Positions 1 to 64,000 of a stretch of 64,000 nucleotides of DNA are shown one piece after another; within the stretch, counting starts at the first letter, position 1; each line of letters starts with the position of its first letter. Both the position numbers and the translations under genes were made by a program. Under the pieces are notes generated by a model, which made no database searches, was not told the DNA's origin, and was given only the letters and a program-made list of their open reading frames with translations. Source of the stretch: Deltaproteobacteria bacterium (GTDB lineage Bacteria > Myxococcota_A > Polyangia > Polyangiales > Houyiibacteriaceae); assembly GCA_034670305.1 (NCBI GenBank), contig JAXMNT010000025.1, positions 32,001-96,000 on the forward strand, read 5' to 3'.

Positions 1-743
1 GCGCCTTCGCCTTCACCGGCCCGGACCACCGTGAACGGGGTCGAGAGCTCGGCTGCATTCGGTTGGCTCGTCAGACGTCCGCAGAAGCCGTCGGTCTGAA
101 GTGCCGCCGGGTAGACGTCGACCGGCTGCGCCGGGTGGCCTTCGATCGCCGAACACGCGGCTTCGTTCTCGGTGTGCGGACCAAGGCAGTCGCTGCCCCA
201 GTTGCGCCGGAAGAGCGAGCGGCTCGCGGCGTCGTCTGCGACCTGGTCTTCGAGCGCGGTCATGCCGACCTGGCGCGCGTAGAGCCGGTCCATCAGTCCA
301 CCGACCACGAGCATCTTCTGCGCGAACGCGCGGTGGGCCGGCGGCAAGGTGGAGAGATCCGTGTGCAGCAGCGTCGGCGCGGTGGTCTCGAGCTCGAGGC
401 GTACCAAGCGCTGACGCTCGTCGCTCGTCGGGGGCTCGGTCGAGGCCGCGAGGATCGCATCGCGCGCGGCTGTGAACGCCGGCGTCGGCGCACCGTCGGC
501 TCCGACCCAGGCCGGCGCCTGCGGGTAAAACGCCAGCGTGCGCATCTCATCCGCGTCCGGCTGGCCGTTGTCGTTGCGGTCGGCCTCCCAGAAGATCGGC
601 AGGTTCAGCCGCACCGCGAGCTGGTTGAAGCGCAGCCGCTCCATCGCGGGGGGCGGGCCGTTCGGAGTCGTGGTTTGGTCGATGCCCGAGGATCCGGACG
701 GGCCACAGGCGACGACGAGTGCGAGGACGAGAAAACGTTTCAT
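1..743 (-). CDS. Lipoprotein, N-terminal part (runs off window); possibly peptidase M49/DPP-III-like zinc hydrolase
   Basis: My own translation from ATG at 743 is open to the window edge: MKRFLVLALVVAC (lipobox), then ...LFRRNWG..C...VDVYP...PFTVVR. It is not in the ORF track because no stop lies in the window. Family is recalled resemblance only; the catalytic motif would lie outside the window. Confidence 0.75.
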   Translation of the reverse strand, partial: MKRFLVLALVVACGPSGSSGIDQTTTPNGPPPAMERLRFNQLAVRLNLPIFWEADRNDNGQPDADEMRTLAFYPQAPAWVGADGAPTPAFTAARDAILAASTEPPTSDERQRLVRLELETTAPTLLHTDLSTLPPAHRAFAQKMLVVGGLMDRLYARQVGMTALEDQVADDAASRSLFRRNWGSDCLGPHTENEAACSAIEGHPAQPVDVYPAALQTDGFCGRLTSQPNAAELSTPFTVVRAGEGEG

Positions 744-928
744 CGCGCGCGAAGTTGTCCCCTGCCCCGCACGGGCGCAAGCCGGCCGGGGGTGCGGCAT
801 GGGTTGCGCCGGCGACCCATCCCATCAGCGGGCAACAACCTCGTAGCCCATTCGGGATGGTTTGGGGGTCCGCGAAACCGGATCAGGTCCACGTGGGACC
901 GATCACGTCGGTGTGGATCCGGAGCTGA

Positions 929-1861
929 CTATTTCGACGCGAGCTTGAGAGCGGCCTTCAAGGTCTTGCCGTCAAAGCCGGGCCCACGGTTCTTGAGCGC
1001 GTGTTCGAGGAGTGCAGCAGCGTCTTTCCCGTACGCCTCCACCCAGTCGTAGGCGTAGCGTCCGGGTTGAGTCTTGGGCTTGAAGTGAAGCAGCTCCTGC
1101 GCTCTTTCTGAGCTGCTGAGCGAAGCGACCAGCAGTTCTAGACCGGAGTAACGACCACCTGGCTCGAACGCCTTCATGAAGACCTCCATGTCCTCGTCCC
1201 CAAAAGACGTTTCGCGCCGAAAGGCAAACGCGGTTGCAAAACGCAAGCCCCATTCGTCGTCCCGCAGCCCCTCTCTGATTTTGCGCATCTCGTCGACCGC
1301 GGCGCTCAGCTCATCTCCATCCAACTCGGAAGCCAGTACCGACAGCGCCCACACATAGACGTTGTGGTCGTACCTGCCGGAGAGGACAAACGGGTTGTTC
1401 GGACTGGCAGAAAGATCCTCGATCGACACCGATGGCGGATCGCCCGACAACCGCCTCGTCAGAGTGGCGGAATGAGTCAACACCTCGAACACTCCCGAGA
1501 GCCCGAAGTGCTCGAACCAGAAACGGATCAAGGCGCGTACGTCGGCCCAGCGAAAACGTCGGTCGATGTAGGAACCATCCTGGTCGAGAAAGTAGAGCGC
1601 GGCTCGGTAGTACTCACGAGTGGCGTCGAACTCGAGCTCTTCGGGCGCCGGCGAGTCCGCCGTCATCTCTTCGGAGAGGCGTCCAATGGTCTTCGCAGCT
1701 GCACCGTTGACCTCGAGTGTCGAGCCGTTCTCAGGGCCTCCCGCCCGTTCGAGACACAGAGTGAGCCACGGGGCGTCGTCCGATGGATCGTGTTTATGCG
1801 GTGTGCGAAACCCGTGAAGCTTCGCACGAGTTGCCTTGGTCCACTTGATGTCTTGCGTCAT
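929..1861 (-). CDS. Hypothetical protein (310 aa)
   Basis: Long ORF with normal globular composition and visibly more A/T-rich codons than its neighbours. Weak resemblance to N-terminal regions of DUF4132 proteins (unverified). Confidence 0.7.
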   Translation of the reverse strand: MTQDIKWTKATRAKLHGFRTPHKHDPSDDAPWLTLCLERAGGPENGSTLEVNGAAAKTIGRLSEEMTADSPAPEELEFDATREYYRAALYFLDQDGSYIDRRFRWADVRALIRFWFEHFGLSGVFEVLTHSATLTRRLSGDPPSVSIEDLSASPNNPFVLSGRYDHNVYVWALSVLASELDGDELSAAVDEMRKIREGLRDDEWGLRFATAFAFRRETSFGDEDMEVFMKAFEPGGRYSGLELLVASLSSSERAQELLHFKPKTQPGRYAYDWVEAYGKDAAALLEHALKNRGPGFDGKTLKAALKLASK

Positions 1862-2002
1862 CGCAGCCGCAGTGTACCGAAAATGAGCGAGCCACGGCCG
1901 ATCGACAACGTAGAAGAGATAGGAGCGGTTCGCGCGCTCCGTCCGGGGGACTCGCTCTACGCTTTTGAACGTGGTCTGAGGGTTTCGTTGGGTGGGTCGC
2001 GT

Positions 2003-2114
2003 CCGACGCCGATGCCGAATCCGATGCCGATGCCGATGCCGATGCCGACGCGGATGCGGACGCCGACTCCGATGCCGACCGATGCCGACGCCGACACCGA
2101 TGCCGACGCCGACG
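2003..2114 (+). repeat. Hexamer tandem array (CCGATG/CCGACG)n, locus 1
   Basis: Directly visible degenerate CCGANN units; ends about 10 bp from the stop of the 2124-3173 gene. Confidence 0.95.
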
Positions 2115-2123
2115 AGCGGGGGG

Positions 2124-3173
2124 TCAGTCGGTGCAGTGGGCGATGTGGTGGGTGTGGGCGCGGCGGCGGGCGGCGCCGACTTCGAACTCTTCGACCACCC
2201 GCTCGAATGCGCGGCACGCGCGGCGGGTCTCTCCTGCGGCCAGCCACATCTCCGCCATCTCGGTGATCGCGTCGTCGCGCAGTAGGGAGTTGGGGAAGTC
2301 GTCGTAGACGGCTTCGAAGGCGTCGCTCGCGGCGTCTTTGTCGTCCAGTTGGTCCCGGTGGATGCGGGCGATCTGGAGCTGGGCGGCGGCGAACGAGGGG
2401 AGGGTGTAGGAGCCTGGCGTCATGGTGCCTTCGCTGCGTTCCAGCATGCGCTCCAGCCGTTCGATCGCCGCGCGTGGCTGTCCGTCTTCGACGTCCATGG
2501 TGGCCAGGCGGACGTTGGCGTCATCCCACCGGTGTCCCTGCGGGTAGGGGTGCTCCGAGACGATGCGTTCGAGTGCGCGACGGGTCCCCGCTCGGTCGCC
2601 TGCCTCGAGCCGCAGCGTCGCCTCCCGGCTCAGGAGGTCGTCGCCGAGTTTGGTCGCGCCCACCGCGTCGTAGAACGTCTCGATGCGTCCGAGCACCGCG
2701 TCCACGCCGGCTTCTTCTTGTAGGTACAGCAGCCGGGTGTGCAGCGCGCGGCCGGCGGGGCCTTCGTCGGGGAACTCCAGCACCACCCGCTCGAGGTCGG
2801 CGATGCCGCGCGCCCGCTGGTCGAGGTGCTCGATGCGGATTCGCGACGCATCCAAGAGCGCGCGTGCGGTGCGGCGCGAAGGCGGCTGGGTCGCGACGAT
2901 GGCGTCGAGGTCGGCGACCGCTTCGGCATGGCGACCGGCACGACGCAAGGCGCGGGAGCGGCGGTAGAGCGCTTCGTCGCGGTCGACCCGCCGGTCGGCC
3001 TCCTCGGCGGCGCGTGCCCAGGCTGCGGCCGCTTCGTCGTACCGGCCATGCCGCTGATGCCGTTCGCCTTCGGCGAGCGCGGCCACGTGGGCGTCGGAGT
3101 GTGGCCGCGAGAGGGTGGGCGGGCAGCCGAATGCGACGCAGCCGAGCAGCGCGAGGCCGAAACGCGCGGTCAC
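2124..3173 (-). CDS. TPR-repeat lipoprotein (BamD/CpoB-like repeats)
   Basis: GTG at 3173 overlaps the ltaE stop (GTGA). Signal MTARFGLALLGCVAFGC; repeated helical motifs such as LERVVLEFPD, LERIVSEHP, FEAVYDDFPNS. Confidence 0.8.
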   Translation of the reverse strand: MTARFGLALLGCVAFGCPPTLSRPHSDAHVAALAEGERHQRHGRYDEAAAAWARAAEEADRRVDRDEALYRRSRALRRAGRHAEAVADLDAIVATQPPSRRTARALLDASRIRIEHLDQRARGIADLERVVLEFPDEGPAGRALHTRLLYLQEEAGVDAVLGRIETFYDAVGATKLGDDLLSREATLRLEAGDRAGTRRALERIVSEHPYPQGHRWDDANVRLATMDVEDGQPRAAIERLERMLERSEGTMTPGSYTLPSFAAAQLQIARIHRDQLDDKDAASDAFEAVYDDFPNSLLRDDAITEMAEMWLAAGETRRACRAFERVVEEFEVGAARRRAHTHHIAHCTD

Positions 3174-4183
3174 GAGGTCGCGAGGGAGGTGAGCCGCTCG
3201 ATGGCCTGCGCGATGTCCTCGTCGCCGAGGTCGCGGTGGGTGACCGCACGGATGCGCCGCGGGCCGATCGCGCCAAGCAAGACGCCGAGTCCGGTGGCGT
3301 CCACCATCCAGGGCGCGGCGTCGCGCGGTACGTCGAAGACGACGACGTTGGTCTCGACCGCGTCGGCGTCGCATCCATAGCCGGCGTCCCGCAGTCCGGT
3401 GGCCAGGGTGCGGGCGCGCATGTGGTCGGCCGCGAGGTCGTCGAGGTGGTGGTCGAGCGCGAAGCTGGCGGCGGCGGCGAGGAGACCGGACTGGCGCATG
3501 GCGCCGCCGAGTCGCCGTCGAAGCCGAAGTCCGTGCGGGCGCTGGTCGGCCCGCATCGCGATGGCCGAACCAACCGGCGCGCCGAGTCCCTTCGAGAAAC
3601 AGACGCTCACGGAGTCCGCGGGGGCGGCCAAGTCGCTCAGAGACAGGCCGCTGGCGACGTGGGTGTTCCAGAGGCGCGCGCCGTCGAGGTGCACGGCGAG
3701 GCCGTCGGCATGGGCTTTGGCCGCGATGTCCACGATCCACGCCTGGGGGTAGATGCGGCCCCCCGCTTGGTTGTGGGTGTTCTCGAGCGCGACGACCGCC
3801 TGCCGTGGCCGGTAGAAGTCGTCGGGTCGGCGCGCGGCCTCGAACTGGTCGGGGTCGAAGGCGCCGAGTTCGCAGACCGGGTGGATCTGCAAACCAGACA
3901 AACCCGCCGCGGCGCCGCTCTCGTACAGCGCGATGTGGGAGCCGCCGCTCGCGAGGATTTCGTCCCCGGCGCGGGCATGCAGCGCGAGGCCGATCTGGTT
4001 GGCCATCGTGCCGGACGGGACGAAGAGCGCGGTCTCTTTGCCGAGCATCGCCGCGACCCGCTTCTCGAGCGCCTGGACGCTCGGATCTTCGCCGTAGATG
4101 TCGTCGCCAACGGGCGCCTCCACCATGGCGGCGCGCATCGCCGGCGAGGGGCGCGTCACGGTGTCGGAGCGAAGGTCGATCAC
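3170..4183 (-). CDS. ltaE: Low-specificity L-threonine aldolase
   Basis: MIDLRSDTVTRPS, GDDIYGEDP, FVPSGTMANQ, LENTHN, HLDGARLWN, CFSKGLGAPVGS (PLP lysine). Confidence 0.95.
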   Translation of the reverse strand: MIDLRSDTVTRPSPAMRAAMVEAPVGDDIYGEDPSVQALEKRVAAMLGKETALFVPSGTMANQIGLALHARAGDEILASGGSHIALYESGAAAGLSGLQIHPVCELGAFDPDQFEAARRPDDFYRPRQAVVALENTHNQAGGRIYPQAWIVDIAAKAHADGLAVHLDGARLWNTHVASGLSLSDLAAPADSVSVCFSKGLGAPVGSAIAMRADQRPHGLRLRRRLGGAMRQSGLLAAAASFALDHHLDDLAADHMRARTLATGLRDAGYGCDADAVETNVVVFDVPRDAAPWMVDATGLGVLLGAIGPRRIRAVTHRDLGDEDIAQAIERLTSLATS

Positions 4184-4186
4184 CGA

Positions 4187-4558
<372 letters not shown>

Positions 4559-4704
4559 TGACCCTTGCTCTGCGTGAAGCCGACACCCGCGCACGACGGC
4601 AGCGGGTATCCTCTGATGACGGGATCGGTATCCCGAGGCGATGGGGCACACAACCCCGAAAACGACCGCCGCACGGGCGGACGCAAACGGCGCGAACTAT
4701 AGAG

Positions 4705-5457
4705 ATGGGCATGGGGCTGTCAACTTGGACCCGAGACGGGAGTTTTTCCCGGCAGTGCACGGCGTTTTCTGCGGCGCCCGCGCCGGCGGTTCTCACCCGT
4801 CCAAGTTCCCGGCTCGCCGTTGTGGTCGTGGCGCTGTCTTGCACGATGGGTGTCATGTCGGCCGGGCGGGCCGAGGCCCAGGCGTCGGACCCATCGGAGT
4901 TCGAGCTGCCCCCTCCGCCCAGCGAGCACGGCACGCAGCTGGCCGGAGAAGCACGTCTCGATGTGGTCTTCCCGCTCGCCCAGGGTCGACTGTGCCCGCC
5001 GGGCGAGCTGTGTGTGTTCGGCGGCGGGGGCGGCGTGGCCGGCCTGCTCGAGTGGCGGTACCCATCCGGACTGGGTCTGGGCATCGGCTACGACGCGTGG
5101 TTCCTCGACGGCAACGGGGTTCACGAGCTCAGCACCATGCAAGCCGTTCGGTTCAGCGTGCGGCGCTTCTTCATGAAAGAACGAGAAGTGCACCCCTTCA
5201 TCGGTGGCGCGGTGGGCGCGCTGCTCTTCGGCGACACGTTCCGGCGCAACGCCTTCGGCGGGCTCGTGGACTTGGTGGTCGGGTTCGAAGTCGAGATTTC
5301 CCCGACCCTCGCGTTCACGGCGGGTGTGATGGTCCGTCTGTTCAGCACCACCGAGTTCGAGTCGCGCAGCGACGGTGTGATCCGCGGCGAACGATTTGGC
5401 GTCGATGGCGCCGCGGCGTTGCAAGTGGGACTGGTGCTGCTGCAGCCCAGCAGCTGA
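4705..5457 (+). CDS. Exported protein, probable outer-membrane beta-barrel
   Basis: Signal-like segment ending RAEA-Q; alternating beta-strand patterns (GLGLGIGYD, HPFIGGAVG, AALQVGLVL). Start codon uncertain. Confidence 0.7.
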   Translation: MGMGLSTWTRDGSFSRQCTAFSAAPAPAVLTRPSSRLAVVVVALSCTMGVMSAGRAEAQASDPSEFELPPPPSEHGTQLAGEARLDVVFPLAQGRLCPPGELCVFGGGGGVAGLLEWRYPSGLGLGIGYDAWFLDGNGVHELSTMQAVRFSVRRFFMKEREVHPFIGGAVGALLFGDTFRRNAFGGLVDLVVGFEVEISPTLAFTAGVMVRLFSTTEFESRSDGVIRGERFGVDGAAALQVGLVLLQPSS

Positions 5458-5531
5458 AGGTCGTTTCTTCTCTGCCCTGCCGTGTTTGGCGCTTGACGCG
5501 CCTTCGGCCTCCGGGTTCCACTTCGGCCCGA

Positions 5532-6821
5532 ATGTCCTGCCCCAACTGCGGCCGCGCGAACGACGCTGGCAGCGTGTTCTGCGAACAATGCGGCACACGT
5601 TTGCAGGCGGCCGCGCCTGCGGCCGCATCGGTCTGCGGCCGGTGCGGTGGATCGAATCAGGCAGGCATGCGGTTCTGTGTGCATTGCGGGAACACCCTCC
5701 AAGCGTCGCCCGCGGCACCGGCCCAAGCGTCCCCCGCGGCACCGGCCCAAGCGTCGCCTGCGGCACAGGCCCAAGCGTCGCCCGCGGCACAGGCACCGGC
5801 CGCGCAGCCCGTGCAACCACAACCAGCGCCGCGAGCGGTGGCGACGGTCCCAGAACCTCCCCGCGCGTTCCAGTCCGTGGCCGTGGGTGCGGGCGCGCCT
5901 CAGCCGACCTCCATCTCCGCTTCGGTCGGTGGGCAGCCCGCCCAACCCGTTCAACCGGTCGGATCCACGGGTGGGCCCGTGTGTTGGCGTTGCCGTGGGG
6001 TCGGCGACTCGGGCGGCGGAGACTTCTGCAAGTTCTGCGGCGCCCGCTACGCCGACGAAGGGACCGCCGGACTTCCGGCTCAGTCCGCCTTCGGATCCAC
6101 GGCGCCCGGGGCTCCGGTGGCGGCGCCCGTTGCGCAGCAGACGCCGGCGGCGGCGACCGGAAGCGGCATGTTGGTCTCGATCCTCAAGGATGGGTCGGAC
6201 GGACAGGCATACCCCGTCCTCGGCCAGCAGACCGACATCGGCCGGGTGGAAGGCGACGTCACGTTGCCCGACGACCCCTACCTCTCTCCACGGCACGCGC
6301 GCATTCGCGCACAGGGCAACGCGTTCGTCTTGCAGGACCTCGCGAGCGTCAATGGCGTGTACGTCCGGCTCCGCGATGCGCACGAGATCCAAGACGGCGA
6401 GAGCATCCTCTTGGGTCAGCAAGTGCTCCGTTTCGAGATCCTGGACGACTCCGAGATCTCCCTTGGACCGGCCAGCAACCGCGGTGTGCTGGCGTTCGGT
6501 ACCCCAGAAGTCCCGCGATACGCCCGACTCGTGCAGTACACGACAGAGGGGGTAGGCCGCGACATCCATTACCTGTATCGTGACGAAACCGTGCTCGGCC
6601 GCGAAATTGGCGATGTGGTCTTCACGGACGACCCCTTCTTGTCCCGACGTCATGCGGCGATTCGAATCGAACGGTCTACCAAAAAGGTGACCTTGAGAGA
6701 CCTTGGATCGTCCAATGGGACGGCCGTCCGGTTGCGCGGGGAACGACCTCTTCAACCTGGCGATCAATTTCGCGTGGGACGACATCTTTTCCGATTCGAT
6801 CAACCTGGTGCACCTCGATGA
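5532..6821 (+). CDS. Zinc-ribbon plus tandem FHA domain protein
   Basis: CPNC/CEQC, CGRC/CVHC and CWRC/CKFC zinc ribbons. Two FHA domains (IGR..DPYLSPRHA..DLASVNG; LGR..DPFLSRRHA..DLGSSNG). Confidence 0.92.
   Translation: MSCPNCGRANDAGSVFCEQCGTRLQAAAPAAASVCGRCGGSNQAGMRFCVHCGNTLQASPAAPAQASPAAPAQASPAAQAQASPAAQAPAAQPVQPQPAPRAVATVPEPPRAFQSVAVGAGAPQPTSISASVGGQPAQPVQPVGSTGGPVCWRCRGVGDSGGGDFCKFCGARYADEGTAGLPAQSAFGSTAPGAPVAAPVAQQTPAAATGSGMLVSILKDGSDGQAYPVLGQQTDIGRVEGDVTLPDDPYLSPRHARIRAQGNAFVLQDLASVNGVYVRLRDAHEIQDGESILLGQQVLRFEILDDSEISLGPASNRGVLAFGTPEVPRYARLVQYTTEGVGRDIHYLYRDETVLGREIGDVVFTDDPFLSRRHAAIRIERSTKKVTLRDLGSSNGTAVRLRGERPLQPGDQFRVGRHLFRFDQPGAPR
5700..5795 (+). repeat. 24-bp in-frame tandem repeat x4 (QASPAAPA/QASPAAQA linker)
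   Basis: CAAGCGTCGCCCGCGGCACCGGCC-like units inside the FHA gene linker. Confidence 0.85.
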
Positions 6822-8998
6822 GTGACAGCGAGCCCGAGGAGCGGGAGATCGACGACGGCGAGGAGTCGGGCGTCGAGACCAAGTCGGACTCGTCCGACGA
6901 AGCGACCGACGAGCGCGAGGATTCGAACGACGCCGAAGACGGTGGAGACGATTCGAACGAATCCGACGACTCGGAAGACGACAGCGATTCCGACGACGAT
7001 TCCGACGACGATTCCGACGACGATTCCGACGACGATTCCGACGACGATTCCGACGACGATTCTGGCGACGACGATTCTGGCGACGACGATTCGGGCGACG
7101 ACGACGATTCGGGCGACGACGACGATTCGGGCGACGACGATTCCGGCGACGACGAAGATGGTTCTGACGAGGACGAAGACGACGACGAAGATTCCGCTGC
7201 GGACGAGGACGAGGAAGAACCCGGTTCCATCGAGTTTCGCTACTTCGGAACCTCCGACGTCGGCCTCGTGCGCGAGCACAACGAAGACAACTTCGCGATC
7301 GTGGATCTCGGCACCGGCGAGTCTTACTGCGGGGGCGAAGGCGAAACCGCCAAGCCGCAAGAAGAGACCCAGTCCGGTGAGGTCGCGCCCAAGGGCATGA
7401 TCTGGTCGGTCTGCGACGGCATGGGCGGCGCGGCCGCTGGTGAAGTCGCGAGCCGCATGGCCGTCGACACCATTCGTGAGGTCATGCTCGCCGGTGGACC
7501 TCCGCGCGACCGGGACATGTTCGCTCGGCGGTTGGTCTTCTCCATCGAAGAGGCGGGCGCTCGGATCTTCAGCGCGGCCAAGATGGACCGCGGCAAACGC
7601 GGCATGGGCACCACCGCCACGGTGGCCGGCCTCATCGATCAGATTCTTTTCGTCGGGCAGGTCGGCGACAGCCGCTGCTACGTGCTCCGCGAAGGTCAGC
7701 TTGGTCTCATCACCAAAGACCAGTCGCTCGTGAACCAGCTCATCGAAGCGGGTCAGCTGACCGAAGAAGAAGCGGAAGCATTCGAGCACTCGAACATCAT
7801 CCTGCAGGCGCTCGGCACCACCGAAGACGTCACCGTTGACCTGACCTTCCTCGAGGTCCGCCGCGGCGACCGCTTGATGCTGTGCTCGGACGGTCTGTCC
7901 GGGCTCGTGCACACCGACATGATTCGCGAAGTCATGGGAGACGGGGACGACCTGCACGCCATCGCCAACCGCTTGGTCGAGATGGCCAACGGTGGAGGCG
8001 GCCACGACAACATCACGTGTGTGATGGTGGATTTGACCGGCGACGGGCTGAAGACCTCCGAGGGCGCGACCGCGCCCGTGTACATGCAGTACCCGCTCCC
8101 GCCCGCCACCGAAGACGAAGGTCTTCCGATGCGGGAGCCGACGATGAAGGCGTCGATCCGCAAGCCGGGATCCGACGTCAAGCGGGACCCTTACGACAGC
8201 ATGGCGCCTCCGGCGGAAGTGCCGACCAGCCGCTCCGCGTGGGGGTTGCTCGTGGCGCTCTTGTTGCTCGTCGGCCTGGTGCTCGCGGTGGTGTTCATGA
8301 CCCGCGAACCGGAACCCGAGCCCATCCGTGAGACGCCGCGGACCGAGGTGGTGGACGAGCCGGAGCAGGTGGAAGTCTGCGTGCGAAGCGACGTGCGGAA
8401 CGGCGAGCTGTACGTAGACGAACAACCGTACGGCCGCATCTCGGAGGGCAGCCGGGTCTGTGTCGAGCTGTTGCCGGGATCCTACCGGTTCGAGGCACGC
8501 GTCGACGGCAGTGCGGTGGCCGGGTCCACGCTGACGGTGCGCGAAGGCGTGCCCGCGGATCTCGATCTGCGCTTGCCGGAAGGGGCCACCCAGACGGCGC
8601 TCGACCCGGACGGCGAGCCGATCGACCCCGAGGACGGGGATCCCGAAGACGGGGATCTCGAGGACGGGGATCCCTTGGACGACCCGGTCGATCCTGAAGA
8701 CGACCCGGAGCCCACCCGGATGCAGACCGCCACCCAGATGGGCACCGACGGCGAGACCGCAACCATGACCGCGACCATGACCCCGACCATGACCACCGCC
8801 ATGGCGCCGACCATGACGACTGCGACCATGACGACTGCGACCATGACGACTGCGACCATGACGACCGCGACCATGACGACCGCAACCATGACGACCGCGA
8901 CGATGACGACCGACACCACGGCGACGATGACCACCGCGACGATGACGACGACGATGTCGGACACCACCGGTGTGCCCGACAACCCGTTCGGCGAATGA
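6818..8998 (+). CDS. PP2C (Stp1-type) Ser/Thr phosphatase with acidic N-terminus, TM helix, PEGA-like domain and Met/Thr-rich tail
   Basis: SDVGLVREHNED, VCDGMGG, GMGTT, QVGDSR, LCSDGL, GGHDNIT motifs; TM segment WGLLVALLLLVGLVLAVVFM; ATGA overlap with the upstream gene. Confidence 0.93.
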   Translation: MSDSEPEEREIDDGEESGVETKSDSSDEATDEREDSNDAEDGGDDSNESDDSEDDSDSDDDSDDDSDDDSDDDSDDDSDDDSGDDDSGDDDSGDDDDSGDDDDSGDDDSGDDEDGSDEDEDDDEDSAADEDEEEPGSIEFRYFGTSDVGLVREHNEDNFAIVDLGTGESYCGGEGETAKPQEETQSGEVAPKGMIWSVCDGMGGAAAGEVASRMAVDTIREVMLAGGPPRDRDMFARRLVFSIEEAGARIFSAAKMDRGKRGMGTTATVAGLIDQILFVGQVGDSRCYVLREGQLGLITKDQSLVNQLIEAGQLTEEEAEAFEHSNIILQALGTTEDVTVDLTFLEVRRGDRLMLCSDGLSGLVHTDMIREVMGDGDDLHAIANRLVEMANGGGGHDNITCVMVDLTGDGLKTSEGATAPVYMQYPLPPATEDEGLPMREPTMKASIRKPGSDVKRDPYDSMAPPAEVPTSRSAWGLLVALLLLVGLVLAVVFMTREPEPEPIRETPRTEVVDEPEQVEVCVRSDVRNGELYVDEQPYGRISEGSRVCVELLPGSYRFEARVDGSAVAGSTLTVREGVPADLDLRLPEGATQTALDPDGEPIDPEDGDPEDGDLEDGDPLDDPVDPEDDPEPTRMQTATQMGTDGETATMTATMTPTMTTAMAPTMTTATMTTATMTTATMTTATMTTATMTTATMTTDTTATMTTATMTTTMSDTTGVPDNPFGE
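6985..7150 (+). repeat. 12/15-bp coding repeats (DDDS/DDDSG)n
   Basis: GACGACGATTCC units in the PP2C N-terminus. Confidence 0.9.
8765..8955 (+). repeat. 15-bp coding repeats (MTTAT)n
   Basis: ATGACGACTGCGACC-like units in the PP2C C-terminus. Confidence 0.9.
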
Positions 8999-10382
8999 CC
9001 TCGATCCGGGGCCGCTCTTGATTCGTCTTCAGCAGACCTTCGGCGCCCACACCGGACGCAGCTACGCGTTTCAAAAAGCGGTGGTGCGCATCGGACGCAT
9101 GCCGGACTCGGATGTCGTCTTCGACGCGCACGCGGACCTGGACGCGTCGGGCCGGCATGCCGAGCTCCGACACGAAGGCAGCGCGTGGGTGCTGGTGGAC
9201 GTCGGCAGTCGCAACGGCACCTTCGTCAATGGGCAGCGCATCCAGCGTCACTCGATCGCGCACGGCGACGAGATCGAGTTCGGACCCGGGGGGCCGCGGC
9301 TGACGGTGGAGCTGAGCGCTCCGGCGGCGCCTTCGGTCGCGCCGCCGGGCGGCATGCCGGCCCGTCCAGACGCAGCGACCATGGCCTCGAGCCCCACGCC
9401 TGAGGTCGGGTCGCGACCCGATGCCCCGACGATGGGTGCGACCCCCGCCTCGGTCCCACCACCTCCGATGGGCAAGCCGACGCAGGTGGACGAGGTCGTG
9501 GGTGACGCCGAGACGATGATGGCGACACCGAAGCCTGCGACCTCGCCTGGGCCGACGCCGCCGTCGGGCTTGCCGTCTGCGGCGGAGGTACCCGAGCCGA
9601 AACTCTACGGCCAGAAGACCGTCGGCGAGATGATGATCAAGGCGGTCCAGGAAGCGCGGGCCAGCGCCACGCCCGAATCGACACGGCCCACCCGCTGGAA
9701 GTTGGCGGCGGTGGTGTTGGCCCTGCTCGTGGTGGGGGTGGTCGTCGCCACCGTGGTCGTGATGAGCCGAGGCCCGGCCGGCGCGCCGGATCCAGCGCAC
9801 ATCACCGCGGCCAACGCCACGGCGCTCTACCGCGTGGTCGCCCAGGACGGTCCCAACGAACAGACGCTGTGCTCCGCGTTTGCGGTCGCGCCCGGCATGC
9901 TCGCCACCACCGCGCGTTGTGCGCATCAGGTCGAGGCGAAACGCGCCGCCGGACAGACCGTACAAGTGGGGCAGAGCCATCAGATGCACCCCATCGGCCG
10001 GGTGTACCGCCACCCGAACCACGTGGAGGGATCCACCGGCGCCAACGTCGGGCTCATCGAGGTCACGGACGCCGCCACCGGAGTGGTGTCGATGGCGCCC
10101 GCGATGACGTTGGATGTGGTTCGCCATGGCACCACGCTGCTCGCGTTCGGCTACGCGCACGGGACGGCCAACGGCGCGCTGGTCGAGGTGGATCGCGTCG
10201 AGCCGCTGCCCACGGGCGGACGACTCTTCCACCACGACGGCACGGTCTCGGAGGGTTCCGCACTCTTCGATGCCTCGGGCCTTGTCGTGGGTGTCCATGT
10301 GGTCGACGGGGACACCCTCGAAGGCACCGGGCACGCGGTGGGCTCGGATCTGATCGCCGCGTTGCTCGCGGGCATGCAGTAG
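8970..10382 (+). CDS. FHA domain - TM - trypsin-like (probably inactive) domain protein
   Basis: FHA motifs IGR, ASGRHA, DVGSRNGTFVNG; Pro-rich linker; TM helix; C-terminal trypsin-like pattern CSAFAV..LATTARC..ANVGLI..SEGSALFD..VVGVH. Start may be TTG at 9018. Confidence 0.85.
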   Translation: MCPTTRSANDLDPGPLLIRLQQTFGAHTGRSYAFQKAVVRIGRMPDSDVVFDAHADLDASGRHAELRHEGSAWVLVDVGSRNGTFVNGQRIQRHSIAHGDEIEFGPGGPRLTVELSAPAAPSVAPPGGMPARPDAATMASSPTPEVGSRPDAPTMGATPASVPPPPMGKPTQVDEVVGDAETMMATPKPATSPGPTPPSGLPSAAEVPEPKLYGQKTVGEMMIKAVQEARASATPESTRPTRWKLAAVVLALLVVGVVVATVVVMSRGPAGAPDPAHITAANATALYRVVAQDGPNEQTLCSAFAVAPGMLATTARCAHQVEAKRAAGQTVQVGQSHQMHPIGRVYRHPNHVEGSTGANVGLIEVTDAATGVVSMAPAMTLDVVRHGTTLLAFGYAHGTANGALVEVDRVEPLPTGGRLFHHDGTVSEGSALFDASGLVVGVHVVDGDTLEGTGHAVGSDLIAALLAGMQ

Positions 10383-10403
10383 AGCTGCGCGAAAGCGCAG
10401 CTC
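10382..10403 (+). terminator. Perfect 9-bp hairpin with GAAA tetraloop after the FHA operon (no U-tract)
   Basis: GAGCTGCGC-GAAA-GCGCAGCTC directly after the TAG, between convergent genes. Confidence 0.5.
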
Positions 10404-10439
10404 CCCTTGCCCGTGCCCGTGCCCTTGCCCTTGCCCTCG
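10404..10439 (+). repeat. (CCCTTG/CCCGTG)x6 tract
   Basis: Directly visible; the same module occurs at 55089-55138. Confidence 0.9.
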
Positions 10440-10442
10440 GTT

Positions 10443-10595
10443 CCGAAGCCGACCCCGAAGCCGAAGCCGACCCCGAAGCCGAAGCCGACCCCGAAGCCGA
10501 CCCCGAAGCCGACCCCGAAGCCGACCCCGAAGCCGACGCCGACGCCGAAGCCGACGCCGACGCCGACGCCGACGCCGAAGCACACGCCGACGCCG
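10443..10595 (+). repeat. Hexamer tandem array (CCGAAG/CCGACC/CCGACG)n, locus 2
   Basis: About 25 CCGANN units between convergent genes. Confidence 0.95.
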
Positions 10596-10602
10596 CCGTT
10601 CC

Positions 10603-11334
10603 TCACGCCGGTGGGGACTGGTGGCCTTGTACGTTTCGTTTCTGTGGCGCGTTGAGGGTCTGGATGCGGTCGAGGTAGCGTGCGAGGTTTCTGAAGGAGG
10701 TGACCTGGTCTCGGTACCAGGGCGTCAGCCCGCTCCGGAGGCTGTGGAGCTGGGCGAAGATCGCGAGGTCTGCGACGCTCGGGTGGGGGGTGCACCAGTA
10801 GCCGTTCTTGGGCGCGCGCTTGTCCAGCTGGGCGAGACGCACGAGGAACTGTCGGCGGAACTCGACCTGCCCACGCCGCAGCGGCGACACCGACCCGGCC
10901 ACGCGCTCGCGCATGGGAAGCACGACCGCATCGGGGGCGGGCCCGAAGAACGCGGGGCGGGTGCGTTGCCAGCTCTCGTCGTCGCCCCAGCGGGCGCCGA
11001 TGAGGAACGCGTTCAGATCCGAGTCGGCCATCTCCTCCCAGAGCTGCGCTTCGACGTCCTTGGCATCGAACGCGTCCGGTCGCAGGGCGGCGATGCGTTT
11101 CAGGATGTCGGTCGAGTCGATCACGACGTCGCCGTCGAGCTTGAGGACGGGGACCTGACCGGCCGGGTTGAGATCGTTCCAGTCGATCGGCTTCTGCCGA
11201 TGCTCGGACGTGTACGGCAACCCCGCGAGCTGGAGTGCCCGATGCACTTTCAGGACGAACGGGGAGTAACTGGGGAGGGCGGGATCGTCGGTGGTTCCGA
11301 CTTCGCAAACAATGAGTTGTGGGGTCTTGGCCAT
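10603..11334 (-). CDS. Glutathione S-transferase family protein (metaxin/FAX-like)
   Basis: [44 protein letters not shown] before the ATG at 11334. Confidence 0.88.
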
Positions 11335-11395
11335 GGGGGCTCCTTCGGCGGACACAGGTGGTGTCTGGGTGAGCACGCACCCTGCCTTGTCCGAG

Positions 11396-11427
11396 TGTCA
11401 CCTTTATGTCAGGTTATGTCGGGTGAC
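11396..11427. promoter_or_regulatory. Candidate operator of the WYL regulator (TGTC direct repeats)
   Basis: TGTCA-cctttA-TGTCA-ggttA-TGTCGG with TGTC at 11396, 11407 and 11417 (about one helical turn apart), plus a GTCACC/GGTGAC inverted pair, in the divergent intergenic region. Confidence 0.5.
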
Positions 11428-12058
11428 CCGGACCGTGCGACTTTTGGCCATGACGGAGCTGCTGCGGGCTCGGCGCACCGGCATCACAGCGGCGGAAATC
11501 GCCGAGCACTTCGGTGTCACCCTGCGGACGGTGTACCGCGACCTCGCGGCGCTCAAAGTCGCCGAACTGCCGCTGCGGGCAGACCGGGGTCGGGGCGGCG
11601 GCTACGCGCTCGACCGGAGCTACACCCTACCGCCGGTGAACTTCACAGCGCGGGAGGCCGCGGTGCTGATCGCCGCGGGCGAATGGCTGTCGAGGATGCG
11701 GGTCCTGCCCTTCGCGAACACGCTCACGGGCGCCGTGCACAAACTGCGGGCGGCTCTCGGCGAGCGGGGGCAGCGCGAACTGGAACGACAGCTGGACCGC
11801 ATCGACTTCGTTGGTGTGCCGGCACGCGAGGTCGCACCGCGGGCACGCGAGGCGATCGAGCGGGCATTCTTCGAGCGCCGTCCGGTCGAGCTGACCTACC
11901 GAGGCGCCCGCCGAACCGACGCGCTCCGAACCCGCTCGGTCCGCATCGAGTCCATCGTGATGGACCGTTCCGAGACCTTGCTCAACACCGTCGACACGGA
12001 CACCGGCGACGAACGTCAGCTCCGCTTGCACCGCATCGAACAAGCGATCGTGCAGTAG
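11423..12058 (+). CDS. HTH_11 + WYL transcriptional regulator (YafY-like)
   Basis: TAAEIAEHFGVTLRTVYRDL, GRGGGY, LPPVNFT, C-terminal R.LRLHRI; GTG start gives the typical MTRTVRLLA N-terminus. Confidence 0.9.
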   Translation: MTRTVRLLAMTELLRARRTGITAAEIAEHFGVTLRTVYRDLAALKVAELPLRADRGRGGGYALDRSYTLPPVNFTAREAAVLIAAGEWLSRMRVLPFANTLTGAVHKLRAALGERGQRELERQLDRIDFVGVPAREVAPRAREAIERAFFERRPVELTYRGARRTDALRTRSVRIESIVMDRSETLLNTVDTDTGDERQLRLHRIEQAIVQ

Positions 12059-12070
12059 ACGCCGAGACTT

Positions 12071-13639
12071 CTACTCGGCCGCGAGTTCGTACGGATAGGC
12101 CACCGAGAGCTCTTCCTGCGTGAAGCGCGGGAAGCGCAGGCTCTGCACCACGTTGGCCATGCAGATGCCGTCGTCCGGATTGCCGACCCCTTCGGCCACT
12201 GCGCCGGTCACTTCGCCGGTCTCGCCCCGCACCGTGAAGCGCAGCACGACGTGTCCCGTGAACGAAGGCGCGCATCCTTCGAGCGCACCCCGCAGCGGCT
12301 GCATCGTGGCGATGATCGCTTCGCGGGGCGGGGTCTCGGGAAGCGGAGGCGCGGGCGCTTCACCGCCGAGCGCGCGCAACCCTTCCCGCGCGGTCATGTT
12401 GTTCCGGTCGAGACGCATGGCTTGCTGGAGCGCCGCGACGGCTGCTTCGCGCTGGTTGTTCTGCGCGAGCGCACGACCGAGCAGGACGAAGTAGTTGGAG
12501 TTGGTGTCCTCCAGCTGGACCGCCTGCTGGAACGCGCGCACCGCGCCGCCCATGTCGCCCATGGCCGCGCGGGCGTTGCCGATGCCGACGAAGGTACCTG
12601 CATGGTTGGGCTCGATCTGCGCGGCGGCTTCGTACGCACCGGACGCCGCCGGGTAGTTGCGAAGTCGGAACTGCGCTCGGGCTTGCTGCCGCAGGGCCTC
12701 GGCGGCTGAGACTCCGGACACCTGCACATTGGTGTTGTGGTTCGGGTTCTGACGCATCGTGGGCGCCTGATGCATGGTGGGCGGCGCCTGGACGGCGACC
12801 TGGGCCTGTGCCGACGCGCCACCCCATTCGACGAACGCGCGTGCGGCGCGCGGGGAGAGACCGAGCAACGACTCTGCGGCGTCGCTCCCACCGCGTCGCC
12901 CGACCGCCGAGGCAATGCACCGCGCGAGGCCCGGGGTGGGTCCGACGTGCCAGGCACGCATCTGGGATTCGCGATCGCTGGAGCCGCCGGGGCACGCTTC
13001 CATCAGGGCCAGCACGCCGCGGCCGCGGTCGTCGTTCCTGAGGCTGCGGGGCACACCGAGCATCGCCTCGCGGAGTCCCCGCGCGACCTCACGAGCGACC
13101 CGGCGGTTCACGCGCGCGCTGCGCAACTCGCGCTCGAGCTCGGACCCATCGTCGGGCGGGATGTAGGGGAGGGCGGCGGGTGTGAGTGTCGCGGCGGCCA
13201 CGAGCGCGTCGCACTCCCCCATGGTGACGCCGTAGGTGTTCGCGCACAGCACCGAACCGTTTCGCTGCCGGGGAAAGAGCGCCGCGAGTACTTGCACGTT
13301 CATGCCGCTCTGCATGCGCTCCAGGGTTGCCTGCAAGCGGGCTGCGTACTCGTTGCGGGGAGGCGCACCGGCGCCGAAGATGGCCGAGTGCACCGCCCGG
13401 CGAAGGTCCGTGTCGAACGCGTTGCCCCCGTTGGCGGCATCGGCTTGCAGGTCGGCGTCGATCCGCGAGGCGAGTGCGCGCGCGGTGTCGCGCGGCATCT
13501 GTCCATTCTGCACGAGTCGTTGGACCACGCCCGGGTCCTGCGCGTGCGCCGAGGGCGCGACGCAGAAGAGGACCAAGGCTGTCGCCACCGGGAGGCCAAG
13601 GGCCAGGGTGGGTCGTGCGGAGAAAGATCGTGTCGTCAT
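12071..13639 (-). CDS. Exported TPR protein with C-terminal AgmX/PglI (TonB-C-like) domain
   Basis: Signal ending SAHA-Q; three TPR units (AYEAAAQIEPNHA, AFQQAVQLED, ALQQAMRLD); C-terminus C..GHVVLRFTV..G.V...C..VVQSLRFPRF..VAYPY. Confidence 0.8.
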   Translation of the reverse strand: MTTRSFSARPTLALGLPVATALVLFCVAPSAHAQDPGVVQRLVQNGQMPRDTARALASRIDADLQADAANGGNAFDTDLRRAVHSAIFGAGAPPRNEYAARLQATLERMQSGMNVQVLAALFPRQRNGSVLCANTYGVTMGECDALVAAATLTPAALPYIPPDDGSELERELRSARVNRRVAREVARGLREAMLGVPRSLRNDDRGRGVLALMEACPGGSSDRESQMRAWHVGPTPGLARCIASAVGRRGGSDAAESLLGLSPRAARAFVEWGGASAQAQVAVQAPPTMHQAPTMRQNPNHNTNVQVSGVSAAEALRQQARAQFRLRNYPAASGAYEAAAQIEPNHAGTFVGIGNARAAMGDMGGAVRAFQQAVQLEDTNSNYFVLLGRALAQNNQREAAVAALQQAMRLDRNNMTAREGLRALGGEAPAPPLPETPPREAIIATMQPLRGALEGCAPSFTGHVVLRFTVRGETGEVTGAVAEGVGNPDDGICMANVVQSLRFPRFTQEELSVAYPYELAAE

Positions 13640-13848
13640 GCGTTTGTTGGGTCGTTCGGTCGCCGGGAGAACCGGTGTGCCGGTAAGGACGGACCGCCAG
13701 GGTGGCGTATTCTTCGGATCTACCGGGGGGATGGCAAGCGGCCTGGTCCCCGTCGTCGAAACACGGCAAATTGTTCGGGGATCCGCCCTTGTTGTCCAGG
13801 AAGTGGGGCGTGTGTGCCGAACAGGCGCACCGCGCAGGTGGCGGACGC

Positions 13849-15582
13849 TCAGGCCTTCGGGCGGATCGCGGAGGCCAGATCGGACGCGAGGCGCTCGAGG
13901 AGCGCGTCGCCGCGTGCGCGGGCGACGTCGATGGTCTCGTCTTCCGCAACTTCGACCCGGAGGTCGAAGTACTGCTTGAGTTTGGGTTCGGTGCCGCTCG
14001 GACGGAGCATCACTCGGTGTCCCCCGTCGAGTTCGAAGATGACGAGGTTGGCGGGGGGCAGATCCGCCGCGGTGGTGTCGCCGTTCGCGGTGCGGGTGCC
14101 CGCGCGCAGGTCCGTCGTGGCAACGACGGAGAGCCCAGCCAAGGTGGCGGGCGGTGCGGTGCGTGCGCGCTCCATCGCCGCCTGGATCTGGGCCGCGCCA
14201 TCGGTTCCGGGCAGAACCCACGACACCTGCTTGTTCAGGTACATGCCGTAGGTGCGCCACGCGCTTTCGAGCTCGTCGACGATCGTTCGACCGCGTTCGG
14301 CGCACCATGCGGCCATCTCCGCAGCGAAGACGGCGGCACTGATTCCATCCTTGTCGCGGATGACCGGACCGACCGCGTAGCCGAGCGCTTCTTCGTACCC
14401 GAGCACGAGCTCGTAGCCTTCGGCGTCGAGCGCCTTCGCGCGGGCGTGGATCCACTTGTGGCCGGTGAGTGTTTGTTCGGCCCGCACGCCGGTGTGGGCG
14501 CCGATCGCACCGAGCATTGCAGTGCTCACGATGCTGCTGAGCACCAGCGGCTTGCGGTCGGTGCGGGACCACGGCCGCGCCGTGAGCGCGTAGTGCGCGA
14601 GCAAGCAGCCGATCTGATCTCCGGTGAGGTTCACGTACCGGCCGTCGTGCAGAATCGACATCGCGAGGCGGTCCGCGTCGGGGTCGTTCGCGAGCACCAA
14701 GTGCGCGCGCTTTTCGGCGGCTAGGGCCAGCACCAGATCCATCGCCCCGTCTTCTTCCGGGTTCGGAAACGCGACGGTCGGGAACGTACCATCGGGCGCC
14801 TGCTGCGATGCCACCACGGAGACGTCTTCGAAGCCCGCCCGCGCGAGCGCGTCGACGACCACGTCGCCGCCGACGCCGTGCATGGCGGTGTAGGCGATTC
14901 GGAGTTCGACGGGTTTCGCGAGCACGTCGAGCCGGATGTCGGCCGCATACTGGGTGTACGCGTCCCGCAGGTCGGCGCCGATCGCCGTGTGGCGGGGCGA
15001 AGAGAGATCGGTGCGTGCGACGGAGCGGACACTCGGCACCGCGTCGATGGCGGCGGCGATCTTGGCGTCGACGGGCGGCACGATCTGCGACCCCATCCAG
15101 TAGACCTTGCACCCGTTGTACTCGGGCGGGTTGTGGCTGGCGGTCACCACCAGCGCGGCCGGCGCCTGCAGTTCGTTGCTGGCGAAGACGACCATCGGCG
15201 TAGGCGCTGGCTGCTCGAAGAGCGCGACGCGGAATCCGGCACCGAGCAACACCTCCGCAGCGGCGGTCGCGAGCCCTCGACTCGTCCGGCGGGCGTCGAA
15301 CCCGATCACCACCGGCGCCTCCGGCACGCCTCGACAGGCTTCGAGTGCGTACGCGACCAGCCCCGCGGTCATGCGCACGATGGTGGCCTGGTTCATCCGG
15401 TTCGGTCCGCCGCCCATCAGGCCGCGCAAGCCCGCGGTGCCGAACTGCAACCGGCCGCGGAAACGTTCGGCGAGGTCGGCTTCGTCGCCAGCCTCCAGCA
15501 ACGCCTCGAGTTCGGCGCGCGTCTCCGCTTCAGGGTCGTCCTCAATCCACGCGCGAACGGTGGCGGCCAGGGTCTCGTCCAT
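13849..15582 (-). CDS. Phospho-sugar mutase (phosphoglucomutase/phosphomannomutase)
   Basis: FGTAGLRG, TASHNP, DPDADR, GYEEALG, RPSGTEPKLK motifs. Confidence 0.95.
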   Translation of the reverse strand: MDETLAATVRAWIEDDPEAETRAELEALLEAGDEADLAERFRGRLQFGTAGLRGLMGGGPNRMNQATIVRMTAGLVAYALEACRGVPEAPVVIGFDARRTSRGLATAAAEVLLGAGFRVALFEQPAPTPMVVFASNELQAPAALVVTASHNPPEYNGCKVYWMGSQIVPPVDAKIAAAIDAVPSVRSVARTDLSSPRHTAIGADLRDAYTQYAADIRLDVLAKPVELRIAYTAMHGVGGDVVVDALARAGFEDVSVVASQQAPDGTFPTVAFPNPEEDGAMDLVLALAAEKRAHLVLANDPDADRLAMSILHDGRYVNLTGDQIGCLLAHYALTARPWSRTDRKPLVLSSIVSTAMLGAIGAHTGVRAEQTLTGHKWIHARAKALDAEGYELVLGYEEALGYAVGPVIRDKDGISAAVFAAEMAAWCAERGRTIVDELESAWRTYGMYLNKQVSWVLPGTDGAAQIQAAMERARTAPPATLAGLSVVATTDLRAGTRTANGDTTAADLPPANLVIFELDGGHRVMLRPSGTEPKLKQYFDLRVEVAEDETIDVARARGDALLERLASDLASAIRPKA

Positions 15583-15688
15583 AAGCGGAGAAGGGTAAAC
15601 CAAGCCCCCCGAGCGCATCCCGAAAATCGAGGAGCGGTGGCCGGATCGATGGTCCAGCCGCCGGTTTTTTGACCGGTCGGGATCGGGT

Positions 15689-16324
15689 GTGCGAGTTGTC
15701 CTCACTGCGGAGGAATCGATGCTGGGAGCCCGAGTCACGGATGCGGTCGAGTACATGCAGCGACGCCAGGAGTCGAAGGGGGCGGTGCGCATCGTGCGCC
15801 GTCGCCAGCCCGACAAGTTCCGGTGGCGCGACGCGGTCTCCAAACTGAGCGGAGCGGCGGGTCGCATGCGCGGCAAAGAACGCATGCGCATCGAAGAGCC
15901 GGTGCGCGAGGTCGTCTTGGACCTGAGCGACAACCTGCTTCGGCGCGAATGCGTCATCGACGCCCGCCGCTTCAACGTCGACCTCGACCGAGGAGAGGTT
16001 CTCCCATTCCATCGGATGGGCGACCTGCGCCGCTACGCGTTCCTTGTGGGGGCCGACGTGCAGATCATCGAGCGCTACGTGGAGCTGCCGGACGACTTCT
16101 TCGCGCCGATCGACACCGCCGCATGCACCGTCGTCAGCCGCGCTATGGCCAACCACCATCGCAAACGCGCCCAGCGCGCGTGGCTCGAGATTCCGGATCC
16201 CGACGGCGGGCAGCGGCTTTCGCCCCACCAGCGGCTCATCGTCGCCAAGGCGGAAGAAGACGCCCAGACCGCCAAACGCTGGGCCGCCCTCGCCCGCACC
16301 CTGGTCGACGACAAGAAGCCCTAG
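15689..16324 (+). CDS. Hypothetical protein (211 aa, basic, helical)
   Basis: ORF with genome-typical GC3 bias filling the gap, divergent from the mutase gene. Confidence 0.75.
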   Translation: MRVVLTAEESMLGARVTDAVEYMQRRQESKGAVRIVRRRQPDKFRWRDAVSKLSGAAGRMRGKERMRIEEPVREVVLDLSDNLLRRECVIDARRFNVDLDRGEVLPFHRMGDLRRYAFLVGADVQIIERYVELPDDFFAPIDTAACTVVSRAMANHHRKRAQRAWLEIPDPDGGQRLSPHQRLIVAKAEEDAQTAKRWAALARTLVDDKKP

Positions 16325-16380
16325 CTGCTGGCCGGCTGAGGATCATTGCTCGCGCGACGCGGTCCTGATACCGACGTGGC

Positions 16381-17460
16381 ATGAGTGAAGAGATTCCGGT
16401 CGTCGACCTCTCGGACGCATCCAGCGCAGCCTCCGCCGAGGCGATCCTCAAGGGCTTCGGCGACTTCGGCTTGGTCTACGTGAAGGGCCATGGCGTCGAC
16501 ATCGACCGACTGCACCGGTTCTACGATCTGCTGATCGCGCTCTTCGCGAAGCCAGAGGCCGAGAAACAAACGTGGGCCCGTCCGGACATCTGGTACCAGC
16601 GCGGCTGGACCCCGCCGAACACGGAGCAGGCGGTGGTCGCGGGCGGACAGCCCGACTTCAAGGAGTGCTACTTCGCTGCGCCCATGGAGCTCGACGCGCG
16701 CCTCGGGTTGATGTTCCCTGAGATCTACTCCGAGAACTCCTGGCCGGAGGGCGCCGACGACTTCCGCGACGAGTACCTCGCGCTCGGCCGCAGTGTGCAT
16801 CGGGTCGGCCTCGATCTGCTCCGGGTCTGTGCGACCGCGCTCGACCTGCCGGCGGAGATCTTCGCGGAGGGCACCCACGGTGGCCCGCACGTGACGCGCG
16901 CGCTCCGCTACCTCGCCCTCGACGAGAGTCAGGTCGGCGGAGACATCGTCTGGGGCGAAGAGCACACGGACTTCAACTTGGTGACCCTGCTGCCGGGTGG
17001 CCGCTTCTTCGACCCCTCCGGTCAGCCCTGCGGTCGCCCCGATCCGGACGCGGGCCTCTACCTGCGCACCCGCCCCACCGCCGCGCACCCCAAGGGCCGC
17101 ATGGTCCATGGCCGGCCCCCGCCCGGCTGCATCGTCGCGCAGGTCGGGCAGCAGCTCGAGATCCTCACCGGCGGCACCATGCTCGCCACGCCCCACGTGA
17201 TCACCGCACCCAAGGCGCCCGGCTACACGCGGACTGCGTTCGCCCACTTTGTCCATCTCCACAGCGAGCAGCGCCTCTTCCCCCACGACAAGTTCCTCAC
17301 CGACGACGTCATGCGGGCGTACGGGCCGCCGGTGCTGGCCGGGACCTATGGGCTCAAGACCCTGGTCGACATCGGGCTGGCGCCCAAGAGCGCCCTCGAC
17401 AAGCTCGGCTACCACCACTACGACCGCCTCGCCGACGCGAGAGCGCCCGACAAATCCTGA
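16381..17460 (+). CDS. Isopenicillin N synthase-like 2OG-Fe(II) dioxygenase
   Basis: IPVVDLS, GLVYVKGHGV, RALRY, HTD (HxD), distal H in ATPHVI, RTA (RxS-like). Confidence 0.9.
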   Translation: MSEEIPVVDLSDASSAASAEAILKGFGDFGLVYVKGHGVDIDRLHRFYDLLIALFAKPEAEKQTWARPDIWYQRGWTPPNTEQAVVAGGQPDFKECYFAAPMELDARLGLMFPEIYSENSWPEGADDFRDEYLALGRSVHRVGLDLLRVCATALDLPAEIFAEGTHGGPHVTRALRYLALDESQVGGDIVWGEEHTDFNLVTLLPGGRFFDPSGQPCGRPDPDAGLYLRTRPTAAHPKGRMVHGRPPPGCIVAQVGQQLEILTGGTMLATPHVITAPKAPGYTRTAFAHFVHLHSEQRLFPHDKFLTDDVMRAYGPPVLAGTYGLKTLVDIGLAPKSALDKLGYHHYDRLADARAPDKS

Positions 17461-17514
17461 CGCCCGCTCGGGAAAGTCAAACATCGGTTTCGGTTGCGGT
17501 ATGCTTCGACACCG

Positions 17515-18276
17515 ATGATTCCGCCCCCTCCGATGAGTCGCCCGCGCGCCGCGATCCTCGCGCACCGCCGCGGTGAGGGCAGCGTTCAGGCGGTCCTTCG
17601 GGCCTGCATGGAGCACAGCGAGTGGCTCGTGCCGATCCACTTCTTCCCCCAGGGCGAGCTGCAGTCGGCGCACAAGGTCGCGTTCGGTCCACGCCACCAG
17701 ATCCCACCCGCGGAGCTGTGGGTGTTCTCGGAGCAGGGCACCGCCCAGCAAGCCTTCTCACAAGGCGCACTCCTCGGTGCGTACGTGGCGAGTGTGCCCG
17801 GTTGCCGCCTGTTCCGCGGGGTCCCTGAGGACATCACCCGGGTGAAGATCAACGGCGGCGGGTTCGATGAGGATTTGCTCGAGTTCGACCGGGCCGGTTT
17901 CGACCAGCTCTCGGAATGGGCGGCCACCATCGATCTCGAGGCGTCGTTCGCCGACCCGGACGGCAACGCCTGCCGCGAGCGCATTCGCAAACACGCCGCC
18001 TACCACGTGCCGCTGATGCCCGATGGGCGGATGATCGCGAAGCCGGGCCACGGCGGGTTCGCCCAGCCCGGCGTGATCTGCACGAGCGCCGACAACTACG
18101 AAGCGTTCGTCGGCGCCCTGGAGCCCGAGCTGGCGGCGCAGCTGACCCACAGCATCGTCGACGGAGGCGGGTTGTGGCGGGAACTCGGCGGCCAGGAAGT
18201 GGATGCGCTCTACATCAATCCCTTCGGTCCCGGCCGCACCGTGACGCTGCCTCGAAACGCTGCGGCGCCCGACTGA
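17515..18276 (+). CDS. Hypothetical protein (SseB-like duplicated fold possible)
   Basis: Two similar halves (WLVP..LWVFS..VKING / YHVP..VICTS..LYINPFGP). Start uncertain. Confidence 0.7.
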   Translation: MIPPPPMSRPRAAILAHRRGEGSVQAVLRACMEHSEWLVPIHFFPQGELQSAHKVAFGPRHQIPPAELWVFSEQGTAQQAFSQGALLGAYVASVPGCRLFRGVPEDITRVKINGGGFDEDLLEFDRAGFDQLSEWAATIDLEASFADPDGNACRERIRKHAAYHVPLMPDGRMIAKPGHGGFAQPGVICTSADNYEAFVGALEPELAAQLTHSIVDGGGLWRELGGQEVDALYINPFGPGRTVTLPRNAAAPD

Positions 18277-18385
18277 GCAGGGCCGCGTCCCGAGGATCGG
18301 CGCTCGACCCCATTTCCCCGCCTTCGAGGCAAGGGTGTGAGCGAGTCGGTTGTCCCGACCAGGCGCTTGTTGCACCCTCCGCCGC

Positions 18386-19948
18386 ATGATTCGTCTCGAG
18401 AGCTATCTGCAGGGCCAATGGACTTCGGGTGAGGGCGACGGTTCGACGTTGGTGGATCCGGCGTCGGAGCAAGGGGTCGCCACCGCCTCCACCAAGGGGC
18501 TCGACTTCGACGGTGCGCTGCGGTTCGGCCGCGAGAAGGGCGGCCCCGCACTCCGGGCGATGAGCTACGCCGAGCGCGGCGCGCTGCTCATGGCGATGAG
18601 CAAAGCGCTCCATGCCGAACGCGAGCAGTTGATCGACGACTCGATCCTCAACGCGGGCACGACGCGAACCGACTCCAAGTTCGACATCGACGGAGCCACC
18701 GGCACGCTCGCGTACTACGCGGGCCTCGCGAAGACGCTCGGATCCGAGCGGACGCTCGGCGGGCTCGGCACCGTCGAAGGGGAGGGCGAACAGCTCACCC
18801 GATCCAAGCGGTTCTGGGGCACGCACATCCGCACGCCCGTGCGCGGCGTCGCGGTACACGTGAACGCGTTCAACTTCCCCGCGTGGGGCTTCGCCGAGAA
18901 GGCCGCCGTCGCATTGCTCGCGGGTGTGCCAGTCGTGACCAAACCGGCGACCGCCACCGCGCTGCCCACTTGGCGCTGCATCAAAATCCTGGTCGACGCG
19001 AAGATCCTCCCGGAGGGCGCGCTGCAGCTCGTGTGTGGCAGCCCCGGTGAGATGTTGACGCATCTGCGCACGGGCGACGTGCTCGCGTTCACCGGCAGCG
19101 GCACCACCGGCGCGCACCTGCGGCGGCTCGAAGCGGTCACCGAACGTTCGGTTCGGATCAACGTCGAAGCGGATTCGCTCAACGCCACGGTGCTCGGACC
19201 CGACGTCGAGGTCGGAAGCGAGACGTGGTTTGCGTTCGTGCGCGACGCGGTCCGCGAGGTCACTCAGAAGACCGGGCAGAAGTGCACCGCGACCCGCCGC
19301 ATCTTCGTGCCGAAGCAGCACATGGACGCAGTGCTCGAAACGCTCGCCGAGGAGATGGGCCGCGTGCCCTTCGGTCATCCGGCCGCAGAGGGCGTGCGGG
19401 TCGGTCCGCTGGCGAGCGCGCAGCAGCACAAGGACGTGCGCGAGGGGCTCGACGCCCTGGTGGACGCGGGTGCCAAGATCGCATGGCAGGGCAGCGGCGC
19501 GTTCGAAGGCGCGACGGAGGGCAAAGGCTACTTCGTGCACCCGACGCTCCTGCGCGCGGACAGTCCCCGCGACGTGGGCCTCGTCCACGAACGCGAAGTG
19601 TTCGGACCCGCGAGTACGGTCATGCCCTACGACACGCCCGAAGAAGCCGCCGAACTCGTCGCGCTCGGCGAAGGTGGACTGGTCGCCGCGATCTACGGCA
19701 ACGACAAAGACGCGCTGCGGACCTTGGTCGAAGGCATCGCGCCGTGGTCCGGGCGTGTCTTGATCGGCAGCAAGAAGGTGGCGGACCAGGCGATCTCCCC
19801 TGGGCTCGTCCTGCCCAGCTGCGTGCACGGCGGTCCAGGCCGCGCGGGTGGCGGCGAGGAACTCGGCGGTCGCCGCGGCCTCGATCTCTACACCCAGCGC
19901 ACGGCGGTCCAGGGCGATCGCGCCCTGCTCGACAAACTCTTCGAATAA
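18386..19948 (+). CDS. Aldehyde dehydrogenase, 3,4-dehydroadipyl-CoA semialdehyde dehydrogenase (BoxD)/PaaZ-ALDH type
   Basis: LESYLQGQW, HVNAFNFPAWG, VTKPATATA, FTGS, EADSLN, GQKCTA, HGGPGRAGGGEELGG; no MaoC domain follows. Confidence 0.9.
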   Translation: MIRLESYLQGQWTSGEGDGSTLVDPASEQGVATASTKGLDFDGALRFGREKGGPALRAMSYAERGALLMAMSKALHAEREQLIDDSILNAGTTRTDSKFDIDGATGTLAYYAGLAKTLGSERTLGGLGTVEGEGEQLTRSKRFWGTHIRTPVRGVAVHVNAFNFPAWGFAEKAAVALLAGVPVVTKPATATALPTWRCIKILVDAKILPEGALQLVCGSPGEMLTHLRTGDVLAFTGSGTTGAHLRRLEAVTERSVRINVEADSLNATVLGPDVEVGSETWFAFVRDAVREVTQKTGQKCTATRRIFVPKQHMDAVLETLAEEMGRVPFGHPAAEGVRVGPLASAQQHKDVREGLDALVDAGAKIAWQGSGAFEGATEGKGYFVHPTLLRADSPRDVGLVHEREVFGPASTVMPYDTPEEAAELVALGEGGLVAAIYGNDKDALRTLVEGIAPWSGRVLIGSKKVADQAISPGLVLPSCVHGGPGRAGGGEELGGRRGLDLYTQRTAVQGDRALLDKLFE

Positions 19949-20064
19949 CCCTCGCACCCGAACGGGTTGTATCGCCGTTGTCTCCTGCCCCTTCATTCGA
20001 ACGCCACTCCGACGCCCGAAGGCTGCGCCGTGGCTCCATCCGCGCGCGGGCCTCGAGAACCGAA

Positions 20065-20157
20065 GTGTTGGCCCCAGGAATCGCAGTGTTGACCCCAGGA
20101 ATCGCAGTGCTGGCCCCAGGAATCGCAGTGCTGGCCCCAGGAATCGCAGTGCTGGCC
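20065..20157 (+). repeat. 21-bp VNTR x4 (GTGCTGGCCCCAGGAATCGCA; VLAPGIA)
   Basis: Four near-identical units plus a partial unit. Confidence 0.95.
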
Positions 20158-21462
20158 CTGGTGTTCGGATGTGGCGAGGGGTGCGGCGAGGACACGCCCA
20201 TCGCCACCCGCGCCCGGGCCGCCGAACTCCCGCCGGAACCCGCCGAGCAGCCGCCCGCAGAGCCGCGTCCGCCGGGGTACCCACTGATCGACGACTCGGT
20301 CCTCCTGCGCGCGCCCGCCCGCTACGACCACCTGGTGCCGCGGCTCGTGCCGCCGACCGGGCCCCGCTTTCGGAACCTCGTCTACGAAGCGAACAACCTT
20401 GCGATGCGGGGGCCACGGGACGAAGAGAACGGCTTCTACGAGAGTACGGGCCACGCGATCGCGCAGCGCTGGCGCGATGCGGCCGCGGGCGTGAAGCAGG
20501 TGTTCGCGTTGCGAGACGCGCTCTTCAGCCAACAAGACCATCCGATCGACCACGACCCGGTCGCGATCATGATGCCGCCTGGCTGGGTGAGCATCGCCGT
20601 GCACGAGGTGATGCAGGAGCGCACCGTCCAGCCGGTGCACGCGCCCCCGATCGACGCCGACGAGGAGTGGGCGGCGTTCGCGACCCCCGCGACGCTGTTC
20701 GGAAGTTTTCCGCCGAGCGAGCGACTGCACGAAGTGGCGACGCGGCCCCGGACGGTGCTGGCACCCGAACGCCTCCGCGTCACCAACGCGCGCCGTGCGG
20801 TGCACATGCTCGCGGCGGATGCGCAGGCGATGTTGGATGTGGCGGCGGAAGGTGCGGACGCGGTGGCGAACGCGGGTGCCGACCGGATCTCTCGGAGCGA
20901 CATCCTGTACTTCGGGGAGCGCCTGCGGCGGGAACACATCATTCCGATCTCGGTCGAGAACCCGAACGCGCACGAACAACGCGACGAAGACAAAGGCCTG
21001 CGCCCGTTCGGGTACGACGTCTCCGACGAAGCGGTCGGCATGGTCCGTCGGGCGATCTACCAACGCCGCCTCGACGACGGGGACATCGCGATCGAGCGCT
21101 ACCACATCGGCCGGCCGGAGGAACGCCAGCGCGCGATCGCGGTGTTGCGTGAGCTCGTCGGAACCGACCTGCCCGGCGAACACCGGGTGTGGTTGTGGGT
21201 GCACGGTGGCCTAGACGCGCGCGGCATCCGGGGCCGGGACGCGACGCCCTACATCGGCGGGTTTCGCGCCGAGGTCGCGTCGCACGGCGTGAACATGGAG
21301 CGGGTGCGTTTTCTGTCGAAGCCGCATGTGCCGATCGGCGGACGCAACCTCGCCGCTCAGCTCGACGCGAACGCACGGCGTTTCCGCGGTATCGAGCTTC
21401 CCCTCAGCCTCAACATCGGCTCCAACCTGCTGCACCGGCTCTTCACTGAGCTGGAGCGCTAG
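20065..21462 (+). CDS. Hypothetical lipoprotein
   Basis: Hydrophobic N-terminus ending LVFGC; Pro-rich linker; long globular region with GC3 bias. Start uncertain (several in-frame GTG in the repeat, or TTG at 19978). Confidence 0.7.
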   Translation: MLAPGIAVLTPGIAVLAPGIAVLAPGIAVLALVFGCGEGCGEDTPIATRARAAELPPEPAEQPPAEPRPPGYPLIDDSVLLRAPARYDHLVPRLVPPTGPRFRNLVYEANNLAMRGPRDEENGFYESTGHAIAQRWRDAAAGVKQVFALRDALFSQQDHPIDHDPVAIMMPPGWVSIAVHEVMQERTVQPVHAPPIDADEEWAAFATPATLFGSFPPSERLHEVATRPRTVLAPERLRVTNARRAVHMLAADAQAMLDVAAEGADAVANAGADRISRSDILYFGERLRREHIIPISVENPNAHEQRDEDKGLRPFGYDVSDEAVGMVRRAIYQRRLDDGDIAIERYHIGRPEERQRAIAVLRELVGTDLPGEHRVWLWVHGGLDARGIRGRDATPYIGGFRAEVASHGVNMERVRFLSKPHVPIGGRNLAAQLDANARRFRGIELPLSLNIGSNLLHRLFTELER

Positions 21463-22582
21463 CCCGTCCGAGTCGCACTCTGGCCAGGAGCGCGTCCCGG
21501 GCGTAGACGCATCCCCAGCTGAACGCGACGAGCGCGACCACGAAGCCACTGGCTTCGGCCATCGAACAGTTGCCCACGAGTGACCCGCCCATCCGGCCGT
21601 AGCAAAACGGAATGTGCACGATGTACGCGACCAGGCTTCCGCGGCCGAGGGTCACGAACGCGCTGCGGACCCGCGGGCCGAGCGCCACCGAGAGCAACCC
21701 ACCCGCGCACAGGACTCCGAAGCCTCGGCAACCGAGGTCCAATACGTTGAACCACACCGCGGGGTGCCGGCGGGTGAGGACGTCGTCGGTGGCTGTCACC
21801 CACGCGTGGGTTCCGAACTCGAACACCCAGGCGCCAACGACCGAGACGACGAGCCCTGTTGCCAAGATCAAGAGGGGCGCACCGGCGATGGCGGTCGCGG
21901 TTCGGGCCTTGTGGCCAGCGGCTCGGAGCGGCTCGGACCGGAGCAGCCGGAGCAGGACCATGCCCATTCCGAACCATGCGTATAGCGGAACGAGGGGCAT
22001 CGCCCCGTACGGAGGGCGGTCGGCGACGAGCGCGACCAAGGGCGCAATCACCTCTGGCGCGAACGGGCTGAAGGCTGAGATCCAGGGGCAGAGCATCGTC
22101 GCAAGGAACGTCAGCGCGATGACCCGGAAGTGCTGATGTTTGCGGGCGTCGCGGTCGACGACGCCGGTCTTCGGGAGGAACGCGCCGCTCACGGCGATGC
22201 TCAGCCCGATCACATGAAGCACATCCGACCGCAGAAAGGTCTGCACGCCCTGCCACCCATCGATGAGTGCGTAGGCTCCGCTCACGAGGTAGCCGTAGAG
22301 CAGAATCTGCAGCCCGCGGCGGATGAGGGCGCGCCGCACCGTTGCAGCAGACTCCTGCTTTCGGACCGCCGCTTCCAGCCGCAACTCCACCGCGGCGCCG
22401 GCGAGCAAGAGAAACGCCGGCAGCGGAATGGTGCCGAGGACGCGCGTGAAGCGGTACGCGGCGTCGTGGTGTTCGGGCGCGACCCAGCCGTGGAAGGCGT
22501 GGCCCTGCACCATCAAGATGCTGGCGACGCCCCGCGCCACGTCGACGCCGGCGATCCGTTCAGCCACCCGCTGTGGCTCCAA
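21443..22582 (-). CDS. Membrane acyltransferase-like protein (HGSNAT catalytic/DUF1624-type)
   Basis: RIAGVDVARGVASILMVQGH, PAFLLLAG, DVLHVIGLS, PLVP..W, LGRGSLVAYIVH; multiple TM helices. Confidence 0.8.
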   Translation of the reverse strand: MEPQRVAERIAGVDVARGVASILMVQGHAFHGWVAPEHHDAAYRFTRVLGTIPLPAFLLLAGAAVELRLEAAVRKQESAATVRRALIRRGLQILLYGYLVSGAYALIDGWQGVQTFLRSDVLHVIGLSIAVSGAFLPKTGVVDRDARKHQHFRVIALTFLATMLCPWISAFSPFAPEVIAPLVALVADRPPYGAMPLVPLYAWFGMGMVLLRLLRSEPLRAAGHKARTATAIAGAPLLILATGLVVSVVGAWVFEFGTHAWVTATDDVLTRRHPAVWFNVLDLGCRGFGVLCAGGLLSVALGPRVRSAFVTLGRGSLVAYIVHIPFCYGRMGGSLVGNCSMAEASGFVVALVAFSWGCVYARDALLARVRLGRASAPAQ

Positions 22583-22591
22583 AGACCACGC

Positions 22592-24271
22592 CTAGAACGT
22601 CGACGGCTCGTCGGAACCCGCGGCCTTCGCGGCTTCTTGATCGGCGACCTCCTCGGCGGAGCTCGAGTCGAGATGCATCCACTTCTTGAGCAGCGGGGAG
22701 AGCACGAAACACAACACGGCCGCGCCGCAGGCGACGTAGCCGATCTGCTCGAACACAGTGACGTAGTTCGCCAAGTTGTCGTACGAGGTCAGGAGTTCCG
22801 GCGTCATGCCATCCGCGCTCGAGAGCAGCCCGGTCTCGAGGGCGAGGGAACCGGGGCCGTCGCCGCTGTCGGGCGGCGAGGTCAACAGCGCGATGAGGCC
22901 GGCGAGGTGGTGCGCCAGCGCGGAGCTGAGGAACCAGGCGCCCATCACCATGGCGGTGATCTTCTTCGGCGAGAGTTTGGTGACCATCGAGAGCCCGATG
23001 GGCGAGAGGCAGAGTTCGCCGGTGGTGTGGAAGAAGTACCCACCCACCAGGAAGAGCAGCGGCACGACGGCAGCGGCCTGGCTGACCTCTTCGCCGTCGA
23101 CCACGAGATTCACTTCACCACTCGAGACGAAACCGCCGGCCCAGCCGAGCACCAAGAATCCGAGCCCGAGCTGCGCGATGCCGAGCGCGAACTTCACCGG
23201 GATGTTCGGCTCCTTCTTCACGCGGCCGAGGCCGGCCCAGATCATCGTGAAGACGGGCGCGAGGATCAGAATGAAGACCGGGTTGACGCTCTGGAAGATG
23301 GACGCAGGCAACGCGCCGCGGTCCACGTTGGTGTCGGTGAAGAGCGTGAGCGACGAACCCGCCTGCTCGAAGAACGCCCAAAAGAGCGTGGTGAAGAAGA
23401 GGAGGATCAGAACGACGAACAGCCGCTCGCGCACGATTTTCTCGGAGCGCATCGCCTCGAGAAAGATGATGCCGATGACGAGCAGGGCGAAGGGGGTGAG
23501 CACGTAGCTCATCACTTCGAAGTACCGGATGAGCACCGCGAACGCGCCGACCGAGAGGAAGGCGAGCATGTAGGTCAGGTACTCGGCGCTGATCCCGCCG
23601 ATCTTCTTCTTGAGCAGCTCGAGGTCGGGGGCGTCGCCGTTCGTGCCGAGGGAGGACTGGCCCCATCCGAAGACGGCGAGTCCCGCCAACATGCCGAAGC
23701 CTGCGAGCGTGAAGCCGTAGAACCAGCCGTAGGTCTCGCCGAGGTACCCACAGAGCAGCGGTGCGGCGCCGGCGCCGAGGTTGATGCCCATGTAGAAGAT
23801 GGTGAAGCCGCGGTCGCGCCGCGGGTCGTTCCGGTCGGTGTACAGACCGCCGACCATCGAGGAGATGTTCGGCTTGAAGAAGCCATTGCCCGCGATGAGG
23901 AACGCGAGCGCGATGTACAACATGAACTCGGTCTCGATCGCCATGGCGAAGTGACCGACGGCCATGAGGACCGCGCCCAGCATGACCGAACGTTTGTAGC
24001 CGAGCAGTTTGTCCGCGACGATGCCCCCGAGGAACGGGGTCGCGTAGACGAGCGCGCCGTAGGCGGCGTAGATGCCCTTGGCCTTGTGGTCGGACTCCGT
24101 GGCGTCGAGGTCCGAGAAGAGCTGCCGCACCAGGTACAGCGTGAGCAGCGCGCGCATCCCGTAGAACGAGAAGCGCTCCCACATCTCCGCGAAGAAGAGC
24201 AGCGCCAAGCCCGGCGGTTGCTTCTCGGGCGGGTTCTTGGGGGCGGGCTTCTTCTCGGTCGAATCGGTCAT
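22592..24271 (-). CDS. POT/PTR family proton-dependent oligopeptide MFS transporter
   Basis: [51 protein letters not shown]. Confidence 0.95.
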
Positions 24272-24420
24272 GGGCGGCGCAACGATTGAAGCGATGGGCC
24301 ACAGAGTCAACCGGAGTCCTCACGGGACGGGCCCCGAGCCGGCACCCCTGCGCGGATCCCTGCGATCGCTCACGATCCGGAGCCAGCCTGCGCCCACAAA
24401 CCACTATGGTTCGGCCCAAG

Positions 24421-25614
24421 ATGCACCAGCCGCTGCTCGACCACTTCGCCGCCGAAACCGCTGCCCTTCACGGACAAGGACTCTTCAAAGAAGAGCGCGT
24501 CATCACCACCCCACAGCAGGCGGCCATCGAGGTCACCGGCGGGGCGAGCGTGGTGAACTTCTGTGCGAACAACTACCTCGGCCTCGCCAACCACCCGAAG
24601 CTCATCGAAGCGGCGCAAGCAGCGGTGGCGGAGCACGGCTTCGGCATGGCGTCGGTGCGGTTCATCTGCGGCACGCAGACCATCCACAAGACGCTGGAAG
24701 CGCGCATCGCGCAGTTCCTGCAGACCGAAGACACCATCCTGTACTCGAGCTGCTTCGACGCGAACGGCGGCTTCTTCGAGACCTGCTTCGGCGCGGAAGA
24801 TGCGATCATCAGCGACGCGCTCAACCACGCGTCGATCATCGACGGCATCCGTCTGTGCAAAGCGCAGCGCTACCGCTACGCGAACAGCGACATGGACGAG
24901 CTGCGCGCGCGGCTGGAGGAATGCAAGGACGCGCGCTTCAAGGTCATCGCGACCGACGCGGTGTTCTCGATGGACGGCTACTACGCGAAGCTGCCGGAGA
25001 TCTGCGACCTCGCGGACGAGTACGGCGCGATCGTGTTCGTGGACGATTGCCATGGCGTGGGCTTCACCGGCGACAGCGGCCGGGGCACCCACGAGAAGCT
25101 CGGCTGTCTCGGCCGCATCGACGTGCTGACGGGCACGCTCGGCAAAGCGCTCGGGGGCGCGTCGGGCGGGTACACCTCGGGTCGAAAAGAGATCATCGCG
25201 TGGCTTCGGCAGCGCAGCCGCCCCTACCTCTTCTCCAACACGCTCGCACCCGTGATCGCGGCGACCTCGATCGCGATGTTCGACCTGCTCGAGTCGGAAG
25301 GCGCGGCGCTTCGCGCCAAGCTCTGGGAGAACGCCGCCTACTTCCGCGAAAAGATGGAAGCCGCCGGGTTCAACCTCTTGCCCGGCGACCACGCCATCGT
25401 GCCGGTCATGCTCGGCGACGCGCGGCTTGCGAGCGCGATGGCGGACAAGCTCCTCGAACACGGCATCTACGTCATCGGGTTCTCGTTCCCCGTGGTGCCG
25501 AAAGGGCAGGCGCGGATCCGCACCCAGATGTCGGCCGCGCACGACCGGGCGCACCTCGACCAGGCCATCGAGGCGTTCACTGTGGTGGGCAAAGAGCTCG
25601 GGGTGATCTCGTGA
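24421..25614 (+). CDS. kbl: 2-amino-3-ketobutyrate CoA ligase (glycine C-acetyltransferase)
   Basis: [67 protein letters not shown]. Confidence 0.97.
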
Positions 25615-25622
25615 CCGCGACG

Positions 25623-26651
25623 ATGCGCGCGCTCCGCAAGATGGAGAAGCGCGAAGGCATCTGGATGGACGAAGTGAAGGTCCCCGAGATCGGGCCGAAC
25701 GACGTGCTGATCCGGATCCGGAAGACCGCGATCTGCGGGACCGACATTCACATCTACAACTGGGACGACTGGGCCCAGGCCACCATTCCGGTGCCGATGA
25801 CCGTCGGCCACGAGTTCGTGGGGGTGGTCGAAGAGGTCGGTTCGCACGTGCGCGGGTTCGAGCCCGGCGACCGGGTCAGCGGGGAAGGGCACGTGACCTG
25901 TGGCCACTGCCGCAACTGCCGCGCGGGCAAACGTCACTTGTGTCGGAACACGGTCGGCGTCGGCGTGAACCGCGAGGGCGCCTTCGCGGAGTTCCTCTCT
26001 TTGCCGGCCGTCAACGCGTTCAAACTCTCCGACAAGATCCCCGACGAGATCGCCTCGTACCTGGATCCACTCGGCAATGCGGCGCACACCGCGCTGAGCT
26101 TCGATCTCGTCGGTGAAGACGTGCTCATCACCGGCGCGGGTCCCATCGGCATCATGGCCGCGGCCATCGCGCGGCATGTCGGTGCCCGGCACGTCGTGGT
26201 CACGGACGTGAACCCCTACCGCCTCGAGCTCGCCCGCAAGATGGGCGCGAGCTTGGCGATCGATGTGCGGGAGCGGAGCATTCGCAGCACCATGCCGGAG
26301 CTCGGCATGACCGAGGGGTTCGATGTGGGGCTCGAGATGAGCGGCGTGGGCAGCGCGCTCGTGAGCATGCTCGATGCGATGAACCATGGCGGACGCGTCG
26401 CGATGCTCGGCATTCCTCCGAAGGACGTCGTCATCGACTGGAACCACGTCATCTTCAAGGGGCTCGTCATCAAGGGCGTGTATGGCCGAGAGATGTTCGA
26501 GACCTGGTACAAGATGAGCTCGATGCTCCAATCGGGGCTCGACGTCGGACCGTTGCTCACGCACCGCCTTGGGATCGACGACTTTCAAGAGGGCTTCGAC
26601 ATCATGCGCAGCGGCGAGTCCGGCAAGGTGGTCCTGGACTGGGCTTCGTGA
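25623..26651 (+). CDS. tdh: L-threonine 3-dehydrogenase
   Basis: [55 protein letters not shown]. Adjacent to kbl; alternative GTG start at 25611. Confidence 0.97.
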
Positions 26652-26971
26652 TCGTTCCGCGCGCGAAGGTTTGGTTCGGCGTGCTCGCGCTTTCGGCGCT
26701 CATTTGTCTTGCGGCCGGATGCGCCGAAGCGGACGGCTCGTGTCTCGGCGGAGACGAGTGCGTGCTCGAGTGCCCGGACGGGTTCTGCAACTTCTACTGC
26801 GCCGACGAAGCAAGTTGCACCGGCAGCTGCGCGGGCGGCGACTGCAGCATCAACTGCACCGGCAACTCGTCCTGCAACTTCACGTGTTCCGACGGGTGCG
26901 CGTTTCACTGCTTCGACGAAGCGAGTTGTGCGTTCGCGTGCGAAGGCACCTGCCGCGAAGTGCGCGACTGA
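26648..26971 (+). CDS. Small Cys-rich lipoprotein
   Basis: Lipobox LAAGC, then repeating C-x3-C-x4-C-x3-C pattern; GTGA overlap with tdh. Confidence 0.8.
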
Positions 26972-27040
26972 TGCGCCGCTCGGCCGCCGGCCGGCATGAC
27001 GACGCCATTGCTTCGAGCACCTCGTGTTATCAATGAATCC

Positions 27041-27364
27041 ATGCAGTGGTTGCTCGCGCTCGCGGTGGTGTTGTTCGGTTCGGCATTCGACGTGACCGGT
27101 TGCGGTTCGGGCGGGGGCGGCCCCCCCATCCAAGAAGGGGCGACCCGGAGCTACACGGTGCAAGGAGAGATCCAGTCGATCTCCGATGCCAAGGACCGGG
27201 CCTCGATCGCCCACGAGGAAGTCGAGGGGTACATGCCGGCGATGACGATGACGTTCTTCACCCAGAACCCGACGCAGCTCGAAGGGCTCGCGGCCGGCGA
27301 CCGGGTGGAGTTCACGTTCCAGTCCGACGGCCGCCACGTCATCACGGCGATCCGAAAGCTCTAG
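27041..27364 (+). CDS. CusF-like copper-binding lipoprotein
   Basis: IAHEEVEGYMPAMTMTF and GDRVEFTF signature; lipobox-like VTGC. Confidence 0.85.
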   Translation: MQWLLALAVVLFGSAFDVTGCGSGGGGPPIQEGATRSYTVQGEIQSISDAKDRASIAHEEVEGYMPAMTMTFFTQNPTQLEGLAAGDRVEFTFQSDGRHVITAIRKL

Positions 27365-27383
27365 TACCGCAGGTCGAGCGGTC

Positions 27384-29093
27384 TCAGTCCGGGATGCTCG
27401 ACTGGCCCAACACGGATCGGCGAAGCGGTTCGTACTCGGGCAGGAACGACTTGAAGCGTTCTTTGCGCGACGGCTCGTCCGGTAGTTCGTAGGGCTTCGG
27501 CTCGATGTCGAGGATCGACTGTTCGTCGACCTCGTCGATGAGGCGCTTCGGGAGGTACTTCTCGGCGTACGCCTTGTAGATGCCGCTCGAGATGAAGAGA
27601 TCGAGCAGCTGCGGGTCGAGGTGGTTGTCCTTCTTCATGAAGCCCATGATCCGGATCGCCTCGCTGAGCTTCTTGCCCTTCTTGTAGGGCCGGTCCTGCG
27701 CGGTCAGCGCTTCGAACACGTCGGCGATCGCCATCATGCGCGCGGGCAGACTCATGTCGCCGGCGTAGATCCCCTTGGGGTAGCCGCCGCCATCCATCTT
27801 CTCGTGGTGGCCTCCGGCGTATTCGGGAACGCGGGTGAGGTTTCGCGGGAACGGCAGCGCTTCGAGCATCTGAATCGTCTGCACCATGTGCCCGTTGATG
27901 ATCAGCCGCTCGTCGTTCGTCAGCGTGCCTCGCGAGATGCAGAGGTTGTCGAGCTCCTCCGGGGTCAGGAGCGGCCGCTCGTCGCCGCCTTCGAGGTAGG
28001 TCTGGGCGCCGATGTTTCGGATCTCTTCTTTGGCTTCGTCGCTCAGGAACTCACCGCCGACATTCGCGCGTTCGAGGAACGCGAGCTGTCGGGTCAGGTC
28101 TGCGAGTTCCTTCTGGTAGCGTTCCTGGGCGTTGCTCTCACCCGCGGCCTGCGCCTCCAGCATTCGGATCCGCGCGTCCCGCATCAGCACTTCGAACCGG
28201 GTCCGGACCATCGCGATGCGGTCCCAGATCGTCTCGAGCTTGGTGGCCTTGTCCATCACGTGGACCGGCGTGGTCACCTTGCCGCAGTCGTGAAGCCACG
28301 CGGCGATCTTCAGCTCGTACCACTCCTCTTCGCTCATGCTGAACTCGTGGAATGGACCGGTCGTGATCTCGCACGCCGCTTCCGCCAGCATCAGCGTCAG
28401 GATGGGCACCCGCTCGCAGTGTTCGCCGGTGTAGGGCGACTTCGAGTCGATCGCGGAAGCGATCATCTGGATGAAGCTCTCGAGCAAATTGCGCTGACCC
28501 TCGAGCAACATCTGGTTGTCGAGGGCGATGGCCGCCTGGGACGCGAGCGATTCGACGATGCGCTGGTCGTCGGCCTGAAACTCGACGAGTTCGCCCGTGG
28601 TGGGGTCCTGTGCGTTGAGGAGCTGCAGCACCCCGATGACCCGGTGTTCGTTGTTGACGAGCGGGATGGTCAGGAACGACTTGGAACGGTAGCCGCTCTT
28701 GGCGTCGAACCGCTGCGTGCCGGAGAAGTCGAAGCCGGTCGCATCGTAGGCGTCCGGGATGTTGATCGACTGCTTGAGGTGCGCCGCGCAGCTCGCCACG
28801 TTGTTCTGGTTGGCGGTCCCGTGTTCATCGAACATCGGGATCGGCGTGAAATCGATCGGCTTGCCGGTGGTTCCGCCAAGCGCGATTCCGAGCGAGTCGG
28901 TGCGCATGATGGCGAAGCGGAGACAATCGTCGTCGGTGCGCAGATAGAGGGTGCCGCCGTCCGCGTTGCAGAGCTTCTTGGACTCCAGCAGGATCGTCTC
29001 GATCAGACGATCTCGGTTCCTCTCGGCCGAGAGCGCCACCCCAATGCGGTTGAGCAAGGCGAGACGCTCCACCTCCTCGCGCAGCGTGACCAT
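27384..29093 (-). CDS. GAF + HD-GYP domain phosphohydrolase (c-di-GMP phosphodiesterase family)
   Basis: GAF (ADGGTLYL, NIPDAY, GVLQLLN); KSPYTGEHCERV, WLHDCGK, HHEKMDGGGYPKG, IADVFEALTAQDRPYK. Confidence 0.95.
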   Translation of the reverse strand: MVTLREEVERLALLNRIGVALSAERNRDRLIETILLESKKLCNADGGTLYLRTDDDCLRFAIMRTDSLGIALGGTTGKPIDFTPIPMFDEHGTANQNNVASCAAHLKQSINIPDAYDATGFDFSGTQRFDAKSGYRSKSFLTIPLVNNEHRVIGVLQLLNAQDPTTGELVEFQADDQRIVESLASQAAIALDNQMLLEGQRNLLESFIQMIASAIDSKSPYTGEHCERVPILTLMLAEAACEITTGPFHEFSMSEEEWYELKIAAWLHDCGKVTTPVHVMDKATKLETIWDRIAMVRTRFEVLMRDARIRMLEAQAAGESNAQERYQKELADLTRQLAFLERANVGGEFLSDEAKEEIRNIGAQTYLEGGDERPLLTPEELDNLCISRGTLTNDERLIINGHMVQTIQMLEALPFPRNLTRVPEYAGGHHEKMDGGGYPKGIYAGDMSLPARMMAIADVFEALTAQDRPYKKGKKLSEAIRIMGFMKKDNHLDPQLLDLFISSGIYKAYAEKYLPKRLIDEVDEQSILDIEPKPYELPDEPSRKERFKSFLPEYEPLRRSVLGQSSIPD

Positions 29094-29292
29094 GCGAGTG
29101 GAAATACCATTGTCTTAGGAGAAAGTCTTTGTTCGCACGCGGCCGAGCATGGCCTCAGCGGCGGATGCCCCCAGCTGGGGACTCGGTTCTGTCAGAGCCC
29201 ATCCACCCACCCGAGGCCGTGTCGAACTAGTGTACATTTACTGCTGGCTTGTAACGTATCGTGGCAGTATCCCGTCGGGGTAGGATCGCGCC

Positions 29293-31182
29293 ATGAAGGG
29301 TCAATTGATGAATCGAGTGTTCCAGGGTTTTGGGTTCGTGGTCGCGCTGGGGATGTTCGCGTCGCCAGCGCTGGGTCAGGGCAATCAGCCGTCGACCACG
29401 CTCAATCAGTTCCATCCCTCCCAAACCGTGGAGGATGGGTTCGCGCTCAGCCGGCCCGACGACCTGGGTCATCTCCGGTTCGGCGCCCAATTGCACCTCG
29501 ACTACGCCAACGACCCACTCGTCTACGAGAGCGACCTCGGGGACTCGAGCTCCGAGTCCCAGCACATCGTGCGTCACCAGCTCACCGGCACCCTTGGGCT
29601 CTCGCTCGGGGTGCTCGATCGTCTGGTCATCTACGCCGGGTTGCCCATCAACCTCGTGATGTCCGGCGACGACACGATGCTGCCGATGGGTGTCGCGGCG
29701 ACCGATGGCGCTGGCCTCGGTGACGCCTACCTGGGCGCCCGCATCCGCCTCTTCGGCGAATGGAACGAAGCCATCGCGCTCGCCCTGCAGATCACCGCGA
29801 CCTTCCCGAGCGGCGGTGGGGTGTACCGGGGCGACGAGACACTCACCCTTCATCCCCAGCTCCTCTTCGAGGCGCGCGCGGCGGACAAGGTGCGTCTGAC
29901 GGTGAACGTCGGCGCCCGACTCGGCGAAGACCAGACCTTGCTCGGCGATGTTCGGGTCGGCGACGCGTTGACCTTCGGGCTCGGTGTGACGGCGTCCCTC
30001 GTCGGGACCTACACGCGCCCCGATGAGACCCGGCTCGACCTGCACGCGCAGGTGTTCGGCTCCTCCTTCTTCGGGGACTTCTTCGGCGGTGAAGAGACGC
30101 CGCTCGAAGCCCTCGCTGGCCTGAAGCTCCACCTCGGAAACGGGCTGGTCGTGGGCGCGGCCGGTGGCGCGGGCATTCACCGCAGCTACGGCACCCCCGA
30201 TGCGCGTGCGGTCTTGAACCTCGGCTGGGGCCAGGTCCGTGAGGTCGAAGAAGAGCCCGAGCCCGTGGCGGCCGACACGGACCGCGACGGCATCCTCGAC
30301 GACGTCGACGAGTGCCCGACCGAGGCCGAAGACCTCGACGGATTCGAAGACGAAGACGGCTGTCCGGACCCGGACAACGACCAGGATCAGGTCCCGGACA
30401 CGACGGATGAGTGTCCGAACGAGCCCGAGGATCGCGACGGGTTCGAGGACGAGAACGGCTGCCCCGATCCCGACAACGACGGCGACGGCATCCCGGACAC
30501 GACCGACCAGTGCAAGGACCAAGCAGAGGACATGGACGGCTTCGAAGACGAAGACGGCTGTCCCGAGGCGGACAACGACGAGGACGGACTCGTGGACGCG
30601 GCCGACCGCTGTCCCAACGAAGCCGGCCCGCCCGAGAACCAGGGCTGCCCCGACACCGACCGCGATGGCGACACCGTCGTCGACCGGCTCGACAACTGCC
30701 CCGACGAACCAGGCACTGTGGAGAACCAGGGCTGCCGGGCACGGCAGCGGGTCCGCATCACGGAGGGCGCGCTCGAGATCTTGGACAAGGTCTACTTCGC
30801 GACCAACCGGGACGTGATCCAGCGCCGCTCGTTCCCGCTTCTGAACAACGTGGCCGCGGTGCTCAACAACCACCCGGAGATCCTGCACATCCGTGTCGAG
30901 GGCCACACCGACGATCGCGGCGACGACAACTACAACCTGGATCTCAGCCAGCGGCGGGCCGCCGCGGTCGTGACCTACCTCGTCGAGCGCGGCGAAGTCG
31001 ACGCGTCTCGATTGGTGGCGCAGGGCTTCGGCGAGACCCGGCCCATCGAGCCGAACGAGAGCCGCACTGGACGGGCCGCCAACCGGCGGGTCGAGTTCAA
31101 CATCATCCAGGATGGCGAGTCACAGGGCGCCACCGTGCCTGAAACCCCGGCGCAGCCCCCTGCGGAGACGCCCGCGGAGTAG
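29293..31182 (+). CDS. OmpA-family outer membrane protein with thrombospondin type-3 repeats
   Basis: N-terminal beta-barrel; repeated DxDxDGIxDxxDxCP..EDxDGFEDEDGCPD; OmpA C domain (EGHTD, LSQRRA, NRRVEF). Confidence 0.93.
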   Translation: MKGQLMNRVFQGFGFVVALGMFASPALGQGNQPSTTLNQFHPSQTVEDGFALSRPDDLGHLRFGAQLHLDYANDPLVYESDLGDSSSESQHIVRHQLTGTLGLSLGVLDRLVIYAGLPINLVMSGDDTMLPMGVAATDGAGLGDAYLGARIRLFGEWNEAIALALQITATFPSGGGVYRGDETLTLHPQLLFEARAADKVRLTVNVGARLGEDQTLLGDVRVGDALTFGLGVTASLVGTYTRPDETRLDLHAQVFGSSFFGDFFGGEETPLEALAGLKLHLGNGLVVGAAGGAGIHRSYGTPDARAVLNLGWGQVREVEEEPEPVAADTDRDGILDDVDECPTEAEDLDGFEDEDGCPDPDNDQDQVPDTTDECPNEPEDRDGFEDENGCPDPDNDGDGIPDTTDQCKDQAEDMDGFEDEDGCPEADNDEDGLVDAADRCPNEAGPPENQGCPDTDRDGDTVVDRLDNCPDEPGTVENQGCRARQRVRITEGALEILDKVYFATNRDVIQRRSFPLLNNVAAVLNNHPEILHIRVEGHTDDRGDDNYNLDLSQRRAAAVVTYLVERGEVDASRLVAQGFGETRPIEPNESRTGRAANRRVEFNIIQDGESQGATVPETPAQPPAETPAE

Positions 31183-31205
31183 TCGACACACAGACTCGAG
31201 AAGGG

Positions 31206-31240
31206 GAGCCGGGCGACATGGTCGTTCGGCTCTTTTTCTT
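31206..31240 (+). terminator. Rho-independent terminator after the OmpA gene
   Basis: GAGCCGGGCGAC-ATG-GTCGTTCGGCTC stem (with G-U pairs) followed by TTTTTCTT. Confidence 0.75.
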
Positions 31241-31291
31241 GCTCTGCGGGTCCTCACGCGTGGCCTGCCTCACAAGGGGTACCACCGAGAT

Positions 31292-32911
31292 ATGAGCGAC
31301 GGCATCTACCAGGTTCCCCTCCCCGACAACGCGCCCGTGACGGCGTTCGAACCAGATTCGAAAGAGCGGGCGAAGCTCGACGCGGCGCTGCAATCGATGG
31401 CGGGGGAGCGCATCGAGATCCCAGCCGTGGTCGACGGCAAAGCCGTGACCGGTGGCAAGACGAGCGAGGTGGTCATGCCGCACGACCACGGGCATGTGCT
31501 CGCGACGTTGCACCACGCGAGCGCCGACACCGTGCGCGAGGCCATCGCGGGCGCGATGAAGGTCGCGCCGATGTGGGCCGCGATGCCGTTCGAAGAGCGC
31601 GCGGCGATCTTCCTGCGCGCCGCGCGTCTGCTCGAGACCACCTGGCGCATGCGCATCAACGCGTCGTGCATGCTCGGTCAGTCGAAGACCTGTCACCAGG
31701 CCGAGATCGACGCCGCGTGCGAGCTCATCGACTTCTTCAAGTTCAATGTGGCGTTTGCGCAGCAGATTCGATCGGTGCAGCCGATCTCGTCGCCGGGGAT
31801 CTGGAACCGCTCCGACTACCGGCCGCTCGAAGGCTTCGTGCTCGCGATCACGCCGTTCAACTTCCTGTCGATCGCCGTGAACCTCGCCGCCGCGCCCGCG
31901 CTGATGGGCAACGTCGTGCTCTGGAAACCGAGCAGCACCTCGGCGCTCGGCTGTCACTACGGGCTCGAACTCCTGAAGGCGGCTGGGCTTCCGGATGGGG
32001 TGATTCAGCTCATCCCCGGCGACGGCCCCGAACAGGGCACCGCCGCGCTCGAGAGCGAACACCTCGCGGGCATTCACTTCACCGGATCGACGGGGACGTT
32101 CCGCCACCTCTACCGGGGTGTGGCCGAGCGGCTCGAGTCCTACCGGACGATTCCGCGCGTGATCGGCGAGACCGGCGGCAAAGACTTCATCGTCATGCAC
32201 CCGAGCGCGGACGTGGCCACCTGCGCCACAGCCGTGGTGCGGGGCGGCTACGAGTACCAGGGACAGAAGTGTTCTGCTGCGTCGCGGCTCTACGTGCCGA
32301 AGTCGATGTGGGCCGAGCTCTCCGAGCGGGTGGCCGCCGAGCTGAAGCACGTGAAGGTCGGCGACCCCTGCGACCCGAAGAACTTCCTCGGCGCGGTCAT
32401 CGACGAGCGCGCGTTCGATCGCATCAGCGGCTACCAGAAGCTCGCGAAGGAGACCGCGTCCATCGTGGCCGGAGGCACGTCGGACAAGAGCCGGGGCTAC
32501 TTCGTCGACCCGACGCTCGTGAAGGTGGACGACCCGCACCACCGGTTGATGGAAGAAGAGATCTTCGGACCGGTCGTCACCGCGTATGTGTACGACGACG
32601 ACCAGTGGGCCGAGACCCTGGATCTGGTGGACTCGACTTCGCCCTACGCGCTGACCGGCGCCGTGTTCGCACGCGATCGGTCCGCGGTGATCGACGCGAT
32701 GGAGCGGCTCCGCAACGCCGCCGGCAACTTCTACGTGAACGACAAACCCACCGGCGCGGTCGTGGGCCAGCAGCCGTTCGGCGGCGCCCGCGCGAGCGGG
32801 ACGAACGACAAGGCCGGCGCGATGTGGAACCTGCTTCGCTGGGTGAGCCCACGTTCGATCAAAGAGAACCTCGCGCCCCCGACGGACTGGCGTTACCCGT
32901 TTTTGGGGTAG
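31292..32911 (+). CDS. pruA: L-glutamate gamma-semialdehyde (P5C) dehydrogenase
   Basis: MLGQSKT, QAEIDAACELIDF, YRPLEGFV, FTGST, GETGGKDF, EYQGQKCSA, GNFYVNDKPTGAVVGQQPFGGARASGTNDKAG. Confidence 0.95.
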   Translation: MSDGIYQVPLPDNAPVTAFEPDSKERAKLDAALQSMAGERIEIPAVVDGKAVTGGKTSEVVMPHDHGHVLATLHHASADTVREAIAGAMKVAPMWAAMPFEERAAIFLRAARLLETTWRMRINASCMLGQSKTCHQAEIDAACELIDFFKFNVAFAQQIRSVQPISSPGIWNRSDYRPLEGFVLAITPFNFLSIAVNLAAAPALMGNVVLWKPSSTSALGCHYGLELLKAAGLPDGVIQLIPGDGPEQGTAALESEHLAGIHFTGSTGTFRHLYRGVAERLESYRTIPRVIGETGGKDFIVMHPSADVATCATAVVRGGYEYQGQKCSAASRLYVPKSMWAELSERVAAELKHVKVGDPCDPKNFLGAVIDERAFDRISGYQKLAKETASIVAGGTSDKSRGYFVDPTLVKVDDPHHRLMEEEIFGPVVTAYVYDDDQWAETLDLVDSTSPYALTGAVFARDRSAVIDAMERLRNAAGNFYVNDKPTGAVVGQQPFGGARASGTNDKAGAMWNLLRWVSPRSIKENLAPPTDWRYPFLG

Positions 32912-32927
32912 GGGCGCACGCGACGCG

Positions 32928-33161
32928 ATGACCGAAACCGACGACGAGTCGGCGTCAGAAGACGTCGCCGAGCCGGTGACCGACGGTGCGTCGTCCTTGG
33001 CGTCCGCGGAGCCAGAGCCGGCGACGCGCAACCCGATGCTGGTCCTCGCCATCGGGGTGCCGGTGGTGTTGCTCACGTGGTTGCTGTGGCGGTGGATGTA
33101 CATGGGAGAGCCGTACATCCCGAAGCGGGTGGCGCCTCCCGACCATGCGGCGCCGCGCTGA
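32928..33161 (+). CDS. Small single-pass membrane protein (77 aa)
   Basis: Acidic N-terminus, one TM helix ([17 protein letters not shown]); 16 bp after pruA. Confidence 0.65.
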
Positions 33162-33172
33162 GGGCCTGCGGC

Positions 33173-33510
<338 letters not shown>

Positions 33511-33523
33511 TGCCTCCAGCGGT

Positions 33524-33631
33524 GCGCCCCTTCTCGCGGAGGTTGGTGCTGGCCCGATGGATGATCCAGCGTAGCGGTCGGCGGGGCGGCGCCTCAAAGG
33601 AGGTCTTCGTGGCCGCTCCGCCGACGCCGCT
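33524..33631. other. Conserved structured non-coding motif B, copy 1
   Basis: GCGCCCCTTCTCG..GAGGTTGG..CGTAGCGGTC..GGGCGGCGCC..AAAGGAGGYCTTCG shared with 45686-45769; helix 33573-33590/33612-33631. Confidence 0.7.
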
Positions 33632-33669
33632 CCGCTGACGCCGAAGGCCGCGGCCCGTGCCGTTTGTGG

Positions 33670-34665
33670 TCAGGCGCGGACGGCGTCGGGGGCGTGGGTC
33701 AACGCGTCTGCGTATCGGCGCACGATGGTTTCTACGGACTCGATCTCTCGAACCCCGCTCACGCTCTGGCCGGCCTGGAAGTAGTCGCGGTAGCTGCCGC
33801 CTTTGGTCGAGGCCTGCTTGAGCTGCCAGATGCTCTTCGCGGTGTAGAACATGCGGGCGTAGTGCTTGAGCTTCGGGTGGCGGAGCATTCGTTTCATCAC
33901 GAAGCCCGCTTTGGTGCCGACCTTCTTCACGTACTCGGTCTCGATCACCGCGACGGGCACGCCGGAGATCTTGTCGGTCAGCACGATGTCGTGCGCCTGC
34001 GCTTTGAGGATGGCGCGTTTGTAGTCGTCGTGCGCGTGGCACTCCTCGGTGGCGATGAACCGGGTGCCCATCTGCACTGCCGCGTAGCCGAGTCCGAGCA
34101 TGCGCGCGAAGGTCTGTTCGTCGCCCACGCCGCCGGCGCACACGAGCGGCACGCCGAGGTCGCCGAGCTCTTCGATGAGCCGCTCCGGCGCTTGTTCGCC
34201 AGCGTGGCCGCCGGCCTGGCGGTTCACGCAGATGAGTCCGTCCACCCCCGCGTCGAGCGCCTTCTGGGCCCACTTGCGCTCGGTCACGTCGTGGTAGACG
34301 ACGCCGCCCACCGAGTGCACCAGTTCCACCACCCAGTCCGGGTTGCCGAGCGCGGTGACGAAGAAACGCACGCCCTCGTCGAGCGCGATGTCCACCCAGC
34401 GCTTCATGCGGTCCAAGTACACCTGCGAGCTCTTCTCGACGATGGCGTTGAACCCGATCGGCTTGTCGGTGGTGCGGCGGATGAGCCGGATGCCTTCCCG
34501 CAGCTCGTGTTTGTGCACGAACGACATCGAGATCGGCTGGATGACCCCCATGCCGCCGGCTTTCGCGACCGCGGCGATGAGCTCGGGGTTGGAGCAGGGG
34601 TACATCGCGCCACAGATGAGCGGGACGTCGACGCCGGTGTGTTTCAGAAACGCGTTCTCGGACAT
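33670..34665 (-). CDS. Nitronate monooxygenase / FabK-like FMN oxidoreductase
   Basis: PLICGAM, AGGMG, AGGHAG, LVCAGGVG, AVQMGTRFIATEEC, QAGQSV. Confidence 0.92.
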   Translation of the reverse strand: MSENAFLKHTGVDVPLICGAMYPCSNPELIAAVAKAGGMGVIQPISMSFVHKHELREGIRLIRRTTDKPIGFNAIVEKSSQVYLDRMKRWVDIALDEGVRFFVTALGNPDWVVELVHSVGGVVYHDVTERKWAQKALDAGVDGLICVNRQAGGHAGEQAPERLIEELGDLGVPLVCAGGVGDEQTFARMLGLGYAAVQMGTRFIATEECHAHDDYKRAILKAQAHDIVLTDKISGVPVAVIETEYVKKVGTKAGFVMKRMLRHPKLKHYARMFYTAKSIWQLKQASTKGGSYRDYFQAGQSVSGVREIESVETIVRRYADALTHAPDAVRA

Positions 34666-34772
34666 GCGGCGGCATAGCAGGCCACATCCCGGCGCGCGAC
34701 GCGCATCCGCGGCCAAGGAGGGGTGTGCCGTAGGGCGGCCGACTCGTGCACTTCCTGTTGAAGCCCGCGCCG

Positions 34773-35354
34773 TCAGCCGCGCTGCCGGTCCAAGCCGTCG
34801 ACCCGCCGGTAGGGGACGTGTTTGTAGTACTTGGGCCGGGGGTCGAGCCGCACATGCAGCCAGAACACGCCGAGCCCCGCGGTGCTCAGCCACATCGAGC
34901 GGGTGCTCAGCCGCTCCTTCACCGCGAGACCCACTGCGCTCCACAAGGCGTCCACTTGGTCGTCCGGTGCACCCCGCAGGAAGGCTGCCAGGTGCAGGTA
35001 CACGGGCGGGTCCACCCGAGGGCAGGGCACGACCAGCACCGCGTCGCCCGCCAGGTTGGGGAAGGACACCACGGGTGCCGTCGAGAAGTGCGTGGAGAAC
35101 GCATTTGGGTTGGGCGTGCGGCCCTGGAAACTCGGCGCGTCGACGAGCACACACTCGAAGGGCTGGTCGGTCGTATCGAGCCGAACCGGAGGCGTCTCGA
35201 AGAAGAACGCGTCCCATCGGCTCGCTCGGAGCGCCTCCGCGAACTCGGAACGAAAGGAGGCGTCGCCAATCCAGCGGTCGACAACTTCCGCGTAGGTCGC
35301 GTCGAACCGAAGCCGTTCGGTGCGTTCGGAAAGGAGCCCGCGTTCGATCTTCAT
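34773..35354 (-). CDS. Conserved hypothetical protein (DUF6940-like)
   Basis: FFFETPP, FPNLAGDAVLVVP, YLHLAAFLR, WLSTAGLGVFWLHVRLDPRPKYY; family name recalled from memory. Confidence 0.8.
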   Translation of the reverse strand: MKIERGLLSERTERLRFDATYAEVVDRWIGDASFRSEFAEALRASRWDAFFFETPPVRLDTTDQPFECVLVDAPSFQGRTPNPNAFSTHFSTAPVVSFPNLAGDAVLVVPCPRVDPPVYLHLAAFLRGAPDDQVDALWSAVGLAVKERLSTRSMWLSTAGLGVFWLHVRLDPRPKYYKHVPYRRVDGLDRQRG

Positions 35355-35364
35355 CGCTTCGACG

Positions 35365-35919
35365 TCAGTAGCGGGCGACGTGCGAGATGGGGGCGGGAGA
35401 CTGGAGCAGGAAGAAGCTCGGCGTCGTGCGCGACGTGAAGCCGAGGTCGAGGTAGCTCCACCCGAAGAGCAGCGACGCGTCGCCCTCATGAACGGAGACC
35501 AGTGGATCCCGCAGCCGCGACAGATGCGGCGGGTTCGGGCGGGCGCCGTAGTCCAGCATCAGCGCCTGGTCCGCGCGCACCTGACCGCCGCGCCGCTTCG
35601 GAAGCCGGTACGCGTCCATCGGGAAGACGCCGTAGGGACCGAAGGTGAAAGGCGCGCCCTTCTTCTCCATCGGCCGGTCTGGCTGTTCGAGTCCGTTTTG
35701 CCGCAGGCGGGTGTTCCAACCCATCAGGGCGCCGGTTTCGTCGCGGTGAAACGACTTGCGGAACTTTTTCCAGCTCAGTCGCTCCACCCACCCGGGCACG
35801 CCCAGACTCACGCCTCGGTACTCGTGCTCGGCGATCGCGTCCGGCGACACGCGGTGGCCTTCCGCGAGCAAGCGGTACAGGCCATCGGTCGTGAGGGCGT
35901 AGACGTCTTCGGGAGTCAT
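35365..35919 (-). CDS. Hypothetical protein (184 aa)
   Basis: ORF co-oriented in a tight run; motifs YRGVSLG, WKKFRKSF, GWN, LDYG, LRDPLV. Confidence 0.8.
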   Translation of the reverse strand: MTPEDVYALTTDGLYRLLAEGHRVSPDAIAEHEYRGVSLGVPGWVERLSWKKFRKSFHRDETGALMGWNTRLRQNGLEQPDRPMEKKGAPFTFGPYGVFPMDAYRLPKRRGGQVRADQALMLDYGARPNPPHLSRLRDPLVSVHEGDASLLFGWSYLDLGFTSRTTPSFFLLQSPAPISHVARY

Positions 35920-35940
35920 GCGCTGGATCTCAGAAACAGC

Positions 35941-37260
35941 TCAGATGAAGAGCGTGTCGCAGCCGAACTGCACCGCGACGCCGGCCGAGCCAGTGTCGCG
36001 AAGGACCTCTTGGGCCATCTCGCAGCTGGCTGGGCACAGGATGACCGTCGTCGGCTCGTCGTCGTTGTCGTAGTACCAGCCGCCGAAGGTGCCGCAGGCG
36101 GCTGCGTTCTCGACCTTGCGGAACGCGGTCGCGTCGCCTTCGGTCTGCAGCAGCACGTTGACCTTGTCCGCGTCGATCATCATGCCGTCGGGCGGGGTCG
36201 GGATCGGCACTTCGCAGTTGATGCGCGCGGTGTCTTCGACCCGGCTCGCGACGGCATCGAAGAAGGTGTCCCACGCGCTCGAGCTGGCCTGGTCACAGAC
36301 CTGGGCGCGCACGCCGCCGGTGCGTTCGACGAGCGCGGTGTACGTCCAGCCCGGGTTCTCCGGGGTCGAGTCGTCCGGGTAGGTGCAGGTCACATCCGGG
36401 TTGGATTCGGAGCCCCAGCCGTAGATCCCGTTGAACGTGTAGCCTTCGAAGAGCGTGCCGTAGGTGTCGGTGAGGATGCCCGGTCCGAGCACGTTGCCGT
36501 TGAACGGGTTGCCGCCGCCCGGGAAGTCCTCGAGGGAGATCTCGGTCAAGCGCGGGTCGCTCGGCTGGCACATGCTGCCGCAGCCCTCGGTCGTGCAGGG
36601 GCGGGTGCAGGTGCGTGAGTTGTCGTCGCTCGCGATGACGATCGTCTTCGTCGAGTCGGCGCGAAGTTGGTCCAGCCACGGCACCGAGCCGCGGGCTTCG
36701 CCTTCGCGGTAGCCCTCGGTCTGTCCGAGCGTGCCGAGGAACGTCTCGACCAGCTGCGTGGATCGAATGTCGACGCTCGCATGGAAGAAACGGTCGTTGT
36801 TGCCGCAGCTGCCGTCACCGGCCAGGGGGGGCGGAATGCAGACGGGGAACCGGTCGCCGCCGCCGTCGGTGCCGCGGAGGGAGAGCATGATGACGCGGTA
36901 GTCGAGTCCACTGTCGCCGATGCGGGCGGCGAAGTCGTTCAAGCCAGCGGTCACTTCGCGGACCGCGGGCTCCATGCTGGTCGAGTTGTCGACCATCCAG
37001 ATGATGTCGACCGGCCGGCGGGAGACTTCCGCTTCCGAAGTCGCGGTCGCGCACGCGGCGTCCGGATCGAAGGGGCTGTCGGGGATCATCACGTCCCGCC
37101 CGGGTGCGTCGACCGCGCCATCGGCGCCGCCTCCGTCTCGGGACGGGCGCCGATCGTCGTCGCCGCACGCGGTGAGCATCGAAGACGCCACGATCAGGCC
37201 GACCAGCGTGCGGCCAAAACGCGTCGACCACGACGCAAACTTCAGTTCAAGTCCAAGCAC
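35941..37260 (-). CDS. VWA-domain lipoprotein (myxobacterial type)
   Basis: Lipobox MLTAC; PVDIIWMVDNSTSM (MIDAS DxSxS); Cys-rich C-terminal domain GWYYDN..ILCPASC. Start uncertain. Confidence 0.85.
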   Translation of the reverse strand: MLGLELKFASWSTRFGRTLVGLIVASSMLTACGDDDRRPSRDGGGADGAVDAPGRDVMIPDSPFDPDAACATATSEAEVSRRPVDIIWMVDNSTSMEPAVREVTAGLNDFAARIGDSGLDYRVIMLSLRGTDGGGDRFPVCIPPPLAGDGSCGNNDRFFHASVDIRSTQLVETFLGTLGQTEGYREGEARGSVPWLDQLRADSTKTIVIASDDNSRTCTRPCTTEGCGSMCQPSDPRLTEISLEDFPGGGNPFNGNVLGPGILTDTYGTLFEGYTFNGIYGWGSESNPDVTCTYPDDSTPENPGWTYTALVERTGGVRAQVCDQASSSAWDTFFDAVASRVEDTARINCEVPIPTPPDGMMIDADKVNVLLQTEGDATAFRKVENAAACGTFGGWYYDNDDEPTTVILCPASCEMAQEVLRDTGSAGVAVQFGCDTLFI

Positions 37261-37371
37261 CCTAGGCTCATAGCCAACAATCCCGGCAACGTCGACGCGA
37301 CCCCATCGGTTGGCTCAGAAACCCTACAAACTGAGTTTGCCGGCAGTTGCGGCCTCGGGCAGAGTCGCGCG

Positions 37372-38232
37372 GTGCACGTGCTGCAAGATGCGTCGATTGC
37401 TGGCGTCTGGCGGGTGGGCCCAACCGGGTCGGCGCCCGAAGCCTTTCCACGGCCCTGGATCGGGGTGCTCGCGGGTCTGCACGGAGACGAACCGTGCGGC
37501 GTCGAAGCGCTTGCGGCGTTGCGGGACCGCTTCGCGACGACGGATCTGCTGCGCGGCTCGCTCGTGTTGATCCACGGCAACCTCGCCGCGAAGGGCACCC
37601 GCCACACCGACGGTGGCGTGGACTTGAACCGGGTCTTCGATCTCTCGTTCCGCGAGTCGCTCCCGGAAGCCGAGTGGTGCAGCGAACACCGCCGCGCACT
37701 CGAGCTCGCACCGGTCTTGGACGAGCTCGACGGGGCGCTGGATCTTCACTCGGCGAGCGCGCCGACCGAACCCTTCGCGATCGCGATGCGCGGCGGGGTG
37801 GACGTGGCGCGCGGGCTCGGGCTCGAGTTCGTCACCCACGGCTGGGAAGACTCCAGCGACATCGCCGAAGGCGTCGCGGTCTCGCGGGTGGCGCGGCGCG
37901 GCTTGCCGGCCATGGGTGTGGAGTGCGGCAGCCACGCCGATCCATCCGGGCTCGCGACCGCACTGCGCGTCGTCGATGGGTTCCTCGGAACGCTCGGACT
38001 GCTGCCGCCCGTCTCGACGCCGCATGCGGAACCCAAGGTCCTCGAGATCTTCGCCTCCATCCCGCGACCGGATGCGGACTGGCGCTTCGCACAGCCGCTG
38101 CTCGGGTTCGCGAAGCTCAGCGAGGGCGACTTGATCGGTCCGGGCGTCGTCGCGCCGAAGGATTGCGTCGCGCTCTTGCCCAACGACCAGGTCGACGTCG
38201 GCAAACCCTGCCTCTACCTCGCGCACCCGTGA
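37372..38232 (+). CDS. Succinylglutamate desuccinylase/aspartoacylase family (M14-like) hydrolase
   Basis: GLHGDEPCG, DLNRVF, LDLHS, VECG motifs. Confidence 0.85.
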   Translation: MHVLQDASIAGVWRVGPTGSAPEAFPRPWIGVLAGLHGDEPCGVEALAALRDRFATTDLLRGSLVLIHGNLAAKGTRHTDGGVDLNRVFDLSFRESLPEAEWCSEHRRALELAPVLDELDGALDLHSASAPTEPFAIAMRGGVDVARGLGLEFVTHGWEDSSDIAEGVAVSRVARRGLPAMGVECGSHADPSGLATALRVVDGFLGTLGLLPPVSTPHAEPKVLEIFASIPRPDADWRFAQPLLGFAKLSEGDLIGPGVVAPKDCVALLPNDQVDVGKPCLYLAHP

Positions 38233-38996
38233 AACTCGAACTCGATCCCATCGGCGTGGTGCGCAGTCCGTTCGCCGAACGACGGGATGCACCGAGGCAA
38301 CCTCGGGTGGCGGCCGACGCCAAGGGCACCATCGAGCTGCGCGCCGACATGGCGGACGCCGTGCTCGACCTCGACGGCTGGCCGTACCTCTGGGTGCTGT
38401 TCTGGTTTCACCTCAACGAGACCTGGCGGCCCCGCGTCACCCCGCCGCGCAGCTCCAAGAAACGTGGCGTGCTCGCCACCCGTTCCCCCTACCGGCCGAA
38501 TCCACTCGGCCTGAGCGTCGTGCGGCTCGAGCGCGTGGAGGGCCGCGTGCTGCACGTCGCCGAACTCGACATGCTCGACGGCACCCCCGTGTTCGACATC
38601 AAACCCTACCTGGCCTGGTCCGACGCGATCCCCGACGCCGGCGGCGGCTGGCTCGACGACGAGGAACACGCGGTGACCGGCGGCCCGCGGCCCCCCGACC
38701 CGAAACGCACGTGGACGGTGACCTTCAGCGACCGGGCGCGCGGGCAGCTCGCATGGCTCGCAGCCCGCGGCGTGGAGCTCGAGTCCGACCTCGCCGCCGC
38801 CCTCTCGCTCGGACCCGAGCCGCACGCCTACCGCCGCATCAAGAAGGACGGCGACGCGATGCGCATCGCGGTCAAAGAATGGCGCGCGCGGTTTCGCACC
38901 GAAGACCGGACCATCGAAGTCTTGGAACTTCAAAGCGGCTTCCGCCGCAAAGAACGCCCGCCGCTGCATCGAGACTTCGACACCGAAGTCGGCTGA
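38229..38996 (+). CDS. tsaA: tRNA m6t6A37 methyltransferase TrmO
   Basis: PIGVVRSPF, PRQP, LWVLFWFH, GVLATRSPYRPNPLGLS, LDMLDGTPVFDIKPY; GTGA overlap. Confidence 0.92.
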   Translation: MKLELDPIGVVRSPFAERRDAPRQPRVAADAKGTIELRADMADAVLDLDGWPYLWVLFWFHLNETWRPRVTPPRSSKKRGVLATRSPYRPNPLGLSVVRLERVEGRVLHVAELDMLDGTPVFDIKPYLAWSDAIPDAGGGWLDDEEHAVTGGPRPPDPKRTWTVTFSDRARGQLAWLAARGVELESDLAAALSLGPEPHAYRRIKKDGDAMRIAVKEWRARFRTEDRTIEVLELQSGFRRKERPPLHRDFDTEVG

Positions 38997-39018
38997 CTAC
39001 CGTCGATCGCAGGACGGA

Positions 39019-39564
39019 TCAACGAGTGGTCAGGAACGCCGCGACGAGGCCGGCGTGGGAGAGGGGCTTTGTGAGATTGGTGATGTCGGTGTTCGTCTCG
39101 TAGTCGAGGAGCACCACATCACCGCGCACGACGTGTTGGCGCAGCTGATCGAGTTCTTGGGTCAGTTTGTGTTCGAGGACCCACGTGTAGATCGGCAGGT
39201 AGATCTCGCGGCGTGCCTCCAGGTAGCCAAGCAACCGCTTGCCCTCCAGCCCCTCTCGGTGACCGAGACACCTGCCGTTTTTGCGCACGGTTCGTTTGAG
39301 GCCCTTCATTGCGGTGACGTCGAGCTTCTTCGGATCGACATCCGCGGTCTCGAACACCTTCAGCGCCTGCCAGATGCCTTCCACACTCTGTGCGGTGCGG
39401 CCATCGGTGAACGGGATCGGGATGCCGCCGTGGGGGAAGAACGGGCTGAACCGGACCCAAGGTTCGGCCGCCTTCGACGTGACGTCGATGATCGTCGCTT
39501 CGGGTAGATCGCGCTCGAGCTTTGGAAGCGAGCTGCGACGACTGCGCACGAGGACTTCACCCAT
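39019..39564 (-). CDS. Conserved hypothetical protein (DUF6939-like, NADAR-like motif)
   Basis: IIDVTSK, FSPFFPHGGIPIPF, SVEGIWQALKVFE, LLGYLEARREIYLP, LLDYETN, PLSHA; family recalled from memory. Confidence 0.82.
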   Translation of the reverse strand: MGEVLVRSRRSSLPKLERDLPEATIIDVTSKAAEPWVRFSPFFPHGGIPIPFTDGRTAQSVEGIWQALKVFETADVDPKKLDVTAMKGLKRTVRKNGRCLGHREGLEGKRLLGYLEARREIYLPIYTWVLEHKLTQELDQLRQHVVRGDVVLLDYETNTDITNLTKPLSHAGLVAAFLTTR

Positions 39565-39616
39565 CGCGGGACTGTAGCGAGCCCCTGTGACGCGTAACGC
39601 TGCGTCCGTTGTCGGC

Positions 39617-40768
39617 TCAGTCGGCCTCGCGTCTTCGACGGAGCACGAGGCCAAACGCGGCGAGTGCCGTGACGCAGAGCAGGAGCACACCACCTTTCCA
39701 CACCGCGGGGTTCTGGTGGGCTCGGCCGCAGACCGTGTACCAGGCCCGGTCGCCCGTGGGCGTCTCGGTGCAGGCGAAGGTGAAGTCTTCGTCGAAGTCG
39801 TGCGCGCAGAGAAACGCGTGGCGGGTGTGGCCGGTGATGTCGGTGGCTTCGACGTAGCAGGGGCCAGTCGGCTGGTGCAGGCCCGTGCTGACGTGGGTGG
39901 TCGGATCGAAGAGGAGCGCGATCGAGGCGAGGGTGACGAAGTAGCCGGCGAGCATTCCGCGCAGGAGCGGTGGAGAACCGGCTGCGGTCGCACCCACCTC
40001 CGGTCGAGCATCTGCCTTCGTCTTGGAGCCGCGCAGCACGAGGATCGCGTAGAGGGCGATGCCGACGCCGAGCGCCGCGTACCCAGGCGCGCCGCCGTCG
40101 AGCTGCTGCAGCGCGGTGATCTGGACCATCATCAGCAGCGTGGTCAGGCCGGCGACTTTGGCGAGGCCGACCCAGAAGGTTCGGCGCTCCGTGGCCTCTG
40201 GATCCTTGCGGAGGCTGGTGTCGAGGAGCCAGTTGAACGCGCCGACGAACGTGAGCACCCAGAGCGTGCTGCTGCACGGCGCCCCGAGGATGCGGGTGGC
40301 GATGGGCAGGTCGGTGTCGTGCCACGTCCACCAGAGAAACTTGGCGCCGACGATGTCGTACGGCGCGTAGAAGAGCAGGGCGAGCAAGCCGCCGAGCGCG
40401 GCGGTGGGCCATCGACCGAGCCCGAGGCTGCGGGCGGCGACGGTCGGGTAGTACATGAAACAGACGTAGACGCACGGGATGTAGAGCGGCATGCGCGGCG
40501 TCAGCATCACGGTGGCCTGGGCCTGCCAGAAGTTGTCGACGAGCGGCAGCGCCATGAAGATGAAGTCATTGGCGGTGCCCGCAATGAGCGCGGCCCACCA
40601 GACCAACAAGTGGCTGCGGCCGCGGCTGCGCGCGTGCACGAACGCCGCCACCGCGCAGGCCACGAACAGGAGCTCGCCGATCATGAAACTCGGCAGCACG
40701 GACCACTGCTCGACCGGGTTCGCGAAGTGCTCGAACCGACTCCACCAGCCGTTGGCGTACGGGTCCAT
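39617..40768 (-). CDS. Multi-pass membrane protein of unknown function
   Basis: About 9 TM helices; DNFWQAQ, YDIVGAKFLWWTWHDTD motifs; 1-nt overlap with the desaturase gene. Confidence 0.85.
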   Translation of the reverse strand: MDPYANGWWSRFEHFANPVEQWSVLPSFMIGELLFVACAVAAFVHARSRGRSHLLVWWAALIAGTANDFIFMALPLVDNFWQAQATVMLTPRMPLYIPCVYVCFMYYPTVAARSLGLGRWPTAALGGLLALLFYAPYDIVGAKFLWWTWHDTDLPIATRILGAPCSSTLWVLTFVGAFNWLLDTSLRKDPEATERRTFWVGLAKVAGLTTLLMMVQITALQQLDGGAPGYAALGVGIALYAILVLRGSKTKADARPEVGATAAGSPPLLRGMLAGYFVTLASIALLFDPTTHVSTGLHQPTGPCYVEATDITGHTRHAFLCAHDFDEDFTFACTETPTGDRAWYTVCGRAHQNPAVWKGGVLLLCVTALAAFGLVLRRRREAD

Positions 40769-41586
40769 CAGTACGTCACGAAGGGCGGAAGCTCGGCCAC
40801 CGTCTCATCTGCCTCATGGGCCGACACGCCGCGGCCGCCGAAGACGTCTTGGCCGTAGGTGCGCCGCACCCGGCGCAACGTGCCGTGCAGCCGGTCCCAC
40901 AGCATCAGATGCTGACCGAAGTTGACGTGGAAGTGCACGTGGTGGTCGTCGTGGTAGCGGGGCGGCGCTTGCCAGGGAAGGCGCGAACGCAGGTCCACGC
41001 CGGAGTGGTCGATGATGTTGAAGACGAGGGTGTACACGAGGACGCCGGAGATCACGCCGACGTGCATCGGCACGTAGAAGATGGTCGAGATGGAGGCCGC
41101 CTGAAGCGCGAGCAACTCGACCGGATGCAGCGCGAGCGCAGCGTAGGGGGTGGGGGCAATGAACTTGTGGTGGAAGCGGTGCACCCGTTTGTAGATCCAC
41201 CGGATGTGAAGCGCGCGGTGCACGTAGTACGCGAGCAGATCGATCAGCAGCCACACCCCGACGATCGACGCGAAGAAGTATGGGAGCCCGTACTCGTCGA
41301 CGTCTGTGTAGAGCAGGGTGGGCAACCCGTGTTCGAGGATCGCGTAGACGAGGACGCCGGAAAGCGCGCCGCCGAGGGTCAGGTTCAGCGTGCCGGAACG
41401 GGCGGCCGCTCGGGCGTGTTTGTCCGAGAGGAACCGCTTCGGCTGGATCTTCCAGGCAGCGGCTTCGTCCCGGCGGCGGCGGTAGTAGCGGAGGTGATAG
41501 AAGCCAGCCACCCCGTGGTAGATCAGCAAACCGCTGAACACGGCGCCCACCACACAGAGCCCTAGTTTCAGCCAATCGATCCCCAT
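40768..41586 (-). CDS. Sterol desaturase / fatty-acid hydroxylase superfamily protein
   Basis: His boxes YYVHRALH, HRFHH, HPVE, DHSG, HDDHH..NFG. Confidence 0.92.
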   Translation of the reverse strand: MGIDWLKLGLCVVGAVFSGLLIYHGVAGFYHLRYYRRRRDEAAAWKIQPKRFLSDKHARAAARSGTLNLTLGGALSGVLVYAILEHGLPTLLYTDVDEYGLPYFFASIVGVWLLIDLLAYYVHRALHIRWIYKRVHRFHHKFIAPTPYAALALHPVELLALQAASISTIFYVPMHVGVISGVLVYTLVFNIIDHSGVDLRSRLPWQAPPRYHDDHHVHFHVNFGQHLMLWDRLHGTLRRVRRTYGQDVFGGRGVSAHEADETVAELPPFVTY

Positions 41587-41603
41587 TCCCCCTGTCTACT
41601 CGG

Positions 41604-41631
41604 ATCATACACATTACACAATGTGTATGAT
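41604..41631. promoter_or_regulatory. Candidate TetR operator (perfect 12-bp inverted repeat)
   Basis: ATCATACACATT-acac-AATGTGTATGAT, AT-rich, in the 70-bp gap between the divergent desaturase and TetR genes. Confidence 0.75.
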
Positions 41632-41656
41632 GTGTTGCCAGGGCCACGAGACCTGC

Positions 41657-42244
41657 ATGCCCAAACGCAAAGCCTGGAACGGATCCCCACCCTCGACGCC
41701 GGCCGAAGCCCGTCGGGTGTTGCTGGAAGCGGCGCGGGACTGCCTCGAGCGCCTTGGTCCGACCAAAGCGAACCTCTCGGACGTGGCCCAAACGGCGGGG
41801 GTGACCCGTCAGACGGTCTACCGGTACTTCGAGGACGCCGACGACCTCTTCCACTCGGCCGCGGTCCTCGCGACGGGGGGCTTGCGGGAACGCATGCGGG
41901 CCCAGGCCCTCCGCCAGCCGACGCCAGCCACCCGCATCGTGGAGTGTCTGGTCTTTTGCGCGCGCGAGGTTCCGGCCGACCCGCACCTCGCGATGCTCGG
42001 CGGCGCGAGCGACCGGCTCTCCGTCTCCACCGCGCTTCGGCTCTCGCTCGTTCAGGAAGAGATGACGTCGCTCAGTGGTGGCCAGCTCGGACTGACCGAT
42101 GTGGAACGCGACGAGCTCGCCGAGCTCCTGCTCCGGCTGATGCACTCGCTGTTGACCGAACCGGGCGAACCACGCAGCGAAGTCGAACTGCGCGCGTTTC
42201 TCACCAGCTGGCTCGTACCGATGATCGAAGCCCGCATGGGCTAG
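41657..42244 (+). CDS. TetR/AcrR family transcriptional regulator
   Basis: LLEAARDCLERLG..NLSDVAQTAGVTRQTVYRYF HTH. Confidence 0.93.
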   Translation: MPKRKAWNGSPPSTPAEARRVLLEAARDCLERLGPTKANLSDVAQTAGVTRQTVYRYFEDADDLFHSAAVLATGGLRERMRAQALRQPTPATRIVECLVFCAREVPADPHLAMLGGASDRLSVSTALRLSLVQEEMTSLSGGQLGLTDVERDELAELLLRLMHSLLTEPGEPRSEVELRAFLTSWLVPMIEARMG

Positions 42245-42255
42245 ACTCTCCCCCG

Positions 42256-43974
42256 ATGACGGCGAAGAAGAAGTGGGGGTTCTTGCAGCCCACGCCGACG
42301 CCGTACGATCCGCTCGAGTGGGTGCAGATGCCGCTCGAGGAGCGCGGGCGGCTGGGGTGTCAGGCGTGGGCGCTCGATGGGTACGGCACGCCGCCCGCGG
42401 TGTTTCTCGTCTACCTCGCGAAGATCGCGCTGTACGTGTTCGGGTGGGCGGCCTGCTGCACCACCAGTCCCGCGCTCGGGCCGCTCTCTGAGATCGGGAC
42501 CTGGTGGCTGCACCCCCTCGCGTTCCAGAAAGCCATTCTGTTCAGCATGCTCTTCGAGGGGCTGGGTCTCGGTTGCGGCAGCGGTCCGCTGACCGGCCGC
42601 TACATGCCGCCCATCGGTGGCCTGCTCTATTGGCTGCGCCCCGGCACCACCAAGCTCCCACTCTTCCGTTCGGCGCCACTCATCGGCGGCCACCGGCGCA
42701 CCTGGTTCGATGTGGCCGTCTACGCGGTGTTCGTCGGCGTGTGCGGGTGGGCGCTCGTGTCGCCCGAGATCGCGCCGGTGCAGCTGCTCGTCGTCGTGGT
42801 CGTCGTGCCCTTGCTCGGGGTGCTCGACAAGACGCTGTTCTTGGCGGCGCGCGCCGAACACTACTGGGTGACCGCGCTCGTCTTTCTCTGGGCGAGCTCC
42901 GGCGACGCAGTCGATTCGGTGACGCTGGTCGCCGGCAGCAAAGCGGTGATGCTCGCGCTCTGGTTCTTCGCGGGGTTCTCGAAACTCAACCACCACTTCC
43001 CGAGCACCGTGTGCGTGATGACCAGCAACTCACCGCTCACGCGCGGCACGCCGCTTCGCCGCTGGGTGTACCGGAGCTACCCGGACGACCTGCGCCCTTC
43101 GCGGTTCGCCGTCGTACTCGCCCACGCCGGCACGTTGCTCGAACTCTCGATTCCCCTGGTGCTCGTGTTCGCCACGGACGGCCCCTGGCTGACGGTGGGG
43201 ATCGGGCTCGCGCTCCTGCTGCATTGCCACATCACGAGCAGCGTGCCGATGGCCGCGCCGCTCGAGTGGAACGTGCTCATGGTCTACGGGCTCTTCGCGC
43301 TGTTCGTGGCGCACCCGGAGATCCAAGTGTTCGATCTCGGCCTCAGCGGCCTGAGCGTGTTCCTGCTCGTCGCGCTGCTCGCCATTCCGCTCCTCGGCAA
43401 CCTCTTCCCGAACCGGGTCTCGTTCCTGCTCGCGATGCGCTACTACGCGGGCAACTGGCCGTACGGCATCTGGCTCTTTCGCGGCGAGAGCTACCGCAAG
43501 CTCGATCGGCTGACGAAGAGCGCCGCCTGGGTCCACGACCAGCTCGCCCGCTTCTACGATCACGCGACGGCGGTCGGACTGGTCGGCAAGGTGCTCGCGT
43601 TCCGGCTGATGCATCTGCAGGGCCGCTGTCTGCCCAACTTGATCCCGAAGGCCGTCGATCGGCTGCAGGACTTCGAATACGTCGACGGCGAGATCATCGC
43701 GGGCCTCGCGCTCGGCTGGAACTTCGGCGACGGCCACCTGCACAACGAAACGTTGCTCGCCGCGATTCAAGCCCAGTGTCAGTTCGAACCCGGCGAGCTC
43801 CGTTGCATCTTCGTCGAAGCCCAGCCGCTCTTCGGCAAGACGCTCGAGTACCGAATCGTCGACGCGGCCACGGGACGGATCGAGAAGGGCACCTGCGACG
43901 TCGCCGAACTCCGAACCCGCCAACCCTGGCAATGCACCCCGGCGGAGACGGCCGATCCGAGGACCGTGTCGTGA
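42256..43974 (+). CDS. DUF3556-type polytopic membrane protein
   Basis: GFLQP, GYGTP, LGLGCGSGPL, YWLRPGT, DKTLFLAARAEHY, SKLNHHF, SFLLAMRYYAGNW, LGWNFGDGHLHNE. Confidence 0.88.
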   Translation: MTAKKKWGFLQPTPTPYDPLEWVQMPLEERGRLGCQAWALDGYGTPPAVFLVYLAKIALYVFGWAACCTTSPALGPLSEIGTWWLHPLAFQKAILFSMLFEGLGLGCGSGPLTGRYMPPIGGLLYWLRPGTTKLPLFRSAPLIGGHRRTWFDVAVYAVFVGVCGWALVSPEIAPVQLLVVVVVVPLLGVLDKTLFLAARAEHYWVTALVFLWASSGDAVDSVTLVAGSKAVMLALWFFAGFSKLNHHFPSTVCVMTSNSPLTRGTPLRRWVYRSYPDDLRPSRFAVVLAHAGTLLELSIPLVLVFATDGPWLTVGIGLALLLHCHITSSVPMAAPLEWNVLMVYGLFALFVAHPEIQVFDLGLSGLSVFLLVALLAIPLLGNLFPNRVSFLLAMRYYAGNWPYGIWLFRGESYRKLDRLTKSAAWVHDQLARFYDHATAVGLVGKVLAFRLMHLQGRCLPNLIPKAVDRLQDFEYVDGEIIAGLALGWNFGDGHLHNETLLAAIQAQCQFEPGELRCIFVEAQPLFGKTLEYRIVDAATGRIEKGTCDVAELRTRQPWQCTPAETADPRTVS

Positions 43975-44056
43975 TCGAGGTTGGTGAGCTGACCAGATAT
44001 GGTTGGTGTCGCGTGCGCCCTCTTCGCCACCGCGTGCATCGCAGCCAGACCGTGTC

Positions 44057-44368
44057 GTGACGCAGATCTGTGTCGTCGCTGCGTGTCCCGGTGATGCGGA
44101 CGAGGTGATTCTCCTGGTGGACCGAGCGGGTCGACCCCACTTCTGGTGTCCCATGTGCGGCCTCTCTTGGACGACACCCCCATCGCGCGCTGGTGCCGAA
44201 GAGACACTCCTGTCGTTGCCCCGCGACAAGTTCCGCCTCCCGACAGCCGCGGAGTCTCGGCAGCTGTTGCACGAACTGAGCATTCTCGAAGCGAAGGAGC
44301 CGCTGTCCGAAGAGTTCGTGCTTCGTGTGGGCGCGAGACAAGGGCTCATCCTGGATAGGTGGCCATGA
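44057..44368 (+). CDS. Small hypothetical protein with CxxC (FWCPMCG)
   Basis: Protein-like ORF of about 100 aa; start uncertain. Confidence 0.5.
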   Translation: MTQICVVAACPGDADEVILLVDRAGRPHFWCPMCGLSWTTPPSRAGAEETLLSLPRDKFRLPTAAESRQLLHELSILEAKEPLSEEFVLRVGARQGLILDRWP

Positions 44369-44388
44369 ACGCGGATTGAGCCCACGTC

Positions 44389-44751
44389 TTGAATCTGCTC
44401 CATCGGTTCCGGTACGGAGACGAACCGCTCAGCCTGGTCGATGGCTGGCAACCCAAAGACCGAACGGTTCTGAAGTTCGTGTACGAGGTCTGGATGTTCC
44501 GAGACGGTGGCTCCTACGAAATCGATCCGACCTGGTCGGAACTCGTCGATGACGCGGCGTCCAGCGTGGCCTTGGTGTACCTCGATCGTTGGTCGCTCTT
44601 TATCGAGGCGGGACGTGTGTTCCGGAATCCACCGTTGCTCAATCGTCTGTTTCGGCGATCAGCGCTGCACCAGCATTGGCCGTTTCTCTCACAGGCCGAC
44701 CATCGGACGACGGAGGCGCAGACAGCGAGGCGGCTCCGGTTGGTTCCATAG
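44389..44751 (+). CDS. Hypothetical protein (120 aa)
   Basis: Protein-like composition, TTG start, atypical codon use; no recognisable motif. Confidence 0.45.
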   Translation: MNLLHRFRYGDEPLSLVDGWQPKDRTVLKFVYEVWMFRDGGSYEIDPTWSELVDDAASSVALVYLDRWSLFIEAGRVFRNPPLLNRLFRRSALHQHWPFLSQADHRTTEAQTARRLRLVP

Positions 44752-45028
44752 CTGCACGGTGAGAGCTGTCAGCCGCGTGAGCTGATGAAGTACGTGGATG
44801 GTCGTGGTGAGCCGACGCGTGGGTTCACGGTCGAGTCGTTCTCGGCCAGCTCCGCCGAGGACCCAGACTCCTCGCCCGGCTTCACGGGGAATGGCTGCCG
44901 CTCGAAACGTCAGTCGAGCGGGCGTTCGTCGAGTTGGCCGAAGAGGGTGTGGTGCGAGACGACGGCGGAACGTGGTTCTTCGTGGCCGGTCCTGTGCTGT
45001 ATGGATGAAGGTCGGGGATGGGCTAGGC

Positions 45029-45220
45029 GCTGTTGCTGCTGACTGCTGGTGCTTCTGCAGCTGACCCGTTGCTGGAAGCGGATGCTGTTGCTGACTCTGC
45101 GTCGACGCTGCTGCTGACGCTGCAGCTGACGCTGCTGCTGACTCTGCGGCTGACGCTGCTGCTGACTCTGCAGCTGACGCTGCAGCTGACTCTGCAGCTG
45201 ACCTGACTCTGCAGCTGACC
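45029..45220 (+). repeat. Degenerate 12-mer array (GCTGACTCTGCA/GCTGACGCTGCT)n
   Basis: Directly visible; related to the array at 55188-55419. Confidence 0.9.
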
Positions 45221-45240
45221 ACTGCTCTGTTGTGTGGTGT

Positions 45241-45358
45241 GAACTCCCCCACACTCTCCCGAACTCCCCCGAACTCTCCCTGAACCAACGAACCCGCGGT
45301 CGGTGGCTGCACCCTGGGCAGGAGTGAGTCGTCGACGAGAAGGTTGACGGCGGTTCTG
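45241..45358. other. Conserved non-coding motif A, copy 1 (with 4x10-bp GAACTCYCCC repeat)
   Basis: Blocks CTCTCCC, AACCAA, GCAGGAG, ACGAGAA and GCGGTT are colinear without gaps with 55474-55555 (constant offset 10200). Confidence 0.65.
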
Positions 45359-45363
45359 CAAAT

Positions 45364-45663
45364 CCGACGCCGAAGCCGAAGCCGACGCCGACGCCGATGC
45401 CGAAGCCGAAGCCGATGCCGATGCCGACGCCGAAGCCGAAGCCGACGCCGAAGCCGAATCCGAAGCCGAAGCCGAAGCCGACGCCGACGCCGAAGCCGAC
45501 GCCGAAGCCGAAGCCGACGCCGACGCCGACGCCGAAGCCGACGCCGAACCCGACGCCGAACCCGAAGCCGACGCCGAAGCTGATGCCGACGAAGCCGAAC
45601 CCGACGCCGACCCCGACCCCGACGCCGACGCCGACACCGAACCTGATGCCGACGACGCCGATG
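45364..45663 (+). repeat. Hexamer tandem array (CCGANN)n, locus 4a
   Basis: About 50 units between motif A and motif B. Confidence 0.95.
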
Positions 45664-45685
45664 GAACACCCAACGGAACACTGCC

Positions 45686-45861
45686 GCGCCCCTTCTCGTC
45701 AGAGGTTGGCTTGCCCGCGGGGTGTCCGACCGTAGCGGTCTGGGCGGCGCCGCGTAAAGGAGGCCTTCGGCCCGGCGGGATGCCCGCCGCTTCACTGCGC
45801 GCTTCGCGCTTGCTCGTCCTTGACCCGGCACCACCCAGACCGCTGAGGGCGCTTCGCGCCC
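45686..45861. other. Conserved structured non-coding motif B, copy 2 (upstream of the four-helix-bundle gene)
   Basis: Shared with 33524-33609; helix AGCGGTCTGGG (45734-45744)/CCCAGACCGCT (45834-45844) encloses several small hairpins. Confidence 0.7.
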
Positions 45862-45904
45862 CCGGGCAGTTCGCTCGGAAGGCTGACGACCGGGAGGTCC
45901 TACG

Positions 45905-46216
45905 ATGCTGGTATTCGACAAGTCGCTTCTTCTTCTCTCTTTGCTGGTGCGCGAGGTTCTGCCTCGCATTCGCGAGGCGTCGTTGAAGTCGCAGCTGCGG
46001 CGCGCGGCGCAGGCGGTTCCTCTGCTCATTGCGGAGTCTCGGAGCGCGCGGGGTGGGCGGAACCCGGACGGGTTCTCGCGCGCCCTGGGCGAAGCGCGCG
46101 AGGTGAAGGCGGCTCTTCAGGTGGCGGCGGTGATGGGGTACGTCGAGGCGAGTGACGACGTGTACGACTTGGCGGACCACGTCTGCGCGATGTTGTTCAA
46201 GCTGAGTCGGACGTAG
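45905..46216 (+). CDS. Four helix bundle protein (23S rRNA IVP / Avd-like superfamily)
   Basis: 103 aa, all helical; SQLRRAAQAVPLLIAE (consensus QLRRAAxSxPxNIAEG), RALGEARE (A.GS..E), A..MGYV, AMLFKL; GGGAGG RBS at 45892-45897. Confidence 0.82.
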   Translation: MLVFDKSLLLLSLLVREVLPRIREASLKSQLRRAAQAVPLLIAESRSARGGRNPDGFSRALGEAREVKAALQVAAVMGYVEASDDVYDLADHVCAMLFKLSRT

Positions 46217-46263
46217 GTGGCTCCGGCGGAGCGTCCGTTGGGGGCGCTCCGCTCCGCTCCGCT

Positions 46264-46394
46264 CCGACTCCGAAGCCGAAGCCGAAGCCGAAGCCGAAGC
46301 CGAAGCCGAAGCCGAACGCGACGCCGAAACTGATGCCGAACCCGACGCCGAACGCGACGCCGAACCCGACGCGGACGCCGACCCCGACTTCCGA
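46264..46394 (+). repeat. Hexamer tandem array (CCGAAG...)n, locus 4b
   Basis: Follows a hairpin (46226-46252) and a (GCTCC)n run; abuts the stop of the 46395-47333 gene. Confidence 0.95.
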
Positions 46395-47333
46395 CTACTG
46401 CACGCGGACCCGGAGCTGGTAGGTGCCGCAGAGGGCGGCGCCGGGGTGTTCGACGGAGCCGACGCGGATCCACATGAGGCCGTCGGCGTCGTCGCCGTCG
46501 TTGGGCAGGCAGTTGAGGTCGTGGAAGACGCTGACGGTGTTCTCGCCCGTGTCGGCTGTGTCCGAGCAGGTTCCGGCCCCGTCGTTGCGGTCGCCCGAGC
46601 CGCAGTTGTAGGAGAGCGTGCCGCTGTCGCAGGCGAAGCGGACGTCGAGGGTCGGGGTGATGCCGGCGGGGAGGTCGCTGACGGTGACGGTCACGTTGGG
46701 TGGGCCGCCGCCGGGCACGATGCGCGGGCTGCGGTCGTTGATCTGGATCGAGTACCAGTCCTCGTCGGTCTCGTCGTGCAAGGTCGCGTAGCGGGTGACG
46801 GTGCTGTCGGGAATGTCGGACTCGGTGCCGAGGTGGTGGGGGTCGGACTCGGTGCTCGGTTCTGCGGCGTCCGCGCACGGGACGCACGCGTACTCTCCGC
46901 TGCAACGCATCGAGGGATCGCAGACGCCACAGTCCAGGGTCTCGCCGCATCCGTCGGTGACGAGGCCGCACTCTGCCGCGAGGCTGTCGCAGGTCGCGCA
47001 TGCTTCGTAGGCACACAGATGGGTGTCTTCGTCGCAGTACACCCGCATGCCTTCTTCCGGCTCTGCGCAGGGTGTGTTGGGTGGGCAGGCGTTCCGGCAG
47101 CCGTAGTCCGGCTGGTCGAACGTACTGTCCCTCGCGCACGTGCCATCGTCGCAGCGGTGCTCGAAACTACCGCACGGCGGCGGCCCCGAATCGAGGTTGG
47201 CGTCGACCGCCACCCTGCTGTCCACCCCCGCGTCCCCCGGTGCCGCGTCTCCGCCGCCCCCATCCTCGGGCGACTTCACGACCAGACATCCCATCGTCAC
47301 GACGAGACAACCCCACTTGATACTGCGCGACAT
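46395..47333 (-). CDS. Cys-rich lipoprotein with C-terminal beta-sandwich (PPC-like) domain
   Basis: Lipobox-like TMGC; DAG linker; CGLVTDGCG..LDCGVC module; DEDWYSI and YQLRV. Confidence 0.82.
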   Translation of the reverse strand: MSRSIKWGCLVVTMGCLVVKSPEDGGGGDAAPGDAGVDSRVAVDANLDSGPPPCGSFEHRCDDGTCARDSTFDQPDYGCRNACPPNTPCAEPEEGMRVYCDEDTHLCAYEACATCDSLAAECGLVTDGCGETLDCGVCDPSMRCSGEYACVPCADAAEPSTESDPHHLGTESDIPDSTVTRYATLHDETDEDWYSIQINDRSPRIVPGGGPPNVTVTVSDLPAGITPTLDVRFACDSGTLSYNCGSGDRNDGAGTCSDTADTGENTVSVFHDLNCLPNDGDDADGLMWIRVGSVEHPGAALCGTYQLRVRVQ

Positions 47334-47692
47334 GACGTTTCCTTCTGGACCCCACGAAAGCTTATGCAGAGATTGGACCGAGAGGAAAACAACTGTGATT
47401 TCGGCGGAGAGCGACCTCGTCTTCAGGAGAGTGCGTTGCCCCAGTCACACCGCTGAGCCGCACCGGCACGTCCTCGAATGGCGATGGGAGGTTGGCCCGG
47501 CTCCGGGTGGCAGACCCGAACTCGACGCGGCCGCCAAGCCGCTGAGTCCAGTTGAAAACGAGCGGCCTCTCACCGCGACGGGGGTTCAGGCACCGGTTCG
47601 GCGGCCGGACACGCCGGTTCGGTGCAGGTGCCGCCAGCAAAACCCCGCGTCGGGCGGCGCAACCATGGATGCGCGTGTAGGATGCCGGCGCC

Positions 47693-50600
47693 ATGCGTTT
47701 CTCGATACTTCTCACGCTCGTTCTGCTGGTTCCCCCGTCGTTTGTGGGGCCCGCGCACGCGCAACGATCGCGCAATCCGTTCGATGCGGAGACGACGCGT
47801 CTCGCACGCGAGGTCGAGCGGAACGGGCGGCGGCCGGAGCGGGCGATGGTTCCGCTTCTGGACCTCATTCGGTACGGCGAAGAGACCTCGCCAGGCACGA
47901 CCGACCGGGCGCTCTCGCGGCTGGCCGCGAGCCGCCGCATCGATCCCATGGTGCGCAGTTTCGCCGCGACCTACCACGCCTACGGCATGGTCGGCGCGGG
48001 CGATCCCGCCGGTGCGCAGAGCCGGCTCGACGAGCTCGGGTACGTGCGGCACTGGCAGGTGGTCGGGCCGTTCGACAACGAGGGCAAGAGCGGGTTCGAC
48101 CGTGAGCTGCCTCCGGAAGCCGGACGTTCCGGGCCGGTCGATCGAGAAGCGCGGTTCCAAGGCAAAGAGCGCGAGGTCTCCTGGCGCGCGTACCCGCCGG
48201 ATCTCAACCGGTACAGCTACGTGGATCTCGACGCGGTGTTGCGTCCGAACGTCAACGTCTGTGCCTACGCGGAGACGTTCGTGTTCAGCGAACGCGCGCA
48301 GCCGCTGACCTTGTGGCTCGGTTCGGGCGGGGCCAACAAGGTGTGGTTCAACGGCGAACTCGCCGGTACGGACACGGAGTACCGTTCACCAGAAATCGAT
48401 CGTTCGGTGGCGCTCGTCGGCGCACGCGCGGGCTGGAACCGGGTGCTGGTCAAAGACTGCGTGGCGGACGGCAAGTGGGGGTTCTTCCTCCGCATCGGCG
48501 ACGTGCGCGGCGGGCAGGCGACTGGCCTACGAATCGATCCGGGCGGCGCGACGGCGGCGGCGGCGGCACCCGAGCGCGCCGCGACGTTGCCCACGGCGCC
48601 GACCGCGGTGCTCGCACGCCTCGAAGCGGCGGTGGCCGACGACGACGAGGACGCTGCGGCCCGAGAGGCGCTGGCGCGGTTTCTCGCGGCGACCGGGGCC
48701 GACGATGGCGACGCCAACCGGGTGCGGCAGTTGGCCGAGCGCTCGGTGGAGCTGCAGCCGAACGTCGATCGCATCCTCTTCGCAGTGCGCCAGGTGGAGT
48801 CGCGGGCGGAGCGCATGCGGCTGGCCCAGCAAGCGGAAGAACTCGCGCCGCGCGACCCGCGGGTGCGGCTCTTGCGCGCCGAACTGGTCGCGGGTGGACC
48901 GGACGCCGGTCGCGCGCTCCGCATGCTCGACTTCCCGACGAACACCATCACGGGGATGAAGGCCGCCTGGCTGCGCGCGTCGATGCTGGAGGAGGACGGG
49001 CTCCCGCTCTCGGGTCTCGCGCTCATCGAAGAGATGAGCGAGACGAGCGGCGGCGCGCTCTCGTGGGTGTCGCGCCTGCGCCGCGCCTACGCGAACCTTG
49101 GCCGGCGCGAAGCGAGTCTGCGGCTCACCGAACAGGTCCTGTCGATGGCGTACGACAACGCGGAGGCTCGGCGCATCTTGATCGCCGACGCGCTCGAGCG
49201 CGACGAACGCGACCGGTTGCGGGCGGAAGTTCAGCACCTGCGCGCGGCGTTCCCCGGTTCGTCTCGGGTGCTGGCGGAAGCCGCAGGGCTGCACGAAGGG
49301 CTCGGTGAGATCGACGAAGCGCTCGAGCTGTACCGGACCATCATCGCGACGTGTCCCGACGAGTCCAGCCACCACGTACAGTACGGACGCGCGCTGCTGC
49401 GCCTCGGGCAGCCGGGGCCGGCGGCGGATGCGTTCCGCGCCGCACTGGTGCTGCGGCCGCAGGACGGTCAGACCCGGCGCATGCTCGAACGCATCCGTCC
49501 CGCTGCGCGCGAAGACGAAGCGTTCGCGGTCGACATCGAGGAGATCCTCGCCCGGCGGCTCGAGTCGAGCGACTGGCCCGCGACCATGCTCCAGGATCTG
49601 ACGGTCAACACCGTGTACGAGAACGGGCTCAGCGCCTCGTTCCGGCAGATCAGCTACCAGGTGCACTCGGTGGAAGGCGCACGGCAGATGCAGAGCTACC
49701 CGATCTTCCATGAGCCCGGCGCCGAGTGGGTCGAGGTGCGTTCGGCCCGCGTGCACCGTGCCGATGGCCGAGTGGACGAGTCGATCCGCACCGGGACCCG
49801 GAGTCTCGGTGACCCGCGCTACCGCATCTACTACAACACCGCCGCGCTGGTCGTGCAGTTCCCGGATCTCGAGCCAGGCGACACGGTGGAGCTTCGCTAC
49901 CGGGTGGAGAACAACAGCCGCCGCAACGAGTTCAACGACTACTACGGGGACCTGCGACCGTTGCGCGGCCGGGTGCCGGTCCAGAACTTCGACTACGTGC
50001 TCCGCACGCCGACTTCGCGCGAGTTCTACTTTAACGAGCCGAACCTTCCCCGGCTGACGCACGAACGGACCCAGTCGGGCGACCGTCGCATCGACCGGTT
50101 CCGCGCGACCAACATCGCGCCGGTGCGCTCCGAGCCGCGCATGCCCGGCCTCACCGAAGTCGCGCCCTACCTGCACGTCTCCACGTACGACAGCTGGGAG
50201 CGACTCGGTCGCTGGTGGTGGGGGCTCGCGCAGGATCAGCTGCGGCCCGACGAAGCGCTCGAGCGCACGGTGCGCGAGCTCGTGGACGGCGCGACCGACA
50301 CGCGCGAGAAGGTGGCGCGCATCTACGGATGGGTGCTGCGCAACACGCGCTACGTCGGCCTCGAGTTCGGCATCCACGGGTTCAAGCCGTATCGGATCAC
50401 CCAGGTGGTCGAGCGGGGCTTCGGCGACTGCAAAGACAAGGCGTCGCTGCTCTACGCGATGTTCCGGATCGCGGGCATCGACGCGCGGATCGCGCTGGTG
50501 CGCACCCGGAGCAACGGCGACATCTCGGACACGCCAGCGTCGCTCGCCGCGTTCAACCACGCCATCGCGTACGTGCCGGAGCTCGACCTGTTCCTGGATG

Positions 50601-51349
50601 GAACGACCGAGACCAACGGCACGAGCGAGCTGCCTCCGCAGGACCAGGGGGTCATGACACTCCTCGTCGGTCCAGAGACGGTGGAGCTGCGCCGCACGCC
50701 GGTGCTGCCGGCCGCACGACAGCTGCAAGAGCGCACCTTCGATGTGCAGCTCGCGCGCGACGGCTCCGGCACCGTGCGTGGCCAGGAGCTCATCGTCGGG
50801 GCCATGGCCGGCGGCTACCGCAGCAACTACGAAGCCGAAGGGACCCGCGTCGAGCGGTTGCAGCGCGAACTCTCCGGCATCTTCCCTGGCGTCGAAGTGC
50901 AGGAGCCCGTGTTCGAGAACCTGGACGACTTCGAGTCGCCGGTGCGCTTTCGGTACGAGGCCACCGTGCCGCAGTTCGCCGAGCGCACGGGGACCCAGCT
51001 GCAGGTCGCCACGTGGCCACTCGGTCGGCTCGTGTCCGCGTTTGCCACCGCGCCCACCCGGCGCCTTCCGATGGATCTCGGCGGCCGCTACGCGTACCGC
51101 GAGCGGCGGATCGTTCGCCCGGCGGCGGGACTCACCATCGCGCGTCTGCCCGACGGCGGGGAGGTGGAGTCGCCCTTTGGCTCCTTGAAGGTCGAGTTCA
51201 GCCGAGACGGCAGCGCGATCGTGATCCAGACCGAACTGATGATGAACCGCGACCGCATACCGGTTGCTGACTACCCCGCGTTCCGTGCGTGGGCCGAACA
51301 AGCCGACGCGATCTTGCGGCAGCGACTGATCTTGGAGGGGGCACAATGA
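47693..51349 (+). CDS. Exported TPR + DUF3857 + transglutaminase-like protein (intact Cys-His-Asp triad)
   Basis: Signal ending AHA-Q; WQVVGPFDN domain; TPRs; FPDLEPGDTVELRY; RYVGLEFG..GDCKDKA, FNHAI, FLDGT. Confidence 0.92.
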   Translation: MRFSILLTLVLLVPPSFVGPAHAQRSRNPFDAETTRLAREVERNGRRPERAMVPLLDLIRYGEETSPGTTDRALSRLAASRRIDPMVRSFAATYHAYGMVGAGDPAGAQSRLDELGYVRHWQVVGPFDNEGKSGFDRELPPEAGRSGPVDREARFQGKEREVSWRAYPPDLNRYSYVDLDAVLRPNVNVCAYAETFVFSERAQPLTLWLGSGGANKVWFNGELAGTDTEYRSPEIDRSVALVGARAGWNRVLVKDCVADGKWGFFLRIGDVRGGQATGLRIDPGGATAAAAAPERAATLPTAPTAVLARLEAAVADDDEDAAAREALARFLAATGADDGDANRVRQLAERSVELQPNVDRILFAVRQVESRAERMRLAQQAEELAPRDPRVRLLRAELVAGGPDAGRALRMLDFPTNTITGMKAAWLRASMLEEDGLPLSGLALIEEMSETSGGALSWVSRLRRAYANLGRREASLRLTEQVLSMAYDNAEARRILIADALERDERDRLRAEVQHLRAAFPGSSRVLAEAAGLHEGLGEIDEALELYRTIIATCPDESSHHVQYGRALLRLGQPGPAADAFRAALVLRPQDGQTRRMLERIRPAAREDEAFAVDIEEILARRLESSDWPATMLQDLTVNTVYENGLSASFRQISYQVHSVEGARQMQSYPIFHEPGAEWVEVRSARVHRADGRVDESIRTGTRSLGDPRYRIYYNTAALVVQFPDLEPGDTVELRYRVENNSRRNEFNDYYGDLRPLRGRVPVQNFDYVLRTPTSREFYFNEPNLPRLTHERTQSGDRRIDRFRATNIAPVRSEPRMPGLTEVAPYLHVSTYDSWERLGRWWWGLAQDQLRPDEALERTVRELVDGATDTREKVARIYGWVLRNTRYVGLEFGIHGFKPYRITQVVERGFGDCKDKASLLYAMFRIAGIDARIALVRTRSNGDISDTPASLAAFNHAIAYVPELDLFLDGTTETNGTSELPPQDQGVMTLLVGPETVELRRTPVLPAARQLQERTFDVQLARDGSGTVRGQELIVGAMAGGYRSNYEAEGTRVERLQRELSGIFPGVEVQEPVFENLDDFESPVRFRYEATVPQFAERTGTQLQVATWPLGRLVSAFATAPTRRLPMDLGGRYAYRERRIVRPAAGLTIARLPDGGEVESPFGSLKVEFSRDGSAIVIQTELMMNRDRIPVADYPAFRAWAEQADAILRQRLILEGAQ

Positions 51350-54300
51350 ATCGCCCGACGGGTGGAGTGGGTTGGGGGTTCTCGACGGCCGCCGCGTTGC
51401 TGATGGGCGTGCTCTGCGTCGCCTGTGGACCACGCGGTTCGGGATCCACGTCGTCCACACCGACGGCGCTGGAGCAGCTCCGTGCCCGTGCGGAGGCGGC
51501 GCCCCAGGATGCGCAGATCTGGGCCCAGCTCGCCGAAGCCGAGATGCTCCACGACGGGGGCGATGCGTCGCGCGCCCGTGCGGCGATCGACCACGCGCTC
51601 CAGCTTCGACAGGCCCCGTCGACGCTCTTCTTGTCTGGGCTCGAGTATGAGAACCACGGACAGCCGGACGAGTCGCTCGCGGCCTACATCGCGGCCATCG
51701 ACGCCGCGCGTGCGTCCGACGATCCGCTCGCGGGCGTGGTCGCGGAGGTCTCTCTCGACGCGGTCCGACATCTGCGGGGTTCGGCACGCGGATACGACGC
51801 GGCTCTCAATCCGCTGCTGCGCCGGGTCCTGACCGAACCGGGCAAGCTCGGCTTCGTCGCGGTGGAAGCGGCGAGTGGCCTACTCCGCCGGAGCGCGGCG
51901 CGGCGCGGCGACACACCCATGCGCGAAGAAGCGACGGCGGCCCTTGGTTGCCTCACCGAATGGCGCGCCGCCGGGCCCTTCGGTCCGTGGGCGATGCTCG
52001 ACTTCGACCGGGCCTTTCCAGCAGAGGCGGTCGGTGCGCTCGGCGCGGAGTACGACCTCGGACCGGGCGCGGGCAGTCACCCGTCGTTCGAACCCAAACA
52101 CCACGACTGCCGGCTCGACCTCGCGGGTCCCGACCACCGCGGCTCCGGCACGACGGTGGCGGAGTCGTTCTTCGAGGTCGAACACGCCGGGCCACACCTC
52201 TTGACCATCGACAGCGCGGCGGGTCTGCGGGTGCGGGTGGACGGCGCCGAAGTGGCGCGGGTCGATCGCCGCGACCGCATGTTGCCGAGCTTCACGTACG
52301 TGTCGCTGCCGCTGACCGCGGGTCGGCACGAGCTCGAGATCTCGTTCGTCTCCAACTCGGGTGCGGTCTCGGCAACGGTGATGCTGGACCGCAACGACCG
52401 GGTGCAGCCGGGGTACGACCCACAGCGTGGCGTCGAACTGCCGACCACCGAGACCCACCTCGGTCACATCCTGCGGGCGCTGGCGCTTCGGGGTCGGGGC
52501 GACGGGCTCGGTGCCCGAGAGGCGTTCCGTCCCATCGCGGAGGCGAACTCGGCCGCGACCAAGTTGTTCGCCGCGGAGATGCTCGGCGCCGACCCATTCA
52601 TGCCACAGCGGCGCGCACAGGATCTGCGGCGCCGGCTCTACGAAGAAGCCGCGGCGCTCGACCCGCAGTCCGTGGTGGCGGCGCTCGCGCTGGTGCAGGC
52701 GCAACAAGGGGAGCAGGAGCAGTTCGCGGCGCTTCGAGCGGTGGTGGAACGGTTCCCGAACCTCGCGCCGGTTCAGCTCGCCTGGGCCGGAGCGTTGCGG
52801 CAGCGCGGGCAACAGTCCGAAGCGGAAGTCGTCATCCGCCACGTCGCCGAGCTGCTGCCGGCCGAGTGCGGTCCGGTGCGCGCGCTGCGGGGGTTGATCC
52901 GCTCCAATGACCGCGTCGCGGAAGCCAACTCGCTCGTGGAGCGGCTGATGCAGTGCAACGCGTCCTCGTCGGAGCGACTCGAGCTCCTGATGCGTCGCCG
53001 GCAGTGGGACGAAGCGCGCGCAGAGATCGAACGTCTGGAAGCCTTCGCGTCACCCGAAGCGACCCGAGCCCAGCAGCTCGTGCTGGCGGTGGCCACCGGC
53101 GACACCGCCACCGAGACGCGGATCCGCGCGGAGCTCGAAGAGGAGTCTCCGGACAGTCGGGACTCCACGCTTGGCCAGGTCGACCGGTTGCTTGCGGCGG
53201 GCGACCGCGCGGCGGCGATTCGTTTGCTCGACGAGGCGGCGGAACGCGACCCAGCTCGGATGAGCGGGCTGCGTTCGGTCCGACGGGACCTGACGGGCCG
53301 GGACGAGCTGGAGCCGCTGCGACTCGACGGGCTCGCGCTCATTCGTGCCTACGAGGACGAACACACCGGCGACCACGCGGCGGCCGGACAGGTGCTGGTG
53401 CTCGACTACATGGTCGTCCGGTACTTCGACGATGGGTCGTCTCGCACGCTCATTCACCAGGTGACGAAGATCCAAGACGAGCAATCGCTCGAGCGCCTCG
53501 GCCAGATCTCCATTCGGGGCAACCTGCTCACGCTGCGTTCGGTGAAGCCGGACGGCCGGGTGCTCGAACCCGAAGCCATCGCGGGGCTCGACAGCATCCC
53601 GATGAGCGACCTCGAGATCGGCGACTACGTCGAGTACGAGTACGTCACGACGAGCGGTCCGATGGTCAACGGCGCCATCTCGAACTCCGGATGGTCCTTT
53701 CAGAACTACACCGAGCCGTTCGTCTTCAGTCAGATCATTGCGCTGCTTCCCGAAGGCCTGGACCTGGTGGTGGATCGCAGCGGTGGTGCACCTGAGGCGG
53801 TGGAGACCCGCCGCGGTGAACTGCGGCAGCTGACGTGGACGATGGAGAACGTGCCTGCGCTTCCGCAGGAACCGAGCAGTGTTCCGCTTCCGCCGTTCCG
53901 TCCGTACATGGCGTATGGGCAATGGACGTTCGTGAACCAGTTCCAAGCGCAGCTCGAAGGGCTGCGCGACAAGGATCCGTTCGACCCGGCGGTCGAGCGA
54001 CTGGTGGCGCAGGTGCTCGGCGATCTGCGCGATGCACCGGCGCCGCAGAAGCTCGCACGGCTGCACCGCTGGGTGCTGGAAGAGATCGATCCTGCGGGCG
54101 GGTGGGGCGGCTACGCGCCGGTGATGGTCCATGCGCGGCGCGGCGACCGCACGCGGGTGCTGCGTTACATGCTGCAGATGGCTGGCTTGCCAACCGACAT
54201 CGTGATCGTCCGCGGCCTCGGCACGCCCGACCCGCGCACGCTCGCGAACGACGACGTGTACGAGACCGCGGTGCTTCGGGTCCGAGCGCCGGGCGCGCAG

Positions 54301-55068
54301 CCGCTCTTCGCCTTCGCGGAGATTCGAGGCACCACGTGGGATGTGCTCCCGGTCCAGGTGCGGGGCCAAGAAGGCGTCGTGCTCGCCGTTCCGAGCGAAG
54401 GAGACGCACTCGAACGGGTGACCCTCCCGGACCCCGGCCCGCAGATGGACCGCCACGTGGCGCACCTCGACGTGCAGCTCGAGCGCACGGGCGACGCCCG
54501 CGTGCGGGTGCGTGAGACTTTCTACGGCACCACCGCCGCGATGTGGCGTCAGCAACTCAAAGAAGTGCCGCCGGCAGAGCTCCCGCGTCTGATGGCGGAG
54601 CAGTACGTGCCGCGTCTTCTGGTCGGTGCGGAGGTCGAGTCCGTGCAGGTGGGCGGCGTCGAGTCTTGGGACGCGCCGATCACGTTCGACTACGCCGCGC
54701 GCGTCCGGGGTTACGCCCGTGTCCGTGGCGGTGCGCTGATGTTGCCGCCCATGCACCCGAGCAACCTCACCCGAAGCCACGCGCCGCTCCCGGCGCGCAC
54801 GACGACGCAACTCGTTGGCGGCCACGTGCGTGAAGTGACGACGGTGGTCCGCGGCGTGTCTGCACAGACGCCGATTCCGCAAGCGGTCCAGTGGAGCGAA
54901 CGCGGCATCCAGTACGCCCGGACGAGTCGTCGCGAAGGCAACGACCTGGTCGTCGAGCGCCATGTGCACGTCCCCTGGGGCACGGTGACGGCCGCGGACT
55001 ACCCCGCGTTCGCGGTGCTCATCCGGCGACTCGCCGCAGTGGAGAGCGCGGAGATCGAGGTGCGGTAG
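51346..55068 (+). CDS. Lipoprotein, TPR + DUF3857 + degenerate transglutaminase-like paralogue
   Basis: ATGA overlap; lipobox LCVAC; WRAAGPFG domain; DLEIGDYVEYEY; RRGDRTRVL in place of GDCKD. Confidence 0.88.
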   Translation: MNRPTGGVGWGFSTAAALLMGVLCVACGPRGSGSTSSTPTALEQLRARAEAAPQDAQIWAQLAEAEMLHDGGDASRARAAIDHALQLRQAPSTLFLSGLEYENHGQPDESLAAYIAAIDAARASDDPLAGVVAEVSLDAVRHLRGSARGYDAALNPLLRRVLTEPGKLGFVAVEAASGLLRRSAARRGDTPMREEATAALGCLTEWRAAGPFGPWAMLDFDRAFPAEAVGALGAEYDLGPGAGSHPSFEPKHHDCRLDLAGPDHRGSGTTVAESFFEVEHAGPHLLTIDSAAGLRVRVDGAEVARVDRRDRMLPSFTYVSLPLTAGRHELEISFVSNSGAVSATVMLDRNDRVQPGYDPQRGVELPTTETHLGHILRALALRGRGDGLGAREAFRPIAEANSAATKLFAAEMLGADPFMPQRRAQDLRRRLYEEAAALDPQSVVAALALVQAQQGEQEQFAALRAVVERFPNLAPVQLAWAGALRQRGQQSEAEVVIRHVAELLPAECGPVRALRGLIRSNDRVAEANSLVERLMQCNASSSERLELLMRRRQWDEARAEIERLEAFASPEATRAQQLVLAVATGDTATETRIRAELEEESPDSRDSTLGQVDRLLAAGDRAAAIRLLDEAAERDPARMSGLRSVRRDLTGRDELEPLRLDGLALIRAYEDEHTGDHAAAGQVLVLDYMVVRYFDDGSSRTLIHQVTKIQDEQSLERLGQISIRGNLLTLRSVKPDGRVLEPEAIAGLDSIPMSDLEIGDYVEYEYVTTSGPMVNGAISNSGWSFQNYTEPFVFSQIIALLPEGLDLVVDRSGGAPEAVETRRGELRQLTWTMENVPALPQEPSSVPLPPFRPYMAYGQWTFVNQFQAQLEGLRDKDPFDPAVERLVAQVLGDLRDAPAPQKLARLHRWVLEEIDPAGGWGGYAPVMVHARRGDRTRVLRYMLQMAGLPTDIVIVRGLGTPDPRTLANDDVYETAVLRVRAPGAQPLFAFAEIRGTTWDVLPVQVRGQEGVVLAVPSEGDALERVTLPDPGPQMDRHVAHLDVQLERTGDARVRVRETFYGTTAAMWRQQLKEVPPAELPRLMAEQYVPRLLVGAEVESVQVGGVESWDAPITFDYAARVRGYARVRGGALMLPPMHPSNLTRSHAPLPARTTTQLVGGHVREVTTVVRGVSAQTPIPQAVQWSERGIQYARTSRREGNDLVVERHVHVPWGTVTAADYPAFAVLIRRLAAVESAEIEVR

Positions 55069-55088
55069 GAACGGGGGCCAAGGTGTTC

Positions 55089-55138
55089 CCCGTGCCCGTG
55101 CCCGAGGGCGTCGTTCCTTGCCCTTGCCCCTGCCCTTG
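55089..55138 (+). repeat. CCCGTG/CCCTTG tract
   Basis: Same module as 10404-10439; followed by a short CCGAAG/CCGACG run at 55165-55184. Confidence 0.8.
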
Positions 55139-55187
55139 GGGTCCTAAGGGGCTGCGTTGGAGTTCGAAGCCGACGCCGAAGCCGCAT

Positions 55188-55419
55188 GCTGATTGCCGCT
55201 GATTCTGCCGCTGATTCTGCCGCTGATTCTGCCGCTGATGCTGCCGCTGATGCTGCCGCTGATGCTGCCGCTGATTCTGCCGCTGATGCTGCCGCTGATG
55301 CTGCCGCTGATGCTGCCGCTGATGCTGCCGCTGATGCTGCCGCTGATGCTGCCGCTGATGCTGCCGCTGATGCTGTCGCTGATGCTGCCGCTGATGCTGC
55401 CGCTGATGCTGCCGCTGAC
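55188..55419 (+). repeat. 12-mer tandem array (GCTGATGCTGCC/GCTGATTCTGCC) x about 19
   Basis: Near-perfect tandem units. Confidence 0.97.
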
Positions 55420-55464
55420 GGTGCCCGGGGATGGGCGCATGCCCCGCCGCTGCTGCGTCCCTCC

Positions 55465-55555
55465 AACTCCCCCCTCTCCCGAAACCAAACCAAGAGCCGA
55501 CGAGAACCGGCCACCAAGCAGGAGAGCCCCGCCCACGAGAAACAATCCAGCGGTT
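55465..55555. other. Conserved non-coding motif A, copy 2
   Basis: AACTCCCCC, CTCTCCC, GCAGGAG, ACGAGAA and GCGGTT; the last four have the same spacing as in 45274-45355. Confidence 0.65.
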
Positions 55556-55683
55556 GGCTCTGGGGCTCAACCGGAATGACTGGTGACTTGCCAAGCGTGC
55601 ACGTGGTCATGCCTGCGGGCGTTGCGTGACTTGTCGGCGCCCCTCCGTTTTGGGGGGAGTTCCGTCGCAGAAACCCCAGGGTG

Positions 55684-55822
55684 CCGAAGCCGGACGCCGA
55701 CGCCGAAGCCGATGCCGATGCCGAAGCCGATGCCGACGCCGAAGCCGAAGCCGACGCCGAAGCCGATGCCGATGCCGATGCCGAAGCCGAAGCCGATGCC
55801 GATGCCGATGCCGATGCCGACC
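55684..55822 (+). repeat. Hexamer tandem array (CCGATG/CCGAAG/CCGACG)n, locus 5
   Basis: About 23 units ending 16 bp from the stop of the 55839-57215 gene. Confidence 0.95.
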
Positions 55823-55838
55823 CGGTCACCCTCCAGTT

Positions 55839-57215
55839 TCAGTACGCGGGGGCGGGGCGGAGTTCGTGCATGGGGGCGTACTCGGGTTCGTAGTCGGCGA
55901 GCGCGTCCGCGCAGCGATCGGACCACTCGCCGTAACCGAGCGTGTCGCGCGCGGCCTGCATGCAGGCGCGCCAGTGGGCGAGGGCGGGCTCGACGAGGTG
56001 GCGGCGCAGCGACTCGCGCTCCTGGGGGATCGCGCCGATGGTCTCGTCGACGCTCTCCACCGCACCCGGCACATCGAGCTGCATCAGGTCTTGCGCGAGG
56101 TCGTGCTGAAGTTCTCCGCGGAGCGCCGCCGCGGCAACGCTCTGGCGGGAGAGGCCGAGGCCGTCCACCCGGTTCAACGCAGCTTCGGCCCGGCGCATCT
56201 GCGCCATGCGCCGCTGCATCCAAGGACGCAGCCGACGCTCGACCCAGCGGGTCGCGTTCCGCTCGGTGGCGGGGCCGGTGTAGGCGGGCGGCCGGTTGTG
56301 GCGGGCTCGGCGGAAGAGGGTGTTGGCGCGCTCGAACCGAGCTTCGGCCACCGCTTCGCGGGTGCGCCCAAGCTCCGCTGCCCACTCGGTGGGGGACAAG
56401 CCGGGGGAGGTGGCCATGAGTCGACCGCCGTGCCGCTCCCACAGCCGTTCGGCCCGTCGGTAGGCCTGCATCCGTTCCTGCCCACGAGCGCTCTGCGCAA
56501 AACGAACCTCGGCCTGGATCGCCTCGGCCGGTGGAAGGCGGCGGCGGCGCAGACGTCGAAGCGCTTCGGTGCGCGCTTCGGGCCCGAGCAGTTCGCTGGC
56601 CGCGAGCGCGATGCGGGTGCTCGCGCGTGGATGGGTGCGGGCGAACCGTTGTTCGAACAGCGACGCGTCCTCGAGCGCGACGTCGTGTGCGCCGAGCGCG
56701 CGTCGGAAGATGAACGCGTTCTCGAGCGACGCGGCGATCGCATCGCAGCGCGCGACGTCCTCTCCGCACACCGCCGCATCTCCCGTGACCGCGGATTCGA
56801 AGAACTCGGCGGCGCCGCCGAAGTCGCCGAGGGCCTGGTGCTCGGCGCCGAGCAGCATGAGCACATCCCGGCCCGCTTCCAGATCGCCATAACTCTCGAG
56901 CAGCGTCAGCCGCTCTTCGATTTGAGTTCCCAGGCCAAGGGGGCTGGTGCTGACCGCGTGCAGCCGCGCGTCGGCGGGTTCGGGCGTGCGCCAGAGCATC
57001 GGCACTTCCGTTCGATCGTCGGCGTGTGCACGGGCGGCCGGCGTCGTGACGAACGGGATCTCGGACCACGCGGCGACCCAAGTCTCCGCGTTGGTGGAGG
57101 TCTCGAGGCCACCCGCGCCTGTCTGGCGCGGCCCTGGGGCATCGTCGAAGGGCGCACGAAGGAAGGCCAAGAGTGCGACTACGAGCGCGAACCCGCGCGT
57201 GAAACGTTGTCGCAT
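55839..57215 (-). CDS. Exported TPR-like helical protein (C-terminus reminiscent of gliding protein GltD/AgmU)
   Basis: Hydrophobic N-terminus; TPR-like helices; C-terminal C..AA....YGEWSDRC..L. The resemblance is recalled, not verified. Confidence 0.75.
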   Translation of the reverse strand: MRQRFTRGFALVVALLAFLRAPFDDAPGPRQTGAGGLETSTNAETWVAAWSEIPFVTTPAARAHADDRTEVPMLWRTPEPADARLHAVSTSPLGLGTQIEERLTLLESYGDLEAGRDVLMLLGAEHQALGDFGGAAEFFESAVTGDAAVCGEDVARCDAIAASLENAFIFRRALGAHDVALEDASLFEQRFARTHPRASTRIALAASELLGPEARTEALRRLRRRRLPPAEAIQAEVRFAQSARGQERMQAYRRAERLWERHGGRLMATSPGLSPTEWAAELGRTREAVAEARFERANTLFRRARHNRPPAYTGPATERNATRWVERRLRPWMQRRMAQMRRAEAALNRVDGLGLSRQSVAAAALRGELQHDLAQDLMQLDVPGAVESVDETIGAIPQERESLRRHLVEPALAHWRACMQAARDTLGYGEWSDRCADALADYEPEYAPMHELRPAPAY

Positions 57216-57287
57216 GGTCGACCTCAGCACCCGTTCAGAATGCCTTATGGGGGGACGGGCCACAACGGCACCCCCAGCCGTTGAGGA

Positions 57288-60002
57288 TCACTCGGCGGCT
57301 TCGGGTTCGCCCGCGCCCGTTTGGGTCCGCGCTTTCTGGGCGCGCGGGCTGATGCCGGCCACCTGCAGCAGCGCCGGCTGCACGATCAACGTGGCGAAGA
57401 GACACCCTGCGACCGTCACGGCGATGAGTTCTCCGAATCGGCGGACCGGCACGAAGTTGGACATCAGGAGCACCGCGAAGCCAGCCATCAAGGTGATGGA
57501 GCTGACGACGATGGCGCGGCCGGTGCCGCGCGCCGCGCGGATGAGGGCAGGGTGGGCGCGCATGCCGCGTTCGCGGGTCTCTTCGCGGAAGCGGGCCAAC
57601 ACGTGGATCGTTCCGTCCACCGCCAAGCCGAGACTGATGGAGAAGATGATCACCGTCGCCACGTTCAGCGGAATACCGCGCGCGACCATGTAGGCCATCG
57701 TGAACACGAGCGGAATGACGTTCGGCGGGATGCTCAGCAGCCCGAGGCGAATGCTCCGGAAGAGCAGCGAGAGCAGCAGGAAGATGATGACGACGGCGGT
57801 GAACAAGCTGCCAAGGAGATCGCCGACGACCGCATCCGTTCCGACCGAGCCGTCGTACGCCTCGCCAGTGAACGTCACCGTCACGTCGTCTGGCAGCGCG
57901 CCTCGAAGCTCTCCTTCGAGGTCGGTGATGAACCGCATCGTCGCTTGCGCGCCGACGTCGCGGACCTTGATCTGCAAGCGCAGGTGGTCGCGTGCGGGGG
58001 TCACCCACGCACCGAGCGGGTTCGCCTCTGCAGCCCGCGCCTCGAGAAGTCGCGAGAGCGCTTGGACTTGCGCCGGGTTCACGAACGGAGCGGTGCGCGC
58101 GGTCTCGTCCTCGCTCAGCAAGAACAGGGTCTGCCGCAGGATCTCGTTCTGGCTCATCGTGGCGAGCACTTCGTCCCGCCCCGACGCATAGGTCGCCACG
58201 GTGTCGACCGCCGCCAGCAGATCGGGATCGTAGAACCGGCCGGGCTCGGTGGTCGTCAGACTGACCTCGAGTGGACGCACGCCATCGAGTTCGTCTTCGA
58301 GGAGCCGGGTCGTCTGCGAGACAGGGTCGTTCGCGTCGAACTGGTCGAGCAGCTTGTGGTCGACGCGCAGCAAGGTCGCGGCGTAGGTCGCGCCAGCGAG
58401 CAAGACCCCGGTGAAGGCGAGGATCTGCCAGGGCCGCGCGAGCACCCACGCGGTCATGCGCATGATGCCGACTTCGAGGTTGCCGCCAGAGTTCACTCGG
58501 CGCTTCGCGGGCTTCTTCACCCACGTCAAAATCGCCGGCAAGAATGTGATCGTGACCACGTACGCGGCCATGACACCGAGCGCGGCGGTGAGGCCGAAGT
58601 GCCGCAGCATGACGGTGCGCGAGACGATGAGACTCGCCAGGCCGACTGCGGTCGTGACCGAGGTCAGCAGACACGCGATGGCCATGGCACGCACGGTGCG
58701 CTGGCCCGCGATCAACTTGTCGTCCGTGCGGTGCAGCTCTTCTCGGTAGCGGCCGATCAGATGGATCGAGTCGCTGATGCCGATGATGATTAACAGCGTC
58801 GGTATGATGTTGTTCAGGACGTTGAACGGCTCACCGACGAGCGCCATCGCACCGACGACCATCAGCGCGGTGATGCCGACGGCCGCGATCGGAAGGATGA
58901 CGCCGGGCATCCAGCGCAGGGCGATCGCCAGAAGCAGGAGGCAGACCAGAAGGGTGAGCGGCACCAGGATGACTTGGTCGCTGCGGATGTTCTCCACGAT
59001 CGCGCTGCGGAGGTAGGGCAGCCCGCCGAGATGGACTTCCACGCCATCGGGCGGCGGGTGTTCCGCCAAGTACGCGCGCAGGTCTTCCACGTGCAGACGC
59101 ATCTCGCGGCCGCCGAGGTTCTCGAGGAACAGGGCCGTCACCGCGACGGTGTGATCTTCGCTGACCAGCCGGCCTTCGATCAGACTGGACTGGGAGAGCG
59201 CGAGTTTGAGCTCTTCGATGTCCTCTTCGGTGACCTCGTCGCCGTCGACGATGGGGTCGGCGCGCAGCTCGACCTGGAGCCTCGGTCCAAGCTCACGGTA
59301 CCCACCGGGAAAACGGTCGGCGTCCGCTTCGACGAGCGAGATCAGCGCATCGACGATGTCCGCCTGCAGTTCGCCGGCCGCGTCTTCGTCCTCTTCTTCG
59401 CCGAAGAGTTCGCTCTCGAGGTCGGAGAGGCTGCCGCCGTTCGCGTCCTCGTCCGGGTCTTCGTCGTCGAACTCGTCCGGTTCGTCGTCGAGGGGTGCAT
59501 CGTCCGGGAGGTCTTCATCCGGGGCGTCTTCATCCGGGGCGGGTGCGTCCTCGGGTGCCTCTTCGGGTGCGTCTTCGTCTTCCAGCGGTTCGTCGTCGTC
59601 GAACAGCTCTTGCTCCAGATCGTCGAACGACTGGCTCGTGTGGCTCGGCTCGATGCGCCGGGGCATCGGCGTGCGTGTCAGGCTGACGACCTGCTCGATC
59701 CAACCTTCCTCTTCGACGTGGCGCGTCACTTCGTTGAGGTACTGAAGCGGGGCCGGGCGGAGCACGTCGTCCGCCTTGATGAGCAACACCATCACGCGAT
59801 CGGTGTCGCCGAAGTCGTTCACGAAGCGGTTGGCCGCCGCTCGTTCGTCCTCGTCCCCTTCGAACGAGGAGATCAAACTCTCGACGGAGGGATCGACTTC
59901 GATCTTTGGGATCTGCGATGCCAACGCCGCGGTGACGACGAGCAGACACCCGAGCACAAGCCCGCGTCGCGTAGTCACCACTGTCGCGAGCCAAGTCAGC
60001 AA
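57288..60002 (-). CDS. MMPL/RND family transporter with long acidic insertion
   Basis: Two TM bundles; IGISDSIH, LTSVTTAVG, GLAVDGTIH, GTGRAI, GFAVL..F.PVRRFG motifs. Confidence 0.92.
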   Translation of the reverse strand: MLTWLATVVTTRRGLVLGCLLVVTAALASQIPKIEVDPSVESLISSFEGDEDERAAANRFVNDFGDTDRVMVLLIKADDVLRPAPLQYLNEVTRHVEEEGWIEQVVSLTRTPMPRRIEPSHTSQSFDDLEQELFDDDEPLEDEDAPEEAPEDAPAPDEDAPDEDLPDDAPLDDEPDEFDDEDPDEDANGGSLSDLESELFGEEEDEDAAGELQADIVDALISLVEADADRFPGGYRELGPRLQVELRADPIVDGDEVTEEDIEELKLALSQSSLIEGRLVSEDHTVAVTALFLENLGGREMRLHVEDLRAYLAEHPPPDGVEVHLGGLPYLRSAIVENIRSDQVILVPLTLLVCLLLLAIALRWMPGVILPIAAVGITALMVVGAMALVGEPFNVLNNIIPTLLIIIGISDSIHLIGRYREELHRTDDKLIAGQRTVRAMAIACLLTSVTTAVGLASLIVSRTVMLRHFGLTAALGVMAAYVVTITFLPAILTWVKKPAKRRVNSGGNLEVGIMRMTAWVLARPWQILAFTGVLLAGATYAATLLRVDHKLLDQFDANDPVSQTTRLLEDELDGVRPLEVSLTTTEPGRFYDPDLLAAVDTVATYASGRDEVLATMSQNEILRQTLFLLSEDETARTAPFVNPAQVQALSRLLEARAAEANPLGAWVTPARDHLRLQIKVRDVGAQATMRFITDLEGELRGALPDDVTVTFTGEAYDGSVGTDAVVGDLLGSLFTAVVIIFLLLSLLFRSIRLGLLSIPPNVIPLVFTMAYMVARGIPLNVATVIIFSISLGLAVDGTIHVLARFREETRERGMRAHPALIRAARGTGRAIVVSSITLMAGFAVLLMSNFVPVRRFGELIAVTVAGCLFATLIVQPALLQVAGISPRAQKARTQTGAGEPEAAE

Positions 60003-60404
60003 ACGTCACTCCGTGCGGGCCAGTTCGGATGCCGACCTCGAAACTTCGTCTGGGAAGCCTCCAGAATCATTGCACCAGTCGTCATGCCGTCCGCGTCCGC
60101 GAGAGTCCGCGGAGGCCAGTGTCTACCCGCGTCTTTGGGGTTCCTGCAAGCGCTCGCGCGAGGTTTCCGAACCGAGTGCGCCTCCGCTGAGGCCCCATCG
60201 CCGACCGCTGGCTGCGTTGCCACGTCATTCCACGGCGTGAACATGTTCTACCGGGGCACGGGACCCGCACGTCTTCGGTGGATCGGATTCGCGGCCGTGG
60301 GCACAGCGTTGGGGGGCCAAAGAGCAACCAGGCATCGTCCCATGTTCCGGGATGGGATGTTGGGTGAACCGTCGTCGCTTGCACACAGACGCCAAAGGGG
60401 TCAA

Positions 60405-60432
60405 GTTAGTGACTCATCTATGGGTTACTAAC
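60405..60432. promoter_or_regulatory. Imperfect 13-bp inverted repeat abutting the glgP RBS
   Basis: GTTAGTGACTCAT-ct-ATGGGTTACTAAC; both mismatches are G-U compatible; GGAG RBS at 60433-60436. Confidence 0.5.
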
Positions 60433-60441
60433 GGAGATCCC

Positions 60442-62538
60442 ATGAACTCGAATCCTTCCCTCACCGTGCGTGAACGTTTCGCGCGGATCCAACCCAACCT
60501 TCTGTGGACCTGGGGTCCCGGCGCGCGGCTCCTCGGAACGCTGGCGGCCGATCTGTCCGAGACAACCGACGGGGTCGATCCCGGGACGATCCTGGCGCGG
60601 GCCTCGGATGCGTCGCTGGCGCGGGCTGCGTTGGCCCACGCCGACGATCTGCGCGCCGTGGAGCAAGCCGTCGAAGGGCACCGGTCTCCGGAGTGGAGCC
60701 TCCTGAACCGCACCCCCGTCGCGTACTTCTCGATGGAGTTCGGCATTCACGAGTCGTTGGCGATCTACTCGGGTGGGCTCGGTGTGTTGGCCGGCGACCA
60801 CCTCAAGAGTGCTTCGGACCTGGGGTTGCCACTCGTCGCGGTCGGGTTCTTCTACCGCGAAGGGTACTTCACCCAGACGCTCGACAAAGACGGGTGGCAG
60901 CAGGCGGCCTACCCGAAGGTCGAGCCGAGCGCGCAGCTCGCCCGCGCGATCGCGCCGGGCGGAGAACCGCTGGCGGTCGAGGTCGAGACCCGCGGCGGCG
61001 TCATCCACGCGGACGTCTGGGAGATCGGCGTCGGCGGCGTGCGGCTCTTCTTGCTCGACGCGGACGTCGAGCGGAACGACCCGGACGACCGCGCGCTCAC
61101 CCATCGCCTGTACGGCGGCGACGAGCGCACCCGCATTCGACAGGAACTCTTGCTGGGCGTCGGCGGGTTGCGGGCGCTGCGTGCGATGGGCATCGAACCG
61201 GGCGTGCTGCACTTGAACGAGGGGCACTGCGCGTTCGCGGCGCTCGAAGAGGTCGCCGCCCGCATGGACCGCGGCGCCACCTACGACGACGCGGTGGACG
61301 CGGTGCGCGGACGCTGCGTGTTCACGACGCACACCCCGGTGCCCGCCGGCCACGACCGGTTCGTGCCCGAGCTCTTGCTCGAGCACCTGGCGCCTTACGG
61401 TCAGCGGCTCGGTCTGACGCCGGAAGCGCTGCTCGGACTCGGCCGGATCGATCCGCGGTCCGAAGACGAGACGTTCTGCATGACGGTGCTCGCGCTCAAG
61501 CTCGCCGATCGGGTCAACGGGGTGTCGTTCCTTCACGGGCGCGTCAGCCGCGCGATGTGGGAACGACTCTGGCCGAAACGATCCCGCAACGAGGTTCCGA
61601 TCGGACACATCACCAACGGTGTGCACGTGCCCACGTTCATGGCACCGCAGATGTCGGAACTGCTCGACCGGCATCTTGGTGCGGGGTGGCAAACCACCCA
61701 GCACGAGCGGTCGACCTGGGCCCCTGCGTTCGAGTTGCCCACCGAGGCACTCACGACGATTCGGCGCACGCTCAAGGACGAGCTCATCGCCAAAGTGCGG
61801 ACCCGGGCAAGCGAAGAAGCCCGCGCCCGCGGCGAGTCGGACGAGGTGGTCGCGGCGCTTGGCCAAGCGATCGACCCGAACGCACTGCTGATCGGGTTCG
61901 CCCGCCGCTTCGCCACCTACAAACGCGCCGCGCTCATCCTCCGGGATCGCGAGCAGCTGGTGAAGCTCGTGAACGATCCGGACCACCCGGTGTGTCTGGT
62001 GTTCGCGGGCAAAGCGCACCCGAAAGACGAAGGCGGCAAGAAGCTGCTCAAGCTGGTCTTCGAGGCGTCGCGGGACCCGCAGCTCCTCGGCAAAGTCATC
62101 CTGCTCAGCGGCTACGATCTGGGCCTCGGACGCGCGCTCACCCGCGGGGTCGATCTCTGGCTCAACAACCCCCGCCGCCCGAAAGAAGCGTCCGGCACGA
62201 GCGGCCAGAAGGTCGTGTTCAACGGCGGACTCAACCTCTCGGTGCTCGATGGCTGGTGGGCGGAGGCCTACGACGGCAGCAACGGGTTCGCGATCGGCGA
62301 AGGCGACGTGCATCAGGACGCGGGTCTTCAGGACCGACTGGACCGCGAAGCGCTCTGGATGGCGCTCGAGGAAGAAGTGCTGCCCTGTTGGCGCGACCAA
62401 GAAGCCTGGACGACCCGGGTCCGCCGGAGCATGGCGACCCTCGGCTGGCGCTTCAACGCCCAGCGCATGGTGCGCGACTACGCGGTGGGGGCGTACCTGC
62501 CGGCGGCCGGCGACATGCTCCGCGATCCGCGGGCCTGA
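60442..62538 (+). CDS. glgP: Alpha-glucan (glycogen/maltodextrin) phosphorylase
   Basis: AYFSMEFG, YSGGLGVLAGD, LYGGD, HLNEGH, FTTHTPVPAGHD, ITNGVH, FARRFATYKR, EASGTSGQK, DGWWAE. Confidence 0.96.
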   Translation: MNSNPSLTVRERFARIQPNLLWTWGPGARLLGTLAADLSETTDGVDPGTILARASDASLARAALAHADDLRAVEQAVEGHRSPEWSLLNRTPVAYFSMEFGIHESLAIYSGGLGVLAGDHLKSASDLGLPLVAVGFFYREGYFTQTLDKDGWQQAAYPKVEPSAQLARAIAPGGEPLAVEVETRGGVIHADVWEIGVGGVRLFLLDADVERNDPDDRALTHRLYGGDERTRIRQELLLGVGGLRALRAMGIEPGVLHLNEGHCAFAALEEVAARMDRGATYDDAVDAVRGRCVFTTHTPVPAGHDRFVPELLLEHLAPYGQRLGLTPEALLGLGRIDPRSEDETFCMTVLALKLADRVNGVSFLHGRVSRAMWERLWPKRSRNEVPIGHITNGVHVPTFMAPQMSELLDRHLGAGWQTTQHERSTWAPAFELPTEALTTIRRTLKDELIAKVRTRASEEARARGESDEVVAALGQAIDPNALLIGFARRFATYKRAALILRDREQLVKLVNDPDHPVCLVFAGKAHPKDEGGKKLLKLVFEASRDPQLLGKVILLSGYDLGLGRALTRGVDLWLNNPRRPKEASGTSGQKVVFNGGLNLSVLDGWWAEAYDGSNGFAIGEGDVHQDAGLQDRLDREALWMALEEEVLPCWRDQEAWTTRVRRSMATLGWRFNAQRMVRDYAVGAYLPAAGDMLRDPRA

Positions 62539-62563
62539 TCGTTCGAGCGTGAGGGCGTAGGGA

Positions 62564-63973
62564 TCAGTCGGCGACGGGTTCGAAGCGGAGGGTCTGGATG
62601 ATGGTCACGGGGCCACCGCCCGGCACCTCGGGAAACCTCAGCCTTTGACTTGCCGCGCCGACGCACGTCGCGGTCTGTTGGAGTGCATCGGTCGCGGTGC
62701 GGGCGGTGGCGCTCTCCACGCTACCGCTTGGCTGCACACGAATGACCACGCTCACATCTCCAGTGGCGGTTGGGTCGCGGCGCAGGAGCCGCTCGTAACA
62801 CATCCGGTACCGGCGGGCGGAGCTTCGGATGACGCGTCGCACGGTCGGTTCCGTGAGCTCACCGGTGATCACCGTGGGTGCGAACGTCATGCGCGGTGCG
62901 ATGGTTCGGACCGGTGGACGGCCCTCCTGAGCGCCGTCGCCACGCGCTTGGAGTCCGCCCAGCCCGTACATGGCTGTACCGCCACCTCCACGAGCGAGGC
63001 CGCCCAGGTCGTCCACGCCAGCAGGACCGATGAGGCCTCTGGCGCCCACTTGAATGTCGGCCGCGTGACCGACCAGCGACTCATCGAAGGCATTCGTCTC
63101 TCCCAGCAGTGCGTCCAGGCCCATCGGTCGGTTCTCTGCAAGCGGCGAGATTCTTGTCTGAAAACGAAGGGACCCCATCTGCGCAAGCACTCCGAGCAGC
63201 CCCCGCTCGCTGTTGTTCCGGGCATGTTCATCGAGTCGGTTGCAAGCCGCGCTGAAGCGCTGTTCCAGTGCCGTGTCGCCTGGATCCGCTCCTTCGTCGG
63301 TCCCGAGAACTCCAAAGCTTGTGGTGAGGCTGCGGCGGTCTGCGCCGAGCGCCATCATCAGCGAAATGTTCGGCGCTGGTGATTCTTCGTCTTCGTCTGC
63401 TTCGTCGTTCTCAGTCTGTGGGCCCAGCGCTTCCAAGACCTTCGCTTCGAACACAGGCAAGCGGAGGGAGATCAAGCGGCGATGGGCGAGGGCAGGCTCC
63501 ACGCCCTCCGCGGCGCCTCGCTCGTAGGCCTCGATCGCGCCGTCCGTATCTCCCGCGCTGTCCAATGCCGCCCCGACCTCCAGCCACAGCTCGGGATGGG
63601 TCGCATCCAGTTCAGCCGCACCCCGCAGCTGCAGGGCAGCGTTCGCAGCATCGCCGAGCTCTGCGCTGGAACGGCCCTCGATGAGCAAGAGATCGAACTC
63701 GGCCTCCGCTCCGCTGTTCATGGCCGCTCGAGCCGCCGTCCGAGCCTCCTCGAACGCGCCTCGCCGGAACTGAAGCAACGCCACCGTGGGGAGGACATCG
63801 TTCCGGGCAGGGTCGAGCGCGATCGCCTGCTCCATCAACCCGATCGCTTCAGCCGGTGCACTGTCCATGACGGCCAAGCCCTGGTCGATCTTCTCCTGGG
63901 CCTGTTCCTCGGGGGTCGCGCAGGCAAAGAGCAGCAAGGCCAGAGAGCACCCGAACCAATGAGAAGGACGCAT
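62564..63973 (-). CDS. TPR lipoprotein with C-terminal AgmX/PglI (GltG-like) domain
   Basis: Lipobox LLFAC; TPRs; VRRVIR....YRMCYERLLRRDP...G.V......GSV...CV....RLRFP..GGG.V......F. Confidence 0.85.
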   Translation of the reverse strand: MRPSHWFGCSLALLLFACATPEEQAQEKIDQGLAVMDSAPAEAIGLMEQAIALDPARNDVLPTVALLQFRRGAFEEARTAARAAMNSGAEAEFDLLLIEGRSSAELGDAANAALQLRGAAELDATHPELWLEVGAALDSAGDTDGAIEAYERGAAEGVEPALAHRRLISLRLPVFEAKVLEALGPQTENDEADEDEESPAPNISLMMALGADRRSLTTSFGVLGTDEGADPGDTALEQRFSAACNRLDEHARNNSERGLLGVLAQMGSLRFQTRISPLAENRPMGLDALLGETNAFDESLVGHAADIQVGARGLIGPAGVDDLGGLARGGGGTAMYGLGGLQARGDGAQEGRPPVRTIAPRMTFAPTVITGELTEPTVRRVIRSSARRYRMCYERLLRRDPTATGDVSVVIRVQPSGSVESATARTATDALQQTATCVGAASQRLRFPEVPGGGPVTIIQTLRFEPVAD

Positions 63974-64000
63974 GGGGGATGGTACGTGCGGAAGCCCAGC

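Follow-up and report, generated by a model that had tools for sequence, protein, structure and literature searches.

A four-helix-bundle gene lies in a dispersed cassette with hexanucleotide arrays and a structured leader in a Polyangiales genome

Results

A cassette with 14 copies in the genome

We find that the four-helix-bundle (4HB) gene in the 64,000-nucleotide stretch of DNA analyzed here (the window) is part of a cassette that has spread across the genome, with 14 copies of its own subfamily (S1) that lie in unrelated gene contexts and share homology from array to hairpin. The copy in the window (45364-46388) is located between protein-coding genes. With confidence and doubt about evenly matched, we read it as one member of a lineage-wide dispersed cassette family, namely a self-contained expression unit with a cis-acting leader RNA that would have multiplied through recombination. 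An earlier reading of this DNA, made from its letters alone (the sequence-only reading), had described an ordered cassette of seven modules and had taken it for the gene-bearing form of a dispersed element. All seven modules were found on the + strand in the order given there (Table 1), and the 14 S1 copies between unrelated genes bear out the dispersal.

Table 1. Features of the 4HB cassette and of the other repeat loci in the window
Feature	Coordinates	Strand	Details
Solo CCGANN array	2003..2114	+	
Compound array, (CCCKTG)n then (CCGANN)n	10404..10595	+	CCGANN part 10443-10595
Gene-less relic, (CCGANN)x51.5 then 5' half of leader, without ORF	33192..33677	+	TRF array 33192-33502
12/24-mer tandem array (GCTGACGCTGCW)n	45029..45220	+	TRF 45077-45202 (period 24 x5.3, period 12 x8.2) and 45186-45220
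Motif A, C-rich, with 10-mer x4.4 at 45241-45285	45221..45362	+	
Upstream (CCGANN)n array, 48.7 units, oriented as the gene	45364..45652	+	TRF and regex
Motif B	45653-45904	+	Structured leader portion 45686..45904
Shine-Dalgarno GGGAGG	45892-45897	+	7 nt ahead of ATG
4HB ORF, 103 aa, subfamily S1	45905..46216	+	
GC-rich hairpin past the stop codon	46225..46253	+	stem of 12 bp; fold energy -31.3 kcal/mol, with a z of only -1.6
Downstream (CCGANN)n array	46264..46388	+	TRF 46270-46381 and 46336-46388
Composite repeat region	55089..55822	+	(CCCKTG)n, 12-mer array (TGCCGCTGATGC)x18.8, C-rich motif-A-like stretch, ~170 nt unique sequence, (CCGANN)x23 (55682-55822)

A scan of the genome with PF05635 gave 48 matches, 39 of them above the cut-off, in four subfamilies that each have their own array unit type. 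The cassettes are found mainly in convergent gaps. A same-strand upstream array is present in 12 of the 14 S1 copies, and in the other two (C16 and C78) the gene is intact without it. The S1 arrays vary both in length (36 to ~290 nt) and in unit (CCGAAG, CCGACG, CCGATG, and CCGAAT), and direct arrays stand on both sides of the gene in 4 of 12 S1 copies and in at least 5 of 8 S2a copies. In the window cassette, the downstream array matches the upstream one directly over 125 nt at 85%. When the 600 nt upstream were compared with the 400 nt downstream, 11 of 12 S1 copies, including that of the window, had no inverted match and C10 had a single one of 22 nt; across S1, S2a, and S2b, the inverted-arm design was absent, the sole inverted matches being short ones of 22 nt and 33 nt. 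In subfamily S3, the gene is bracketed by inverted hexamer arms in all six complete copies.

As judged by homology among the copies, the conserved unit is array, leader, ORF, and hairpin, and the 12-mer array and motif A lie outside it. These two modules are only partly common to one other copy, C46, which alone is homologous that far upstream. Motif A is a separate dispersed repeat, for which blastn returned 17 rows including itself, with two loci near a 4HB gene (C46:27210 and C1:195233). The composite element proposed in the sequence-only reading thus holds for array, leader, ORF, and hairpin, and not for the two outermost upstream modules. The stem of the hairpin past the stop codon is kept in the S1 alignment through GAGCG/CGCTC, GTGCG/CGCAC, and GGGCG/CGCCC variants, and the hairpin is terminator-like but lacks a U tract.

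The 4HB protein is conserved and under purifying selection

According to its profile matches and its predicted structure, the window protein is an up-down four-helix-bundle member of the PF05635/TIGR02436 family, in agreement with the assignment in the sequence-only reading. The ORF scores 42.6 bits against PF05635 and 43.5 bits against TIGR02436, above the curated cut-offs of 33.8 and 24, respectively, and the protein has a sequence match to PDB entry 2gsc_A (E 3.5e-6). Its AF2 model (pLDDT 92.8) contains four helices (2-21, 25-47, 54-76, and 84-102), and a Foldseek search with this model returned 2gsc with a TM score of 0.83 and 2rld with 0.87, crystal entries that each list five chains, and Avd (4DWL, 8UB7) with 0.67-0.72 at a sequence identity of 10-11%. 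No PADLOC model matches the ORF. To our knowledge, PF05635 is a very large family in which a role has been assigned only to Avd, the accessory protein of diversity-generating retroelements (DGRs), and its stand-alone and rRNA intervening sequence (IVS) members have no known function. One article counts Avd among the members of the family (PMC10053308).

Pairwise dN/dS is 0.055 in S1 (66 pairs), 0.086 in S2a, and 0.138 in S2b, and the singleton (n/N)/(s/S) ratio of 0.15-0.22 points to purifying selection on terminal branches too. Judged by these substitution patterns, nearly all copies retain the 4HB protein under purifying selection. The S1 copies are old (dS ~0.6); despite this, their leader core has a pairwise identity of 93.5%, compared with 87% for the ORF.

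The leader has a covarying fold that recurs in other genera

The ~200-nt leader is predicted to fold into a long stem around a three-way junction that TCAAGG...CCTTGAC closes; two hairpins and the Shine-Dalgarno sequence follow, in that order. A covariance model built from S1 leaders only (R1) matches the window leader at 45711-45881 with 141.8 bits, and a scan of the genome with it gave 35 sense matches, 31 of which are directly upstream of a 4HB gene (14 S1, 7 S2a, and 10 S2b). On this comparative footing, the S1, S2a, and S2b leaders have one homologous fold in common. In an alignment of 29 leaders, both sides have changed at 36 of the 64 pairs, 92.6% of the pairing cells are observed to pair versus 78.6% in shuffled and 41-43% in slid alignments, and the observed score was reached by none of 500 shuffles, with the proviso that the alignment is model-fitted and its rows stem from only three subfamilies, which leaves fewer independent changes than the counts of cells would imply. 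The sense strand scores 122-192 bits with the leader model versus 25-37 bits for the antisense strand, and the numerous G.U cells in the alignment likewise favor the sense strand; the fold energy is equal on both strands.

The junction helix, T[CA]AA...TTGAC, gains at least three extra pairs in 55 out of 60 leaders from five genomes, with at least six compensatory states. As a control, the 53 of these leaders that come from G000 and G012 were paired either with their own partners, which succeeded in 48 of the 53, or with partners swapped between subfamilies, which succeeded in a mean of 14.6 of the 53. On the strength of this covariation, a predicted leader RNA fold accompanies the 4HB gene in at least five genera.

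A search of the window at Rfam gathering thresholds gave no matches, leader and rRNA included. In E-value mode, the window returned four weak matches, of which three fall in the region of the 12-mer array, one at 44918-44968, and none on the leader; isrG, on or beside the 12-mer array region, was rejected at 29.5 bits versus a gathering threshold of 100. A pattern scan found no sigma-70-like promoter and no intrinsic terminator, and in none of the subfamilies, as read from the alignments, does a -10 box stand 17 nt downstream of the invariant TTGAC.

Hexanucleotide arrays accompany 4HB genes

The recurrence of the arrays exceeds chance: the genome contains 9647 occurrences of a six-unit CCGANN pattern, versus 359 of the same pattern read backwards. 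An array lies within 450 nt upstream of 30 of the 32 intact 4HB genes, compared with 1112 of 5590 other genes (20%) and 420 of 1088 genes whose gap measures 300 nt or more. For this within-genome enrichment, a paralogue that was copied along with its array does not count as an independent observation. The array is, moreover, placed at a fixed distance from the 4HB gene and in a fixed orientation. Tandem repeats amount to 296 kb (3.7% of the genome), and 95.8 of the 104.1 kb of period-6 repeats consist of the unit types found beside the four 4HB subfamilies. Convergent gaps are richer in arrays (177 of 936) than tandem gaps (244 of 3696). The orientation of the arrays also shows a moderate link with local GC skew (388 concordant versus 242 discordant).

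The association between arrays and 4HB genes, for which the sequence-only reading had proposed a genome-wide test, also extends to other genera. In seven other genomes of the same order, arrays and strong leader structure are found upstream of 4HB genes, with lineage-specific repeat units. In one of these relatives, G012, CCGANN arrays lie 225-310 nt upstream of 5 out of 5 subfamily-A genes and 7 out of 9 intact subfamily-C genes, and ~15% of the CCGANN pattern matches fall within ~1% of the DNA. In G002, 8 of ~18 (CACTGN)n loci among the matches listed abut a 4HB gene, in a genome of which 4HB genes occupy well under 1%. Five further genomes have an upstream array at 28 of 30 4HB loci.

Direct comparison of the window cassette DNA with 30 relatives gave short chance-level matches only. 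R1 found no match in the 30 relatives, a weak test with 89 candidates scored per genome, and on the G012 loci it gave E values of 0.1 or more; a broader model, R2, gave 7 weak matches, all at the expected place. Synteny is lost at this junction in the relatives searched, which belong to other genera: in none of them do the flanking genes (572 aa and 1218 aa) have orthologues that are neighbors, and in G005:C638 a 4HB gene lies near a 1218-aa homologue with different intervening genes. In four DNA runs, the metagenome contigs stop at the arrays without spanning any of them. Our literature search returned no description of repeat-flanked stand-alone 4HB cassettes or of hexanucleotide arrays in myxobacteria.

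Gene-less relics and array-only loci

The sequence-only reading had also proposed that subsets of the modules recur in the window in the same orientation and without the gene. This stands for the CCGANN arrays at four loci and for a motif-B fragment at 33.2 kb, which was recovered behind the array both by blastn (33524-33609) and by R1 (33550-33677, E 0.004) and where tblastn with four 4HB proteins gave no match. In the composite region at 55 kb, the 12-mer unit at 55.2-55.5 kb (TGCCGCTGATGC) differs from that of the 45-kb array, and the motif-A-like C-rich stretch there was seen by eye and not reported by blastn at E<=1e-3. Genome-wide, eight leader relics were found, six of them behind a CCGANN array, including the 33.2-kb locus.

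Such relics show that gene-less forms exist, as the sequence-only reading had held when it described the other loci as non-autonomous derivatives. That description fits less well in other respects: the copies are old and each is under purifying selection, which is a poor fit to the autonomous/non-autonomous split of a recently active transposon. In addition, ~600 CCGANN arrays have no leader relic, and thus most arrays cannot be shown to be cassette-derived and arrays can spread without the cassette.

Discussion

We propose that the cassette is a self-contained expression unit whose leader would act in cis, steering the processing or translation of the 4HB message. The 24-pair stem of the leader would, by analogy, suit RNase III, which cuts stems of this kind in rRNA IVSs, and the leader may also be a binding site of its own 4HB oligomer. 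Through the flanking arrays and the paralogous copies, homologous recombination and gene conversion would multiply and homogenize the cassettes, which would spread without a dedicated transposase and would leave behind relics in the form of an array alone or an array with a leader fragment. C10 and C46 match at every position (100%) between -40 and +319, but are 85-88% identical in the leader and less than 75% identical downstream, and this confinement marks the identical stretch as a conversion tract. The first arrival of an array at a new site is left unexplained by array recombination.

A bolder reading, to which we give a small chance, turns the relation around and makes the 4HB cassettes the source of the microsatellite load of the lineage. 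The 4HB oligomer and the folded leader would promote slippage, template switching, or recombination at the edge of the cassette and so seed and spread subfamily-specific arrays, and the ~600 solo arrays would be footprints of a protein-assisted, repeat-generating element undescribed in bacteria.

It is also conceivable, although in our view rather improbable, that the 4HB oligomer binds repeat RNA transcribed from the array, in a module for addiction or defense that resembles a type III toxin-antitoxin system or an Avd-like chaperone. Subfamilies and genera all keep the order of array, strong structure, and small gene, the unit is subfamily-specific, the fold resembles that of the RNA-binding Avd, and every copy is under purifying selection. 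Type III toxin-antitoxin systems of the ToxIN type consist of a tandem array, a hairpin, and a small gene on the same strand, with structured units of ~34-36 nt and a ToxN/AbiQ-type endoribonuclease as the toxin. The cassette has the same layout; unlike these systems, however, it has 6-nt units that drift freely, in sequence and in array length, within a subfamily as neutral microsatellites do, and it encodes a helical bundle that is not an endoribonuclease fold and that no PADLOC model matches. C16 and C78, intact without an upstream array, also speak against this reading.

Another alternative is that of an ordinary paralogous gene family that sits in the spacers of a microsatellite-rich genome, with no functional or historical link between arrays and genes. 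The share of the genome in tandem repeats, the upstream arrays of 20-39% of other genes, the ~600 arrays with no trace of a cassette, and an enrichment in convergent gaps as for neutral repeats would all be expected from it. The cassette arrays also resemble prokaryotic simple-sequence repeats and VNTRs in being length-variable hexanucleotide arrays that are mostly intergenic. We nevertheless consider this explanation unlikely, given that the arrays abut a conserved unit of gene and leader across genera, at fixed distance and in fixed orientation and at 30 of 32 4HB genes, that the design is found again in seven other genomes, where the units differ, and that (CACTGN)n in G002 and CCGANN in G012 are concentrated in or beside a small share of the DNA.

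The sequence-only reading had reasoned that any mobilizing enzyme, a reverse transcriptase (RT) or a RAYT transposase, would act in trans. Genes of both kinds exist in the genome, without a link to the cassette. Eleven matches to PF01797 (Y1 transposase; 36-40 bits) could, in principle, include a protein that cuts the leader in trans as a single-strand DNA recognition hairpin. A GTAG 5' of a hairpin is a hallmark of REP sequences; the long stem of the leader begins with CGTAGC, S2 leaders have TGTAGCC and a hairpin, and the equal fold energy of the two strands would suit such a role. We regard this as very unlikely. The Y1 genes belong to a repeated element of their own with conserved 250-400-nt flanks, which are dissimilar to the cassette modules and, in contrast to REP/RAYT systems, carry no cassette hairpins, and only 1 of the 11 is near an array. 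The GTAG hairpin motif of S2 (GTAGCCTC..CCTTCGG) occurs in only 16 places, of which 15 adjoin 4HB genes, and is thus not a genome-wide REP; the G.U cells favor the sense strand; and G012 leaders lack GTAG. No TnpB gene (PF07282) was found in the genome and no terminal inverted repeats were found around the S1 cassette, and the arrays mask the element ends, which makes a target-site duplication unreadable.

Least probable of all, and already weakly refuted by gene context, is a retroelement in which the 4HB protein would act like DGR Avd with an RT in trans and the arrays would arise from reiterated templated synthesis: Avd belongs to the same family and one of the three RT genes lies 4.7 kb downstream of an S1 cassette on C67, but all three are retron type XIII (PADLOC RT_XIII, 504-517 bits), none is of the DGR type or adjacent to the window cassette, an RT lies close to just 1 of the 14 S1 copies, R1 has no match at the other two RT loci, the repeats seen around the window gene are tandem arrays only with no template/variable pair seen among them, and the model is closer to the stand-alone 2gsc and 2rld than to Avd, with which it shares the four-helix-bundle fold. 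Upstream of the C67 RT, the two genes scanned scored on HEAT/WGR and SWIM models.

The reading we favor, a dispersed cassette multiplied by recombination, can be set beside the rRNA IVSs, whose proteins are of the same family (S23p/23S_rRNA_IVP) and which are likewise small, selfish-looking units with strong stems; the inverted arms around S3 genes add to this likeness. For the IVS in the 23S rRNA of Coxiella burnetii, one account describes excision by RNase III at the stem and a decaying S23p ORF (PMC4990558). The cassette differs in that it does not lie within an rRNA gene (Rfam found no rRNA in the window), in that the S1 gene is outside the stem and its flanking arrays are direct and not inverted, and in that the S1 gene is under strong purifying selection, in contrast to the decaying Coxiella ORF.

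Together, these observations provide three handles on the function of PF05635, namely a covarying putative leader RNA, purifying selection seen in dozens of paralogues in each genome, and a tight link to arrays that holds across genera. With them, RNA binding by the protein, processing of the leader by RNase III, and array-mediated recombination become directly testable. By these findings, a large part of the unusual microsatellite load of these genomes would be connected with a single gene family.

Modules and copies of the cassette

The sequence-only reading had placed the four-helix-bundle (4HB) gene within an ordered series of repeat and structured modules, all of which we found on the forward strand by reading the sequence and running Tandem Repeats Finder. 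The encoded protein is a member of the PF05635 family: in the proposed HMM check it passed both curated cut-offs, with 42.6 bits against PF05635 (cut-off 33.8) and 43.5 bits against TIGR02436 (cut-off 24). The crystal entry 2gsc matches it in sequence, and its structure model is a confident four-helix bundle (pLDDT 92.8) whose nearest structures are 2gsc and 2rld (TM 0.83-0.87), with DGR Avd more distant (TM 0.67-0.72). A low-depth marine metagenome contig of 263 nt matches the ORF at window 45941-46203 with one difference, which indicates that the source organism or a very close one also occurs beyond the study that supplied the four runs in which most of the stretch is found.

Coordinates of features, as window positions or with the contig (C) of the source genome
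Feature	Position	Strand	Basis or remark
12/24-mer array	45077-45220	+	Tandem Repeats Finder
C-rich motif A	45221-45362	+	
(CCGANN)x48.7 array	45364-45652	+	Tandem Repeats Finder
Motif B (leader)	45653-45904	+	
GGGAGG	seven bases 5' of the ATG of the 4HB ORF	+	
4HB ORF	45905-46216	+	
12-bp GC hairpin	46225-46253	+	
Second CCGANN array	46264-46388	+	
(CCCKTG)n, the S3 arm unit	10404-10437; 55089-55138		immediately 5' of CCGANN arrays
S3 unit, ~610 nt	C14:16250-17050		also at ten other loci
Leader with an insert	C10:57107-57362		
Hexamer arrays in frame	C23:92788-94872; ORF upstream of C77:1-108		long Glu-Ala or Asp-Ser stretches in predicted proteins
RT gene	C67:13722-19680		retron type XIII score
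RT gene	C23:81942-87260		retron type XIII score
RT gene	C10:168215-169534		retron type XIII score

The source genome assembly (7.93 Mb, 105 contigs, 68% G+C), in which the window is C25:32001-96000, holds 48 matches to PF05635, 39 of them over the cut-off, and sorting by translation gave the subfamilies tabulated below. Motif B, the gene and the hairpin recur together at 13 further places, with 82-89% identity and unrelated genes around them, which bears out the claim of a dispersed gene-carrying unit and establishes a multi-copy cassette. Upstream of the gene, 12 of the 14 S1 copies have a same-strand CCGANN array; any part of motif A is common only to copy C46 among the other copies, and the 12-mer array as a rule never lies within the homology. 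The conserved unit therefore comprises array, leader, ORF and hairpin, with a second array in some copies. Thus this core of the proposed cassette stands and same-strand CCGANN arrays do recur at 2.0, 10.4, 33.2 and 55.7 kb of the window, but the 12-mer array and motif A fall outside the unit.

Most copies are under purifying selection. Specifically, dN/dS (Nei-Gojobori) is 0.055 for S1, 0.086 for S2a and 0.138 for S2b, at a dS of 0.43-0.61 among copies, and changes private to one copy give an (n/N)/(s/S) of 0.15-0.22, which indicates selection on individual copies after duplication. Between the S1 copies C10 and C46, identity is 100% over -40 to +319, but 85-88% in the leader and below 75% downstream; the identical block is a gene-conversion tract.

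Tandem arrays flank the 4HB genes

Of the 32 intact S1, S2a and S2b genes, 30 are preceded within 450 nt by a tandem array of 30 nt or longer. The same is true of 1112 of the 5590 remaining predicted genes and, among genes whose upstream gap measures 300 nt or more, of 420 out of 1088 (gene calls from a crude GC3-based finder). The genome-wide association on which the sequence-only reading depended is thus present. The unit types of the subfamilies account for 95.8 of 104.1 kb of period-6 repeats, and these types are, in any case, the most abundant units genome-wide; most of the ~630 CCGANN arrays of the genome carry no trace of the cassette.

Subfamilies of 4HB genes in the source genome and their arrays
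Subfamily	Copies	Arrays
S1	14, 12 intact; includes the window gene	CCGANN upstream; direct array also downstream in 4 of the 12 intact copies
S2a	~9	CCGCTN on both sides, direct orientation, at least 5 of 8 copies
S2b	~14	CAGCNN upstream; CTTCGG ~45 nt downstream
S3	~12, many disrupted or lying at a contig end	inverted arms, (CCCKTG)5 upstream and (CAMGGG)5 downstream, in all 6 complete copies

S1 has arrays in direct orientation and, separately, a leader with a three-way junction, whereas S3 in the same genome has inverted hexamer arms. Identity among S3 copies ranges from 80 to 100%; internal insertions or frame shifts disrupt many of them, and five are located at contig ends. We also observed (CCCKTG)n within 120 nt upstream of ~100 of 625 CCGANN arrays genome-wide. 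A moderate correlation exists between the strand on which a CCGANN array lies and local GC skew (388 concordant, 242 discordant). Per gap, arrays are ~3 times as common in convergent gaps as in the rest, and 120 of 630 arrays lie inside genes predicted by the crude finder.

A conserved leader fold on the strand of the gene

Motif B is noncoding; the lengths of its loop indels are not divisible by three. Copies share 93.5% identity in its core, against 87% in the ORF, despite a dS of ~0.6. RNAalifold predicts from 13 S1 copies a long stem around a three-way junction, with two hairpins after it. A covariance model (R1) built from 11 S1 leaders found 37 matches in the genome, 35 sense and two weak antisense echoes. 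Of the sense matches, 31 lie immediately 5' of a 4HB gene (14 S1, 7 S2a and 10 S2b) and four are gene-less. Frequent G.U cells, together with sense scores of 122-192 bits against 25-37 bits antisense, speak for a fold in the strand that carries the gene. Among the 29 best sense matches, 92.6% of cells pair; shuffling lowers this to 78.6% and sliding to 41-43%. Both sides change in 36 of 64 pairs, and none of 500 shuffles reached the observed score; the alignment is model-fitted and its rows are three subfamilies, so that independent events are fewer than the cell counts suggest. The leader has no match in Rfam. Gene-less derivatives, also predicted earlier, exist as eight leader relics, six of them directly behind a CCGANN array, including the 33.2-kb locus of the window. 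Inserts of ~70-80 nt, the same one common to several copies, occur at loop positions of otherwise conserved leaders (in C10, C28, C68 and C19, and at loci L071, L073 and L074 of G012, a relative of another genus) and look like miniature insertion elements.

Across genomes the leaders fold strongly without exception and fall into several types: a TCAAGG..CCTTGAC junction, 28-30-bp perfect hairpins containing the Shine-Dalgarno sequence, and GCGAAAG..CTTTCGC. In 55 of 60 leaders, drawn from five genomes, the junction helix is lengthened by at least three compensating pairs. In a swap control with 53 leaders of the source genome and G012, 48 passed with their own partner, versus a mean of 14.6 with partners swapped between subfamilies. 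Moreover, when a broader leader model (R2) was run on 27 G012 loci, seven matches had E<0.1, every one of them sense and immediately 5' of a 4HB gene. Together, these results demonstrate a sense-strand fold that is conserved, covaries and has accompanied the gene from a time before the subfamilies and the genera diverged.

The link between 4HB genes and arrays crosses genera

Across 31 genomes from the order, the number of 4HB copies and the count of the CCGANN pattern increase together (Spearman 0.77; kin are not independent and no probability is attached), and the 11 genomes free of CCGANN arrays have 0-2 4HB genes each. G012 has 30 such genes in three main subfamilies. Same-strand CCGANN arrays end 225-310 nt upstream of the start in all five genes of subfamily A and, by the strict pattern, in seven of nine intact genes of subfamily C (the other two have degenerate units), and subfamily B has (GTCTCA)n in place of CCGANN; about 166 of 1094 pattern matches fall inside the 30 loci, ~1% of the genome. 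In five further genomes an upstream array of a lineage-specific unit was present at 28 of 30 loci, the other two being cut at the start (no background computed). In the relative G002, (CACTGN)5 occurs 171 times versus once for a control pattern, and 8 of ~18 array loci adjoin a 4HB gene among the 100 places listed. These findings establish a cross-genus link between 4HB genes and tandem arrays. In relatives (G002, G012, G013 and G030), two 4HB genes of different subfamilies often face each other convergently across 45-120 nt, each with its own leader and outer array; in G002 the outer arrays are in direct orientation.

Candidate enzymes and interpretation

A mobilising enzyme acting in trans, an RT or a RAYT, had been proposed; RT and RAYT-like genes are present, but neither kind shows a link to the cassette. 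The three RT genes score as retron type XIII (504-517 bits on PADLOC RT_XIII); one lies at a distance of 4.7 kb from an S1 cassette, and no such cassette is near the other two. The C67 RT has HEAT/WGR and SWIM partner genes, and two genes of similar size lie upstream of the C23 RT. Eleven Y1 transposase-like genes (IS200/RAYT-like, ~195-245 aa) sit inside their own repeated element, whose flanks are conserved over 250-400 nt and include inverted matches; these flanks have nothing in common with the cassette, and only one of the eleven is near an array. No TnpB was found in the genome. The features tested led us to reject a DGR, an rRNA intervening sequence, a type III toxin-antitoxin locus and a REP/RAYT system for the cassette. 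In the literature we found no description of 4HB cassettes outside rRNA with inverted arrays or with direct arrays and a junction leader.

We propose that the leader may act in cis on the 4HB message, by processing at its long stem or by binding the gene's own protein; such processing would be akin to the RNase III cutting of stems in rRNA intervening sequences (PMC4990558). Gene conversion between copies and gene-less relics are both present in the genome, and the copies may have spread and been homogenised by recombination through the arrays.
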